From assembly GCA_051362555.1 (NCBI GenBank), contig CM120641.1, positions 6,448,001-6,512,000 on the forward strand: DNA of 64,000 nucleotides. The letters are read 5' to 3'. The notes below the pieces were generated by a model, which did not search any database, was not told the DNA's origin, and saw nothing but the letters and a program-made list of their open reading frames with translations. Both the position numbers and the translations under genes were made by a program. Of this stretch, positions 1 to 64,000 are shown piece after piece (the first letter of the stretch is position 1; the number at the start of each line of letters is the position of its first letter). This stretch comes from Lingula anatina (Eukaryota; Animalia; Brachiopoda).

Positions 1-3000
1 AAAAAGAAAAAAAAACCCAGGTGAACATTAACTAGAAATACCACCACCACCTGTAGATGACTGTGCCCTCAATATGGACCAGCTCCAACATCTACTTTCC
101 AGGCTATTACCTCTACTACCTGGTCTCATGTAACCTACAGTACATAACTATAGTGCCCTGGGTCAGAGATGTCAGGAAGGGAGACAGTGATGTGCTGGAG
201 ATAGGAACACTCCACACACAGCAGAGATAAACCTACTTCCATACTGCATAATATGCTTAGGGCGGATGATGACTGTTGCTGGTTGTCATACATATTGATC
301 TACATATGAGAATTTTAGTGTTATCACACCTTGACAATGTGATGAGGCTTAAATAATGACCCCTGACCTGTGATTAAGTATCTGGTCTTTGTTTTAACTT
401 GTACATCAGGGGGGGAGTCCTTTAATTGCTAAGCATGTCACTAAAGTGTATTAAAATTGAAATAACAATTTTGTTATTCCACCCTAATGGACACCATGTT
501 TATACATGTGTGTACATACAATCACACAACATCAAATTACCTTGAACATTCTGATCAGCTAATCTTTTCCTCTGACAATACAAGTCCAATATTCTCAGAA
601 ATATAGTTACTAGCAGTAGGAACGTCACTGTTGCTGGACTGTAATAATAATGTTATCAGTCTGACTTGACACACATGCTACAGAATAAAATCACTTTTGT
701 CTAGTCACTCGCTAATGCATCACACAATCACTTTAATAATGCTCCATCTGTGGTAAATCAAGGTGAACACCAACATATGTTTAAAAAGTTGCTTATTGTA
801 GTTCTGATTCATCCAGCAGGAAATGGAAAAAATATTCAGACTGTTATGCTCCCTGTTCGGCAAACAGCACCTCTTTGACAGTTTAACAATGCTGCCTTCA
901 GCTTTGTATCTGCAGTACAAGTATATATCCCAGTAGAAAGTGGGTTGCAATGAAGTCTCTACTTCAGAAGGATAAGCCTTCTTTCACCTCATCTGTAGTT
1001 ACAATTAAAATCAGCCCTCTCCCTTGCACTAGGGATTTCACCTGGGATTTTTCCCAATACATATATTGTAATGTATTCTGTTATCCACCCTTCAAGTCCA
1101 AGTGGCATGGTTCAATACAAAACAGGTTTATACTAGTAAGTAAGGAAAGACATGCAAATGAAAAAAATCTGTGTAATTCTGGACTTCTCATTTTGTCTTC
1201 ATCAAACTGATGATATGTACAACAATTGGTTGTATTTTCTACTCACTAAAATGTACAGTTTTACATAACATTTCACAAAATCTTGCTAGTATTTCCATTA
1301 AATGTTTTGCCATTTCTGTGATAACTAAATCTGATTCAACAAAGTCACGCCACTTTCCAATAAATGATGCATAAAACCAATTCAAACATAAATAAAGGTG
1401 CACAATACCTAATCTTATTAATTTCTAGTTCACTGTATTACCATGCAAACATATTACATTTACACCCAAAACTGCTGAATACCCAGGTCAGAACACAAGA
1501 CAAAAATAAATTATGTATCACAAGAATTATTCACACCAGTGCTGACACATCCAACATAAATCACGCAACATTTGTAATACCTGGATGGCCATTAATTATA
1601 GAAAAGGTTAATAATACTAATGTCTAGTGGGTGCATTCGATGAAGTCTTTAACTGGCAACATCATTTAGTGAAATGGTCGAGTGTATGTGATGTACTAGT
1701 ACCTGTGTCCAACATCACTTGGGTTCACGCTTTCTTGGATACAGGTTTTCGCCAGGATAGATTCTGTAATTAATATGTGTCGTGGGCGCCATGCATTGGG
1801 TAAGGCAATGTAACAGATCTCTGAAGTGGTCAGTTTTAAGCAAACCCAAGGAGACCACACATATACAATCTGCTCTTCCTAAACCAATCTCAACATAATA
1901 GACTTTACACACACATAGACATAAGCTTCACAGATAAAAGGTAACAAGGATCAGGTTGTAGAAAAGAAATACTATCCTTATCCGTCGAGTGCCTTGGGGA
2001 ATCTCCTTTAATTCTGAAAGAACCATGCCATATTCTCCATTTTCAAAGACAATTGAAACCCTTAAAAATCACACCTGGAATAGTAAGCTTTATTTCCAAT
2101 TGATCTAGCATATGGGGTTAAAATATTTGATATTCAAAATGAGCATAAACTAAACATCGGCTACTCTACCAGTGCTATACAGTTGTTTCCTACTTTGAAG
2201 CTCCCCTAAGATATAATGCATACAAACTATATATGTATACTGCACAATCTGTTTTCATGGTTCATATATTGTGTTCATCAAACTCTCACTTTGATCATCC
2301 CTCTGCAAACAGATACTTCTTTTACTTGAGGAAGTGAACATTGTGTTTGGTTAACGTATGATCTCCAAACATCTCACATCAGTGCACTCCCCTAATATCA
2401 TTATGTACAACTCTCAATTTTCACCTCCATTCATAAGATAGACAGGTCTCTATAGATACAGGTACTAGTAGGATCATATCTAGGATGGTATAGCAATGCA
2501 CAAATTTCCACTATGAAGACATTCTTACTCAACTGTTATCACCTATGATATAATATGTTAGCTAATTTTTCTGCTTTCCCAGACACATATTTCATTTCTC
2601 TTGTCTGGGTATTTGAAGGCAGACTCCTCTTAGTCTGTCAATTACTTATAACATGTCTGTTAATTTATTCTGGTTTTGTCATATTTGGTCAATTTTCACC
2701 GTGTTAACAGGTTGACATGCTAAAGCTCACATGATCTCATGTAATTATTCTGTCAATGGATTTGGTAAGTAAGGCATTATTTGTGAGGCAGGGCTGAGAC
2801 CCCGTTAGACCTCAAACTACCAAACAACTGAGATCTACCTGGTGGTGAACAGTAGAGACACTCTGTCCTGAAGACAATCTCACACTCAGAATAAAAAAGA
2901 AAAGACTTAACATGGCAAGTGAGCATGCAATCATTAATATCATCTTTTTTAAATTTGTAACTACCTGACACAAATCAAAGTGCAAGATAAAATAAGTCAG

Positions 3001-4544
3001 TTTTTTATTACTAACCAAAGACATAATAAAACAGCTAATTATATGTGGATTTCTGCTAAAGTTTTAGGCCATGTGGCAGAGTTTATACATATTGATAATA
3101 CTAATTTCAGAGGTCACTGAGGGTTTTGGAGATTATCAGATACTGATAACTGCTTTTAACAATAGGTAACTTCTTCTACAGTGAAAGAGATATCCTGTAG
3201 CCGTGGATGTTTCACAATGGAGGACATCTATAGGATAAATTTAGAGTGGAAAAACCTGTAAATAAGTTGATTCCGCAAAAATGTAGACCCTCCTATTTGG
3301 TCATTATAAAAATACCTGTCACTGGATTGTCCCCTGGAATGTACTACACAAAATACATAAAAGGATGTAACTTGATGACATCCTCACACAAAAATGTGCA
3401 TCGATTAACAATTCTCATTTATTTTAACCTCTGATTAAAAAGGTATGCAAGGACATTAACTACACCTTAAGTTAACTGCATTAATTTAATTACTAAGTCG
3501 AGCAGGGAGTTGACCTGTTAAGATGCTGACTGAAGAATCGTTTATAAGTGGTAGAACTACATGCACACAGCGTAATGCTATTTATCAGTGCACCTGCACA
3601 GACTCCTGTGACAGTAGAAAAAAAAAATGTGCCTCTTCACAGGTCACACAATGACAACATTACCGACCATTGCCAAACACTTCAGGACAAATGTCAACAT
3701 AAACAAACCTCCTCCCAGGGAAGCAGAATTACATAATAAGAAATGATTTCATAATTTGATTATAAGATTGGAGTCTCTGGAACCTGAAATCTAATCTCAT
3801 ACAGGCTGCGATATTCAGATTGCACACTTCCGTCCTCCATTCATTGTGATTTCCATCTCCTAGTCTATTCTGTTTAATAGGTTAAGCATAAAAGCATCTC
3901 CAGTCCACACTTCCTATACTTGTTTATAGACCGCAGCTGATCAATAGAGTACATAAGGAAATTCCTTAATAATACCAGAAATTAATTTGACTGAATAAAT
4001 TAAGACTGCAAGTCTAAATATTGAAGGGGGCCTCAGTGTACACAGATATATAGATATTTATGAAATATGAATGAAATGAAAATGTGGGTCTACCTTATAT
4101 GGCATCATCTATAAAACAAAGCTTTTTATATTTAAATTTTGGCACCCAAAAAGTTAATAATATTTTTATAATAAATGTCACTCATCCTAATCTATATTTA
4201 AAACCCGATTTTCATATAGCTGTGGAGAATCATCAGGTATGACAAATCACATTGATGACTGTTATGTGTTAATTGGTCCAAGATTCCAGATATCTGAATG
4301 TTGTTCAGGCATCACTCATATTATCATTATTAAAATCCATCTGAAAGGCCATGACTTAATAACCAAGATTTTATTGGCATCAGCATGCTGATAAAAAATG
4401 CTTCAGTTTACTTGTGACAATGATAAATAGCTGGGCTCCCCAGGTGTTCAGCAGTTTCTATGCAGAGTTATGTAATCTTCCAAAACCTGGTTGGTTTTTA
4501 TAAAAATATGGTTTGGTCTTGTCTCATATATAGTTATAATTCTG

Positions 4545-4548
<4 letters not shown>

Positions 4549-4587
<39 letters not shown>
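4549..4587. repeat. (GT)n microsatellite
   Basis: Direct inspection. Confidence 0.95.
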
Positions 4588-4589
<2 letters not shown>

Positions 4590-5083
4590 CGTGTGTGATT
4601 GTTGTGATTATTGATAAAGTGTGTGTATGTCGTCTTTAATTACAAAGACTAACAAGACTTCATTGGAACTTCTCACTAAACTGAGTAAACTTTATACTCA
4701 AGATTTACAAACACTCTAATGAATTCAATTTGATTTCAGAAAAGTCTGGTTTCAACTACCATGTGGACCAGCATATATTTTAAATATGTCAAATTTACCA
4801 ACAATCAATAACCCATGAAGTTTACACAGTAGATCATAGTGAAAAGCCAAACAGATGTTAATGTATTACATGCCAACTGTAGTAGAAACTATTATATGCC
4901 TAAATGGATACAGCACTAGTTACAGTTTCGTCTGTTTTATTTTATGTTCTCTGAGCAATTTTTATGTGCCCACAAGGTGCCACACTTCATTGCCACAGGT
5001 TAGAAGCGGTTCAATGATTTGGACTTCAAAACAGTCATTTTGACAATATTGTAACAGGCTGTAAAAGAGAACAAAGTACATAC

Positions 5084-5161
5084 CCTGCGACTGACATCCA
5101 CAACTTTACTCTTCCTCTTCAGCGATCCAGTTCTTAAAACTTTTACAGGGGTCGTCTCCAT
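5084..5161 (-). other. Possible first coding exon of a divergently transcribed gene
   Basis: Minus strand ATG...METTPVKVLRTGSLKRKSKVVDVSRR|GTATGT in a CpG-rich patch with an in-frame upstream stop; downstream exons not identified with confidence. Confidence 0.2.
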
Positions 5162-5359
5162 ACTTGCATCACACGCGTGCGCTTATAATCCTATGTTGTA
5201 TTATACAAAGTTAGGTTATTCCCTGGGTTGTCACTTATGTCTGGAATAAAAAGTTTGGCAATTCCAACAAAGATTACCAAAAAGTTAATAATGTTTCTGG
5301 AAAATAGTCAGAAATCAAATGTTATAACTTCCACAGAGTCTCCTACATTTTAAATGTAT

Positions 5360-5809
5360 TCCCGGTCCAATAAGACAGCGGCATCATAGTTTAAAAACTT
5401 CCATTAGGAAGAGCACCCGTGTATTCGTCACGATCATCCCAGTTTTGAACATGAACCAGTCAAGCCTAGCGTACTCATTTCTTCTTCCGTGTGATTGGCT
5501 CTAATTTTTGGTTGGTCAAAATCATTAATCTTCGTATCAAACCCTTAATTAAAACATTGTGAGCTTATGGGAAAAGAGGTAGTATATCTATTATCAATTA
5601 CACCGATATTATAAAGTTGAATTTTTAAAAAAGACCAAAATAAGACAAAATTCACTTTTGATAAATCGCCCTATTTTTCTACCGTCCAATGAAAACGACG
5701 TTAACATAGGCATCCCTACTTTTAACGCATGCGTCGTAATACCGGAAAAGGGGAAAGTCCACGTGGGTTTGTTTTGATTTTGTTTTGTTCTGTTCCTGTT
5801 GTGCATACA
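5360..5809. promoter_or_regulatory. Probable promoter of SRR copy 1 (possibly bidirectional)
   Basis: Local CpG enrichment in CpG-poor DNA; ATTGG near 5494, CCAAT near 5686, palindrome acgcatgcgt (5725-5734), ETS-like accggaaa (5741). Confidence 0.45.
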
Positions 5810-8800
5810 ATGTCGTTGGGTATAGAGTACCGGCATCTTACAGAAGCATACGAACGAATCAGTCCGCATATTCACAAAACACCAATATATACTAGTTCTT
5901 ACATAGATGAACTGGTAGAAAAGAAAGTGTATTTTAAAGGCGAACATCTACAAAAGACTGGTTCATTCAAGGCAAGAGGAGCTCTGAATGCTGTGAGTGA
6001 TTAAATCCACATCTGATCAGTTTCATATCATGTTATTCCCCACCCTATCATTATTACCTTTCTCCCCAACTGGAGAAACAGTGGGATTTTAAATAAGAGG
6101 ATGATTGATTTGGGCAAATACTGGTAAGTTACAAAAAATTATGTAAAATTGCAAGAAAACTTACCTGTAATTGTTTTTTGCTTGAGCTATATAGTATATA
6201 CTACAGTACTTAGTAGTATTACTATTACTATTTACTGTAGAAAAAAACAGAGTCACAGTGTTGCACATCAAGGGTTCTTTATTTTACAGGTGTTGTCATT
6301 AAAAGAGAAAAATCCTGAAAACAGTGGTGTTGTAAGTATTGCTAACTTTATAAAAGTACCAAATAAATAAACTTTTAACTTTATATACCCTGTGCTAAAG
6401 TGAAGAGTGAAAACATGTGTATATATAAGACAATTAGGAATATTTTATGAATATAAATGAGATACCCCCTTGTATGTAGATTTTAATTTCAACAAAATAG
6501 TAGTAACCACAACAATCAAAGTCATTATGCTGACTTAAAAATATGTAATGATTAGTGCAAAGTTGTGAACTCATCTTAATTTCACTATACTTTTTAGGTA
6601 ACTCACAGCAGTGGTAATCATGGTCAGGCCTTGGCATGGGCAGCTAGGTATGCAGGTATGAAATGCACTGTTGTCGTTCCAAGCAATGCACCTGCTGTTA
6701 AAGTTGCTGCAATCAAGGACTATGGTGCTGACCTGGTATTCTGTGAGCCAAACCCCACATCTAGGTGAGGTGTAGCAAATATCACATATTAAGTTTAAAA
6801 TATTTTCTAACTGTACAATGGTAAATGTACTTTCTACCTTTTAAAAAAGTCATATTCTTTTCTGTATGTTTTGTCTCATGTTTAGCATTGGTTTCCTTTA
6901 AAATGCCATTTGGATTTATTTCAAATGTTTTATAACATTTTAGACAAGAAACATGTGCCAAAATTTCTGCTGAGAAAAACCAGACCATCATTCCACCATA
7001 TGACCATCAGGATGTCATTGCTGGACAGGTGATTGGAATTTTAATAGATTTTATTAGATAGAGTAATACAGAAATCACAAGGAAAATTTAAACCTTAGAT
7101 AAGAGACCTTTTTAGAAGTTATGAAGAAAGATTCACTTTCACAGCATTCAGTTCCATATTAGTGCATATTGTTTGTAGTTCTGTTTAAAAACACCACAGA
7201 ACGTCTTAAGTTTACAGATGTATTCTTTGTCATGTTGGAGACAACTGTTTGATATCTTATATTAGAGCAAACTGTTTGTCAAAAAATCTTTAGACATTCA
7301 TAAATGTATATCATTAGTATTCCAACATTGGAGCAATTTTAGATTATACTGATGTGCTTTGTTATTGTCAGATTCATGACTCAAAATTCACCCTCAAAGT
7401 CATACCTTATATGTACATCTAATTTGAATTATTTTTTATACATTTGTGATTTTAGGGAAGTATTGGCATTGAATTGATGGAACAGGTTCCTGACTTGGAA
7501 GCTATACTTGTTCCCATTAGTGGTGGGGGGATGACATCAGGGATTTGTATTGCAGCAAAGGCTGTAAAACCTGACATCAAAAGTAAGTTATAGTCAGAAG
7601 TATATGCTGTATGCATTTGGAGATGTCCTAAAGTTATATTTCTACTATGCCTGCATCTTTAACTGTGCTGGATTGAAGTGACACTCTTATATAAAATCTC
7701 ATTTTGATAGCCAAGGTCCCATGAAATGACACATAAATTGCAAATGGAAGGGCCAGATGTTCAGTTTTATTTGTGTATTGTTTTTCTGTAGGGCTTTTAT
7801 CACAAATATGTTGGGTTTTTTTTTTCAGTTTTTGCATGTGAGCCTAAAGGCAAAGACCTGGAGTATTCCCTTAAGGCAGGTAAACCAATGTGGCCAGATC
7901 CACCCAAGTTTGTAGATACCATTGCTGATGGCCTGAGGGTGCAGAGACTGGGAACACTGACCTTTCCAGTTGTTTTGGAATTGGTAGAAAAAGAAGTTTT
8001 CACAACTGTGAGTATAAATAATATTGATCATTTAGGTCATAAGGCTCTCATCCATTGGAAGTCTGAGATCTTCATGCTTTGTAGCAGTAGCCTTTACTGG
8101 GCATGGGGATAATAAATCTCATTTATTTCATATTATCTTTTTAAAGTGCCCTTGTCTTTTATATTCACAAACAAACTACACAGAAGTGTTTCTTAAAAAA
8201 AAAATGGTATTATTATATTTATTATTATTTTTATTGCTGTGTTTTTCAGAAGCTGTTTCATGCCTGAATCCACAATGTCCACAGTATTACAAATGTAGTT
8301 GTGTATTATCACTAGTTTGCAAATGATCTATGCCATTTCATTTCTCAATTTACTTCTTTGGACGCGTTCATATCGAGTTGAGCCATGGCTCTACAAAGCC
8401 ACGACCTAAATATGGCGGACGTACATGAAAGGAAAACCGCCTTATCTTTTAATAGTCTCTCCGCCTCTCACACGCCTTCCCATGTGTCGTCCCAATGGAG
8501 CCGAGATTTAATGACTGTACCCCCGCAGGGCGACGCATGGGGAGGCGTGTGAGAGGCGGGGAGACTATTAAAAAATTAGGCGGTTTTCCTTTCATGTACG
8601 TCCGCCATATTTAGGTCGTGGCTTTGTAGAGCCATGGCTCAACTCGATGTGAATGCGGCCTTTGAGGGCATTCAAAACAAGTTGATCTGTGGACTAACAG
8701 ATCCGCAGTTCAAATATGGTGGACCCACATAAAAGCAAAGCCAACTAAATCCATTACAAGGGAGTGAATGCGCCATTAAATGGATTAAATAACGACTTCA

Positions 8801-9486
8801 AGGTTTAATTGCAAGACCCCTGCAGGGACAGCGCATGTGGAGGCAGGGAGACCATCAACCAATAATAAGTTGACTCTGCTTTAGTGAAGGTTGGCCATAT
8901 TTGATCTCCAGGTCTGTTAGTCTGCAGATGAACTTGTTCTGAATGCCCTCTTATTTTGTGTTTTTCCATGGGAAATTGATGATCTGAAACAGAAAATGAA
9001 ATGTACTTTCATACAAAGTAATAGACAATCTCCTAGAGTGCCAAGATCCATTGTATTAATTTTATCAGTATTGCTTTAAGCACACTGTATCTTTTTGTTT
9101 AATTTTAATTCAGAGTGATGATGACATCATAAAAGCCATGAAGTTAGTGTATCAGAGAATGAAGGTATGCTGAACATTCATTTCAGAAGTAAAAGAATAT
9201 TAAATTTTGGAAGTATTTTTTTATTATGAATGAAATCTGTGAAACTAGATATTATCTAATTGAATTTTCCAAAATTCTGTTTATTTTCCACAGTATAATC
9301 TAACTACAACTTTTAAAACTTGATTTCCTGTATAATTTTCAGCAAGTGATTGAGCCCAGCTCAGGTGTGGGTGTGGCTGCTCTTCTCTCTGACAAGATGA
9401 AAATACTGACACCCGACATGAAGAAAGTGGGTGTCATTCTCTGTGGAGGGAATACTGACATTGAGCACTTGCCTTGGATGAAATAA
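5810..9486 (+). CDS. SRR: Serine racemase-family PLP enzyme (fold type II), copy 1; 8 exons, 325 aa
   Basis: Exons 5810-5992, 6290-6331, 6598-6764, 6944-7028, 7456-7582, 7829-8007, 9114-9164, 9343-9486, all GT-AG with a continuous frame. Motifs: QKTGSFKARGALNA (PLP lysine K54), THSSGNHGQA (racemase-type second Ser), IIPPYD...VIAGQG, VPISGGGM (phosphate-binding Gly loop), DTIADGL, VIEPSSG, ILCGGN. Confidence 0.95.
8360..8660. mobile_element. MITE with ~130-bp near-perfect inverted arms (PIF/Harbinger-like termini)
   Basis: ggacgcgttcatatcgagttgagccatggctctacaaagcc... versus ...ggctttgtagagccatggctcaactcgatgtgaatgcggcc; ttt on both flanks; absent from the paralogous intron 6 of copy 2. Confidence 0.85.
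8664..8950. mobile_element. Second, related and more diverged MITE abutting the first
   Basis: TIR gagggcattcaaaacaagtt / aacttgttctgaatgccctc with imperfect long arms; shares the internal motif cccc(t)gcaggg...gcatg.ggaggc with 8360-8660; absent from copy 2. Confidence 0.75.
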
Positions 9487-10005
9487 AAAATCTAAGCATA
9501 TCTATTGATGGTGAATTTAAACATTATAATTAAAATTAACTAAGCACATTAAATACCTCTACTCCAAGTTTCACAGACATACCCTATGGTTACGTCCGAT
9601 CCTCAGGGGGCATGTTTATTCAAAATATCAAAATATATATATATATACTTCTTTTAATCCCTTTGATAAACAGAGAAGATCAGTATTTTTCATAAGTTAA
9701 TGTTAATCGCCAACTTAATGTTTTGAATTGTGAAATATCTCAGATACTTGCTCAATGTAAAGCGAACTCTGAAAAATGTATTGTAGGGAGTTGCATAGAA
9801 GCTTTTATTGATTGTAAGTTTTTATGACAGTGTGATGGTATGCCATCTTAGATAAAAATGTGCTCTTCACTTTTGGTTTTATTACACAATGAATGCATGT
9901 AAGGTCAACATTCTGATGTCCACTTTAAAGGACTATACTGGCCAGTAGCCATGTTGTATGGGTTTCTTTATACTGGCATTTCAAAAATCAACATGGTTTC
10001 TCCCG

Positions 10006-10163
10006 GTGGTGTCTTGATAGTCCGAAGGTTCATTGCTCCAAAAAATTGGTAACATTTTCATCAGTTTATTAATCAAGGATTTATTGTTCCGAAGGTTCTA
10101 TAGTGAACATTCAGATCAATGAACCTTCAGACTGTTGAACCTTTGAACTATTGCTACGGCCAC
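10006..10163. mobile_element. MITE with internal (tagtccgaaggttc)-type subrepeats in the 3' region of SRR copy 1
   Basis: Subrepeats run forward in the left half and inverted (gaaccttcagact) in the right half. Degenerate ~9-bp flanking duplication tttctcccg/tttctacca. Copy 2 has the empty site tttctgcca. Confidence 0.65.
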
Positions 10164-10294
10164 TTTCTACCAATGTCAGCTGCCAAATTGACAGCCCATT
10201 GATTTTTAAGTAACTGATTTTTTTTAAAAATTTGTATTGTTTGATTTATTGAAATGTGTAATGTGTACTTGTTTACACAGTTAAATGTCACATT

Positions 10295-10300
10295 AATAAA
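10295..10300 (+). terminator. Candidate polyadenylation signal of SRR copy 1
   Basis: AATAAA conserved at the paralogous position 19553-19558 in copy 2, with T-rich sequence downstream. Confidence 0.4.
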
Positions 10301-11021
10301 ATATATATTTCTTATGAAGAAAAATGAGTGATATCATATTGGTTTCACCTTTTAATTGTTTTGGCTTCTGTTTTAGCATAAATCAGAACCCAGTGGGTAA
10401 CCATTGAAAAATTTATGCTTTATCAATAGAAAAGTCTTGGAATTAAATAGATACATATATGCCCCAGTGGCCTCACCATTCCAGAGTCTTGCTCTATAAG
10501 CAACAGGGTTAATATGGTAACGGCGAACTCAAGGCCAAATGTGATAGTTGAGCCAAACACATCCGCGCCCCTGTAAAATAGTTGAGCCAAACATATTCAT
10601 TCCCTTAAAACCAGCCCTGACGAAAGATTAGAACTTCATCACAACATACCATACACCAATTCGTTGCGACTTTCCACAGCATGTCAAGAAAAAAAAGAAG
10701 ATTCACAATTGCATTTGCCTATATTGAGCTAATTCACTTTTATGCGATAAATTTTGGAACTTTGAATGACAACATGGATCCAGGCAAAAGATCGAGTATC
10801 TAAATGAATTTGATGATAGAAATAGACAGAAAAAAGGTCAACTGGAGTTGGTATTTAACGTCGAAGAAGTGTCATTGTCATTTAGACTATTGCAATTCTG
10901 TACTCAGTGGCTTGTACCAACGAAAGAATGAAAAAACTGCAGCAAATTCAGAATGTTTTAGTGCGTTTTTTAACCCACACAGCCAGGTAGGCTCATATCA
11001 CACCCATTCTAAAGCAGTTAC

Positions 11022-11104
11022 ACTGGCTCCCAAGTCAGAGCACTCATTTTATTTAAATTTTTTTAAAATTTTAAATAAAATGAGTGCTCTGACTGGGAGC
11101 CAGT
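11022..11104. repeat. Near-perfect ~83-bp palindrome (fold-back duplication inside the LINE remnant)
   Basis: actggctcccaagtcagagcactcattttatttaaatttt ... aaaattttaaataaaatgagtgctctgactgggagccagt. Confidence 0.9.
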
Positions 11105-11194
11105 TAAAATATGCATGCAATTTTTAACCAATCAGCACACCCGTACCTACACCCGTAAACACTTGTTCAACGCTTTGTTCCAAAACGTACTTAA

Positions 11195-13328
11195 GGCCGG
11201 TGATAGTAAAAGGACCAAAGTCATAGAAACAAAGCCGTGGGCTTATAAGTTTTTATAAAAAATTAAAACAAACTTCCCAAAAGGCCAATTAAAGACGGGG
11301 ATTAAGTACAGTGTCCAACGGATGACGCTCTGGCGCCAATTTGAGGGGAAAAATGCCGTTTTCGGTATTGGGATTTTCTCTATAACCAAGACAGCTATTC
11401 AAGTGATTCAAAAGGCCTCATAAAGCTGGGTGAAAGCACTTCAGCGCGGTACCAGGGAATTGTCTTAAACTATTTACTTTTGATTTTATCATCTTTTACG
11501 TTAAATTACCCCATATTTCAATGGCTTATTCACTTCAAAAGGCGATATCTTTCAAACAAACAATTTTCTCTTAAACCCCTGATATCATGCTGTAGTCCAC
11601 ATTCCTAACAACAATAGGTGCAACTTTTGTAACGATCAGTTGCTCAGATAGTGAGATATACTTGGCAGCGATTCACTTATCTCGTCAATATAGAAAGCTG
11701 TTAAAACAGCCAAAAACGTTCACAGGTTGGTTAACAGGGCTTATTAGTCAAATGCTTAGCTGGCAAATTTACCTGTTATCGGTTATACGATCAGCTGGAA
11801 CCATTGCTTATTGTCATCCAAAAATATTTTGTTTGGGTGCTTTGAAGGGGCAGAAAATCGTACGTGCTTTTGTTACATTTTCCGACCACTCGTTAGGCAT
11901 GTAAGCGTGCCGCCATTTTGATTGACAGCTCTGGAGAGGGCCCTAGCCTTGTGATGCCCAGTAGGGTGTCAAGGATATGTAGAAGGAAGCGCTAACAAAG
12001 GCGATTACGTTTAACCGCAATTAAGAGGTGTGAAGTTGCATTTGAACGTTTCAATGGCTCTTCCTCGGCAATCGAGTATTTTTACCTGAGAGATTCCTTC
12101 TTTGTTATCGGCAAAGTGATCAGATAAAACTGTGTCGAGAGCAAGTGTCCGTCACTTGTGTTGATACGAGTTTTTTGACGGGTAACGCTGCAGGATTATT
12201 TTGCACGGCACTTGGTAGTCGTCAGATCAACGGAAAAATCCAGTGATTACTTCAGAGCGGTCTCGCTCAAAATGCCAGCTAAGATAAAGGGGAGACGCTC
12301 AGCTGCACAAGATTCAGCGGTAAAAGTGGCTGAGAGAAGGCTTTTGAATAAATATTTTATTTTTACACACATGACACTTAGACCCTATTTGCTTTTTACC
12401 TGCTAGCCTTGACTATTCTCGGGGTCTTTTTGTGATTTTCATTTTTGGACACTTGAACTCTTTCTTCCCGCTTGATCAGTGATTTTGAAATTGTTTTTCT
12501 CCAAATATCGCAAAATGCAAAGCCGCTAACATGCGTTTTTATTTTTATTGTTTTAATCATGCTGTCAACCTTTGCTTGGATTTCTCTTGTTTGGCCATTC
12601 AAATCACAATTTTTCGCGTGTCTCTTAAGCTCCATGATATCATATCTTGGAGAATAAAATTTTATTTTGTCAACATTAGATTTACCTTTTGCAAACGGCG
12701 ACCAACAATCATTTCCGGTTTCGTAACGTGTCGCAGATACGCTCGACGATATATATCGCAAAAATTAAAGGCTAGGCTAAAAGTATCCTTTTTTAGCTTT
12801 TTTTATTTATGTTTTTATCGATTTTTCTTTCATTTGTCAATTAATTTAGACGTTTCGATTAACTCTTTCACCCATTTATTAGGTATACAGATATCAGTCA
12901 TCCTACTGAACAAATAGGGCCGGTTTTCCCCAACCGCCACGCATAGGCCTTACTCTCAAAATTTTCCTTCTTTCCTCTGGAAAGGGACTTTTAACACGAA
13001 CTTTTCTCTTCCCCATAGTGTACTAGCTAGACTTCTTCGCTGCTAAGCTGATGTAAGACTTATGACCTATTACCGCACACGTAATCGGCTTATAACTCAT
13101 TAACTGTGCTCCGACCCCCTCATGGCAACGGCCCTTAGTAACAGAGGCGTGGCTTAGTTGTCAGCCTGACTGGGGCGCGTGCCGGTTGAAAAACTCATCA
13201 AAAGACGCATTTTGCGATGCAAATTCATAAAAATTATTACATCCAACGTTAGATACTTTTTTGATAAATATAAACACACAAAAAACTCAAAAACACGATT
13301 TTAAGCGTATTTAACCCTATCACCGGCC
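11195..13328. mobile_element. Non-autonomous TTAA-targeting DNA transposon, Kolobok-like (2134 bp)
   Basis: TTAA at 11191-11194 and 13329-13332; perfect 12-bp TIR GGCCGGTGATAG / CTATCACCGGCC. RR...YY termini with a TTAA TSD fit Kolobok rather than piggyBac (CC...GG). No intact transposase ORF. Confidence 0.8.
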
Positions 13329-13778
13329 TTAAGATCATTCGACCAGCTTTTATTCACACCTTGTAATTCCAGATTAAGAGCATATGGTGATTGTGCTCTT
13401 CAAGGCTATGGACCAACTGTACGGAACGATCTCCCTATTTACTTAAAAACAATAATAGAGTCTGAGGACAATTTTAAAAAAGAACTAAAAACTTATATCT
13501 TCAAAATGTTTTTTGACTGGCTGTTGTCTTTTACATTGTACAATTTATTTTTAATGTCTTAAAATCCTAACTGTCCATCAATTCAATTACATTTTAGTTC
13601 ACATCTTTATAGTTCATATCTTATTATTTTAACTACGTACCTTTTCACTTACTTTAGTAATCTTATTCTGTTCATTTTACCCATGTAAAGTCTACTGAAC
13701 ATTTTATATGGATTTTAGACTAAAAATAAATATTATTATTATTATTATTTATTATTATTGAAATTGGTGTGAAATTCA

Positions 13779-13853
13779 ATAGCAATAGTCCAAAGGTTCA
13801 ATGGTCCGAAGGTTCATTAAAGGTTCATTAGTCCAAAGGTTCTATAGTCTGAA
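13779..13853. mobile_element. Fragment of the tagtccgaaggttc MITE family at the duplication junction
   Basis: Four tandem gtcc(g/a)aaggttc-type units; matches the end of 10006-10163. Confidence 0.6.
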
Positions 13854-14208
13854 AACAGTCGATATTTATATTTTCTATCACATCGGGAATCTGTTGATAT
13901 TGTATTTTGCATGTTACAGTAAAATATAGAAAACAAGGGCAATTTCCGTTTTTCCATTTTTCATTTTATATGGAAAAGCGAAAATTGAGTTCCATTTCCC
14001 ATTACATTTTAGGCATTTCTATCAAAAGGAAATGAAAAACGGCCGTTTTTTCATTTTTTGACGAAATGGAAATCACTTTGCCCCGCCATACACGGACCGT
14101 TGACATAGGCACCCCCACTTCTAACGCATGCGTTGTAATACCGGAAAAGGGAAATGTCCACGTGGGATTGTTTTGATTTTGTTTTGTTTTGTTCCTGTTG
14201 TGCATGCA

Positions 14209-17200
14209 ATGTCGTTGGGTATAGAGTACCGGCATCTTACAGAAGCATACGAACGAATCAGCCCGCATATTCACAAAACACCAATATTTTCTAGTTCTTA
14301 CATAAATGGCCTGGTAGAGAAGAAAGTGTATTTTAAAGGTGAACATCTACAAAAGACTGGTTCATTCAAGGCAAGAGGAGCTTTGAATGCTGTGAGTGAT
14401 TAAATTAATCCACAATCAGATCTGAATCTGATCATGTTATTTCCCACCGTACTATTATTACCTTTCTCCCCAACTGGAGAGACAGTGAGATTTAAAATAA
14501 GAGGATGTAAGAGATACTTTGATTATGGCAAATAAGATGCAAAAATTATGTGAAATTGAATACTTACTGTACATGTAGCTGTAAGTTTTTCTGCTTCACC
14601 TACACGCCCTTGTACATCGAATACTAGTAGTCTTTCAAAAAATTAATAAAAATTAAAATAAAAAATAATAATAAAATAAAAATAAAATAAATAAATAAAT
14701 AATAGAAAAGGTCACAGTGCTGCGTGTCAAGGGTTCTTTATTTTACAGGTGTTGTCATTAAAAGAGAAAAATCCTGAAAACAGTGGTGTTGTAAGTATTG
14801 TTGACTTACTAGAAGTACCAAATCAATGAACTTTTAACTTTATATACCCTGTGCTTAAGTGAAGAGTGTAAACATTTTAATATGTAAGACATTTAAGCAT
14901 ATTTTAAGAATATAAATTAGATACCCATGTCTGTAAATTTTGATTTTAACAAATTTATTTTAGTTACCTCAACAATGAAATTCATTATGCTGACTTAAAA
15001 AATACAGTGTACACATATGTAATGATTAGTGCAAAGTGATGAACTCTTCTTAATTTCACTATACTTTTTAGGTGACTCACAGCAGTGGTAATCATGGTCA
15101 AGCCTTGGCATGGGCAGCTAGGTATGCAGGTATGCAATGCACTGTTGTAATCCCAAGCAACGCACCTGCTGTTAAAGTTGCTGCAATCAAGGACTATGGT
15201 GCTGACCTGGTATTTTGTGAGCCAAACCCCATGTCTAGGTGAGGTTTGACAAAAACATGTATCAGCTATTACGTTATTGAGTAAATATCACTTCAATCTT
15301 GCAAGAATTTTGGACATTATTTTCTAACTGTACAATGGTGTATGTACTTTCAATTTTGTTTTTATTGCTTCTACCTATTAAAAAAGTCACATTCTTTTCT
15401 GTATGTTTTGTCTCATGTTTAGCATTGGTTTCCTTTAAAATGTTATTTGGATTTATTTCAAAAGTTTTATAACATTTTAGACAAGAAACATGTGCCAAAA
15501 TTTCTGCTGAGAAAAACCAGACCATCATTCCATCATTTGACTATTTGGATGTCATTGCTGGAGAGGTGATTGGAATATTAATAGGTTTTATTAGATAGAG
15601 TAATACAGAGATCACAAGGAAAAATAAAACCTTAGAAGTTATTAAGAGAGGTTCACTTTCCAGCATTTAGTTCCATATTAGTGCATATTGTTTGTGATTC
15701 TGTATAAAAACACCACAGAACCTCTTAAAAGTTTTAGATGTATTCTTTGTCGTGCTGAGACAATTGTTTGATATCCTATATTAAAGGGAACTGTTTGTCA
15801 AAAAATCTATGGACATTCATAATTGTATATCATTGGTATTCCAACATTGGAGCAATTTTAGATAATACTGTTGTGTTTTGTTATGGTCAGATTCATGACT
15901 CAAAATTCACCCTCATATTTTACTTTATATGTACATCTAATTTTAATTTTTATGCATTATATGATTTTAGGGTAGTATTGGCATTGAATTGATGGAACAG
16001 GTTCCTGACTTGGAAGCTATACTTGTTCCCATTAGTGGTGGGGGGATGATATCAGGGATTTGTATTGCAGCAAAGGCTGTAAAACCTGACATCAAAAGTA
16101 AGTTATGGTGAAAAACATATACACTGCATGCATTTGAAAATGTCCTAATGTTATATTTCTACTATGCCTGCATCTTTTACTGTGTTGGTTTGGGGTTCAT
16201 GTCGTTACTCCCCCGCACCGATATACTCCCCCACACCAATAATCCCCCTTAGTAAATTTTTGTATTATGCGCATCAATAGGACCCCACACTGGTAGATCC
16301 CCACAACAATACATCCCCTATAAAATTGTGCACCGTTACTCCCCCACACCATTGCTTCCTCGATCACATCGATACTGCAGGGGAGTATCAGTGCGGGGGA
16401 GTATCCGTGCGGGATGTACCGTTGCGGGGGAGTATCGGTGTGGGGACGTATATGGTTTGAGGTATGTGGCACTCTTATGTAAAATCTCATTTTGATAGCC
16501 AAGGTCACATGAAATGTACCCTTGGTTCTAGATTCCGGTATTGCCAGCTCGATCTTGATTTCATATATAACCCATATCAACAATACTGGCTCTAGCGAAC
16601 AGCGGCCATGTTACACTTCCGTCAATCAAATAGAACTGCTCCACAGTGAATCTGCAGTTGAATGTCATCAGACCAAAATGAAACGTAAAACAGATTTAAT
16701 TCTGCTTTATTTAATTTTATTTGCTGTATATAAGATGAAAAGTGAAAAAATAAATAATATTCTTCGAAAAGAAAAGATATATCCAATGTTTTTATATTTT
16801 TTGCTTATCAAAAAACATTTAGTCCTGAGATATACATGTGCACAATACACGTGCTTGCCGTGTGCCAAATTTGACAGCTACACTGTTTGCCCGATACCAC
16901 TATAAGGGCTGCGCAATGGCTACACGAAAATCAGTTTTTAAAGCAGAATGTTGCTTGTATTGTGGCACTGACCTTCGACTGCAAGATAATTTCAATTTAA
17001 ACTTCTATCTCCGCATTAGGCACTTTAATTGCTTCTTGTCTCGTCTGCACGAGATAACTTCAGCGCAAGGTGGGAAAGGCAGCTCCAGGCGGCCAAACCT
17101 GTGACGTACGAGACTTATGACTTCCAAATATGGATCCAGGCAGATACAGCTGTGACGTGTGACTTCCAAATATGGAAGCGCCCCAGGCAAAATTTTGAAG

Positions 17201-18683
17201 AAGAACGCCCTCAGATTTTCGCTGTTCATCAGAGCTAGTAAAAGCGCCCCCATCACAAGGTATATTTAACAAGCTAGCTTTTAGGTTGCTCTGACACTCA
17301 GGGTGCATGAAATGGCACATAAATTGCAAATGGAAGGGCCAGAGATTCACAGTCATATATGTTCAAAGTTTTATTTGTAAATTGATTTTCTGTAGGACTT
17401 TTATCACAAGTATGTAGTTTTTTTTTTTTTTTTCAGTTTTTGCATGTGAGCCTAAAGGCAAAGACCTGGAGTATTCCCTTAAGGCAGGTAAACCAATGTG
17501 GCCAGATCCACCCAAGTTTGTAGATACCATTGCTGATGGCCTGAGGGTGCAGAGACTAGGAACACTGACCTTTCCAGTTGTTTTGGAATTGGTAGAAAAA
17601 GATGTTTTTACAACTGTGAGTATAAATAATATTGATCATTTAGGCCATAAGCCTCTCATCCATCGGAAGTCTGAGATCTTCATGCTTTGTGGCATGGGGG
17701 TAATAAATCCCATCTACTCCATCTTATCTTTTGAAAGTGCCCTTGTCTTTTTTGTTCAAAACCAAACTACACAGAAGTGTTTCTGAAAGATAAAAATTGT
17801 ATTATTATATTTATTATTATTATTATTATTGATGTGGGTTCTCAGAAGCTGTTTTGTGGCAGAGTTCACAATGTTAACAGAATTCTCTCTTAATACTCGC
17901 CATTAACAACAGCAACAACCAAACTGTATCTCACTGGGAGAGCCAACTGCTAACACTGTTGTTTTTATTGTAATCAAATAAAACATGTTATCTTATAATA
18001 CCATTTACATAAAGTATTCTGACAAATGTATACACATTTGAAAAGAAAATATTACCAAAATATTATCAGCAGCTTGCAGTTGATCCATGCCACTTTATTT
18101 CTTCTGCTTCTTTGTAGTTTTCCATATGAAATTGATAATCTAAAAGAGAAAATTAACTGCACATACATACAATGCTATAGACAATCTCCTAGAGTGCCAA
18201 TTGAGGTCCGGTGCTTTAATATGTTCAGTCAATATAAAGACACTGTTGTTTTTAATGCTTTAATCATATTATGATATATTTTTGTTTAACTTTTATTTAG
18301 AGTGATGATGACATCATAGAAGCAATGAAGTTAGTGTATCAGAGAATGAAGGTATGCTGAACATTTATTTTAGAAGTAAAAAAATCTTAATTTTTGGAAT
18401 TTGTTTTGCCTCATGAATGAAACCTATGAAATTAGATATTATCTATTGATTATCATTTGAATGTTCCAAATTCCTGTTTATTTTCCACAGTACAATCTAA
18501 CTACAACTTTTTAAACTTGATTTCCTATACCGTTTTCAGCAAGTGATTGAGCCCAGCTCAGGTGTGGGTGTGGCTGCTCTTCTCTCTGACAAGATGAAAA
18601 AACTGACACCCGACATGAAGAAAGTAGGTGTCATTCTCTGTGGAGGGAATACTGACATTGAGCACTTGCCTTGGATGAAATAA
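14209..18683 (+). CDS. SRR: Serine racemase-family PLP enzyme, copy 2 (tandem paralog); 8 exons, 325 aa, intact
   Basis: Exons 14209-14391, 14749-14790, 15072-15238, 15481-15565, 15971-16097, 17437-17615, 18301-18351, 18540-18683. Exon lengths equal those of copy 1, with no stops or frameshifts. Catalytic Lys (SFKARG) and Ser (HSSGNH) are retained. 16 aa differ from copy 1. Confidence 0.93.
16193..16452. mobile_element. MITE with internal (tactcccccgcaccga) subrepeats, in SRR copy 2 intron 5
   Basis: Subrepeats forward then inverted (tgcgggggagtatc); flanked by tggtttg repeats; absent from copy 1; same family as 19223-19403 in the opposite orientation. Confidence 0.75.
16517..17305. mobile_element. 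789-bp non-autonomous DNA element with a perfect 9-bp TSD (MULE- or AcademH-like), in SRR copy 2 intron 5
   Basis: TSD catgaaatg at 16508-16516 and 17306-17314 (single copy in SRR copy 1); imperfect TIR tacccttggttctaga / tctgacactcagggtg. Confidence 0.85.
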
Positions 18684-18691
18684 AAACTCTA

Positions 18692-18694
<3 letters not shown>

Positions 18695-18723
<29 letters not shown>
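18695..18723. repeat. (TA)n microsatellite just after the SRR copy 2 stop codon
   Basis: Direct inspection; not expanded in copy 1. Confidence 0.9.
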
Positions 18724-18725
<2 letters not shown>

Positions 18726-19222
18726 TATAGTTTCTAGAGTGTTCAATTCTGAAGGGAGAATTTTTATATGAAAATAAAAATTAAGTACCTCTACTCCAGG
18801 TTTCACAGACATACCCTATGGTTATGTCCGATCCTCAGGAGGCATGTTTATTCAAATATATTTATATATACTTTGATTAATCCCTTAAATATACAAAGAA
18901 GATCAATATTTTTTCATAAGTTAATCACCAACTTCATGTTTTGAATTGTTAAATATCTCAGATACTTAATATATTGTTCAATGTTAAACATACTGTGAAA
19001 AATGTAATCTGGGGAGTTGCATAGAGGCTTTGATTGTCTGTGAATTTTTATTGACAGTGTGATGGTATGCCATTTTAGATGAAAATGTGCTGTTTACTTA
19101 TGGTTTTGTAACACAGATAAATTAATGCATGTTAGGTCAAGATTCTGATGTCCACTTTAAAGGACTATACTGGCCTGTATAGCCATGTTGTATGGGTTTC
19201 TTTATACTGGCATTGCAAAAAT

Positions 19223-19403
19223 GGTTACATGTGGATACATCTCCGCATCAATGCTTCCCCGCACCGATACTCCCCCTACAATTGCAGATATACTGAGGGG
19301 GAGTATCAGTGAGGGGATCTATCGGTGTGGGGTCGTATCGATGTGCATAATACAAAAAATTACAAGGGGGATTATCAGTGCGGGGGGAGTATCGACATGA
19401 CCC
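19223..19403. mobile_element. MITE with a perfect 9-bp TSD in the 3' region of SRR copy 2
   Basis: TSD tgcaaaaat at 19214-19222 and 19404-19412; TIR ggttacatgtggatac / gtatcgacatgaccc; empty site in copy 1. Confidence 0.85.
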
Positions 19404-20129
19404 TGCAAAAATCAACATGGTTTCTGCCAACCTCAAATGCCAAATTGATAGCAAATTGATTTTAAGTAACCACTGATTTTTAAAAATGATTGTATTGTTT
19501 GATTTATTGAAATGTTTCATGTGTACTTGTTTACACAGTTAAATGCCACATTAATAAAATATTTTCTTATGAAGCAAAGTGAGTGATGTCATTGACTTCA
19601 TCTCTTAATTGTTTTGGCTTCTGTTTTAGCATAAATCAGAACCCTGTGGCAACCGTTGAAAATTTTATGATTTATCAATTAACAAAACGACTGGAATTAT
19701 ATATATATGCTCCACCATTTCAGGGCCTGTTCTTTAGGCAACAGGGTGAGTATGGTAACGGCGAAATGTGATAGTTGAGCCAAACACATCCACGCCCATG
19801 TAAACTAGTTGAGCCAAACGCATCCACTCCCTTGTAATCAGCTCTGACTTCTATCACAACATAATACACCAAATCGTTGCAACTTTCTACAGCATGTCAA
19901 GAAAAAAAAAAAAAAAAAGATTCGCAATAGTGTTGTGCTAATAGCCTAGTCTATATTGAGCCAATTCACTTTTACGAGATAAATTTTGGAACTACGAATG
20001 GCGACATGGACCAATAAAGTATCTAAATGAGATCGACGATAAAAATAGAAAGAAATAGAAAAAAGTCAACTTGAGTTGTTATTTAACGTCAAAGAAGTGT
20101 CTTAGTAAAATTGGGGTGAAATTCGATCT

Positions 20130-20548
20130 TCCCTCGGAGAAAGCGGTGCTAGGAGGTACCAGCTGCTGCCCTGAATGTGGATAGAACCTGTCCAAACTGT
20201 CAACTTACCGCGCGGCCACCACTTGTAGACTATTCACTCTGAGAACTAACACAAAGCAAACAGGGGCCCATTCTGCGCAGTGGACCGTAGTTATCGGCGG
20301 AGCGCCGTGATAACATCTTTTGACGGTTTGTTACCGCTGATCTGGATAGCACAACTCACGTTGTTTCGAAGCAAACTTCACTTTCCCTCACACTTGTTCC
20401 GGGGCACGAGGTCACAGAGCATCTTGAACATCAGCCAAGGATACAGTGCACCGAGAAAGCAGGACAGAGAGGAGGAGAAGTCAACTGAGAAAATCACCAG
20501 TAACGTTTCCATGTTTACGTTAACAGCATTTAACATTAATGAGCAAGG
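20130..20548 (+). promoter_or_regulatory. Probable LRP2 promoter and 5' UTR
   Basis: CpG/GC-enriched stretch immediately upstream of the signal-peptide exon; the enrichment continues into intron 1. Confidence 0.5.
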
Positions 20549-23194
20549 ATGAAGGCCAGAGGAGCTGTTGGAGTTTTCCTTCTTGCTTTGATTCACGTTA
20601 GCGTTGCAAGTAAGTTGACATTTCCATGTTCTTTGCTGCTTTGTTTTCTTTGAATGGGTCCGTCGATGAACGGCGGCGAGTCGGTATGTTTTACGCTCTA
20701 ATAAATGATGAATGTAGCTGCAGTGGTGTGTTGCGTAATTTTGATCTGGCTGCGATTTCTTTTGAGTCACGACGGTTTCTCAAACAAAACGAATACCGGT
20801 GCATTCTTTTACACGCACATAGACTTGAATGACTATAAGCCGGGTGCATAATTTCCTTGAATTAGTCTCTAATTTGTCGATTTCACATAGAATACATTGG
20901 GACTACCCGAGAAGGTCAAACGTACGCGACGATCCCAGCTGCAAAAACAAAAATTTACAGCTGATCGTTTATTCTAATGGTAACTTCATTTCATGTTGCA
21001 AGGAAGCGTTTTCATATCTAAAATAAACAAATGGAATGTGATTTCTTCAGTGAGAGTTTTTGCACCTAGTTAACGGTCAGTGCCCTCCCTACAGAAGTTT
21101 TTTTTTTTTTTCGCAACTGATTTCTGCAGAGCATGGGGTCCTCTTAAGTCATCTAGAGGTTGAAACAACAATGCAATCTAGCATTTGGTGTTTATAAGAA
21201 AGAAATGTGTTTGGTGTATCATATGTATATCTATATGGAGTTAAGATTTTTACTGCAAGACACCTGCTTTCTTTGCATTGTCAAGGATTTAATGTTTGGC
21301 TGATTTTTACTGCAAGACACCTGCTTTCTTTGCAGCGTCAAGGATTAAATGTTTGGCTTTTAAAATCCTCTTAAACACACATCCAGCAGTTGAAAAATGA
21401 ACTGGGAAACCACTCCTTGCTAGGTGGGATGGATCACACCCCTGCATGTCTGTCTTATCAGTAGAATAAATTTGGCAGTAGCCATGCTTCCCACTTTAAT
21501 ACACTGCCTGAACCACCTGTGCTTTTCATTAGTAGAGTTCTAATGTAGAGTACAGGCTTAACTACCATATACAATTATGAGAGTTATCGAAGTTCCACAC
21601 ATCTAACTATTTTCCACACAGCCCAGCGCCATGTCACAGATTAGTACCGATGTTTGTTTTTTTTTTTTTTGTTTCCACACATTATTTATTTTTTATTTTA
21701 TTTTTGCCTTCAAAAACTTATTTTATGACTGCTATTACTGTTATAAACAAATTTTCCTGTAGAGCTACCTTGCATCCAGATTTCTGTATCTCATTTTTAC
21801 AATACAGCAAATTATGGAATGTGATCTTACTATCAATTGCTTTGCAAACACACAAATTATGTAATAATGGAATGTTTGGCGTATTCTTTTGGATAATAAA
21901 GAGCTAAAAAAAAAAAAAACTATTTGGCCCTTGGTCTATCAAATGCAGTGATGTATTTAGTTATATGAAAGATGCCGTAACAAAAAACAGATAGCACATG
22001 AAGTAATTTATAAGGGTGAAGGGCTGCTTCTAGATAAAAACACAGAAGCTTATCAGTAGTTGAGATTGGAAACCTGTATGTGTGGATATGGGTGCACTGT
22101 GCAGAAATTAACTAGAAATGTATAAATTGCAATTAAACTAAAAACATGGTAAAACTGTTTGGTTCATAGGTGCCCCTGATATACTAGTGAGTTTTTTTTT
22201 CTTGATGAGTTATAATTTTTCTTCTTGCTTTAATTTTGAAAAATATCTCAAAATAATGTAGGTACCATCTTTTTGGTTCCTACCAAGACAAACGACCTCA
22301 ACTTTAAGCTTGAAAATTTCCATCTTCTTTTTAATTCTGCATCTGAAACGAGATTTCTGAAATGAAAACTTGATGTTGTGTAAAAGGTCCATGTAATGCT
22401 ACACAGCTGTGAGAGCAACATGTCTGAAATGCTATAGAACATACACAAATGCTTGAAAGAATGGCCTGAATAGTTTATCATAGCCCCCTAAACTCTGAGT
22501 ACCACATGCAACGAACTTTGTTCCTTTCTTATTATGGAAAATGTAAATAATTATAATTCTGACCAGAAAAAATGTCAGACTCCTGCATGTGATCCCGTCT
22601 GGAGCCACGTGGCCTGTGGACCTCTGCCCAACTGATATCCAGGCATTGCAAAAAAATGGTTGTCTCTTTTTTATATTAACTTGAAAAAAAGAAAAAGAGA
22701 AACAAAAAAGAGATCTGTTTGCTCCAGTTTCCTTTCTTATTAATTGCCCCCCTCCCTCCCCCCCCCCCAAAAAAAAAAGATTTTAGATGAGGAACTGCTA
22801 TTCTCATTCATTTTCAACTTGATTTAGTTAAATGTCCCTTATGCATGAAATGGTGATGGTTACAGAACAAAAGTTATCTCTTTATATGCACAATTTGTAA
22901 AGAAAAATCAATACAATGATGCAGATGTGAGCAGTTTTTTCCATTTTTTTTGTATGTTGTACAAATATGAGAAAAAACGAACTTGAGGAATTATTTTATA
23001 TAATTTTTGATTTTTTTTTTCAGCCTGTCCAGATGGTAGTTGTGATGCCCAAAGCTTCCCATGTAATAATACCTGTAGTTGTATTCCTTCTACTTGGCGT
23101 TGTGACCATGACGATGACTGTGGAGATGGCTCTGATGAATATAACTGCAGTAAGGAAAAATAAATATCAGCAATTTTATCATTATAATATAGTG

Positions 23195-23241
<47 letters not shown>

Positions 23242-26200
23242 GGATCAAGTGCAATGATGCGTATCTTGGAGTTTGTTAGACAGTACTTCTAAGACCCTGT
23301 GTGGATCTTTATGATTCATTTTTTTTTTTTTTTCAAATTATGGATGTTAATATAATTGACTTTATGGCTGCACAAAAGTTTACTTGGGTGCAGTTTACTC
23401 TTTGGCATTCTGATAAAAAGTAAACCCTTGTGTTAATTATTTAAAAGTTGAATTGATATTTTCACAGGATGATGTGGTTTTAAGTACATTGAATGTTTAT
23501 AAAACTGTTTGTTTTTACACTAAATAACATTAAAAAACAAGATTAAATGACCCAAATTGACATTGAGAAAAAAAAGAATGGTAAAATGAACCCATGATTG
23601 GTTCCCTTTTTTAATATCCAATGTTGCCTTATTTTACAGTCTGCTGGAACTTGCACAGTACATAGTGCATTCCCTCACACAGTTGAAACCCATATAGTTA
23701 AATGTAACCAGTATGAGAATAAAAGAGTTGCATACCTACGGCTGTGCCTAGAACTTGTCTCAATAATACAGTTGTTTAAAATTTCCAACCAGGATTGGCT
23801 TCTTTATTTTGGTAATTGTTTTAACAATTCTTACCAAAAAGTAAAGGAAAAAAAGGTACAAAAGCTTTACTATGGTCTACTATGGCACTAGCCTGGTGGT
23901 GAGGAAAGAAAATGGTTACAGGAGCATTGTTAGTATAAGGGTTTGATTTCCATGGGAACATCTGGTTTTATGTTCAGTAGAAGTCTTTTTTACTTTTCAA
24001 CTGGCTATGAGATGTTAAACTAGACCAACTATATACACATATTAATTTTGAAAATAAAAATGAAATTAAACAAATCACACAGATGATTATCTTATGGTCA
24101 GGTGATGTTGATATTTGGGGCATGGTTGTTGTTTGAACTTGAACTAAGCTTTTGCAAAACTTTAATCATCAAGGCTTGGAAAGGAGGCCCGGAACAGATC
24201 ATGGGTAAAAAAAAATTAATTCAATTTTGTGGGTGACATTTAGGCAGTCTGGGGAAACATGATCATGCATGCTTGCTACAGCTTGCATGGGGATTTAAAA
24301 TACCTCAACCTTAGAATCCAGATTTTTAAAACTTGTTTTTGTTTATTCAATCCAATATTTTTATTGTTTGTGGTATCTTTGTACCTGTATATTGAGTAAT
24401 CTTTGAAATGTGCCTGAACTTGTTTGTGATGTTTTCTACAAATACAATGCAAGGCGCCATATGTACATCTAAGGATATGTTTACAAAACCAGATATGCAA
24501 ACTGGGTCTTTGTCCTAAAATCTTGCAGTGTCATCCAAAAGACCTTCTGAGAGACTGTTTTCTAAACAAAACAAACAACCTCCAAAATAGTCTTGAGAAA
24601 ATGGTTATTCATTCAAACATTTCCTCAAGACTATTTTTAATTCCAGAAATATGGTAAATTATTTAAAGCTCATTTCTTTCTTTTAAGTGATGTCCTCAGA
24701 GATGGGAACAAAGAAAGCTTAAGGTTACAAAGGATAAAAAGTGCTCATTCAACCTCTTCTTAAATTTCTGTTTCTGAACCAGTTATTTTTATAACTCATA
24801 TATTTAGAGGAGTAAAAAATCCATGCTTTAACAGAGATTAAAGTCACCCTGTTACTTCACACATTTTTAAATATAAAAAAAACTTCTATTTTTGAAAGTA
24901 AGTCTCATCTTTTTAATGGGCCTTTTTAGGACTCAGTGTATAGAATATTTCTGTGTCCTTTCTTGAAATCACTACCCCTGCTAAAACTTGTGTGTGATGG
25001 GTATTTTTTGACTTTTGAACTTGATAGCTAGAGTGATATAGTTGCTTAATACTAGATACTAAAAAAAACATTAGTTAAAGACCTGAAGAAAATGTGTTGA
25101 TTATATTTTTAAATAAAAAGAATTCATACATTGCTCCTTTAAGTTTAATGTAAGTGTCTCTTCATACTTGTCGCATTCTTTTCCAGCCTATCCAGCTTGT
25201 AATGGGGACCAGTTCCAGTGCGGCAACAAGAAATGTACATTTCAGAGTTGGGTCTGTGACAGTGCCAACGATTGCGGAGATAACTCTGATGAACAAGGCT
25301 GTGGTAAAGGATTTTGAACTCTTTGATCTTTTATTAGTGATAACAATAAGCTCATCATCATTATGATTGAAAAAGGATTAATTAAGAATGCTACAGTTAC
25401 CCAACTGAATTTGTGCACAGGTTCCTCTTTATTTATAAAGAAGTTGGATTTATTACCTGAAGATCCATACCTTTTTACTAACTGTCAAGGTATGAATCTC
25501 AAAATCTTGGATCTAATTTCATATTGTCAGACATTTAAGGAAGTTATTTGCTTATGTAAGGTTTTTTGAGGTGGGGGAGGGGGGATTAATGGGCGCTGGA
25601 ATTCAAATAATTTAGGAAAAGGCATCACTTTATACAATATTAGTTGTGAACAACTTAATACATTTTACCTTTTGCTAATAAAATCTTAACAGCTTTTGAT
25701 TCAAATGCAAGTTTTAATAAGCAAGCTAGAATGAAAAACTAAGTCCAGGCTATATTAGGAGATCTGGTTATAAATGCTAACAGCTAGTGGTCTAGGGATG
25801 AAAGTACTTCAGATTGTCAGTTTGTGCCTTCAGCTTATGGGTGGCCACATACTACTAGTAGATTGGTTATAAAAAAGTCCCTGTCAGTACAGATTTGAGT
25901 GAAGCTGAGACCCAAGTTAAGGTGCATACACCCACACTAGCATAAATGGATGCATAAATATTGGGGCATACATTTACACACATGCATACACATATACACA
26001 CACATGTACGCACACCTGTTAAATTTTTGGTTTTATGTAAAGGAAACCAAACAGTGCTTTGTACATACTATCTTCTTTCCACAATTTTCTTCAGTATTGT
26101 ATACCCATGATGAAGCCAAAATAGTAGTACCATTAATGCTAAATAATACATTTGTCTTTTGAGCAAAACATGCTGGAAAATTTGTTATTATGCTAGTGTT

Positions 26201-29200
26201 TTAAAGCCTGGAATGCTTTTGAAAGTTTTTCTCTTTTTGTGATTACTATGGAATTAATAACATAACTAAAATATGAATGAAACACTCCAACAATAGACTT
26301 TGTAAAAGATCCAGAATACATAAAAAACATGAGCCATGTTTTCAAAAAAAAGGCACATCTAAAGAATTTATATAGGTGCTGACTTGATAACTGTAAGTAT
26401 TATATATCCAAACAGTTAACGGGAAAATGAATAAATTACTTATGATTTTGAATCAACTTATCAGGAAAATGTGTCGTTACCAAAACTCACTCATGTTCAT
26501 CACCTGCTTATTTTATGAAAAATGCAATTATTTTTGATGTCATGGAAAGTGATTTGATACGCATCATGCCTCATTGTCTTAAAATGGAAAAGTTCAGAAT
26601 GTTGAAATAGAGCAGTTTTTAGAAAAAGGTTGTTATATATATCATTAGTTTTAGGTTTATAAATTGAATGTTTCAGCAGTATGAGGTAGCTAAATAACTA
26701 GAAAAATGATAGAATGCTATTTTGCTGCTATATAGTTTTAGTTGTACATGTACAGCATATTTCATCTTGTTCCATACATGACAGATTTCTTCCTGTTTTA
26801 CAATAATCATTTATCTTACACATGATTGCACTTTCTCTTCTTAACAAACTGTACTGCAAATTTGATGAACATTGCTGTACAATTTCTCAATTTTCAGCAA
26901 TACTTTGTTATGAAAAAAATGCCACTCATCCAAAAAAATCAAAGCTAAACTTTAAAGCTGTGTTGTAGTCTATTTTCATCATGATAAAATCAGTGGTTGT
27001 AGTATTCTACTTAGATAAAAATATTGGGCCAGTTTCACAAAAGAGTAAGGTATGGCTTGTGTTTTAGATCAATATTTGGTATTTTTTATGGACAAGTACA
27101 GATTTTTGTATGGCCAAAGTAGATGAAAATAATCATTGCTATCTTAAGATATGTTTAGAATGAATCTATCATACAAGCTGGTGTGCTCTAAATCCACAGG
27201 GTCTCTCGCTGAATGCAATCATATTAACAGATTAACATGCCCTCTCTTGTTTCCAATCACCAGCTTTTCTGTATCCTACTGAACCCCAGTAGGAGGGATA
27301 TATATCTGTTAGTCTGATTACATTCAGCGATAGTCCTCTTGGAATAAGTGTGCTCTAGCTGGTATGATAGATTCATTGTGAACGCTCCCTGAAGTACCGA
27401 TAATAGTCAAACTAAGTTATCATTCTCTCAAAGTATGCTGATACAGCTGTATCACTAGAATATACTGCTCCATGAGGAGCCTTAGCCATGTCACATTTTA
27501 TATGCAGTTGTGAATGATGATAGAATAGTAACATATTAGGATCCAGTCAGATTTGTATTGATTTTGATTCCTCACTGTCAAGCTGATGTTGAAAATAAAA
27601 TAAAGATGATCTGCTTGACAGCTAGGCAACGAAATTAAAAGACCATTTTGAAGGATTGTCAAAAGTTTGTCATTGATGGTTAGTCTGTGCAATGACATTT
27701 AATAAAGGGTTTTAGTATGGGGATGGGTTAGGGGCAGCATTTAACTACATGTACAATCCAACATAAGTTGGAGCCAAGCTTGAAAGGAGGGATGGTAAGT
27801 TAGCTGGCTACTAGTCGGTAAAAGAGTCGGAAAAGGAAGAGATAAGATATAACACAACCTGACCTTCTGTCAAGTAATTTTCTGGAAAAAGAAGAACTGA
27901 AACACTATGGAGTATATTGCCGAATTCTGGGCGCATAATTGTTATGACAGAAGAGCACTATTCGGGTGCTCTTCGCTAACAGGTTATATTTCCACAATTC
28001 CCAAGAGCATTGACCCTATCAAAAAACTTGTTCTTTGAAATCTGAAGTTCAACAACAATTTGGGTTGAAATCCCCAGGATGTTAAAGGCATTCATTTTTG
28101 CATACCAGCAGCCATCAGTATCACTTGATGTTAATGGACAAGGAAGGTAAGTTAGAAGACTTGGTAACGGGAAGAAAAAAAAGAAAAACCATCAACTTTA
28201 TTATTTTTATCCACAGCACTCCAGTTTTGAGTGCTTGTGGTAAAAGAGTGTAAAAGTAAAAGGTTGTGCTTTTCTCTGTCCTTTTAATCAGAGAGCCAGG
28301 AGGGAAGTTCTTTACATATGGAGTCAAAACCTTAATAGTTAGAAGAACAATACATACACTCCTTTGTTTATCAAAAGATTAGGTATATTAACTTTAGAGA
28401 GTTTGTTGACTCTGAGTATTACTTTCTCTCCAGTGAGTTCTGTGAAGTAGCATGGGGTGAAAATGTGATCTAAGCTTTGATTTAGGTGCATGGAAGTATT
28501 TTGCATGAACTGAGGCCATGTTCACAGTGGGACTAAATTAGGCTGGACATATTTTAACTGACATCACAAGGTGGCCAAACCATTTCACTTGGGATTTTCA
28601 ATTCTGAAGTGTAGAAAGGTCCCTAAATAATCCAGTTATCTAATGATTTTAATCAGATCCTATTTTAGTTTTAAGTTGGGATTGTTGTGAATGCATTAAA
28701 GTTGTAGGCTCATGAGGAGCAGTTTATAGTGTGAATAAGTTACCATCAGTTAACTCTCCCTGACATATAGAATTAGGATTCAAGAAGCTTGTATTCTAAA
28801 GATTAATTCATGCTTTTTTTCCTCTGGAACTTATAGTATTTGTATACTATCCAAAGCCAAAAAGCAAATAATCCCTGGAGTTAGTAAAAAGAAGATACAC
28901 ATATTTAGTTTGAATAAGATGCAGAGACAATGCTTCAAATTTGAACAAATCCTGCCTGCCTGGGTGCCTAGATGAAAATTCAAATTCTTATGCGTGTTCA
29001 GTCATTGATGTAAACCTTACCACAAAAAGTCTTATCATTTTAGCTCTTGCAATGCACGAGACTTAGCAGTGTTCCTGGAATTAATAGATCTATTGCTAAA
29101 ATAAGTGTGTCATGTATAAATGCACAATCAACCTCCTTGATTTATCTGGGGAAATGCTGCGTTTGTCAAGAGAATATCATATTATAGAGTAGAAATGAGA

Positions 29201-32200
29201 TGTTTATCTTTATGTTTTAACCAATCTGTACCGTCAATTAGACCTTGGTCAAATGATCAGAACTATTCAGAGGTGAATTATTTTGAAGGTTGTATAAAAT
29301 CAGTTGGATGAAAAAGAATTTAGAAAATAAAATTAATTGATAATGTTAATATATTATACATAATTCATCATTTACTATGATTTAGAGAATGAAATTAATT
29401 GATAACGTTGAAATATTGTACATTATTTATCGTTATATTTTACAGGTTTTTATTCCTGTGGCCCTGAGGAATGGCCATGTACTGAGGATGGAATGTGTAT
29501 CAACATAACCAAAGTCTGTGATAGAAACAGAGATTGCATGCGTGGGAGTGATGAAGCAACCTCATGTAGTAAGTCACAGCCTGTCATTGTTTTGTTTATG
29601 TTGATTTGCACAAAAATTATCAACCAAAAAGTTTTTTGGGGAAGTAAATAAGATGTGCACATAATTATAATAGTAACTTAAAGTTTACCCTAATAGCAAA
29701 TCCATTTTGATCACAAAATGAAGGAACATGTTGGGAAGTGAAAAGTTTCTTCTTCCTTTTAGGCTGCTACAGTGCCTTTCTTTTTGTTGTAATGTTAGCT
29801 TCTAAAAGGTTCTCATGTTGCTCATATATTTGTAACAAATATTTAAACAAATTACTTGTGATAGAAGACACATAGCTTAGAATCCAAAGTTAATTGCTCA
29901 TCCTTTTCCAATTCTACAAAGAGCACAGACTCCTAAAGCTTATCGTAGTATGGTGTAGGAATGATGAATGGATTGCAAGCTCAGTGATGACATTCTGGAA
30001 GAGTAATTCTGTCAGTTGTTTCCTGGGAGAATATTACAATATATGGGGCCATTTTGATGAAGTCTCATGAAAGTCAATTACATTCAGAGCTTTGGTGAGC
30101 TCTATCAGAAGATTTCTTGCATTTGAAAGAAATTGCTTATTGATATCTAGGGATATGCAGACGACAACTCTAGTGAAGGTTCTTTTTTGGGGTTAACCGT
30201 CATTTTTTACTGAATATGACCTAAATGAAGAAAATTGCATCTTTCTGAATTCTGTGCAAAGATTTGGTTTTTGAAAGAAATATATTTACAAGTCCACATG
30301 ATGGAATTGAAGAAAATTTGATGTAAACTAACATCTTGATTTTTGCCATGGATAGAATAGGATAATTTTACTTGAAACAGTATTGCAAATCCTGTTTTTT
30401 TTTTTTTAAATTCTGCAGCAGCAGCAATATTGAATATAACTCATAACAGCAATGATATGCTGATACCCAAAGCAACATCACCCATACAGACAAGTCTCTC
30501 ACATAACCCAGATTTTCATAATAACACTGCAGTGCTCCCATACACATGGCAGAGTCTATATATGCGAGTTCTCATGTACAGCCTCAGGGTATTTTGAAGG
30601 CCGACTGGCCCAACCAGGTTGTTAAGTACAGCCATTCGCAACAGGTGGTTTGAGTAGTCTTGACCAGTCTTGACCAGTCTTGACCACTGCATGACACTGT
30701 AGTATTACCATACCAAGAATACTTGAATGTCACTGTTCTACCTGCAGTTCTGTATCATATTTAATGATCGAATTGAAGAGACTCTCCCTGGTGATTTTTG
30801 AAATGTACCCAGAAATGTTTGAAAACATGCCCAGACAAAATTTTCTTATGATGATCTTCTTTATTGTTTTTTTTTTTTTTTTGTTCGTGCACTTTTCTTA
30901 TATAAAAATTTTGAAATTAAACCATGTCTATACATTTTCAAAATTCTTTTGAATTGTGCTCTTCTTGTAAGTCTCATATATACACATAAGATAAGGAAAT
31001 CATCATATGATGCACTGCAGGAAATAACAAAAAGAAAAAAACCCCAAACATTCTTATAACACTGGCACATTACCAGTATCTCAATACCACAGTGACTGTG
31101 ATATAGCAGGGTACAAGAAGTACATTAACATGGCACAAAAGGCACATCCCTCCCCTATGGTACCTGCTCTCATTTTCAGGGCCTGGTGCCATTAATTTGA
31201 ACATACATCATCTTTTTCTTTTGTAGGTGGCACCTTTTGTAGTGCACTGTCCTGTGACCACCATTGCCAGCCCACCCCTACAGGCGGGACCTGTTATTGT
31301 AACACTGGCTTTACTCTTGATCCTGCTGATAACAGGACTTGTGTTGGTTAGTATGGGGATGACTGAAAAACTAAAATATCTGTGAAAATGATTGAAGTTC
31401 CCATTGCATGGCATTGCCTTGGTTTATCTCTCTTGTCATTTCCTTGACTGCATTTGATCTTTCTTGTTGATATTTGAAACCTTTACTTCTTATTGCAAGT
31501 TCAAAATATTACCTGCAGTGAAAATGTTTGTTAGGCTGACAGTTATTTGCACACACAGCTCCCAGACTTGTAATTTGTCTAATTACCTGCTAATTTTGTA
31601 CACATTTGATCAATTTTACTTCCAAAATCAATATTTTGTTAGTAATACACACAAAAAAGATAATCCTAAGAGATGAAACAAGATGGGATCATGGCAAGTA
31701 GTATTTTATGTGAATAACAAATCATTATAAACCTTCAAAAATGTGTTAAAATGTTTGATTTTTTTGAAATTATTGAATGATAATAATAAGAACATTTTCC
31801 CCATATGCATCTTCCTTTACATACATTTCAATCATACTTGTGAATTTATCTTTGATTTTCCCTCCATAGCTACATGTGCTGAGATAGTAATACTTAATCA
31901 ATTTTGTTCACAGATTTTGATGAATGCTCGTATTTTGGACCTTGGTCTTGTGATCAAACCTGCCAAAACACCAATGGTGGATATACCTGCGGCTGCCATA
32001 CTGGATATACCTTACAGGGTACCAAGAAATGTGTCGCCCCAAATAGTAAGTTGTTAGTTTTTTCATTCATTAGACTGTCCTTTAATATGTAGTCATGAGA
32101 GAGAAGACAGTGAATGCAACTTTTTTTTTCTAGCATGATCACAATTTCTTTGAGTCTTGCAACAATAAAAACAGACTATGGGTGCATTCTAGATCGATCT

Positions 32201-35200
32201 ATCCCCATGGGGAGTCTCACTAGATTACTGTCACATAATCTGGCTTAAATGTCCGTCCAGCTACAAGCTGTAAGGGGGTAATTAACTTTTGTGCCCGTTC
32301 GGCTGACAGCTATTTAGCGTGAACCCCCAGGGAGTTAGGCCGATCTAGTTGGATCGATCTAAACTCTGGGAATGGGGTCTATGAGTTATCTGCGATATGT
32401 TATCTATGAGTTAATTGTAGTTTATGATACTGAATTGGTATAGATAATATTTATATTTTTATTTTATTATGGCTTTAGTATACATTAGTATAAATCATAT
32501 TTTGATTGTAGATATCTGTCAATAACTTACAAACTTAAACAATTTTAGGATATAATTTGATAGGAATTTATAGAATGTAGCCATGCCTAGAGGCTTACTC
32601 AGACATGTTAAGTCTGAGACATTAACTTTGGTTATTTCATGTAAACGAGGGAGAATTTAGGGACAGAATGTCCAGGGATTTAAATTATTTTAATAAAGTG
32701 CTGGAAGCCACCATACCTAATGCATACCCTGGTATATCATTTCAAAAGTGCGGGCAGCATGAGTCATTGTTCTGGACAATGGTCATAGCTTTGGGATACA
32801 AAAGGGAAGGGGTGTCAGTATAGTAATAACTGTGCAGTTGTTTCCACAGTCTCCACACTGGTTGATGTTTCTTGAGTAATGACTGGAATTGTGATGTGAG
32901 ATAAAGGCTTGGCAGTGAAGTGTGGCACGAAGTGGCACTAGCCTGCTAGGCAGTAATATTATCTTGCTTCACTGACGAGATAATAACATGATTATTTTAA
33001 CACTGAAAAATGGAAGGGAAAATGTGTGCCAGAAGTGGCAATCTGGTGTTAGTTTTGTTATTTTCCTTGAAGCCAAATTGTTGGCATAATTGTGTCCTCA
33101 GAACAGTTAGGGGTTACTTGTGTACTGCAGGCTGTGTATTGAAGCCAAGGGTGACCTTGACCTGTGGCCTGTAAATTGTGAAAATGCTCTTGATGACTTG
33201 ATGCAGTGGTTGGTTGTACTTGCACATCTGTTTCAGAAATTGTCATTCAAGAATTGTGTTGTTATTATAACGGACTTGAACATATTAAATAAATGTATCA
33301 TTTTTCATCTCTTCTTTGTTTTTTTTCAAAAAATTTATTTATTATTGTTATTTTTGTGTTTGTTTGTGCATTTGTTTAGCATTCTTAATTGAAATACTTG
33401 TAATTTTCATTTGTACCTCTCCCAAATATGGATAACTTCAAATAATTCACTTATCTTAAACCATCTTTCTATTTTCTATTTTACCATGCTAAACATGGTC
33501 ATTTTTTTTTCAGGTAGTTCTATGAAGTTGATGTTTGGCAAAGGAACCACAATTTACGAAGTGGACAAAAATGGCAATAGAAACAATGGAGTTAACGTCC
33601 AGTCAGCAGTAGATGCTCTGGACTATCACTTGACCAGTAATAAAATGTACTGGTCAGATACCAAGAATGCCAAGGTATCTTTCAAATATGTTTTGTCATT
33701 TTTCTTAATGACCTTTTAAATGTTTTTTTTTTCTTCTATAACCAGAGGATGTGGATGTTTGATTTTTTAATGAAAAATTGACTTTTATATGAAAATTGAG
33801 TGTAATGATTGTGCAATTAAAACATATGCATGGACTAAATATATCATGTTATACAAACTTTTACATGAAATTATATACAAACAGATAAGCATTATAGAAT
33901 AGTGCAAAGAATATTACATTTTATGGAAACTACACTTTTGTATATTTTGTTACTTGATTCTAGACTAGAAATGAATACAACTGTTTTTTTGATATCTGCT
34001 TTAGATATATGAAGCTAGCATGGATGGAAGTAACAGAAAGGAACTTAATATCAAAGGTGTCAGTGATCCAGTAGATGTGGCAGTGGATTGGATAGGTGAA
34101 TATAAATAACTTTTGTTATTATGTGTTATAATTTTATCCCTAAAGTTTTTCAGGTAGGCCATATAGGAATAACATATTGAAAAAAGTCTGTCAGTAGAGA
34201 CCTGTGTGAGAATGTTTGTACTTGTATGTTGATTGAAATGAGTCATGTCTACCTTGTACTACTTGATACCACTATAAATTTATTGGACAAGGCCATTAGT
34301 TGCTACAATTACTTTACAGCTGAAGCATTGGTGACATTGCTATTAAAGTTAAAAAAAACTCTTTGTGTTTTAGGCAAATAATTATAGGTTGGATAATGCT
34401 TATTCAGTAAAAAGCAGGGGTGTGATATTAATTTCTCAAAACTAATTTATTTTCCGTTTAAAACCACCATGCTAATGAAGAATAAAAAATAGATTCTGGT
34501 TATTGTTGGAGTGATGTAAATAGTCAAACGCACACCATTTGCAAAGATAAGATCAAAACCTGTCACAGGTGCTCTCCCAGACAAAAGTATCCATCCGTGT
34601 CTGGTGTCATAACATGGTTAAAGTTTCTCACTTGTTGCTACCTGTTGAAGTGGCTTCATGGTTAATCATGTTGGTAAATTTATGTGACTGCACTTTAAAC
34701 ATTCCACCTAGGGCCCAAAAGGCAAGATTTGAAATTAAGTATTTTTCTGAAATATTTTAGAAAGTGACCCTAAGACTTTTTGAAATTTAAAGCATGTTTG
34801 CCTGTGGGTAAGTGTTTTGGAGTAATATGAGAAAAAAAAAAAAAAGAAGTGCAGTTTTTTTTTTCAATTCTTTCTCAACTATGATAGTTGAGTGATTTTG
34901 TTTTGAGAAAATTTTGTAGTTGTTTTCAGATATATTCTAAATTGTTATAAATTTTATCTGTAATACATGTTAATGCTCTTCCTTTCCATTTAATTACATG
35001 ATTCTGTAAACGTTGAGAAAGTTCATTTGCATTTGATTCTCAGCATTTGTAATTGCCAGCTAAAAACACAATAGACTTCCCATGAGTCACTTCAAGGTTC
35101 ATTATAAAAAAAAACTGTTGCAGAAACAAAACAAAAAAATGACACTGGGTAATATGGATTGTTCCTGACAGTGTCAGGTCACATGAATACTTCCTGCATT

Positions 35201-38200
35201 ACCACAGTTAAATAGGCAAGTTCTAGATGTATACTAATAAACTACTTTCTAGTTAGTATCCATTCCGTAGTTTTTCCCCCTTATATGTTGGTTTTTGCTT
35301 TGTATTAGTAATATGATCCAATTAGATTACCCTTTTTTCACTCAATATTGCCCATATTCACCTGAAAACATTTTTCACAATTGTTTATCTTGTCATCATT
35401 TACTATAAAAGTGTAAAGGGAGCTGTAGATAATGTTTTCTGAAAATGGTGAGAATAGGGGGGTTGAGACAACAGCAGACCCACATTTGACTCGGCACTTG
35501 GCTTAGAGCCAAATAAAAGAAATACAGAAGAATTTGCTCAAGTGGAAATGGGAATTATTGGGAAACTTAAAAATGTATTTCATTCTGATGATGTAAGATT
35601 GTGAAAACCATGGCAAACAGACCTTTTTAGAGTGTGCATTGTTTTCTACACTTAAATTGTAGATTGAAACGTTGCAAACAGTGGTCATTGTTTCAAAATT
35701 TCCCGAGTTTTCCCTATCATTCAATAATGCATAACCTACAGCTATTTGTACCTTTCAAATTGCAGTAGAATAAAGGGGCTACGTTAAAAGGCTAATTTAT
35801 ATTTTGAATTAAATTAGATATTATGTAAAAAAAAGCTTTCTGTTTAAGGCAATAATCTAGTTATTAATGTTGAGGGGGAAAGGAAATTATGATGTCACAA
35901 AATGGACATATAAAAAAGGGACACAGAAAAGTAAATCAAGGCAAGTATTGAGAAACTCGAGGTTGATGACATCAGTCAAGTTTCAAGCTCAGGGACGCAA
36001 ATGTGTTCTATTTTTCAGGAAATAATTTGTATGTAGTTGACCTGGCTGGACAAAGAATAGATTTGATAACATTAGATGGACAGCACCAGAGGAACCTCAT
36101 CACTGTAGACATATGGCAGCCCACCAGTGTGGCAGTTGATCCCACATCTGGGTAAGAGACACACAAGAATGTTTCTGTAGATTTCTGCCTGTCGTTTTCT
36201 GCCTTTTTTGAAAGTATAAAAGACCATGGTTGAGATTTGTGAAAATTATACAAATTTTTTTAAAATAAAATTCTGAGTTTGGTAGTAAATAAATCAAATT
36301 ATTTTCTTCTGAATTTTAGCACAACTCCTATGAGATAAGTTAAAAACCACAGCTAAACTGAAAAAAAAAGTATTTTAGATGTAAAATGTATTACCACTGA
36401 TAACCTTATTATTGTAGAAAAATCTTTCATTTTAAATGGTGAATTGTATATCAAGATGTCTGACACATGAAGTTACATGTCTAAGTTTTATACCATAAGG
36501 GAAGTCAAACTCTCTTGAAGTGTTGATATATGTACTTTGCATATGATTTCGTTGACAATCTCTACTAATGAGAGTGACTTTAGGATAAACAAATATTTGC
36601 ATCTTGAATCTGTTTTAAGATGATTAATATTGAAATAATATTGATATGTGTTCATGGAGATCAAAAGCTAATTACTTTATGCTTGATAAAAAACACTTTT
36701 CCCTGGCAACTAATATATATTTAGCTCTCTTTATCATCTCCTTTACAAACTTAGATGTCACTCAAGTTAAATATTTTAGTCAAAACAATTGATTAATTCC
36801 TGTTTAGTGGTAAATGGATAGAAGTTAAAGGAATATTTATTTTTCTGTAGCCAAAGTAGTAGGTAGTTTATGCTATTTTGAGTCTAGACATACAAAGCCC
36901 AGGCCATGAATAGTGATGTTGTCTCAGAACCTATGGTTCCTCTTCCACCAAGGCACTTGTCTTTGTAACATTTTTCTATTTTAATAGAAAAATTAAAAAT
37001 TTCAGTAATTTTTTTTAATCTGTATAATGATACAATACTTATTAATTTTAGGTATATGTTCTTCACTGATCATGGGAAATGGACTAAGCGTCATTTTTCC
37101 AAGGTGGAGAGAGCTTTTATGGACGGCAGTCACCGGCATGTGCTGGCCACAGAAAAAGTGACCGCTCCCACCAGTGTCTGCTTGGATCATGTGAACAAGA
37201 GGGTCTACTGGTCAGACTACAAAATGGAAAGGATTGAGAGTGTGAGCTACACTGGGCAACATAGGTAAAAGGAGATATTAAATCTTTTAAGCACTAGTAA
37301 TGTAAAAAATTATGTACATCCTGTTAAATTTGTAAATTGTGTTTGAAATGTGATTTTTGCCATATTTTCATTTGTATGTTCATAAATACCTTTAAAATTT
37401 TTGTCTTTTATAAGACTGTTTCTGAATAAAATGTGTATGAAATATCTTGAGTAAAAAAAAACCATTTCATTTGATGCTTGTTTTTCTAGACGAATTATTC
37501 TGTCAGGAGTGCGTCACCTTCCCAATCCCAGAAGTCTCACTGTATTTGAGGACCGGTTGTATGCAGTGGATTGGACCAAACTGGCAATCTTGAGCATTAG
37601 CAAGTCAGAAGATTCTGCCTCTTCTCTGTACAACTATGGCAGCAATCATGATGGAAAAATGAGGGGACTGAAGGTGAAACATTCTGCAAGACAACCACAA
37701 GGTAAGAGACCTCTCCCCCCCCACCCCCACCCCCCACCCCCCACCCCCCACCCGGATCCATGTCGCTATTTTTTTCAAAAGTGCTCACTTAAATTCTTTC
37801 ATTATATTTATTTATTGGATTTGTCATATAAAATATTCTCATTAATGTTGGATTGCCTGATACAGATGAACCAGCATGATCATAACACTGCCAATCGGCA
37901 TCTAATTTCTTTGCACTTAATAGTATTTTAAGTATTATCTAAAAAGTAGATAGACTAACAATTTATGGCCTATAATCAGATTGAACAGTGCACTTTATCA
38001 AGATATTGCAATCCAAATTTCTGTGTTCTTGAAGAAGAAAAGCAAAAAATTGCTTTTAGAGAGCTGGGGCAGTAAAAATTGCTTTTTCAGAGCTGGGACA
38101 ATTGCGGTAAAGGAATAACATTATTTTTTCCCATTTGATTATTGATGAAATCAGAACAAAGAGATTGATTTCTTTATGCGTTTGTATGAGTTGCAGTGTC

Positions 38201-41200
38201 AAAGTGTTAACAGGACATAATCATCTTTGAAAACTTCATTGTTTTGTGATAGATATATACCGGGGGCTAGCTAGATACAGGTCACTGCTTTAACACACTG
38301 ACCATGAGCTGAATAAGTAACTTTTTGAGACCATTCCCAGAGACTATCGTACTAACTTTGGATCGAACTATCTCCAAGGGGATTATCACTTAATTGCAAT
38401 TAACTTAAACGGATTAGATGTCTCTCATGCCTACTGAAGTTGATAGGGGGTAATTAACTATCTTTTAGCAGCTTTAGTTGGTGTCCCAGACAGCTAAGCC
38501 ACATAAGCTGGAAGCAATTTAGTGAGAAACCCCATGGAGATAGACAGACCCTGTTAGATTGATCTAGGGATGGGAACCCAGTCTTTAAAAGGGTTACTTT
38601 AATAAATGTCACAGGTTGGTTAGCAGTTGCGCCTGGTAGGTATTGTAACATTATCAGATAATTTGTTTACCCAAAAAAATTTTTTTAAAAATAGCTGCAG
38701 TGACACCCCTGGATAAACTGCTTTAAAAGTACATTCTCAATTCACAATATGCAATCACTATTGTCAGGAGGGATAAATGTACATCTTTCTCCCAGGGTAA
38801 AGGATGATCACTTACCATGCTGGTAAGTGCTGGTATACTTTTATGTCACCCTCCTTCATGCATTGCTTAGCATGTTTTGTAGCTGATGGTGCCATTTTCA
38901 GATACATGGCGTGATTGCATAAGTATGAATGAAAAAAAAAAAATTATCAAAATCTGTCTGAAGACTTCTTTTGTGCACATTTCAAGCGTTTGTATAATTT
39001 TGTTGTCAACGGTAAGATAATACAATACCCAGGGTTTGATTGATGTGGGTTTGTTTTTATTACATTTCAGTGTCCAACCCCTGTGCTGGAGCTGGCTGTG
39101 ACCATATGTGTGTGGTGACCCATACTACGGACAGTGGACTCGGCTATAGGTGTATGTGTGATATTGGCTACCAGATAACGAATGACCAGAAAACCTGCAC
39201 CAGTACGTATAGAATGCTCTAAAAAAGGCCCCATAGGTGCATATTTGATATTTAATATCTGTGACTTAATGATCTAAGTACATGTGGGTATGCTTTGTAT
39301 CCAGGGTAGTCATCTATATAGGAACTACTATTTATAAATTTATTTTAAAAATTTTTCAACCAATTATGACCAGAATATCTAAATGTTTAGGAATAAAAAT
39401 GAATTTGTCCTATATTTTCAGTTTAGCAAGTGAAAAGGTTAGTTCAAAATTCGAAAGGTTATTTTGAAATTATTTGCCATTTTAGTTATTTGCCGTCCTT
39501 TGATTTTTAAAATTATGTTAGTTTTTTTAAAAACATTCTACTTCATGTACTTCATTGATTCGGACCTTACAAGCAACACCTTTACCAATTTCAGAAATAG
39601 ACAAATTTCTCATTGCTGTCTCAACAAACAGAATCCGAGGCATTCCTCTAGAAGATGCTGTATCCTACACTGTGGATGCCATGTATCCTGTTTATTCCTT
39701 AATCAGTAGTTTCATTGGCACAGACTATCATGCTGAAAGCAACTATATCTATTACTCTGATGTCACCTTGGATGCAATTAGCAGAGTTAAAACAGATGGA
39801 ACAGGTGATCTTGCATATTTGATCTTTGTACTTCTTTCACAGTAACATTATTTCCTTGCTAATTGAGATGTTTTTATGTTTACTGACTTGTATAGATATC
39901 TTGAATGTAGCTATTTGTGTAAGGTTATATTAAGATGGTATCAGCCATTCTGTAAATATATTATGAATTTTAATAATATTTTATGAAAGTAAGCCTGGGT
40001 TAATTTTTGATTTTTATTTCCTTTGCATAGACTTTTAAGACTCTCCTGTGCATAGACTTGCCACCTAAAAACACTGACAAACATTTAAGACTTATCCAGT
40101 TATGTTAATGTTTTTTGTGGAACTATAGGTTGTTAATTTTTTTGTTCACTTAAAGGAAAAGAATCTGTAATTGTTAACAACCTGGTGACAGTTGAGGGGC
40201 TGGCAGTGGACTGGGTGGCCAAGAACCTGTATTACACTGACCATGGGTCAGGTACGGTCACAGTGGTCTCACTTAGCAACTTTGGATGGACACGGATAAT
40301 TATATCTAACCTTGGAAACCCCAGGGCTATAGTCACAGACCCTGCTTCTGGGTAAGTGCTAGAATACGTTTGGAAAAAGACTTTTTGAAAATCAATTACT
40401 AAAAGATTCTTGAAAGTTGTAAATGAATCTTTAGACAAATGATGGAAAGGTTGACCAAAGTTTGAAATGACGAAATAGTTCTGAAGATGCATCATTGCAT
40501 TTCTTGAAGGGCTATATTGATGTTTAAATATGTTCAAAATTTAAAAGGTTTAGATTAGCCGATTAACATTTGTTTTTATTTCACATGCAGGAAGACCAAA
40601 AGTTAATTTTGTTTGTTAACTCTGCATGATTTGGCAATGCTTTTTCCCAGGAAAGTACTTTTGTAAAAATTTGAACAATTTGATTTAATGTCTATGTTAA
40701 ACAGTTAAAAATACCATTAAAAGGCTGTTTGTACCACCAGCTTCACTCATTCTTTGAGTGTGATAACACTAGATTAATTTTCATAAGTTTAAACTCTAAT
40801 TGTGCATTAATTTCTTTCAAGATACATATTCTGGACCGAATGGCTGCGTAGTTCTGATGTTGGGCCACGGATCGGGCGTGCTTATGGCGATGGATCTAAT
40901 GTAACATACATAAGAGAACATGAACTTGGTTGGCCAAATGGGATAGATGTTGATCGAACAGCAAGGAGAGTGTACTGGTGTGATGCTCTTTTTGATAGGT
41001 GTGTATTTTGACTTTTTTCTTACCTTATTTTGTTATATTTAAACTGTTTTTAAACCATCAAGAACCATGGAAAAAGCAGCACTTACATGCATAGGTTTTA
41101 GTTATTTTCAGTGCCTTGTATGTATGTTTGTTTTCAAACTAAATAATTGAGTAAAGGAATGTAAATGACCTTAGTGGTTCCTTTTTTTTTTCAGAATACA

Positions 41201-44200
41201 ACATTGTAGATATGATGGGAGTGATCTGAGAACATTGTCTGGTCATACAATTTCACATCCTTTTGGTTTGGCTGTATATGGAGGTAAAGTAACTTATCAT
41301 TTTCATCAGACGAAAATGTTCAAATTCATATGTTCTATTTGAAAATTTACAAGACGTTGAGAAAAAGCATTTTTTTTACTCTGTATACATTTTTATTTTT
41401 TCTTAGAATGCTATTTATAAAGGTTAGGGGACTAGTAGTTAAATGGGAAAACTGTATGATATTATGCTTATTTGGACTAAATTTCATTTTAGCAAGATAT
41501 CAGAATGATATATGTATTTAACATATAGCTAGAAAAAGCTACACCCTCAACTGAGGCTTTCCAACTTCTTGAGAGTAGCAGGATATTGCCATAATTGAAC
41601 TTGGTATATCAACTACCTAGTGTGAAAAACACCCAAGAGTATTAAGTACTTGAAGGTTACATGTAAACTGCCAAATTGGTTAAGGTTTTAGGTTAACAAG
41701 AAACAGATGGCCTTGTTTATCATATTTTCATTTTCTTTCTTCTTTGTTTCCTGATATCTTTTTAATGTACCGTTAAAAGTTCTGAAAGCAAAATATGGTA
41801 AATAAGAAAAGAAAAACAATGTTTACTAGCAAGGTATCTTGGACAGTTGTTGACTATCACCATAAGATAATGAAATAAAAAGAAGGCACAGAACTGTTTA
41901 AATCTGGTCTTGTGTTCAGAATGTGCCTGGCATTTTCAACATGCTCCCTTAAGTTTGTAAGCTATTGCCTGTCTGCTTGTTTAAAAGACAACATGCAGTA
42001 ACTGAATTGTTTTAAGTCAGTGAGAGTAAAGGTCAAGGTATTTGTTTTCCACCCCTGCCCCAATTATTGAAATACTGAAACACAATAACTATAACAATCA
42101 ATTTAACCTTGCATTTTACCAATTTAATTCAGTGTATGGATTATTCCAATTAGCCATTGTCATTGTATTGTTTATGATTATATTTTTCTCGAAAAAATTA
42201 AGACTGAAATTGATATTCCGGCAGACTAATGGTAATATTCTTTTTAATAACTTAGTCAGTTTAAACGAGCAGGAATTAGCTTCAGTAATACAAATGCATA
42301 GGATGATCTTGATGCTTGCACTTGGCATTTTGTTCCCATTTATAGAAAACAATGAAAGAAGGGGCTGCCAACAGTATATTGCATTTTTTGATGTTTTTCC
42401 AATTGTTTTGGCAAAGCCCATGTATGTATGTATAAACAGGATTACTTGAGGTGATATTTGATTTGTTAAGTACTGAAGAATGGAATCATATGGACTAAGA
42501 TCCTTGATATACAAGCGATTCCAGTTCTCTTTACCTGGATGTAAGGATGTATGCATTAGGAATTTATTGAAAAAGATATAGAAATTGCTCTTAATAGACC
42601 TTTTGATTTTCAATCCAGATTACTTATATTTTACTGACTGGAGATTGGAGTCTATTATGAGAATTAACAAGACAGCTCCGAGTCTAAGATCAGAAATTCC
42701 AGTTCGCACTGGGATACCCAACTTGATGGAAGTGCGTGTGTTCGACCCAGCTTTGCAGACCAAACCAGGTGAGAAATCCTCTGTAGTTAGGAGGGAATTT
42801 TTTTTCTGTTTTCTGTATATGATTTTTTTTCTTTTGTTTCATTGATGTTTAAGATTGCAATTTTGTTGTTTTATGTGTTTTATGTAGATAACTAAGATGG
42901 TTTTTCAATTTTGGCAGGCTGATTTAAAAAGATGACTGGGAGTTATGAGTTAACTATATGCTGTTTAAAATATTTTCCATTAAATGCAAACTTAATACAT
43001 ATAGTTTCTGAATCAGTGAATTTAAGCATATTTCTAACCTGCAACATAGCCAGGCAGGTCTATAGGCTATAGAATTAGTCTTTTTCTTATTAATATTTTA
43101 AAATTTTGCAAATCAGAGTCCAATTTCTAATGTAGGTTTTATGATGCATGTCCTTACCATGACTGGATTATTAAGATAAAAAACATTTACAGAAACAAAA
43201 AAAAAGTTCATGCTTATTCTTCAATGAAAATCTTTGTTGCTTCTTGTATAGCCAGGCATCACTGCGTGCAGCCGGTCAATGGGGCATGTTCGCACTTCTG
43301 TCTCCCTGTTCCACCACAGGGACGCCATTGTGGTTGTCCATATGGAATGAAGCTGGATCGCGATGCCCGCACGTGCATAACAAATCCTGATGAACCAGTA
43401 CTCACAGGTTGTCCGTCAGGAAATTTTCAGTGTAATAATGGCCGCTGTTTGAGAGGCAGCTATCAGTGTGATGGTGACAATGACTGCTTGGACAATTCAG
43501 ATGAAGAGGGATGTCCACGTAAGTTACCTTAGACATTGACTGAAATATTTTTTAATTGTTTTGAAATATGTATTAAAATATGTTGATAGATATATATATT
43601 ATTTAAACATGTTTTTCAAATTTTTTGACAAAATAGCCACCCTACATAAAATGTTTTTAAAAAGTTTACTACAGGACAAATTCTCTCTGTTGCATTTTTA
43701 TTAACTAATTTGAGTACTTAATTGACATCTTTGCCTTTCTAGCAAAAACTTGTTCATCCAGTGAGTTTCAGTGTAATAACGGGAAATGTGTGATGTCACG
43801 CTGGCGCTGCGATGGTGATAATGATTGTGGTGACATGACAGATGAACTAGGCTGTAAGTAATAAGTAATAAGAACAGTGTTGTGATAGTTTTTATCCAAT
43901 CTCTTAAAAATACAGGTAATAGATGTAAGAATCTAAATATTTGGATTTTGAAGAAATATTATTTACCACATTTGAATATTGAAATTCCTTTAGTGTAAAA
44001 AGCCTCAAGTTTAAGGTTGTGCATGGATGCTACTTAGGTGAGCATAGATAATTAATTTCACCCAGGTTGAATAAATTCAAATATTGAACTAAAAGTTATT
44101 GATTTGTATTTTGAATGACTTGAAAAAGTGAAATAGAAAATAAGGAAAAGTATTAAAAGTGTGATCAAAATCACCTGAATGGAGTATTTCCTTGGTGACT

Positions 44201-47200
44201 GCCTCCTAAAAACTATAAATGATGTCTTTTGGAAACCAAGTGCTGTATTTTTATTTTATCTTAAAGAAATCAAATTGTTTACGGTAAGTCAGATTGTTTT
44301 GTAAAATATACCAGCCAAAGCTTGTAAGACAAAAAAACTAAGGTAATTTTACTTTTAGCTCTCACTAATTTTTTAGGATTTTAAAGTAAGGATTCACATT
44401 ATTAACATTTTTTTCTCACACCAAGGCCCTAATGTGACCTGTGACAGCTTTGAGTTCAGGTGTTCCAATAATCTGTGTATTCCCATGAACGACAGGTGTG
44501 ACTCTGACAATGACTGTCTGGATGGTTCTGATGAGATTGGTTGTGGTAAGGCTATTATGGGTTCTTATGTACTGAATCTTTTGAAAGCAGCATATTATTA
44601 TTATTTAAATGTTTTCCTGGTTGTGGTAAGGCTATTATGGGTTCTTATGTACTGAATCTTTTGAAAGCAGCATATTATTATTATTATTTAAATGTTTTCC
44701 TGGTCCAAACTTGTACTATCAGTGATTTAGCAACAGATATGACTAAAAAAGACACTACTGATAAACTAATTTCAAAGAGTACATGTGCTACTTTTGATCT
44801 TTTAGGCCATAAAATATGAAAAATTCAAAATGACTGACCACTAGCTAATTAAGTAATTTTTTCAGACTAAAGCACTTTTTTTTCATTTTTTAGGAGACAA
44901 AACGTGTGGCCCTGATGAATACCAGTGCAGCAATGGGCCCTGTATTCCACTCTCCTGGGTCTGCAATGGCTACATCAACTGTCAGGACAGGGGGGACGAA
45001 GCGGACTGCCCCATCAAAAACTGCTCTTCTTCAGAGTTCCAGTGCCGGAATAAGCATGAGTGCATCACTATCATATATCGCTGTGATGGTGCCCCAGATT
45101 GCGAGGACAGAACAGACGAAATGGACTGTCGTACGTTCTTTACAGTAGTCGAAAGGAATAGATTTAGACTGCATTCCCACAGATATTTAGATTGATCTAT
45201 CCCCCTGGGGAGTCTCACAAGATTGCTGTCAGCCTGACCGGCTTAAATGTCTGTCCCGCCTATTGAAAGCTGTAAGGGGGTAATTAACTTTTATGCGAGC
45301 TCGGCTCTTGGAAGCTGACAGTAATTTAGCGTGAACCCCCAGGGAGTTAGGTCAATCCAGATGGATTGATCTAAATCTGTGGGAACCCAGTCAAAATAGT
45401 TATAATTGTTAGATTCAAAACAAAACACTTAGCACTATTGCCAATAATTTGTTTTCTTTTTATAAACATGGGTATAGATAAATAGTTTGAAATACATTAT
45501 ATTTATAATTCATTGAATTTTTTTTTCTTTTCTTTTTTTTTTTTGTATGCTTGTCTTGAGATTGTTGGTATAATATATGGCCTTGAAGTTTATTTCACAG
45601 GTTTCAAACTTGCCTCTGTTGGCCATGCATTTTAACACACCATGAGGGATATATTATTTCAATAATATTAAAATAATTAAAGTAATGTAGAATTTAACAT
45701 TTGAAAATACAGTTTTGTGGGGAATCTGTTATTTGTCTATTTCTTAAAAGATAAGAAATTGATGTCTTGTCTTGTAGCAACACGGCCACCAGGGGGCTGC
45801 CACTCAAATGAATTTCAATGCCGCAATGGTGGGGGCTGTATCCCTGGCAACTGGAAATGTGACAGAGAAGAAGATTGTTTGGATGGTTCAGATGAAAGTG
45901 ATTGTGGTATGTACCTTTACCTGATAAAGTTTTGTGTCCTTAGTGCTTTTTGAAATTATTCTCTATTCGTCTCTTAAACATGTCCAACTGGGAAATGAAG
46001 ATGATGGCAAGTAGAACAAATGGGGATGTAATGATTAATGAAATAAAAAAATATTTAGGAACGTTTTTCAAATTTACAAAAATAATAAAAATCAGCTAGT
46101 CCCAAAAGACAAAATTGTTGCAAATTGGCTTCATTGATACTAAACTAATGCAACTTTTGTATATCTTGACTCTGCAAATTGTAAAATATTTTTGTATTTC
46201 TTTTTTTTTATAAATGACCAATGTTTTGTCTGTTTCTAGACTCAAGTATAGCCACCTGCCCTGCAGATAAATTCCGTTGTGACAATGGACGTTGTATTTA
46301 CAGGAGCTGGATTTGTGACAGCGACAACGACTGTGGAGATGGATCAGACGAGGACATCAGGCATAACTGCCGTAAGTGTAATAAATCATTATTGGGTAAA
46401 TATTGGTGATTTGCCACCTTTTTATTACATCCTATACTTTGTACTGAAATATTTTTGAGAATAAAAATGTTAAAAAAAGTGAATACTGAAATTGATCTTA
46501 CAATTGATAGACACAAATTTGCTAACTTCTTAGTTAATTACATTCTGAATGAATCTTAATATTCTGTAAATTGGAAATAATTTTTGACTTGTAAATTAGA
46601 CTACAATTGCATTTGTCTTTTAAATGATTGTTTTTGATCTGAATTACCCAAAATGATGAGAAATCCAAAGTATCCCTATATTCATTCAACTTTGACTACT
46701 TTGCAGCTCCCAAACCGTTCCAGTGTCCACCTGGCCAGTGGTTGTGTCCAGACGGCCTGAGGGTCTGTGTTAACATCTCTCAGGTCTGTGATGGTCAGCC
46801 TGATTGTCCAAGAGGTCATGATGAGAGCCCTGTGTGCAGTAAGTGGATAACATCTCCAGTGGTCATTTTCAGGGGTGGACGGAGGCCATCTTCTGGGTCT
46901 TCCGGAATACAGTCCATCTTTTTAAAGTTTACATTGAGGGTCATCAATTTCTTTTTTGTCAGAAGATGGTCAAAAATGGGGGATTTGGAAGACTGTTGGA
47001 AAATATCTCCTGATTTTGCTGAATTGAATGTTAGTGTGTTTGTGTATATGTCTTAGTGACCAAAACATGGATGAGTTTTAGCAAAAACCAAAAGTTTGAA
47101 ACATAAAGTATTAATTGCAGTAAAGCTACAAATCAGGTAAACATAAAAGCATTGCTTGAAATTTAATTTGTTTCTTAGCTTTAACCTGATGAATTTGGTG

Positions 47201-48200
47201 CTTTCAAAAATAATACGCACTTAATGTTAGTGCAATAAAAATTTATCACTTTCCGGAGTTCCACTTAAAGCCATTTGAATATGGGGTTTACAATAGATAT
47301 GAGGCAAAAAATTCAAGCGCTCCAGGCTGAAGAAACTTGCAGAATGGCACCTGTAGGCATAATCCCCTTCAAATTGACTCATCATGGATAGTGGCATATA
47401 CCTCTATTGATAACAAACTTCTATTTTTTCCAGACACAAACACATGCTATGATTCTAATGGTGGTTGCAGTAACATGTGTAGGCAGACGCCATTTGGTGC
47501 GGAGTGTTTCTGTCCCTCAGGACAGGTACTCAATGGAACTAAAACCTGCATGGGTAGATAACTTTTAACATTATTTTCATGGTAGTCATCCCCTTTCATA
47601 CAGATTATAGGATTTGCAGGTCTGAGCTTAAATGTTGGTTTATCTGCTTAAAATTGTTAATTGTTGATTAATGTGTGATCTGGAAAAGGAATTAGAACCT
47701 TTTAAATATTAATAACTTGTACTCTCATCAATAACTATTGGGATGTGTAGTATGTTCAATTGTTGTTTATAATTTTACAGTTTCACTGAACAGGTTAAAA
47801 TGCCAGTTGATGACTAGGAGTATTAAGAATTGATCAAAGATTTGAATGGAAAAAGTGATAAAAGCATGACTGTTTCCCATTTTTCACCACAGATGAGGAT
47901 GAGTGTGAAATACCAGGCAAATGTAGCCAGACTTGTTTTAACACTAAAGGCTCATACCGTTGTGATTGTGAAGAGGGGTATATATTGTCACCTGATTTCC
48001 ATACCTGTAGGGCAGGTAGGTGGTTTATGGTTTCCAGATTTAATGCTGGTTTGGAGATATGGATTAAGCAACTTTGAAGTGTTCTATTTTATTTTTTTCT
48101 ATCACTGTAGAAATGAAATTGGACCACCCTTCAAGTAGGGATGTTTAGAGGATAGACTGGTAATGTGTTAACTACCAAATTTAAAAGCTGTGTTAATTTA

Positions 48201-48283
<83 letters not shown>

Positions 48284-51200
48284 TAGAGAAACAAAAATAG
48301 AAGATGGGGAATGGTATTCATGGTTATATGCAGAGTTGTGATTGTAATGTGCATTGTAGATAACCTTTAAAATTGCACTTAAATGCACTATTTATTATCA
48401 TTATTAGGATTCCCCATAGGGGAATACTATTGTTTTTGGTGGTATTATAGTTTTTATTATTATTATTCTTTCCGCGCGTTTTTTTTCGCAAAAAATCTGA
48501 AATAATTATCATAGGTAGCCCGAGGCAAGAATATGCCACAGACCCAGTTTCAGTGACCTTGACCTACTTTTCAAGGTCACAGGGTCTTTTAAAGGCAAAT
48601 TTTATGAAATTTGAAATTGCCATTAGGCCTAAAGTATAAGCCATATGGCTAAGGGCCTTATGGTCAATGATACTGAGACAAATCCACAGATAATGACCTA
48701 CTTTTATGCAAGTAGGTCAAGGTCAAAGTCGCTAATGGCCAAACGGGCTCAAAAAAGGTTTGTTTCCGAGATCTCAAAAACCGGAAGGCCCAGAGCCCTA
48801 ATCATAGTGGCAAATAATGCCCTATATATTTATCTAAGGTTAGCCGTACTTTGGTACCGACTGCCTAATTACTTTTTTTAATATAGATTTTTAAATATTT
48901 ATGACATTGCAGAAATCTTGAGTTTGGCAGTTTCTCCATGAAACACTGGTTTTTGGTCATAGCATGCATACTAAACTACCCCAAACATATACCCAAAAAC
49001 CCCAAATCAAAAGTCAAATTTGACCTTGACCCTCATTTTCAAGGTCATTTGGCTATTTCATGGAGAAATATTGTAATGGGCTAGAGTAATGTTTTCTTGC
49101 CCCCCCCCCCCCCCCCAATTTGCACATGCTCTTTCAGAATATTGGGTCAAATTTAACCCATGACCTTCACATGACCTTGTAAGAGCATTTCCACACCTAT
49201 TTTGCAGGGGAATCCTCCGCCACTGGCTTCAGCCAGTTGCAGTCTGGTTTTTATTATTATTATTTTTTTTTTTTACAGACAGCAATGACACTGCCTTTAT
49301 CTTTACTTCCAATCGGCAGAACATTTATCGCTCAGATTTAAAGCAGTGGAATTATGAAGTTCTCCCAATTACTGGCACCAATATCATCGCAGTGGAGGTG
49401 GATGTTGCAGGGGGGCAATTGTTTTATGCTGATTCCAGGGCTAATAAAATATACCACTGTAATGTAAATGGGACAGATTGTAAAGTGGTAAGAAATTCTT
49501 TAATTTCAGAAAAAATTTATGATAAAGAGAATTTTATATCGGACTTCTTATTAGTATATTATAACTTTTTTGCATCTGTGTAATATTGATACAATATTGG
49601 CTTGACAAGAATAAAAAGTGAAAAATGACAATGCAAGTAAAGACAGAGAAGATAAATAAAGTACCTACATGTTCTCTTATAGTTGTTTGAAAGTGGTGTG
49701 GATGTGACCGAGGGTTTGGCGGTGGACTGGGTTGGCAGAAACATCTACTGGACCGATTATGTGCTGGAGACAATAGAAGTAGCCACATTGGATGGACGCT
49801 ACAGGACGGTGTTGTTTGGGGACAACGTAACCAATCCAAGGGCAATTGCACTTGATCCAAGAGAAGGGTAAGATATCAGAGAATGAACCTGTTTGCATAC
49901 AGGGCATTTTACCAAAATTAATTATTTTACTTTCACTGACTTAACTTTAGAACTATTGAATAATAATTTGATTATTATGTTAGATTTTTTCTGAAAACTA
50001 TTTTAAATAATTGTTTCATTCTAAGATGCAATAGCTGTTTTACTTCTTAACACTAATTTTAATAAATTAAAACTTATAAATTCAGACAAAGATTGATGTT
50101 CTGGACAGACTGGGGCCAGAATCCACGTATTGAGAGGGCAGGCATGGACGGGAGTGGACGCGTGTCTATCGTAACAACTAAACTCTTCTGGCCTAATGGT
50201 CTGGCTATTGACCTTCCTACCAAGCGTCTATATTTCTGTGATGCCCATATGGATTATATTGAATTTGTGAATTATGATGGAACAGGGAGACACCAAGTGA
50301 TAGCCAATAGCCACGTGAGTTATGTTGAAGATTGTGTGACTAATTTGCATTTTTGGTTAATTTCTTGAAAAAATGTAAGGAATTTGTATGTTTGTGCCTC
50401 TTTGAATAAATGCTTGGATGCCAGCTAGTGATAGCTTCTGGTTATGTACAGCTTTGTGGAATATATCAAATAATTCAATAAAATAATTTATTTTAGTAAT
50501 TTTTAAGGGAAAGTGCATGCATGTAAAAATATAAAGTAGAATGGATTGATTTTTTGTTTTTAAATTTCAGTTTCTCCGTCACCCTCATGCTATGACCATC
50601 TTTGAGGATAATGTCTACTGGACAGATCGTCTGAACAACCAACTCAACAGGTGCTCTAAGTTCACGTGTGACACGAAGACCATAGTAATAAAAAACATGA
50701 ACCAGCCTCTTGGTGTTGCTGCTTTCCATTCACTAAGGCAACCTACTTGTAAGCACCAATATTTTTATTTTTATTCTAGTTACTTTTCTTTGTGTAAATG
50801 AGAGGAAATGGGTGTATGAAGGATTATCCTATACCCAATTTCCTCTAAGCACATTTTGTTTTTCTGTGTAAATAACAATTAGTAATATTTAGTATTTTAC
50901 TGACCCTATCATAGAAAATTGTGACAAAAAAAAATCTTTGAAGTTTAAAAGGAGAACTGCCACATTGCTTGCTTTTGGTTGCATATCTTCTCAGTTTAGA
51001 AAAAAAGATACATATGATTTTTACCCTTTATATTTTTTGAACGCGTCCACATTCATAAAATGTGCCTTCAGTTCAGAGATTATGAATAATTCTTCGTTAT
51101 TCCTAGCCTCCAATCCCTGTGCTCAGAATGGGTGCAGCCATCTTTGTTTGCTGTCCCCAGATCCTAACCAGTCATACAAGTGTGCCTGTCCTGTGGGAAT

Positions 51201-54200
51201 GAAGTTAGATAGCTCAGCACATAACTGTCAGCAGGGTCAGTATTCACTGGTAATTCTAAAACTATCAATATTCATTTCTTTCATTTGTTTTCCTATTTCA
51301 GTGCTGTTTGCATTTGTGTGCGTGGGTGTAAGAGAAAGTGAGAGAGAGAACGTAATTTTGATGTAATGTGACATTCCAATGTGAAAAGTAGAATGGAAAA
51401 CAACAATGTTGGTTATTTTTGCAGCTCGTGATGAATTCCTGATGTATATACAAGCTGGCCAGATAGGTGGCAGCACATTTACTAATCCAGGAGAAGCCAC
51501 TGACATGTTTGTGCCAGTGGTGGGACTTACTGGAGGCTGGGATATGGACTATGACAGCAAGGAAGGATTTGTCTATTGGATCGAGTACTCGGAACAGTCT
51601 GGAGAAGTATGTAGAACAGACAGATGGCTTTGTCCATTTGTGGAAATCATCATTTAACTGTTTGATTGCTTAAGAAAATTAAGTTATTTGTAGGTTGGTG
51701 TTAGACATTGATGCAACATATTTTTTCAAACATAGTTCTAGCATTCCTTTACAAGATGGTTGTAATTCTTAAAATACTTTGAATTATATATTTATATAAG
51801 TTTGTTATCAAGATAAAAGAATACTTGTGTATCTATGGTTTTTTGTTGCCCTAGGGATCTGTAAAGCGTAGGAAACTTACTGGAGAAAACAGGACAGACT
51901 TCGCTCCCAGTGCCTTTGTCTCCTCACCTTACAGTCTTGCCATTGACTGGTTGTCTCAGAATATGTACTGGGGAAGTAAAGAAGACTCGACCATCAATGT
52001 TATTCAACTGAACAGTGATCAACACTATAGGAAAATTATACTGAGGAACTCTGGGAATGTGACTGGAGTAGGACACCCTGTCTCAATTTGTGTGGACCCC
52101 GTAGAAGGGCAAGTCTCATTTCTGAGAACCATTGGATTGTTTTTAAACAGTGTGTGTTCCAATCATTATCCAATGAATTTAGATATAAGATATTGCTGTA
52201 AATCTTCTTATCGGAAAGCTTAAATTTTGAAACATTCAACCCATTCTGTGTTACGTCTTAATTGCTTTGAAATATTTTCATCAATTCTAATATTTTTTTT
52301 CCAGAAAAGTGTACTGGCTGGATGAAGGTTTTGCGTCTGTCCCAAGGAAGGTGGCCAGCATGTATATGGATGGTAGCAACCCCACTGTGCTGGTCTCAGA
52401 TAACCTGTTTGAACTTGGATACATCACACTGGATGCTGCCAACCAGGCACTCTATTGGAGCCAAGGAAGTCACGAAACGGTAGGCAAAGTTTTCTGTGTT
52501 GGATTCTCTTGGAAGTTTTGGAATCGACTTGTTAATTAAGATATCCTTATGGTTCACCTTTTTTCCCTTCTATCAATGTATGACGATTCATCACTTCATG
52601 ATTAATCATGTAGTATTCAGTTATATCATTTTGTGTAATGTATACTTGCAGCATATTTTTAAGTATTGTTTTTGTTGTATTGTTTTTGTTTGAAATTTAT
52701 AATATTTTAATGCATCGGCCAATATTTGTCTGAATTAATGCATAATCTCATTTATTTTTCCAGATTGAGAAGTATGATCTTGGGACTGGTACGCGCAGCT
52801 CTTTCCTCTCAGGACTCAGTCACCCCACAGGCTTGACGATACGCAATGACAAACTCTATTATGCAGATCAGAACTACGAGGCCATTTACGAGGTTGCTAT
52901 GGCAGCAGGACATGCCAAAACCCGACTCAAGAATAACCTAGAAAAGCTGAAATCACTGATGGTATACAAAGAGAGACATAATCAAGGTGTGCATACAATT
53001 ATAGTCCCAATATTATTTGTCAAGTGATTGGATGTGATACATATAAAGGATGAAAAGGCAGTGTAGGGTATACAAACTTGACAAAGAAATACTATGTAAA
53101 TGAGGTTTATTGCAGAATGCCACCATTTGCACCCCCTTGAAGCATGCAGTAATAAGAGCAGAGAATTATTTTAAAATTGGTTACCATTTGTGGCAGTGTG
53201 TCAAAAAATTTTAAAAAATGACATAAGAAAAGAAAAAATGCAGGATTTTGTATACTTTTCAGAAGAGGGTTTGATTTGTGTCTCAAACTGTTTTCAGGTC
53301 AGAGTAATGGCTGCAGCAGTAACAATGGGGGTTGTCAGCATCTTTGTCTCCCTAATGGCAAATCCAGCAGAACATGTGCCTGTACAGTAGGGTATACTCT
53401 GCAAGGTGACACACAGTGCACAGGTAATCTGAAGTCCACTGTCTGCTAGTTATAGAAAAATCTCATGGAATTCTGGAAATTGTGCCACGAAAAGACTTTG
53501 TTTTCTTTCTTTTGAATACAGACTGTTCTAATTTGATTGTTTTTAAGGCCAGTGAATAAATTTCCTATGTTTACGTATTGAAATTTCCATACATGTATAA
53601 ATGATGCTTTCTGTATTGCATAACTATATTCAGGTGTTTTATTGTTGCTTTCTAGTCAATCAAATCTGTTTTCTATCTTCTCTAATTGCAGCTGTAAACT
53701 CCTTTGCCATTGTGTCTCAGTTGACCAGTATAAGAGGCTACAGTTTGGCAAGTGACCTGCAGGAGGAGGCTATGGTACCTATAGGAGAGAAAGGTAGGGA
53801 CACTTGCAGCAAAAATCCTTTAGAAAATTTAGAAAAAAGTGCACAATTTTGTTTGCACGTAACTGCTAAATAACCCAGGGTGAAGTAATCAGCTCTGTGA
53901 CTGGGTGGGTGGAGTGTTGTTGGGGCAGCATTGGTAGGGACTATAATTGAGACAAAGTGCAGGGTTCTCATTATGACCCAGATGCTTAGCTGCAATCATT
54001 TTTACTCCACCCAAAACTCGGGCAGAGATTCGGATCCTGTGACAGTGACAATGATGTCAAGAGGCAAGAGTGTAGAGATTGTGTGTATTTCTATTCCAGG
54101 TCGTAATGCTCTCCAAATTGCAGTCCATATCTCAAGTGGCTCCATCTACTGGTGTGACAGTGTCAGATCTGGCTCCAACAAGACCAGCGGGATCAGGAAG

Positions 54201-57200
54201 GTGAAACAAGATGGTTCTGGATATGAAGATATCATATCATCAGGAATAGGTGTCAATGGAGTCCGAGGAATGGCATTAGACTGGGTAGCTGGTAAGGGTC
54301 AATCAGTGCAAACATTCTATTTGGTTGATCCACTTTTACTTTGAAATGCAGTTAATGATTTTTGTCTGTTAATCTCTTGAGCAAAGAATGGGCCTAATAG
54401 TTAAAAGAATAAGTTAATCTTAAGATGTTTTCATAAAAAAAGCAAAATGCTTGAAAATGAAAAATGGTGTCAATATGTTTCCTAATTTCCCCCCAAATCA
54501 CTATTAATTTTGAGTATCAGATGACCATATTGGAAAAGGAAATCTTTGAACAAGACTGGATCTGAAATTTTTCCAGGAAACATATATTTCACCAATGCTA
54601 TGGCCATAGAGACTTACATTGAGGTGTGTCGACTGGATGGCTCCAACAGGTTGACACTGCTTAGGACACAGTTTGATAAACCAAGATCAATGGCAGTGAA
54701 CCCTATAAAAAGGTATTAGTTTCTATTATCCAACACTATCTTATATTATCCTATCCTATCTAATCCTATCTGATCCTGTTCTGTCCCATGGTCTAGTGGA
54801 CTGTGGGGGCGCCACTTGAGGATTTTGCAACCAACTCTCTCCACTCCTATCTGTTGTCTGCTTTTCTGAGGATGCTGCTAAACATCAGCCCGATCCAGTC
54901 TGTGATATTATTCTCCCATCTCTTCATCTTTCTGCTTTCATATCATAGGAAATGTTCAATTCTGTGAGGTTTAGTCCTTTTTAGAGACTAAGTTGCATAT
55001 AATATTGAGGCATTTTGTATTAATTTTCATAACATTAAAATTTTACATATTTAGTTTTTTCTTTGTTATTTTAATAATTAAAATGACTTTTTTACACTTT
55101 TATAACACTTTGTTAAAACTATGATCCATATAAAAACAATGCAGGTATTTGTACTGGACCGATTATGGACAGAGCCCAAAGATAGAGCGGTCACATCTGG
55201 ATGGCAGTAACAGGACAGTTATAGTGTCCACTGGGGTCAGCATCCCTAGAGGCATTACAGTGGACATCACCACACACCATGTTTACTGGGTGGACAGTGT
55301 AGTGGATGCAATACAGGTAGTGTAGGTTGTGATATGGGGGTGTCATAGTGATGCAGTAGTGATTGTATTACTTATATTAATTATTATAAGCAAATTGATA
55401 TTTATTCCTTTTTTATGATAAATATAAAAACTATAGAGAATTTTCATTTTATCTCTACCCTTACTGACACCTAAAGAAACATGTTTTGAATTTTTCTCTT
55501 GTTTGATGAAGGGATTCTGATATTAAAGCTTTTTTTTGTCTTGTAAACCATATCTTATATAACTTAGTTAATGATATATTAAATTGTTAATTTTAATTAA
55601 TCCAGTTGTAGTTTTTAAGAATTAGAAAATAAAAATTAAGCGGTGACGATTCGCAAAGTTTTCTGAGGAAATATATAATATACACACAAAAGATCAGAGC
55701 TAGTACCATCTGTGGGTGAGGTTCCATTTAGTGATTTAATGTTTTTCATTTCTATTCGTCAATCATGTAATGATATTTTTGCCCTGTTTAGCGTGTGACC
55801 TTCAGTGGTGGATCCAGACAGTACATCCGCTCTAATCTCCCCAGTCCATTCTCCCTGGCAGTGTTCCAGGACAATGTTTACTGGGTAGACAGGAACCTGA
55901 AGAGGGTAATTAAGTCTACTGAAAGGCCCGTTTTTAACACCCAGATATCTCAAACTGAAAATAGTCTCTCTGAAGCATTAGATTTAATGTAATATTATAC
56001 AACCCCTTACTCATAGGCTCATTTAAACACAATTTTCCATATGGTTTATTGTAAAGAGTAAATGAGTAGAGCAGTATTAAGATAGGGAAAATTTTATGCT
56101 TGCTTGAATCAAATTATATTCAGCATTAAGATGTTGTTCTTTTGATAGATCTTCAAAGCCAGCAAAAATGTTGGGAACACTACTGCTCCAGTGGTTGTGC
56201 AGTCCAACATGGAATACTTGAGGGATATAGTCATATATGATGCCTCTGTACAGCCACAGGGTGAGTTGGGAATGAGAACAATAAGATCTGAATGTTTTTA
56301 ATCATAAAGTGAAAAATAATGTTAAAATGAAAAAAATTCATGGTGAAGAAGTGGAGGATCTGCCACAAAATGTATTGTTTAGCTGCTGAATATACTTGCT
56401 AATTGTGTACTACTGTCTTGCAGTGACAAGTCCTTGTTCTACCAACAATGGAGGATGCGAACAGTTGTGTTTTGCCCTACCCAGTGCCACCGTGCCAACC
56501 TGTAGGTGTGCAGTTGGAGTACTAAACACTGATGGCAAGTCTTGTAAAGGTGCGTAAACTCTAGCTTTAAACATTCTGTCATAAGTTTAAGACAGTTAAC
56601 TCCATAATTAAGCAAAACGTATTTACTTTTTTTTTTTTGGGGGGGGGGGGGGAGAGCAATTTACTCTTGGTATCACTGAAAAATTGTTTATTTGACAAAA
56701 AAACAAGTAATTGTTGCTATGTTTTATGGGTATGCTACCTGTTAGTCTGTTCTTTTTCAAACCAATGGAAAGAGGATCTTTAAAGTATCTTTAATGCAAG
56801 CTTAAAGAAAATAGTTTTCTTTTTTTTTCTTAATGTCTTCATTGTAGAATTTTTTATTTGAAATATATGGACCATTGGCCATTGTCACAAAGAATTTAAG
56901 GGTCCCTTCCCTCATTTGTACAGTCTAAAACTAAGCCACAGTTAGACCAATTTCTTATTGTCTTGAGTTTTACTCATGGTATTGACAGTAATCAGTGAGT
57001 TGCTATATTTATTAAGGGACAATTATGAAATAACCTTAGACTAATCCAACAAAGTCATAAAGTTGGCTACTAGAGTTGAATAATATCATATTTAGCAAAC
57101 CCCCAACATATCAGTTGTTTAATGAAACAGGTCCCACTATTTCTATAAACTGCCTTTTCTAAATTGTAGAAGCATCAGAATACCTTGTATTTGCCATGAC

Positions 57201-60200
57201 ATCCGAGATCCGCAGCCTCCATCTCAATCCAGATGATCACTCTCAGCCGTTCATGCCCATTACTAACCTGGAAGGTGCAGTAGGGCTGGATTTTGATTAT
57301 TCCACTGGGACTATATACTTCACTCAAGTTAGAGGGAGAAAGCTCAGTAAAGTTGACTTGAGTAACACTGGACAAGTCAGTGATTTTGTTGCTCATGCAA
57401 ATAGGACAAGTAAGTACTCAAGTTTAGGTGAATTTGCGTTAAACTAGGGTATATTTAAGATGTTCGTGATTAACAGGTATGAAATTTAACCATGATTTCA
57501 AAGTTTTAACATTACCATTCTATTACAAGGTAAAAGAGAAATGTTTAAGTGCTCAAATACTGTTCATTCTTTTGTCGTCTGTCAGTTTTGTATAATTTTA
57601 TTTTCCCAAATTTCATCAAGGATTGCATTATTCATGTTTCAACTTAAAAATAAAAATCAACAGTATTACCATTAGGATTAGAGAGAGATAAGATTAAAGA
57701 ATATTATATTATATTTCCCATATCTTCCAGTTGATGGCACCACTCAGGAGCTGTATTCACCAGAAGGGGTGGCATTTGACTGGGTCAACAAAAAGGTCTA
57801 CTGGTCAGATTATGCCATCCATCGCATCTTCTCCATGAATCTTGACCGCAGCAATCGTGTGACTTTGATAGTGGCAGATAACCCTAGAGCTATAGTACTG
57901 GACCCCTGCAGAGGGTAGAGTTCCTATTTTACTTACAGGCATTTTATATTGAGACGTACTTGTATAGAATTATAGATAGAGGCATATATTGTTATCAGTA
58001 GGTAAATGTATGATAAGTGGTGTGCACTTTCAGAACCCCCCCCCCTTTACTTATTAGGATTCATTGCTTCACAGTATTTGAACTTCTTATGATTTGAAAC
58101 AAAAAAGTTACAGTGATACTGGAACTTACAAAGCATTCATTCACATTCTCAACTGTTAATAACATATACCATATACCAAAGTCTTTGTTTTATTATGCCA
58201 AAAACATTAAATCTGAGTTCCTCATCCAATTGGGATATAAAACTTTGCTTGGCTAAATATTAGGTTATATATACATAAACTTTCATATCACGCTTGATTA
58301 AACTTGTATATAATAATGTGGATTGCTTTGACCATTTAACCTGCATATTATATATGGGAATAAAACAAACTACCAAACTTAATACCTACCTTCCAGGCAC
58401 ATGTACTGGACAGACTGGGGGAAATCTCCCAAGATAGAGCGCGCCACCATGGCTGGCCAACAGAGGACAGCCATCATCAGCACTGGGCTAGGCTGGCCAA
58501 ATGGACTGACCATAGACTTTGAAGAGGGGAAAATGTACTGGGCCGATGCTCTCATGTAAGTGTAATATAACGGCCATGAGTTTTTTTTTTCATAGAATCA
58601 AGTAATTCTGATATTTTAATTCAGATGTGTTAAACGTTCAGAGTTTTTTTATACCAAGGCTCATGTTGGGTGTAAACTGTGTTTCATAAAGTAAAGTAAG
58701 GATAGTTCCATAAGGCTGGCTGGTACTCTTAAGATGATAATTGTTGGAAATTAAAGGGGGCAGTATTATCTCCAATGGTCTCCTTGCATACATCCTTGTT
58801 TTCAACACAATGAAATGATTATTATTGAAGTTGAATGTTATTGGTGTTGAATTAGGTTATTGTGTTAGTATTGAATACGGTGAATTATTGTCATGAAACA
58901 TTGTTATTGTTTGAATTCAGGCAAAAAATTGAACGCTCTGCCTTGGATGGTCAGTATAGAGAAGTCATCATGGAAACTGCTATTCATCCATTTGCCCTGA
59001 CAGTGTTTGGTTATTACATTTACTGGACAGATTGGAAACTAGGTAAGCTGCAATCCATAACATACCAAAACAACTTGAAAAATTGATATTTTTTCCAAAT
59101 TTTTAAGAAATGTGAAATAGTACTAATTAACATTTTTAATGTTGTGGAACCATTTTGCAATTTCAGTGATTTTTTAATTTCATTCTGTTTGGATATTGTG
59201 CTTAATAAGAAGTTTTAAGTAGTGGGTTATCAGTTTTTCAGCTGAAATGTTTCAATTGATAAAATTTTTGTTTTCAAAGCTGGAGTGTACAGAGCAGAGA
59301 AGCACACTGGAGCCAATCTTACACCTATGATCCAGGGACTACCAAACCGTCCAATGGATATCCATGTTTACACTGCACAAAGACAAGCTTGTATGTTTGA
59401 ATTTATGGAGCATGTAGTGTGGTAGTGTGGTTCTTTAAGAAAGTAACATTCTGGTGAAAAGAGAAAAAAAACAGCAATTTTGGTATAATCTCATTTTTGT
59501 TTTCTGTAATCTGTAGTTTCAGGTTTACTGCATGGGTTTAAAATATCAATTTCATCCTTCACGTGTATGTAATAAATCAAATAAAACATTTCAAAATTTA
59601 AAGAATTATAGAAGAGAACCTCATCACCAATGAAATGATTTGATCCACTTGTCTTCCAGGCACCACCAGTGCTTGTGCAATCAACAACGGTGGCTGTAGT
59701 CACTCATGCCATCCTGGACCTAATGGGCAGGCAGAATGTCAGTGCGACGACTTCACGAATACCAAGTTAGCCAATGATAACAAAATGTGTGTGCCATCCA
59801 ATGCCACATGTGCCTCTGATAGATTCACTTGTATGAATGGGAAGTGTCTGCCACCAGAATTTGCCTGTGATTTGGATAACGATTGTGGGGATCTCTCTGA
59901 TGAAAATCCAAATTTCTGTGGTGAGTTGTGCATCAGTGATAGCAGCTCTTGGTCAATGTGGGAATATTTCATTGGGCATCTTAAATAGCAATTGTTTGTT
60001 TTTCTTATGTTTCAACCTGTTCTTACTGTATAAAGTTTGAACATAGGTCAGGTATCATTGTCTTTTGGATTTTTGCAAATATTATTGAATTTAAAAAAAA
60101 TTATCTGTATGTGTTTGATTAGAGGTAGACTTTCAGCTAGATTTTTTTCTCTTGCTCAGTGTAAAGATGTCTGGGTCAAAGAAGTCTTACTTTTGCTGCA

Positions 60201-63200
60201 GCTGATGCAAGAATTTAAATGTAAATCATCATTACTTAATTAAAAAAATATAGATTGGTTAAAGATGTATTTTTTATTAACTTCCAGCTGATCATACATG
60301 TCCTCCACATAAGTTTGTATGTGGTAATGGCCGCTGTATCAATTTATCATGGAGATGTGACCATGACAATGACTGTAGAGATAACAGTGATGAGGACGGG
60401 TGTAGTAAGTATCGCTCAGAATAAAGAGGGATATGAAAGAAATGGGTTGTCGAGTAGTGGGTAATGGCCTTTCTGAATCTGTAAAAATTGCTTATCAAAG
60501 TGTGCTCAGGGATTTAGAGACAAGTTTTGGGTGAATTTTACCCAGAAAATATCAACTTTTGAGTTAGATAACATAATATCAAATTATGTTCCAGCTTTTT
60601 ATATACAGATATTGTTGTGTTTCAAAACCTGTAGCACAATCGATTCATATACTGCTATTGAAAAAGTTTTACATAGTTACCTGTTGTCATTTCCAGCATT
60701 TCCAACTTGTCCACCAGACTCTTTCACATGTGCCAATTTCCGCTGCATCACGCAGGCTCAAGTATGTGATGAAATAGACCACTGTAATGACGGTAATGCC
60801 ACCGATGAACATGGCTGCCCACCAACAACTTGTGCCCCAGGGATGGCCAAGTGTGCAAACAGCAATGTCTGCATCAGCAGAAGATGGCTGTGTGATGGTG
60901 ATAATGATTGTACTGATGGCTCAGATGAAAACCCTACTTTCTGTGCCAGTGAGCCTTGTCTTGAGGGTAAGTATAGGAAGGCAGTCTTCACAAGTTTTAT
61001 TCATGACCACTGGAAACTTTGAATATTTTTCCTTGCTGATATCTGTGAATGAATATATTCAAAATATGTTTCATAAAAAATGTACGTTTAATCATTTCAC
61101 TTATGAAAATATTTGCAGTCTGCATTTGCGTTAACTTTTTTCATTTAGGTTTTTTTTTTAAAATATTTATTTGTTATACCAAAGTTATTTAATTATTTTT
61201 TCCTCAGGAGATTTCCGCTGCTCCACTGGTCGCTGTCTGCCTGCTAACTGGCACTGTGATGGGGACAGGGACTGTCCTGGAGGAGAGGACGAACCAGCAG
61301 ACTATTGTAGTAAGTACAGAAAATGGTGTCACACTTTCATAGAGGTAGGGTAATATATAATTACAAATTAATAAGAATTATGATACATCCCTGTGCAGAC
61401 TGAACAGTGATTTTAGACTACTAGTATTTTATTGATTTCAAGGAATGGTGAAATCGGGGTTTTTTTTTTGGTCTTTGTGTAATGATAAAAAACTTTCTCA
61501 GTTCTGGAGCTCAATTTGGCAATCCAGTCATCAAGGCAACTTGAGGAAAGACTGAAATGTCGACTCGTGCCGCATAGGTAGAAAACTTTTTTTATCAATT
61601 TAAACATTGTTAAGCTTATGACTGGTTTTAAACTTTAGAATTAAGTCAATCTTTTTTGCAACTTGTTTATTCAGATCACCCAAACAGGACTTGTTATGGC
61701 AACCAGTTTACATGTGACAATGGTCGCTGTGTGTCATCACGCTGGGTTTGTGATGGTGACAATGATTGTCAAGACGGATCTGATGAAGATGAGGCAAGAC
61801 ATAACTGTGGTAAGTGGGTCAATGGAGGAGATAGGCATATCAACTTAAGATGTGACTTCTGATTCTTTTATTTTCTTTGTAGGTTTTTTCTTCTGGTTAT
61901 TGATGGGGAAAGTGGTTGATTATTTCATGTGATTACCTAAAGTTAAGTTTTGGATACAGAGCTGTAAATATTCTACCACTTTAATGATTGATAATTAATA
62001 AACCAAACCAAATAACTAAAGCTTTGCAGAAAAGGAATCTTGTTGAATTAATGCCAAGTATTGCATAGGAATGTATCAAGTGCTTTTGTCAATTTTGTAA
62101 GTAATTAGATATGTCATGAACCTGCTCCCCAGGGAGGTAAAATCATTTCAGGATTCAGCAAATCCATTTTGAGTATGAAGCCAACTGATCTTGTTTGTAT
62201 TGGATAGATTGATAATTTTTTCATTTTATAAAAGCCTAATCGTGAACTGTATATTACTGTATAACATACTTTTCTAAATACAAAAAGAAAACTAATAATA
62301 TCATATTTAATTGTTTTTCATAATGCTATATCTAGCTATAAACCCAAGCTTACCATTCATAATTTAATTGATCAGCTGACCGAACATGCCCGCCAGACAC
62401 CTTTCACTGTCAATCCAATCGTGATGCTGGTCGTTACTCCTGTATCCCGCTGGCCCTGAGATGTAACAGGCGGAGTGACTGTGTAGGAGGCGAGGATGAA
62501 GCTGGTTGTCCGCCTGGGACGTGTCCTAAGAACCAGTTTACTTGTTCTAATGGAGTGTGTATAGATAGAGGGTGGGTGTGTGACCATGACAATGACTGTG
62601 GGGATATGTCTGATGAACCCTCTAATTGCAGTAAGTATGTGCTTCATTGTTTATGTGACAGCTTAATTGTACACAGTTTTTTTGAGAAATGCAGAATTTT
62701 ACTGAAACTGTATCCAACTGTATGGAAGGTATCCTGGCTGGGATTATGGCACCAAATCTAATTAACTCTTCATAAAAAAGCAATTTTCTCACAAACCATT
62801 TCTAAACTCTTCCACGCAATTTGGATTATATTTTTTGTACCATTTCTAATCAGATGAATAAGTTCTTAATAAATCATGATTAGATTAGATTAGATTGGAT
62901 TACATATGTCACATACTGCCCTGAATCTGGAATCACCTCATTTTCACTTGAATTTTTAACATTGCAAAAAGAGTAAAATATGCATTAACTTAAGAAAAAG
63001 ACATGAACATTGCTCCCATATTTATTTCAGCCCATGCGACCTGCTCAGCAGAGCAGTTTACTTGTAACAATAAACGGTGTATACCACAGCGCTGGGTCTG
63101 TGATGGGGATAATGACTGTCTGGACAATTCTGATGAACAGGAGTCCATGTGTTGTACGTATGCAGGAGAAATTAAATTATAGGTCATAGATTGCAGAATT

Positions 63201-64000
63201 TTGTATCTTAGATAAAATGTTTTCTATGCTCAGGTGAAAATGGTAATGAAGCTATCAGACCCATTTGACAGATGTGAAATGTGAAGAACATGTAGAATAT
63301 AATTTTATCAATTTAATCTGATAAAACACATATTTCACCTCTTTAAGGAAATGTCTCATCATATATGTGAATGATAAACAAAACAGCCCTATGTGAACAT
63401 TACATATTTAATTTTGATGTGGTTCACATATCTTCAACTCAAGTGCTATAGATGAGTTTGTCATAGGTTGTAGTTTAAGAAGGTTAATGCTGTTTTCTCT
63501 TCCAGTGACCCCTGCCCCTACATGTCCAGCTGGCCAGTTCAGATGTAACAATGGGGACTGCATACAGTACCAGTTTGTGTGCAACAAAGTCAATGACTGC
63601 TCTGATATGTCAGATGAACAACATTGTGGCAAGTTATTTCCTATTCCTTTTCAAGATGGTCATTTGTCTGATTTGTGAAGTATTTCCATATTGCTGTCAT
63701 CTAGCTCTACTGCTGTATTATATCCATATGGTTTGGCCTTCAAATTGATAAAACTATTTCTTTATAAAACCTTATGGTAAAAAAGTAAGATGAACATTTA
63801 TTACCACATTATATCCTGTATAAGATAAGAAGGATTGCCCAGCACATAAATTGTCTTAAAAGCCTGAAGAGCTGAGTGATTTTATTAATTTATTTATTTT
63901 CAATTCTGTGTTGCATTTTAGGAGTGGATGAATGTGCTGAGGTAGTGTCGAACCAGTGTGAACACGACTGTGTGAACACGGTGACCAGTTTTCACTGTAC
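20549..64000 (+). CDS. LRP2: LDL receptor-related protein 2 (megalin)-like receptor; 57 coding exons visible, continues past the window end
   Basis: Signal-peptide exon 20549-20609 ([20 protein letters not shown]). Further exons: 23024-23149, 25187-25303, 29446-29568, 31227-31346, 31914-32045, 33514-33674, 34005-34095, 36019-36151, 37052-37264, 37490-37701, 39071-39202, 39595-39804, 40156-40351, 40822-40998, 41195-41283, 42619-42768, 43252-43518, 43743-43853, 44426-44545, 44894-45130, 45778-45906, 46240-46371, 46707-46838, 47434-47553, 47893-48015, 49279-49487, 49683-49867, 50086-50314, 50571-50748, 51107-51235, 51425-51606, 51855-52108, 52305-52479, 52764-52986, 53298-53423, 53692-53793, 54100-54291, 54577-54712, 55145-55316, 55792-55905, 56149-56260, 56424-56549, 57170-57409, 57731-57914, 58397-58555, 58921-59042, 59280-59390, 59660-59920, 60288-60404, 60697-60966, 61208-61309, 61675-61809, 62376-62630, 63031-63153, 63506-63628, 63922->64000. 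Architecture: LDLa x3, EGF/2 YWTD propellers, LDLa x8, EGF/4 YWTD propellers, LDLa x10, EGF. Segments such as [19 protein letters not shown] and [28 protein letters not shown] match remembered vertebrate LRP2 better than LRP1. Confidence 0.9.
21245..21358 (+). repeat. 57-bp tandem duplication in LRP2 intron 1
   Basis: gatttttactgcaagacacctgctttctttgca...gtcaaggatt.aatgtttggct twice. Confidence 0.9.
23196..23239. repeat. (TG)n microsatellite
   Basis: Direct inspection. Confidence 0.95.
27148..27390. mobile_element. Diverged fold-back MITE in LRP2 intron 3
   Basis: aatgaatctatcatacaagctgg...tcgctgaatgcaatca...taacagat versus atctgttag...tgattacattcagcga...ctagctggtatgatagattcatt. Confidence 0.7.
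32173..32380 (+). mobile_element. MITE family A, copy 1
   Basis: Shares gatctatcccc..ggggagtctcac, ggcttaaatgtc, gctgtaagggggtaattaactttt and atttagcgtgaacccccagggagttagg with 45167-45392. Confidence 0.75.
38328..38584 (+). mobile_element. MITE family A, diverged copy 2
   Basis: Contains agggggtaattaact and the right end gattgatcta...tgggaacccagtc shared with 45167-45392. Confidence 0.65.
44538..44703 (+). repeat. 80-bp tandem duplication that includes an LRP2 splice donor
   Basis: tggttgtg|gtaaggctattatgggttcttatg...aatgttttcc occurs at 44538 and 44618; the copies differ only by one tta unit. Confidence 0.95.
45167..45392 (+). mobile_element. MITE family A, copy 3
   Basis: TIR gactgcattcccacagat(a)tttagattgatctatc / gatggattgatctaaatctgtgggaacccagtc. 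Confidence 0.8.
48204..48282. repeat. Compound (TA)n(TG)n microsatellite
   Basis: Direct inspection. Confidence 0.95.
48401..49250 (+). mobile_element. Non-autonomous Helentron-associated (HINE/DINE-1-like) element
   Basis: 5' subterminal IR aggattcccc (48406-48415) with nearby inverted partner ggggaatact, then an (att)n microsatellite. Core contains tgaccttgacc...caaggtca repeats. 3' ggggaatcct (49207-49216), hairpin actggc-ttca-gccagt (49222-49237) and a T-run. Confidence 0.75.
54736..54935 (-). mobile_element. RTE-clade LINE 3' end with (GATAG)n-like tail
   Basis: Minus strand reads [35 protein letters not shown], typical of the RTE ORF C-terminus, followed by a gatag/gatta repeat tail. 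Confidence 0.75.
59660..63628 (+). other. LRP2-like ligand-binding cluster III (ten LDLa repeats)
   Basis: Ten LDLa repeats across exons 59660-63628, followed by a calcium-binding EGF start ([17 protein letters not shown]) at 63922. Confidence 0.85.

What the first reader, a model, noticed from the sequence alone, without database searches (positions are those of the whole stretch)
15533..15565. Young racemase paralog with clustered replacements in the substrate-specificity ('triple serine') loop
Seen: exon 4 is identical between the copies for its first 52 nt. Then 6 nucleotide differences change 5 codons, all replacements: P149S, Y150F, H152Y, Q153L, Q159E (IIPPYDHQDVIAGQ vs IIPSFDYLDVIAGE). 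That places 5 of the 16 protein differences in 11 residues. Established: P148-P149-Y150 aligns with H152-P153-N154 of human serine racemase. In the animal serine/aspartate racemase family, serines in this loop are associated with aspartate racemase activity, and invertebrate aspartate racemases arose by duplication of serine racemase. The Q of the AGQG motif is normally highly conserved. Catalytic Lys and Ser are intact in both copies, and T129M lies two residues before the Arg equivalent to human R135. Inference: copy 2 may be an early neofunctionalised enzyme with changed substrate (Asp, Asn, Glu or another) or a changed racemase/dehydratase ratio.
Basis: partly seen in the sequence, partly recalled or inferred. 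Interest (0 to 1): 0.85.

Follow-up and report, generated by a model that had tools for sequence, protein, structure and literature searches.

The report
Young brachiopod racemase copy, altered pocket
A brachiopod carries two side-by-side copies of a serine racemase gene, and the weakly expressed second copy has changed its substrate pocket in a way that likely marks the first step of a known route from serine to aspartate racemase, though the enzyme is untested and drift is not excluded.

Summary
The changes are derived in copy 2. The copies are true paralogs (introns about 10% diverged, with indels). Copy 2's loop, Pro-Ser-Phe, is not the two-or-three-serine loop of aspartate racemases. It matches the one-serine state of characterised dual Ser/Asp racemases (P. 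chlororaphis Pro-Ser-Tyr; mouse P153S). Q159E hits a pocket residue; Glu occurs there in 0 of 119 and 0 of 149 homologs, but it is tolerated in six bacterial genomes (five labelled Acidovorax). Against neofunctionalisation: copy 2 gives only 3 of 84 reads at the loop (8 runs). The cluster (P about 0.007) loses significance if neighbouring changes arose together (P 0.05 to 0.36), and P149S plus Y150F complete a perfect 8-nt tandem repeat. For it: no disabling mutation, far fewer replacements than neutral, and faster protein change than copy 1. Verdict: likely an early intermediate on a known, repeatedly used SerR-to-AspR route; untested; positive selection not shown. The scan's index held no related finding.

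The parts
5810..9486 (+). Copy 1 racemase gene, ATG to stop, 8 exons (5810-5992, 6290-6331, 6598-6764, 6944-7028, 7456-7582, 7829-8007, 9114-9164, 9343-9486); ancestral-type loop Pro-Pro-Tyr and Gln159; major transcript
   Evidence: protein identical to P0121 (XP_013383767.1); reads
14209..18683 (+). Copy 2 racemase gene, ATG to stop, 8 exons (14209-14391, 14749-14790, 15072-15238, 15481-15565, 15971-16097, 17437-17615, 18301-18351, 18540-18683); minor transcript
   Evidence: differs from P0001 (XP_013383766.1) at residues 2 and 97 only
5699..10873 (+). Extent of the duplicated block, first copy (homology starts 111 nt before the ATG)
   Evidence: self-BLAST
14098..20101 (+). Extent of the duplicated block, second copy; the 3.2 kb between the blocks has no counterpart in the window
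   Evidence: self-BLAST
15530..15538 (+). 'Triple serine loop' triad of copy 2, codons 148-150, Pro-Ser-Phe (copy 1 Pro-Pro-Tyr)
15522..15537 (+). Perfect 8-nt tandem repeat, present only in copy 2 and completed by the two changes that give P149S and Y150F
15542..15547 (+). Codons 152-153, H152Y and Q153L (three changes in 5 nt); variable positions in the family
15563..15565 (+). Codon 159, Q159E, last codon of exon 4; equivalent to E. coli IlvA Gln166, a named substrate-pocket residue
15231..15233 (+). Codon 129, T129M, two residues before R131 (human R135); a variable site, but Met in 0 of 119 homologs
14368..14370 (+). Catalytic Lys54 of copy 2 (human K56), intact
15084..15086 (+). Re-face base Ser80 of copy 2 (human S84), intact
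16193..17305 (.). About 1.1 kb of repeat-derived sequence in intron 5 of copy 2, nearly all absent from copy 1
   Evidence: reads from many other loci pile up on it

Best explanation
Copy 2 is a young, intact, weakly expressed tandem duplicate of an ancestral-type serine racemase, and its derived Pro-to-Ser change in the middle of the substrate loop likely makes it a dual serine/aspartate racemase with less dehydratase activity, the predicted first step of the known serine-to-aspartate racemase route. Shown: the duplication, the direction of change, intact catalytic residues, low expression and partial constraint. Inferred from assayed analogues: replacing the rigid Pro149 by Ser loosens the loop above the PLP aldimine, admits Asp (whose side-chain carboxylate would bind the retained R131) and shifts partitioning from beta-elimination to racemisation. 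Y150F, H152Y and Q153L are probably minor. Q159E alters the same pocket with unknown effect and may lower activity. Whether selection favoured these changes or merely tolerated them is open.
For: Direction: copy 1's loop matches the published reconstructed ancestor of animal SerR/AspR (P-P-Y...A-G-Q; PMC11850409 Table S4). In a quick 54-row tree the copy-1 branch is 0 and the copy-2 branch 0.051. Reads of a more divergent study (run X7) carry copy-1 letters at all five loop sites, 6 of 6. Analogues: P. chlororaphis Pro-Ser-Tyr racemises Ser and Asp with equal kcat/Km and has no dehydratase activity, and mouse His-Ser-Asn is active on both (PMC11850409 sections 13 and 16). The mouse His-Ser-Asn mutant also shifts the racemisation:elimination ratio from 1:2.3 to 23:1 in kcat (PMC6424897 Table 2). 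Parallel cases: serine-rich loops arise separately in decapods, several bivalve groups and gastropods, and Owenia has a sister pair His-Pro-Tyr / His-Ser-Tyr at 83% identity. Constraint: there is no stop, indel or splice loss, where about 9-11.5 such events are expected at the intron rate (P 1e-4 to 1e-5), and 13-17 replacement changes against 43 expected. K54, S80 and R131 are kept; the model has pLDDT 96 and TM 0.97 to aspartate racemase 5YBW. Position 159 is changed (Ala, Val, His) in several active enzymes of the family, and Glu is kept there in six bacterial homologs under purifying selection.
Against: No activity was measured. Copy-2 letters are only 3 of 84 reads at 15533, 6 of 124 at 15161, 6 of 99 at 14290 and 3 of 62 at 16050 over 8 runs, clearly present in 2 runs (X3, X4), although the reference favoured copy 2. 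The cluster is not significant if adjacent changes are single events, and two of them complete a tandem repeat. The copy-2 dN/dS estimate of 0.3-0.57 is also what partly relaxed selection gives, and the polarised asymmetry is borderline (Fisher P 0.05-0.32). A Glu in the pocket could repel Asp. All assayed one-serine analogues keep Gln at this site, and the natural Pro-Ser-Tyr enzyme is slow (kcat 0.06-0.28 as tabulated). The six bacterial Glu-bearing homologs lack the re-face Ser, so they show only that the fold tolerates Glu, not that racemisation does.
Confidence: 0.5

Rival explanations
1. Copy 2 is a spare under relaxed selection. It lost most of its expression, a few multi-base mutation events happened to hit exon 4, and the enzyme is weakened or unchanged in role, with no new function.
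For: About 4-6% of reads. Upstream homology ends 111 nt before the ATG, so the promoter may not have been copied (inference). The five clustered changes are all to T; P149S+Y150F complete a perfect 8-nt tandem repeat (chance 0.2-0.7% under a general spectrum, 8% if all changes go to T in the same window; noticed after the fact). Collapsing adjacent changes gives P 0.05-0.40. Multinucleotide mutations are known to mimic positive selection (10.1101/165969, abstract). Q159E hits a site that is Gln in 118 of 119 close homologs.
Against: No disabling mutation and a strong deficit of replacements against neutral expectation. The rare changes fall in the substrate pocket, and P149S is exactly the change that recurs in functionally shifted family members (Ser at 149 in 28 of 119). 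In run X4 about half of the few reads are copy-2 type (4 of 8, 2 of 4, 1 of 3, 2 of 2), which hints at a restricted tissue or stage.
Confidence: 0.3
2. Copy 2 has moved to a substrate other than Asp (for example Asn, Glu or a basic amino acid), with Glu159 as the new determinant.
For: Q159 is a pocket residue. The family has repeatedly produced Glu, Asn and Arg racemases, and the Asn racemase, the Salinispora Asp racemase and two Arg racemases all replace this Gln (Val or Ala); T. lienii ArgR has Ser-Ser-Phe. The combination Pro-Ser-Phe plus Glu159 was not seen in 119 or 149 homologs.
Against: None of the assayed SerR homologs in Table S4 has Glu there (only the cysteine synthase outgroup does). 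All Arg racemases and the Asn racemase in that table lack the Arg equivalent to R131, which copy 2 keeps, so a basic substrate is unlikely.
Confidence: 0.13
3. The two copies are uncollapsed alleles or an assembly artefact.
For: The species is heterozygous (1.6%; PMC4595640, passage). No DNA reads were available to test the junction, and no whole genome was held.
Against: Introns differ by 8-16% with many indels and a 1.1-kb insertion, and dS is 8.3%, five times the quoted heterozygosity. Only a gene-sized block is repeated, in tandem with unique spacer and flanks. RefSeq holds both proteins under consecutive accessions with the same longest-contig length (its independence from this window is not established). 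Run X3 shows both types at about 10:1, not 1:1.
Confidence: 0.03

Closest known systems
Animal serine/aspartate racemase family (fold-type II PLP; Uda et al. 2016, 2017, Uda and Moe 2022, known here only through PMC11850409 and PMC6424897)
   Same: Fold, catalytic Lys and Ser, Arg135 equivalent; duplication followed by serine substitutions in the 150-152 loop is the published route to aspartate racemase.
   Different: A very young pair (95% identical proteins) with only one loop serine, plus Glu at the conserved Gln; copy 2 is weakly expressed; no assay exists in the papers I could search.
Pseudomonas chlororaphis Ser/AspR (loop Pro-Ser-Tyr) and mouse SerR P153S (His-Ser-Asn)
   Same: One serine in the middle position of the triad, with Arg retained; both are assayed as active on Ser and Asp (PMC11850409).
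   Different: Both keep Gln at the 159 position; one is bacterial, the other an engineered mutant; Phe rather than Tyr or Asn follows the serine in copy 2.
Anadara (Scapharca) broughtonii aspartate racemase, PDB 5YBW
   Same: Closest solved structure (E 2.7e-114 by sequence; TM 0.97, 52% identity by fold); shares the Cys under the pyridine ring and the invertebrate C-terminal motif with both copies.
   Different: Has Ser-Ser-Ser and Gln; the similarity reflects invertebrate ancestry and applies to copy 1 as well.
Owenia fusiformis paralog pair P0138/P0141 (uncharacterised)
   Same: Sister paralogs, one with His-Pro-Tyr and one with His-Ser-Tyr: the same single Pro-to-Ser step.
   Different: Older (83% identity), keeps Gln159, independent duplication.

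Membership tests
Serine/aspartate racemase family (fold-type II PLP) | Fold and sequence closest to serine/aspartate racemases | tested here: met
   Top PDB hits by sequence and fold are 5YBW and serine racemases; no bacterial NCBIfam model reaches its cut-off.
Serine/aspartate racemase family (fold-type II PLP) | Catalytic Lys (human K56), re-face Ser (S84) and Arg135 equivalent | tested here: met
   K54, S80 and R131 are present in both copies.
Typical serine racemase (SerR) | Triad His/Pro-Pro-Phe/Tyr/Asn with no serine (PMC11850409 section 16) | tested here: not met
   Met by copy 1 (Pro-Pro-Tyr); not met by copy 2 (Pro-Ser-Phe).
Animal aspartate racemase (AspR) | Two or three serines in the triad (Pro-Ser-Ser, His-Ser-Ser, Ser-Ser-Ser) | tested here: not met
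   Copy 2 has one serine (rule from PMC11850409 section 16).
Animal aspartate racemase (AspR) | Measured preference for Asp racemisation | not testable with these tools
   Needs an enzyme assay.
Dual Ser/Asp racemase (one-serine type) | Serine at the middle triad position with Arg135 equivalent retained | tested here: met
   Pro-Ser-Phe and R131 against Pro-Ser-Tyr and Arg in P. chlororaphis Ser/AspR.
Dual Ser/Asp racemase (one-serine type) | Gln kept in the A/C-G-Q-G motif, as in the assayed analogues | tested here: not met
   Copy 2 has Glu159; the analogue has Gln.
Dual Ser/Asp racemase (one-serine type) | Measured activity on both Ser and Asp | not testable with these tools
   Needs an enzyme assay.
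SerR-derived arginine racemases | Absence of the Arg135 equivalent (Ala or Thr in the seven Arg-active enzymes of Table S4; my reading of the table) | tested here: not met
   Copy 2 keeps R131.
Neofunctionalised duplicate under positive selection | Excess of independent replacements over neutral expectation on the copy-2 branch | tested here: inconclusive
   Local P 0.004 for 6 independent changes (window chosen after the fact) but 0.19 for 3 events; gene-wide copy-2 dN/dS 0.3-0.57. No orthologous brachiopod CDS was available for a branch-site test.

The most novel reading that the evidence does not exclude
Copy 2 is a tissue- or stage-restricted animal racemase with a specificity not yet described (for example asparagine), set by the unique Pro-Ser-Phe plus Glu159 pocket, and the key loop step arose in one slippage event that perfected an 8-nt repeat: new enzyme specificity caught within about 8% synonymous divergence of its parent.
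Probability: 0.12. Interest if true: 0.7.

Novelty: new variant of a known kind. Interest (0 to 1): 0.4.

Why it matters
Serine-to-aspartate racemase conversion has happened many times in invertebrates, but the assayed cases that I could read about are end points with two or three loop serines, a bacterial enzyme, or engineered mutants. A natural animal pair that differs at about 14 fixed residues, with the one-serine state and its near-ancestral parent side by side, would let the order and effect of the first steps be tested with a handful of mutants. It would also point to a source of D-aspartate in brachiopods. The route itself is known, and the weak expression makes a dying spare a serious alternative, so the interest is moderate.

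Tried and rejected
No whole genome was held, so other racemase paralogs in this species and the junction between the copies could not be checked. The look-up of sequencing runs: no RNA holder listed; nine raw-read runs were offered by species label and 8 of 9 were laid (X8 was not). Positions 15563 (Q159E) and 15232-15233 (T129M) lie at exon ends and did not appear in the read tables, so E159 rests on the window and the RefSeq protein. The loop-only homolog search (residues 128-172 of P0001) drew 2 candidates and found only itself; this is too weak to count. A reverse-complement template for the cluster within 80 nt was not found. The basic-substrate (arginine racemase) reading was considered and lowered because R131 is kept. 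Literature: 'Lingula + racemase' gave 4 unrelated medical papers; 'D-aspartate + brachiopod' gave 2 glutamate-receptor papers; the search for human Q163 or AGQGT gave nothing relevant; searches gave no paper on this locus in their listings. Uda 2017 and Uda and Moe 2022 are not held and Uda 2016 was not tried, so I cannot exclude that Lingula sequences appear in them or in their supplements. The careful tree did not finish, and the quick tree was used. Earlier findings of the scan: none near, and five unrelated ones by sequence. No complex prediction was run, since binding is not claimed.

Full report
Locus. Self-comparison of the window shows one gene-sized block repeated in tandem on the + strand: 5699-10873 and 14098-20101, with 3.2 kb of unique spacer. 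Each block holds an intact 8-exon gene with GT-AG introns that encodes 325 aa. Reads confirm the joints of introns 1-4 and 7 on the copy-2 reference, mostly with copy-1 reads. The copy-1 protein is identical to Lingula anatina XP_013383767.1, and copy 2 differs from XP_013383766.1 at residues 2 and 97. Both are labelled 'probable serine racemase'. The rest of the window from about 37 kb onwards holds exons of an LDL-receptor-related gene (family recognised from its repeats, recalled).

Observation. Over the CDS there are 34 differences, 17 synonymous and 17 nonsynonymous; dS is 0.083, dN 0.023 and dN/dS 0.27. The triad 148-150 aligns with human H152-P153-N154 and with the three serines of aspartate racemase 5YBW, and R131 aligns with human R135 (counted from the alignments). 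Two of the 16 differences are not fixed: F27 segregates among copy-1 transcripts, and Q97 is seen neither in reads nor in the RefSeq copy-2 protein.

Paralogs, not alleles. Introns differ by 8-16%; the four cleanly aligned ones differ at 107 of 1023 bases with 16 indels. The quoted heterozygosity of the species is 1.6% (PMC4595640, passage seen). Run X3 carries both sequence types at roughly 10:1.

Direction of change. The published ancestor of animal SerR/AspR has P-P-Y and A-G-Q, like copy 1 (PMC11850409, Table S4 part 3 of 9). In a quick tree of 54 named animal proteins that I picked from the 229 fetched, the pair is sister with support 100, copy 1 has branch length 0 and copy 2 has 0.051 (RefSeq proteins used). 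Reads of study P3, mostly 90-95% alike to the window, carry copy-1 letters at the five loop sites (6 of 6 reads in X7) and at T28, D33, V102 and T186, but do not carry the copy-1 letters at E34 and at four synonymous positions (only 40 of 342 rows were shown). By my tally, about 9-10 replacement and 4 synonymous changes fall on copy 2, against 1-2 and 4-5 on copy 1; Fisher P is 0.05-0.32.

How unusual are the new residues? Among the 119 other proteins listed by the full-length search (120 listed of 4249 hits), Ser149 occurs in 28, nearly always with Ser, Ala or Cys at 150. One serine followed by Tyr or Phe occurs in 2 of 119, Pro-Ser-Phe in none, Glu159 in none (Gln 118), Met129 in none, Tyr152 in 2, Phe150 in 22. 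Among 149 of 150 more distant representatives that cover the loop, Gln is in 138, Ala in 7, His in 2, Asn in 2 and Glu in none; x-Ser-Phe/Tyr is in 3. A pattern scan of prokaryote genomes for Glu at this place gave 90 stretches, of which 6 are family members (five labelled Acidovorax, one Pseudomonadota MAG). These six differ by 34-85 bases but 5-17 residues and use both Glu codons, so the Glu is maintained. They have Ala in place of the re-face Ser and so are probably dehydratases.

What the residues do. In PMC11850409 (sections 13 and 16, passages, Table S4 part 3), animal and plant aspartate racemases 'invariably' have two or three serines in the triad and serine racemases have none. P. chlororaphis Pro-Ser-Tyr racemises Ser and Asp with the same kcat/Km (0.007) and shows no dehydratase activity, and mouse His-Ser-Asn acts on both. 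PMC6424897 (section 18, read whole) tabulates that this mouse mutant moves racemisation:elimination from 1:2.3 to 23:1 in kcat. Copy 2 therefore fails the aspartate-racemase signature but matches the one-serine, dual type. Q159 aligns with E. coli IlvA Gln166, which PMC13476584 (one passage, citing Yu et al. 2013) names with Pro156, Phe157 and Val162 as conserved substrate-binding residues; these are positions 149, 150 and 155 here. Three of these four pocket positions changed in copy 2, though Y150F moves to the IlvA residue. The Gln is replaced by Ala, Val or His in active Asp, Arg, Asn and Ser racemases, so it is not needed for catalysis. No assayed racemase in that table has Glu. The predicted copy-2 structure is confident (pLDDT 96) and overlays 5YBW at TM 0.97; the tools gave no residue contacts.

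Selection. Copy 2 is not decaying freely. At half the intron rate, about 9-11.5 stops, frameshifts or indels and splice hits are expected and none is seen (P 1e-4 to 1e-5), and 43 replacement changes are expected against at most 17. Positive selection is not shown. The cluster has P 0.007 for independent events, or 0.003-0.011 under variants of the null, but 0.05-0.06 if codons 149-150 changed together and 0.36-0.40 if 152-153 did too. P149S and Y150F together turn a 6-of-8 quasi-repeat into a perfect 8-nt tandem repeat at 15522-15537. Simulations give this 0.2-0.7% of the time, or 8% if all changes are to T in the same window; I noticed the pattern after the fact. Multinucleotide mutations are a known cause of false signals of selection (10.1101/165969, abstract and outline only). 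A one-step origin would weaken the statistical argument but not the biochemical prediction.

Expression. Eight of nine offered RNA runs were laid on copy 2 at 88% likeness, so that both copies are caught; 6-30% of each run was read. Letters other than copy 1's were 6 of 99 reads at 14290, 6 of 124 at 15161, 3 of 84 at 15533 and 3 of 62 at 16050. They come almost all from X3 (about 6-17% by site in exons 1-4, 0 of 15 at 16050) and X4 (about half, at depths of 2-8 reads, where mates may count twice). X1, with the most reads, shows none (0 of 46, 0 of 35, 0 of 17). Tissues are unknown, and study P3 may be a lineage without copy 2. Homology between the copies begins only 111 nt before the ATG, so copy 2 may have a different promoter (inference).

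Comparison and verdict. Duplication followed by serine substitutions in this loop is the published, repeatedly used route to aspartate racemase (PMC11850409, introduction and section 16). My tree shows serine-rich loops in separate decapod, bivalve and gastropod clades and a second one-serine sister pair in Owenia. What is new is the snapshot: a very young pair with the one-serine state, a unique pocket Glu and its near-ancestral parent next door. I found no paper on this locus in the searches, but the three primary Uda papers on invertebrates were not read (two not held; one not tried), and they or their supplements may bear on this. Odds: early dual Ser/Asp racemase 0.5, weakened spare 0.3, other substrate 0.13, artefact 0.03. 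Interest 0.4.

Noticed in passing
window 37455-62761 (+), probably starting further left: Exons of a long LDL-receptor-related (LRP/megalin-like) gene with LDL-A, EGF and YWTD-type repeats (family recalled from the translations); the positive GC skew from about 22 kb onwards fits one long + strand gene.
   Followed up: no
window 16193-17305: Repeat-derived insertion in intron 5 of copy 2; RNA reads from many other loci pile up on it on both strands, and part of it matches 19296-19392 in inverted orientation.
   Followed up: partly
window 8664-8746 and 8868-8950: Inverted repeat (80% identity, 83 nt) inside intron 6 of copy 1, in sequence that copy 2 lacks; looks like a small mobile element.
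   Followed up: no
window 10017-10156 and 13780-13853: Related short-unit repeat elements in direct and inverted orientation, one downstream of copy 1 and one about 250 nt before the start of the copy-2 block; they could have had a part in the duplication.
   Followed up: partly
window 11030-11097: Near-perfect 33-nt palindrome (94%, 2-nt spacer) just after the end of the first duplicated block.
   Followed up: no
L068 717-1691 (-), also L017, L020, L039, L049, L064: Acidovorax-type family members with Pro-Pro-Phe, Ala at the re-face Ser position and a maintained Glu at the conserved Gln site; L068 lies next to an amino-acid ABC-transporter binding protein. Substrate unknown.
   Followed up: partly
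proteins P0138 and P0141 (Owenia fusiformis): Sister paralogs, 83% identical, differing by the same Pro-to-Ser loop step; a natural replicate for an assay.
   Followed up: partly
RNA runs X7 and X9 laid on window 14100-19300: Reads under the same species label are mostly 90-95% alike to the window and mix letters of both copies at synonymous sites, which suggests a diverged population or cryptic species.
   Followed up: partly
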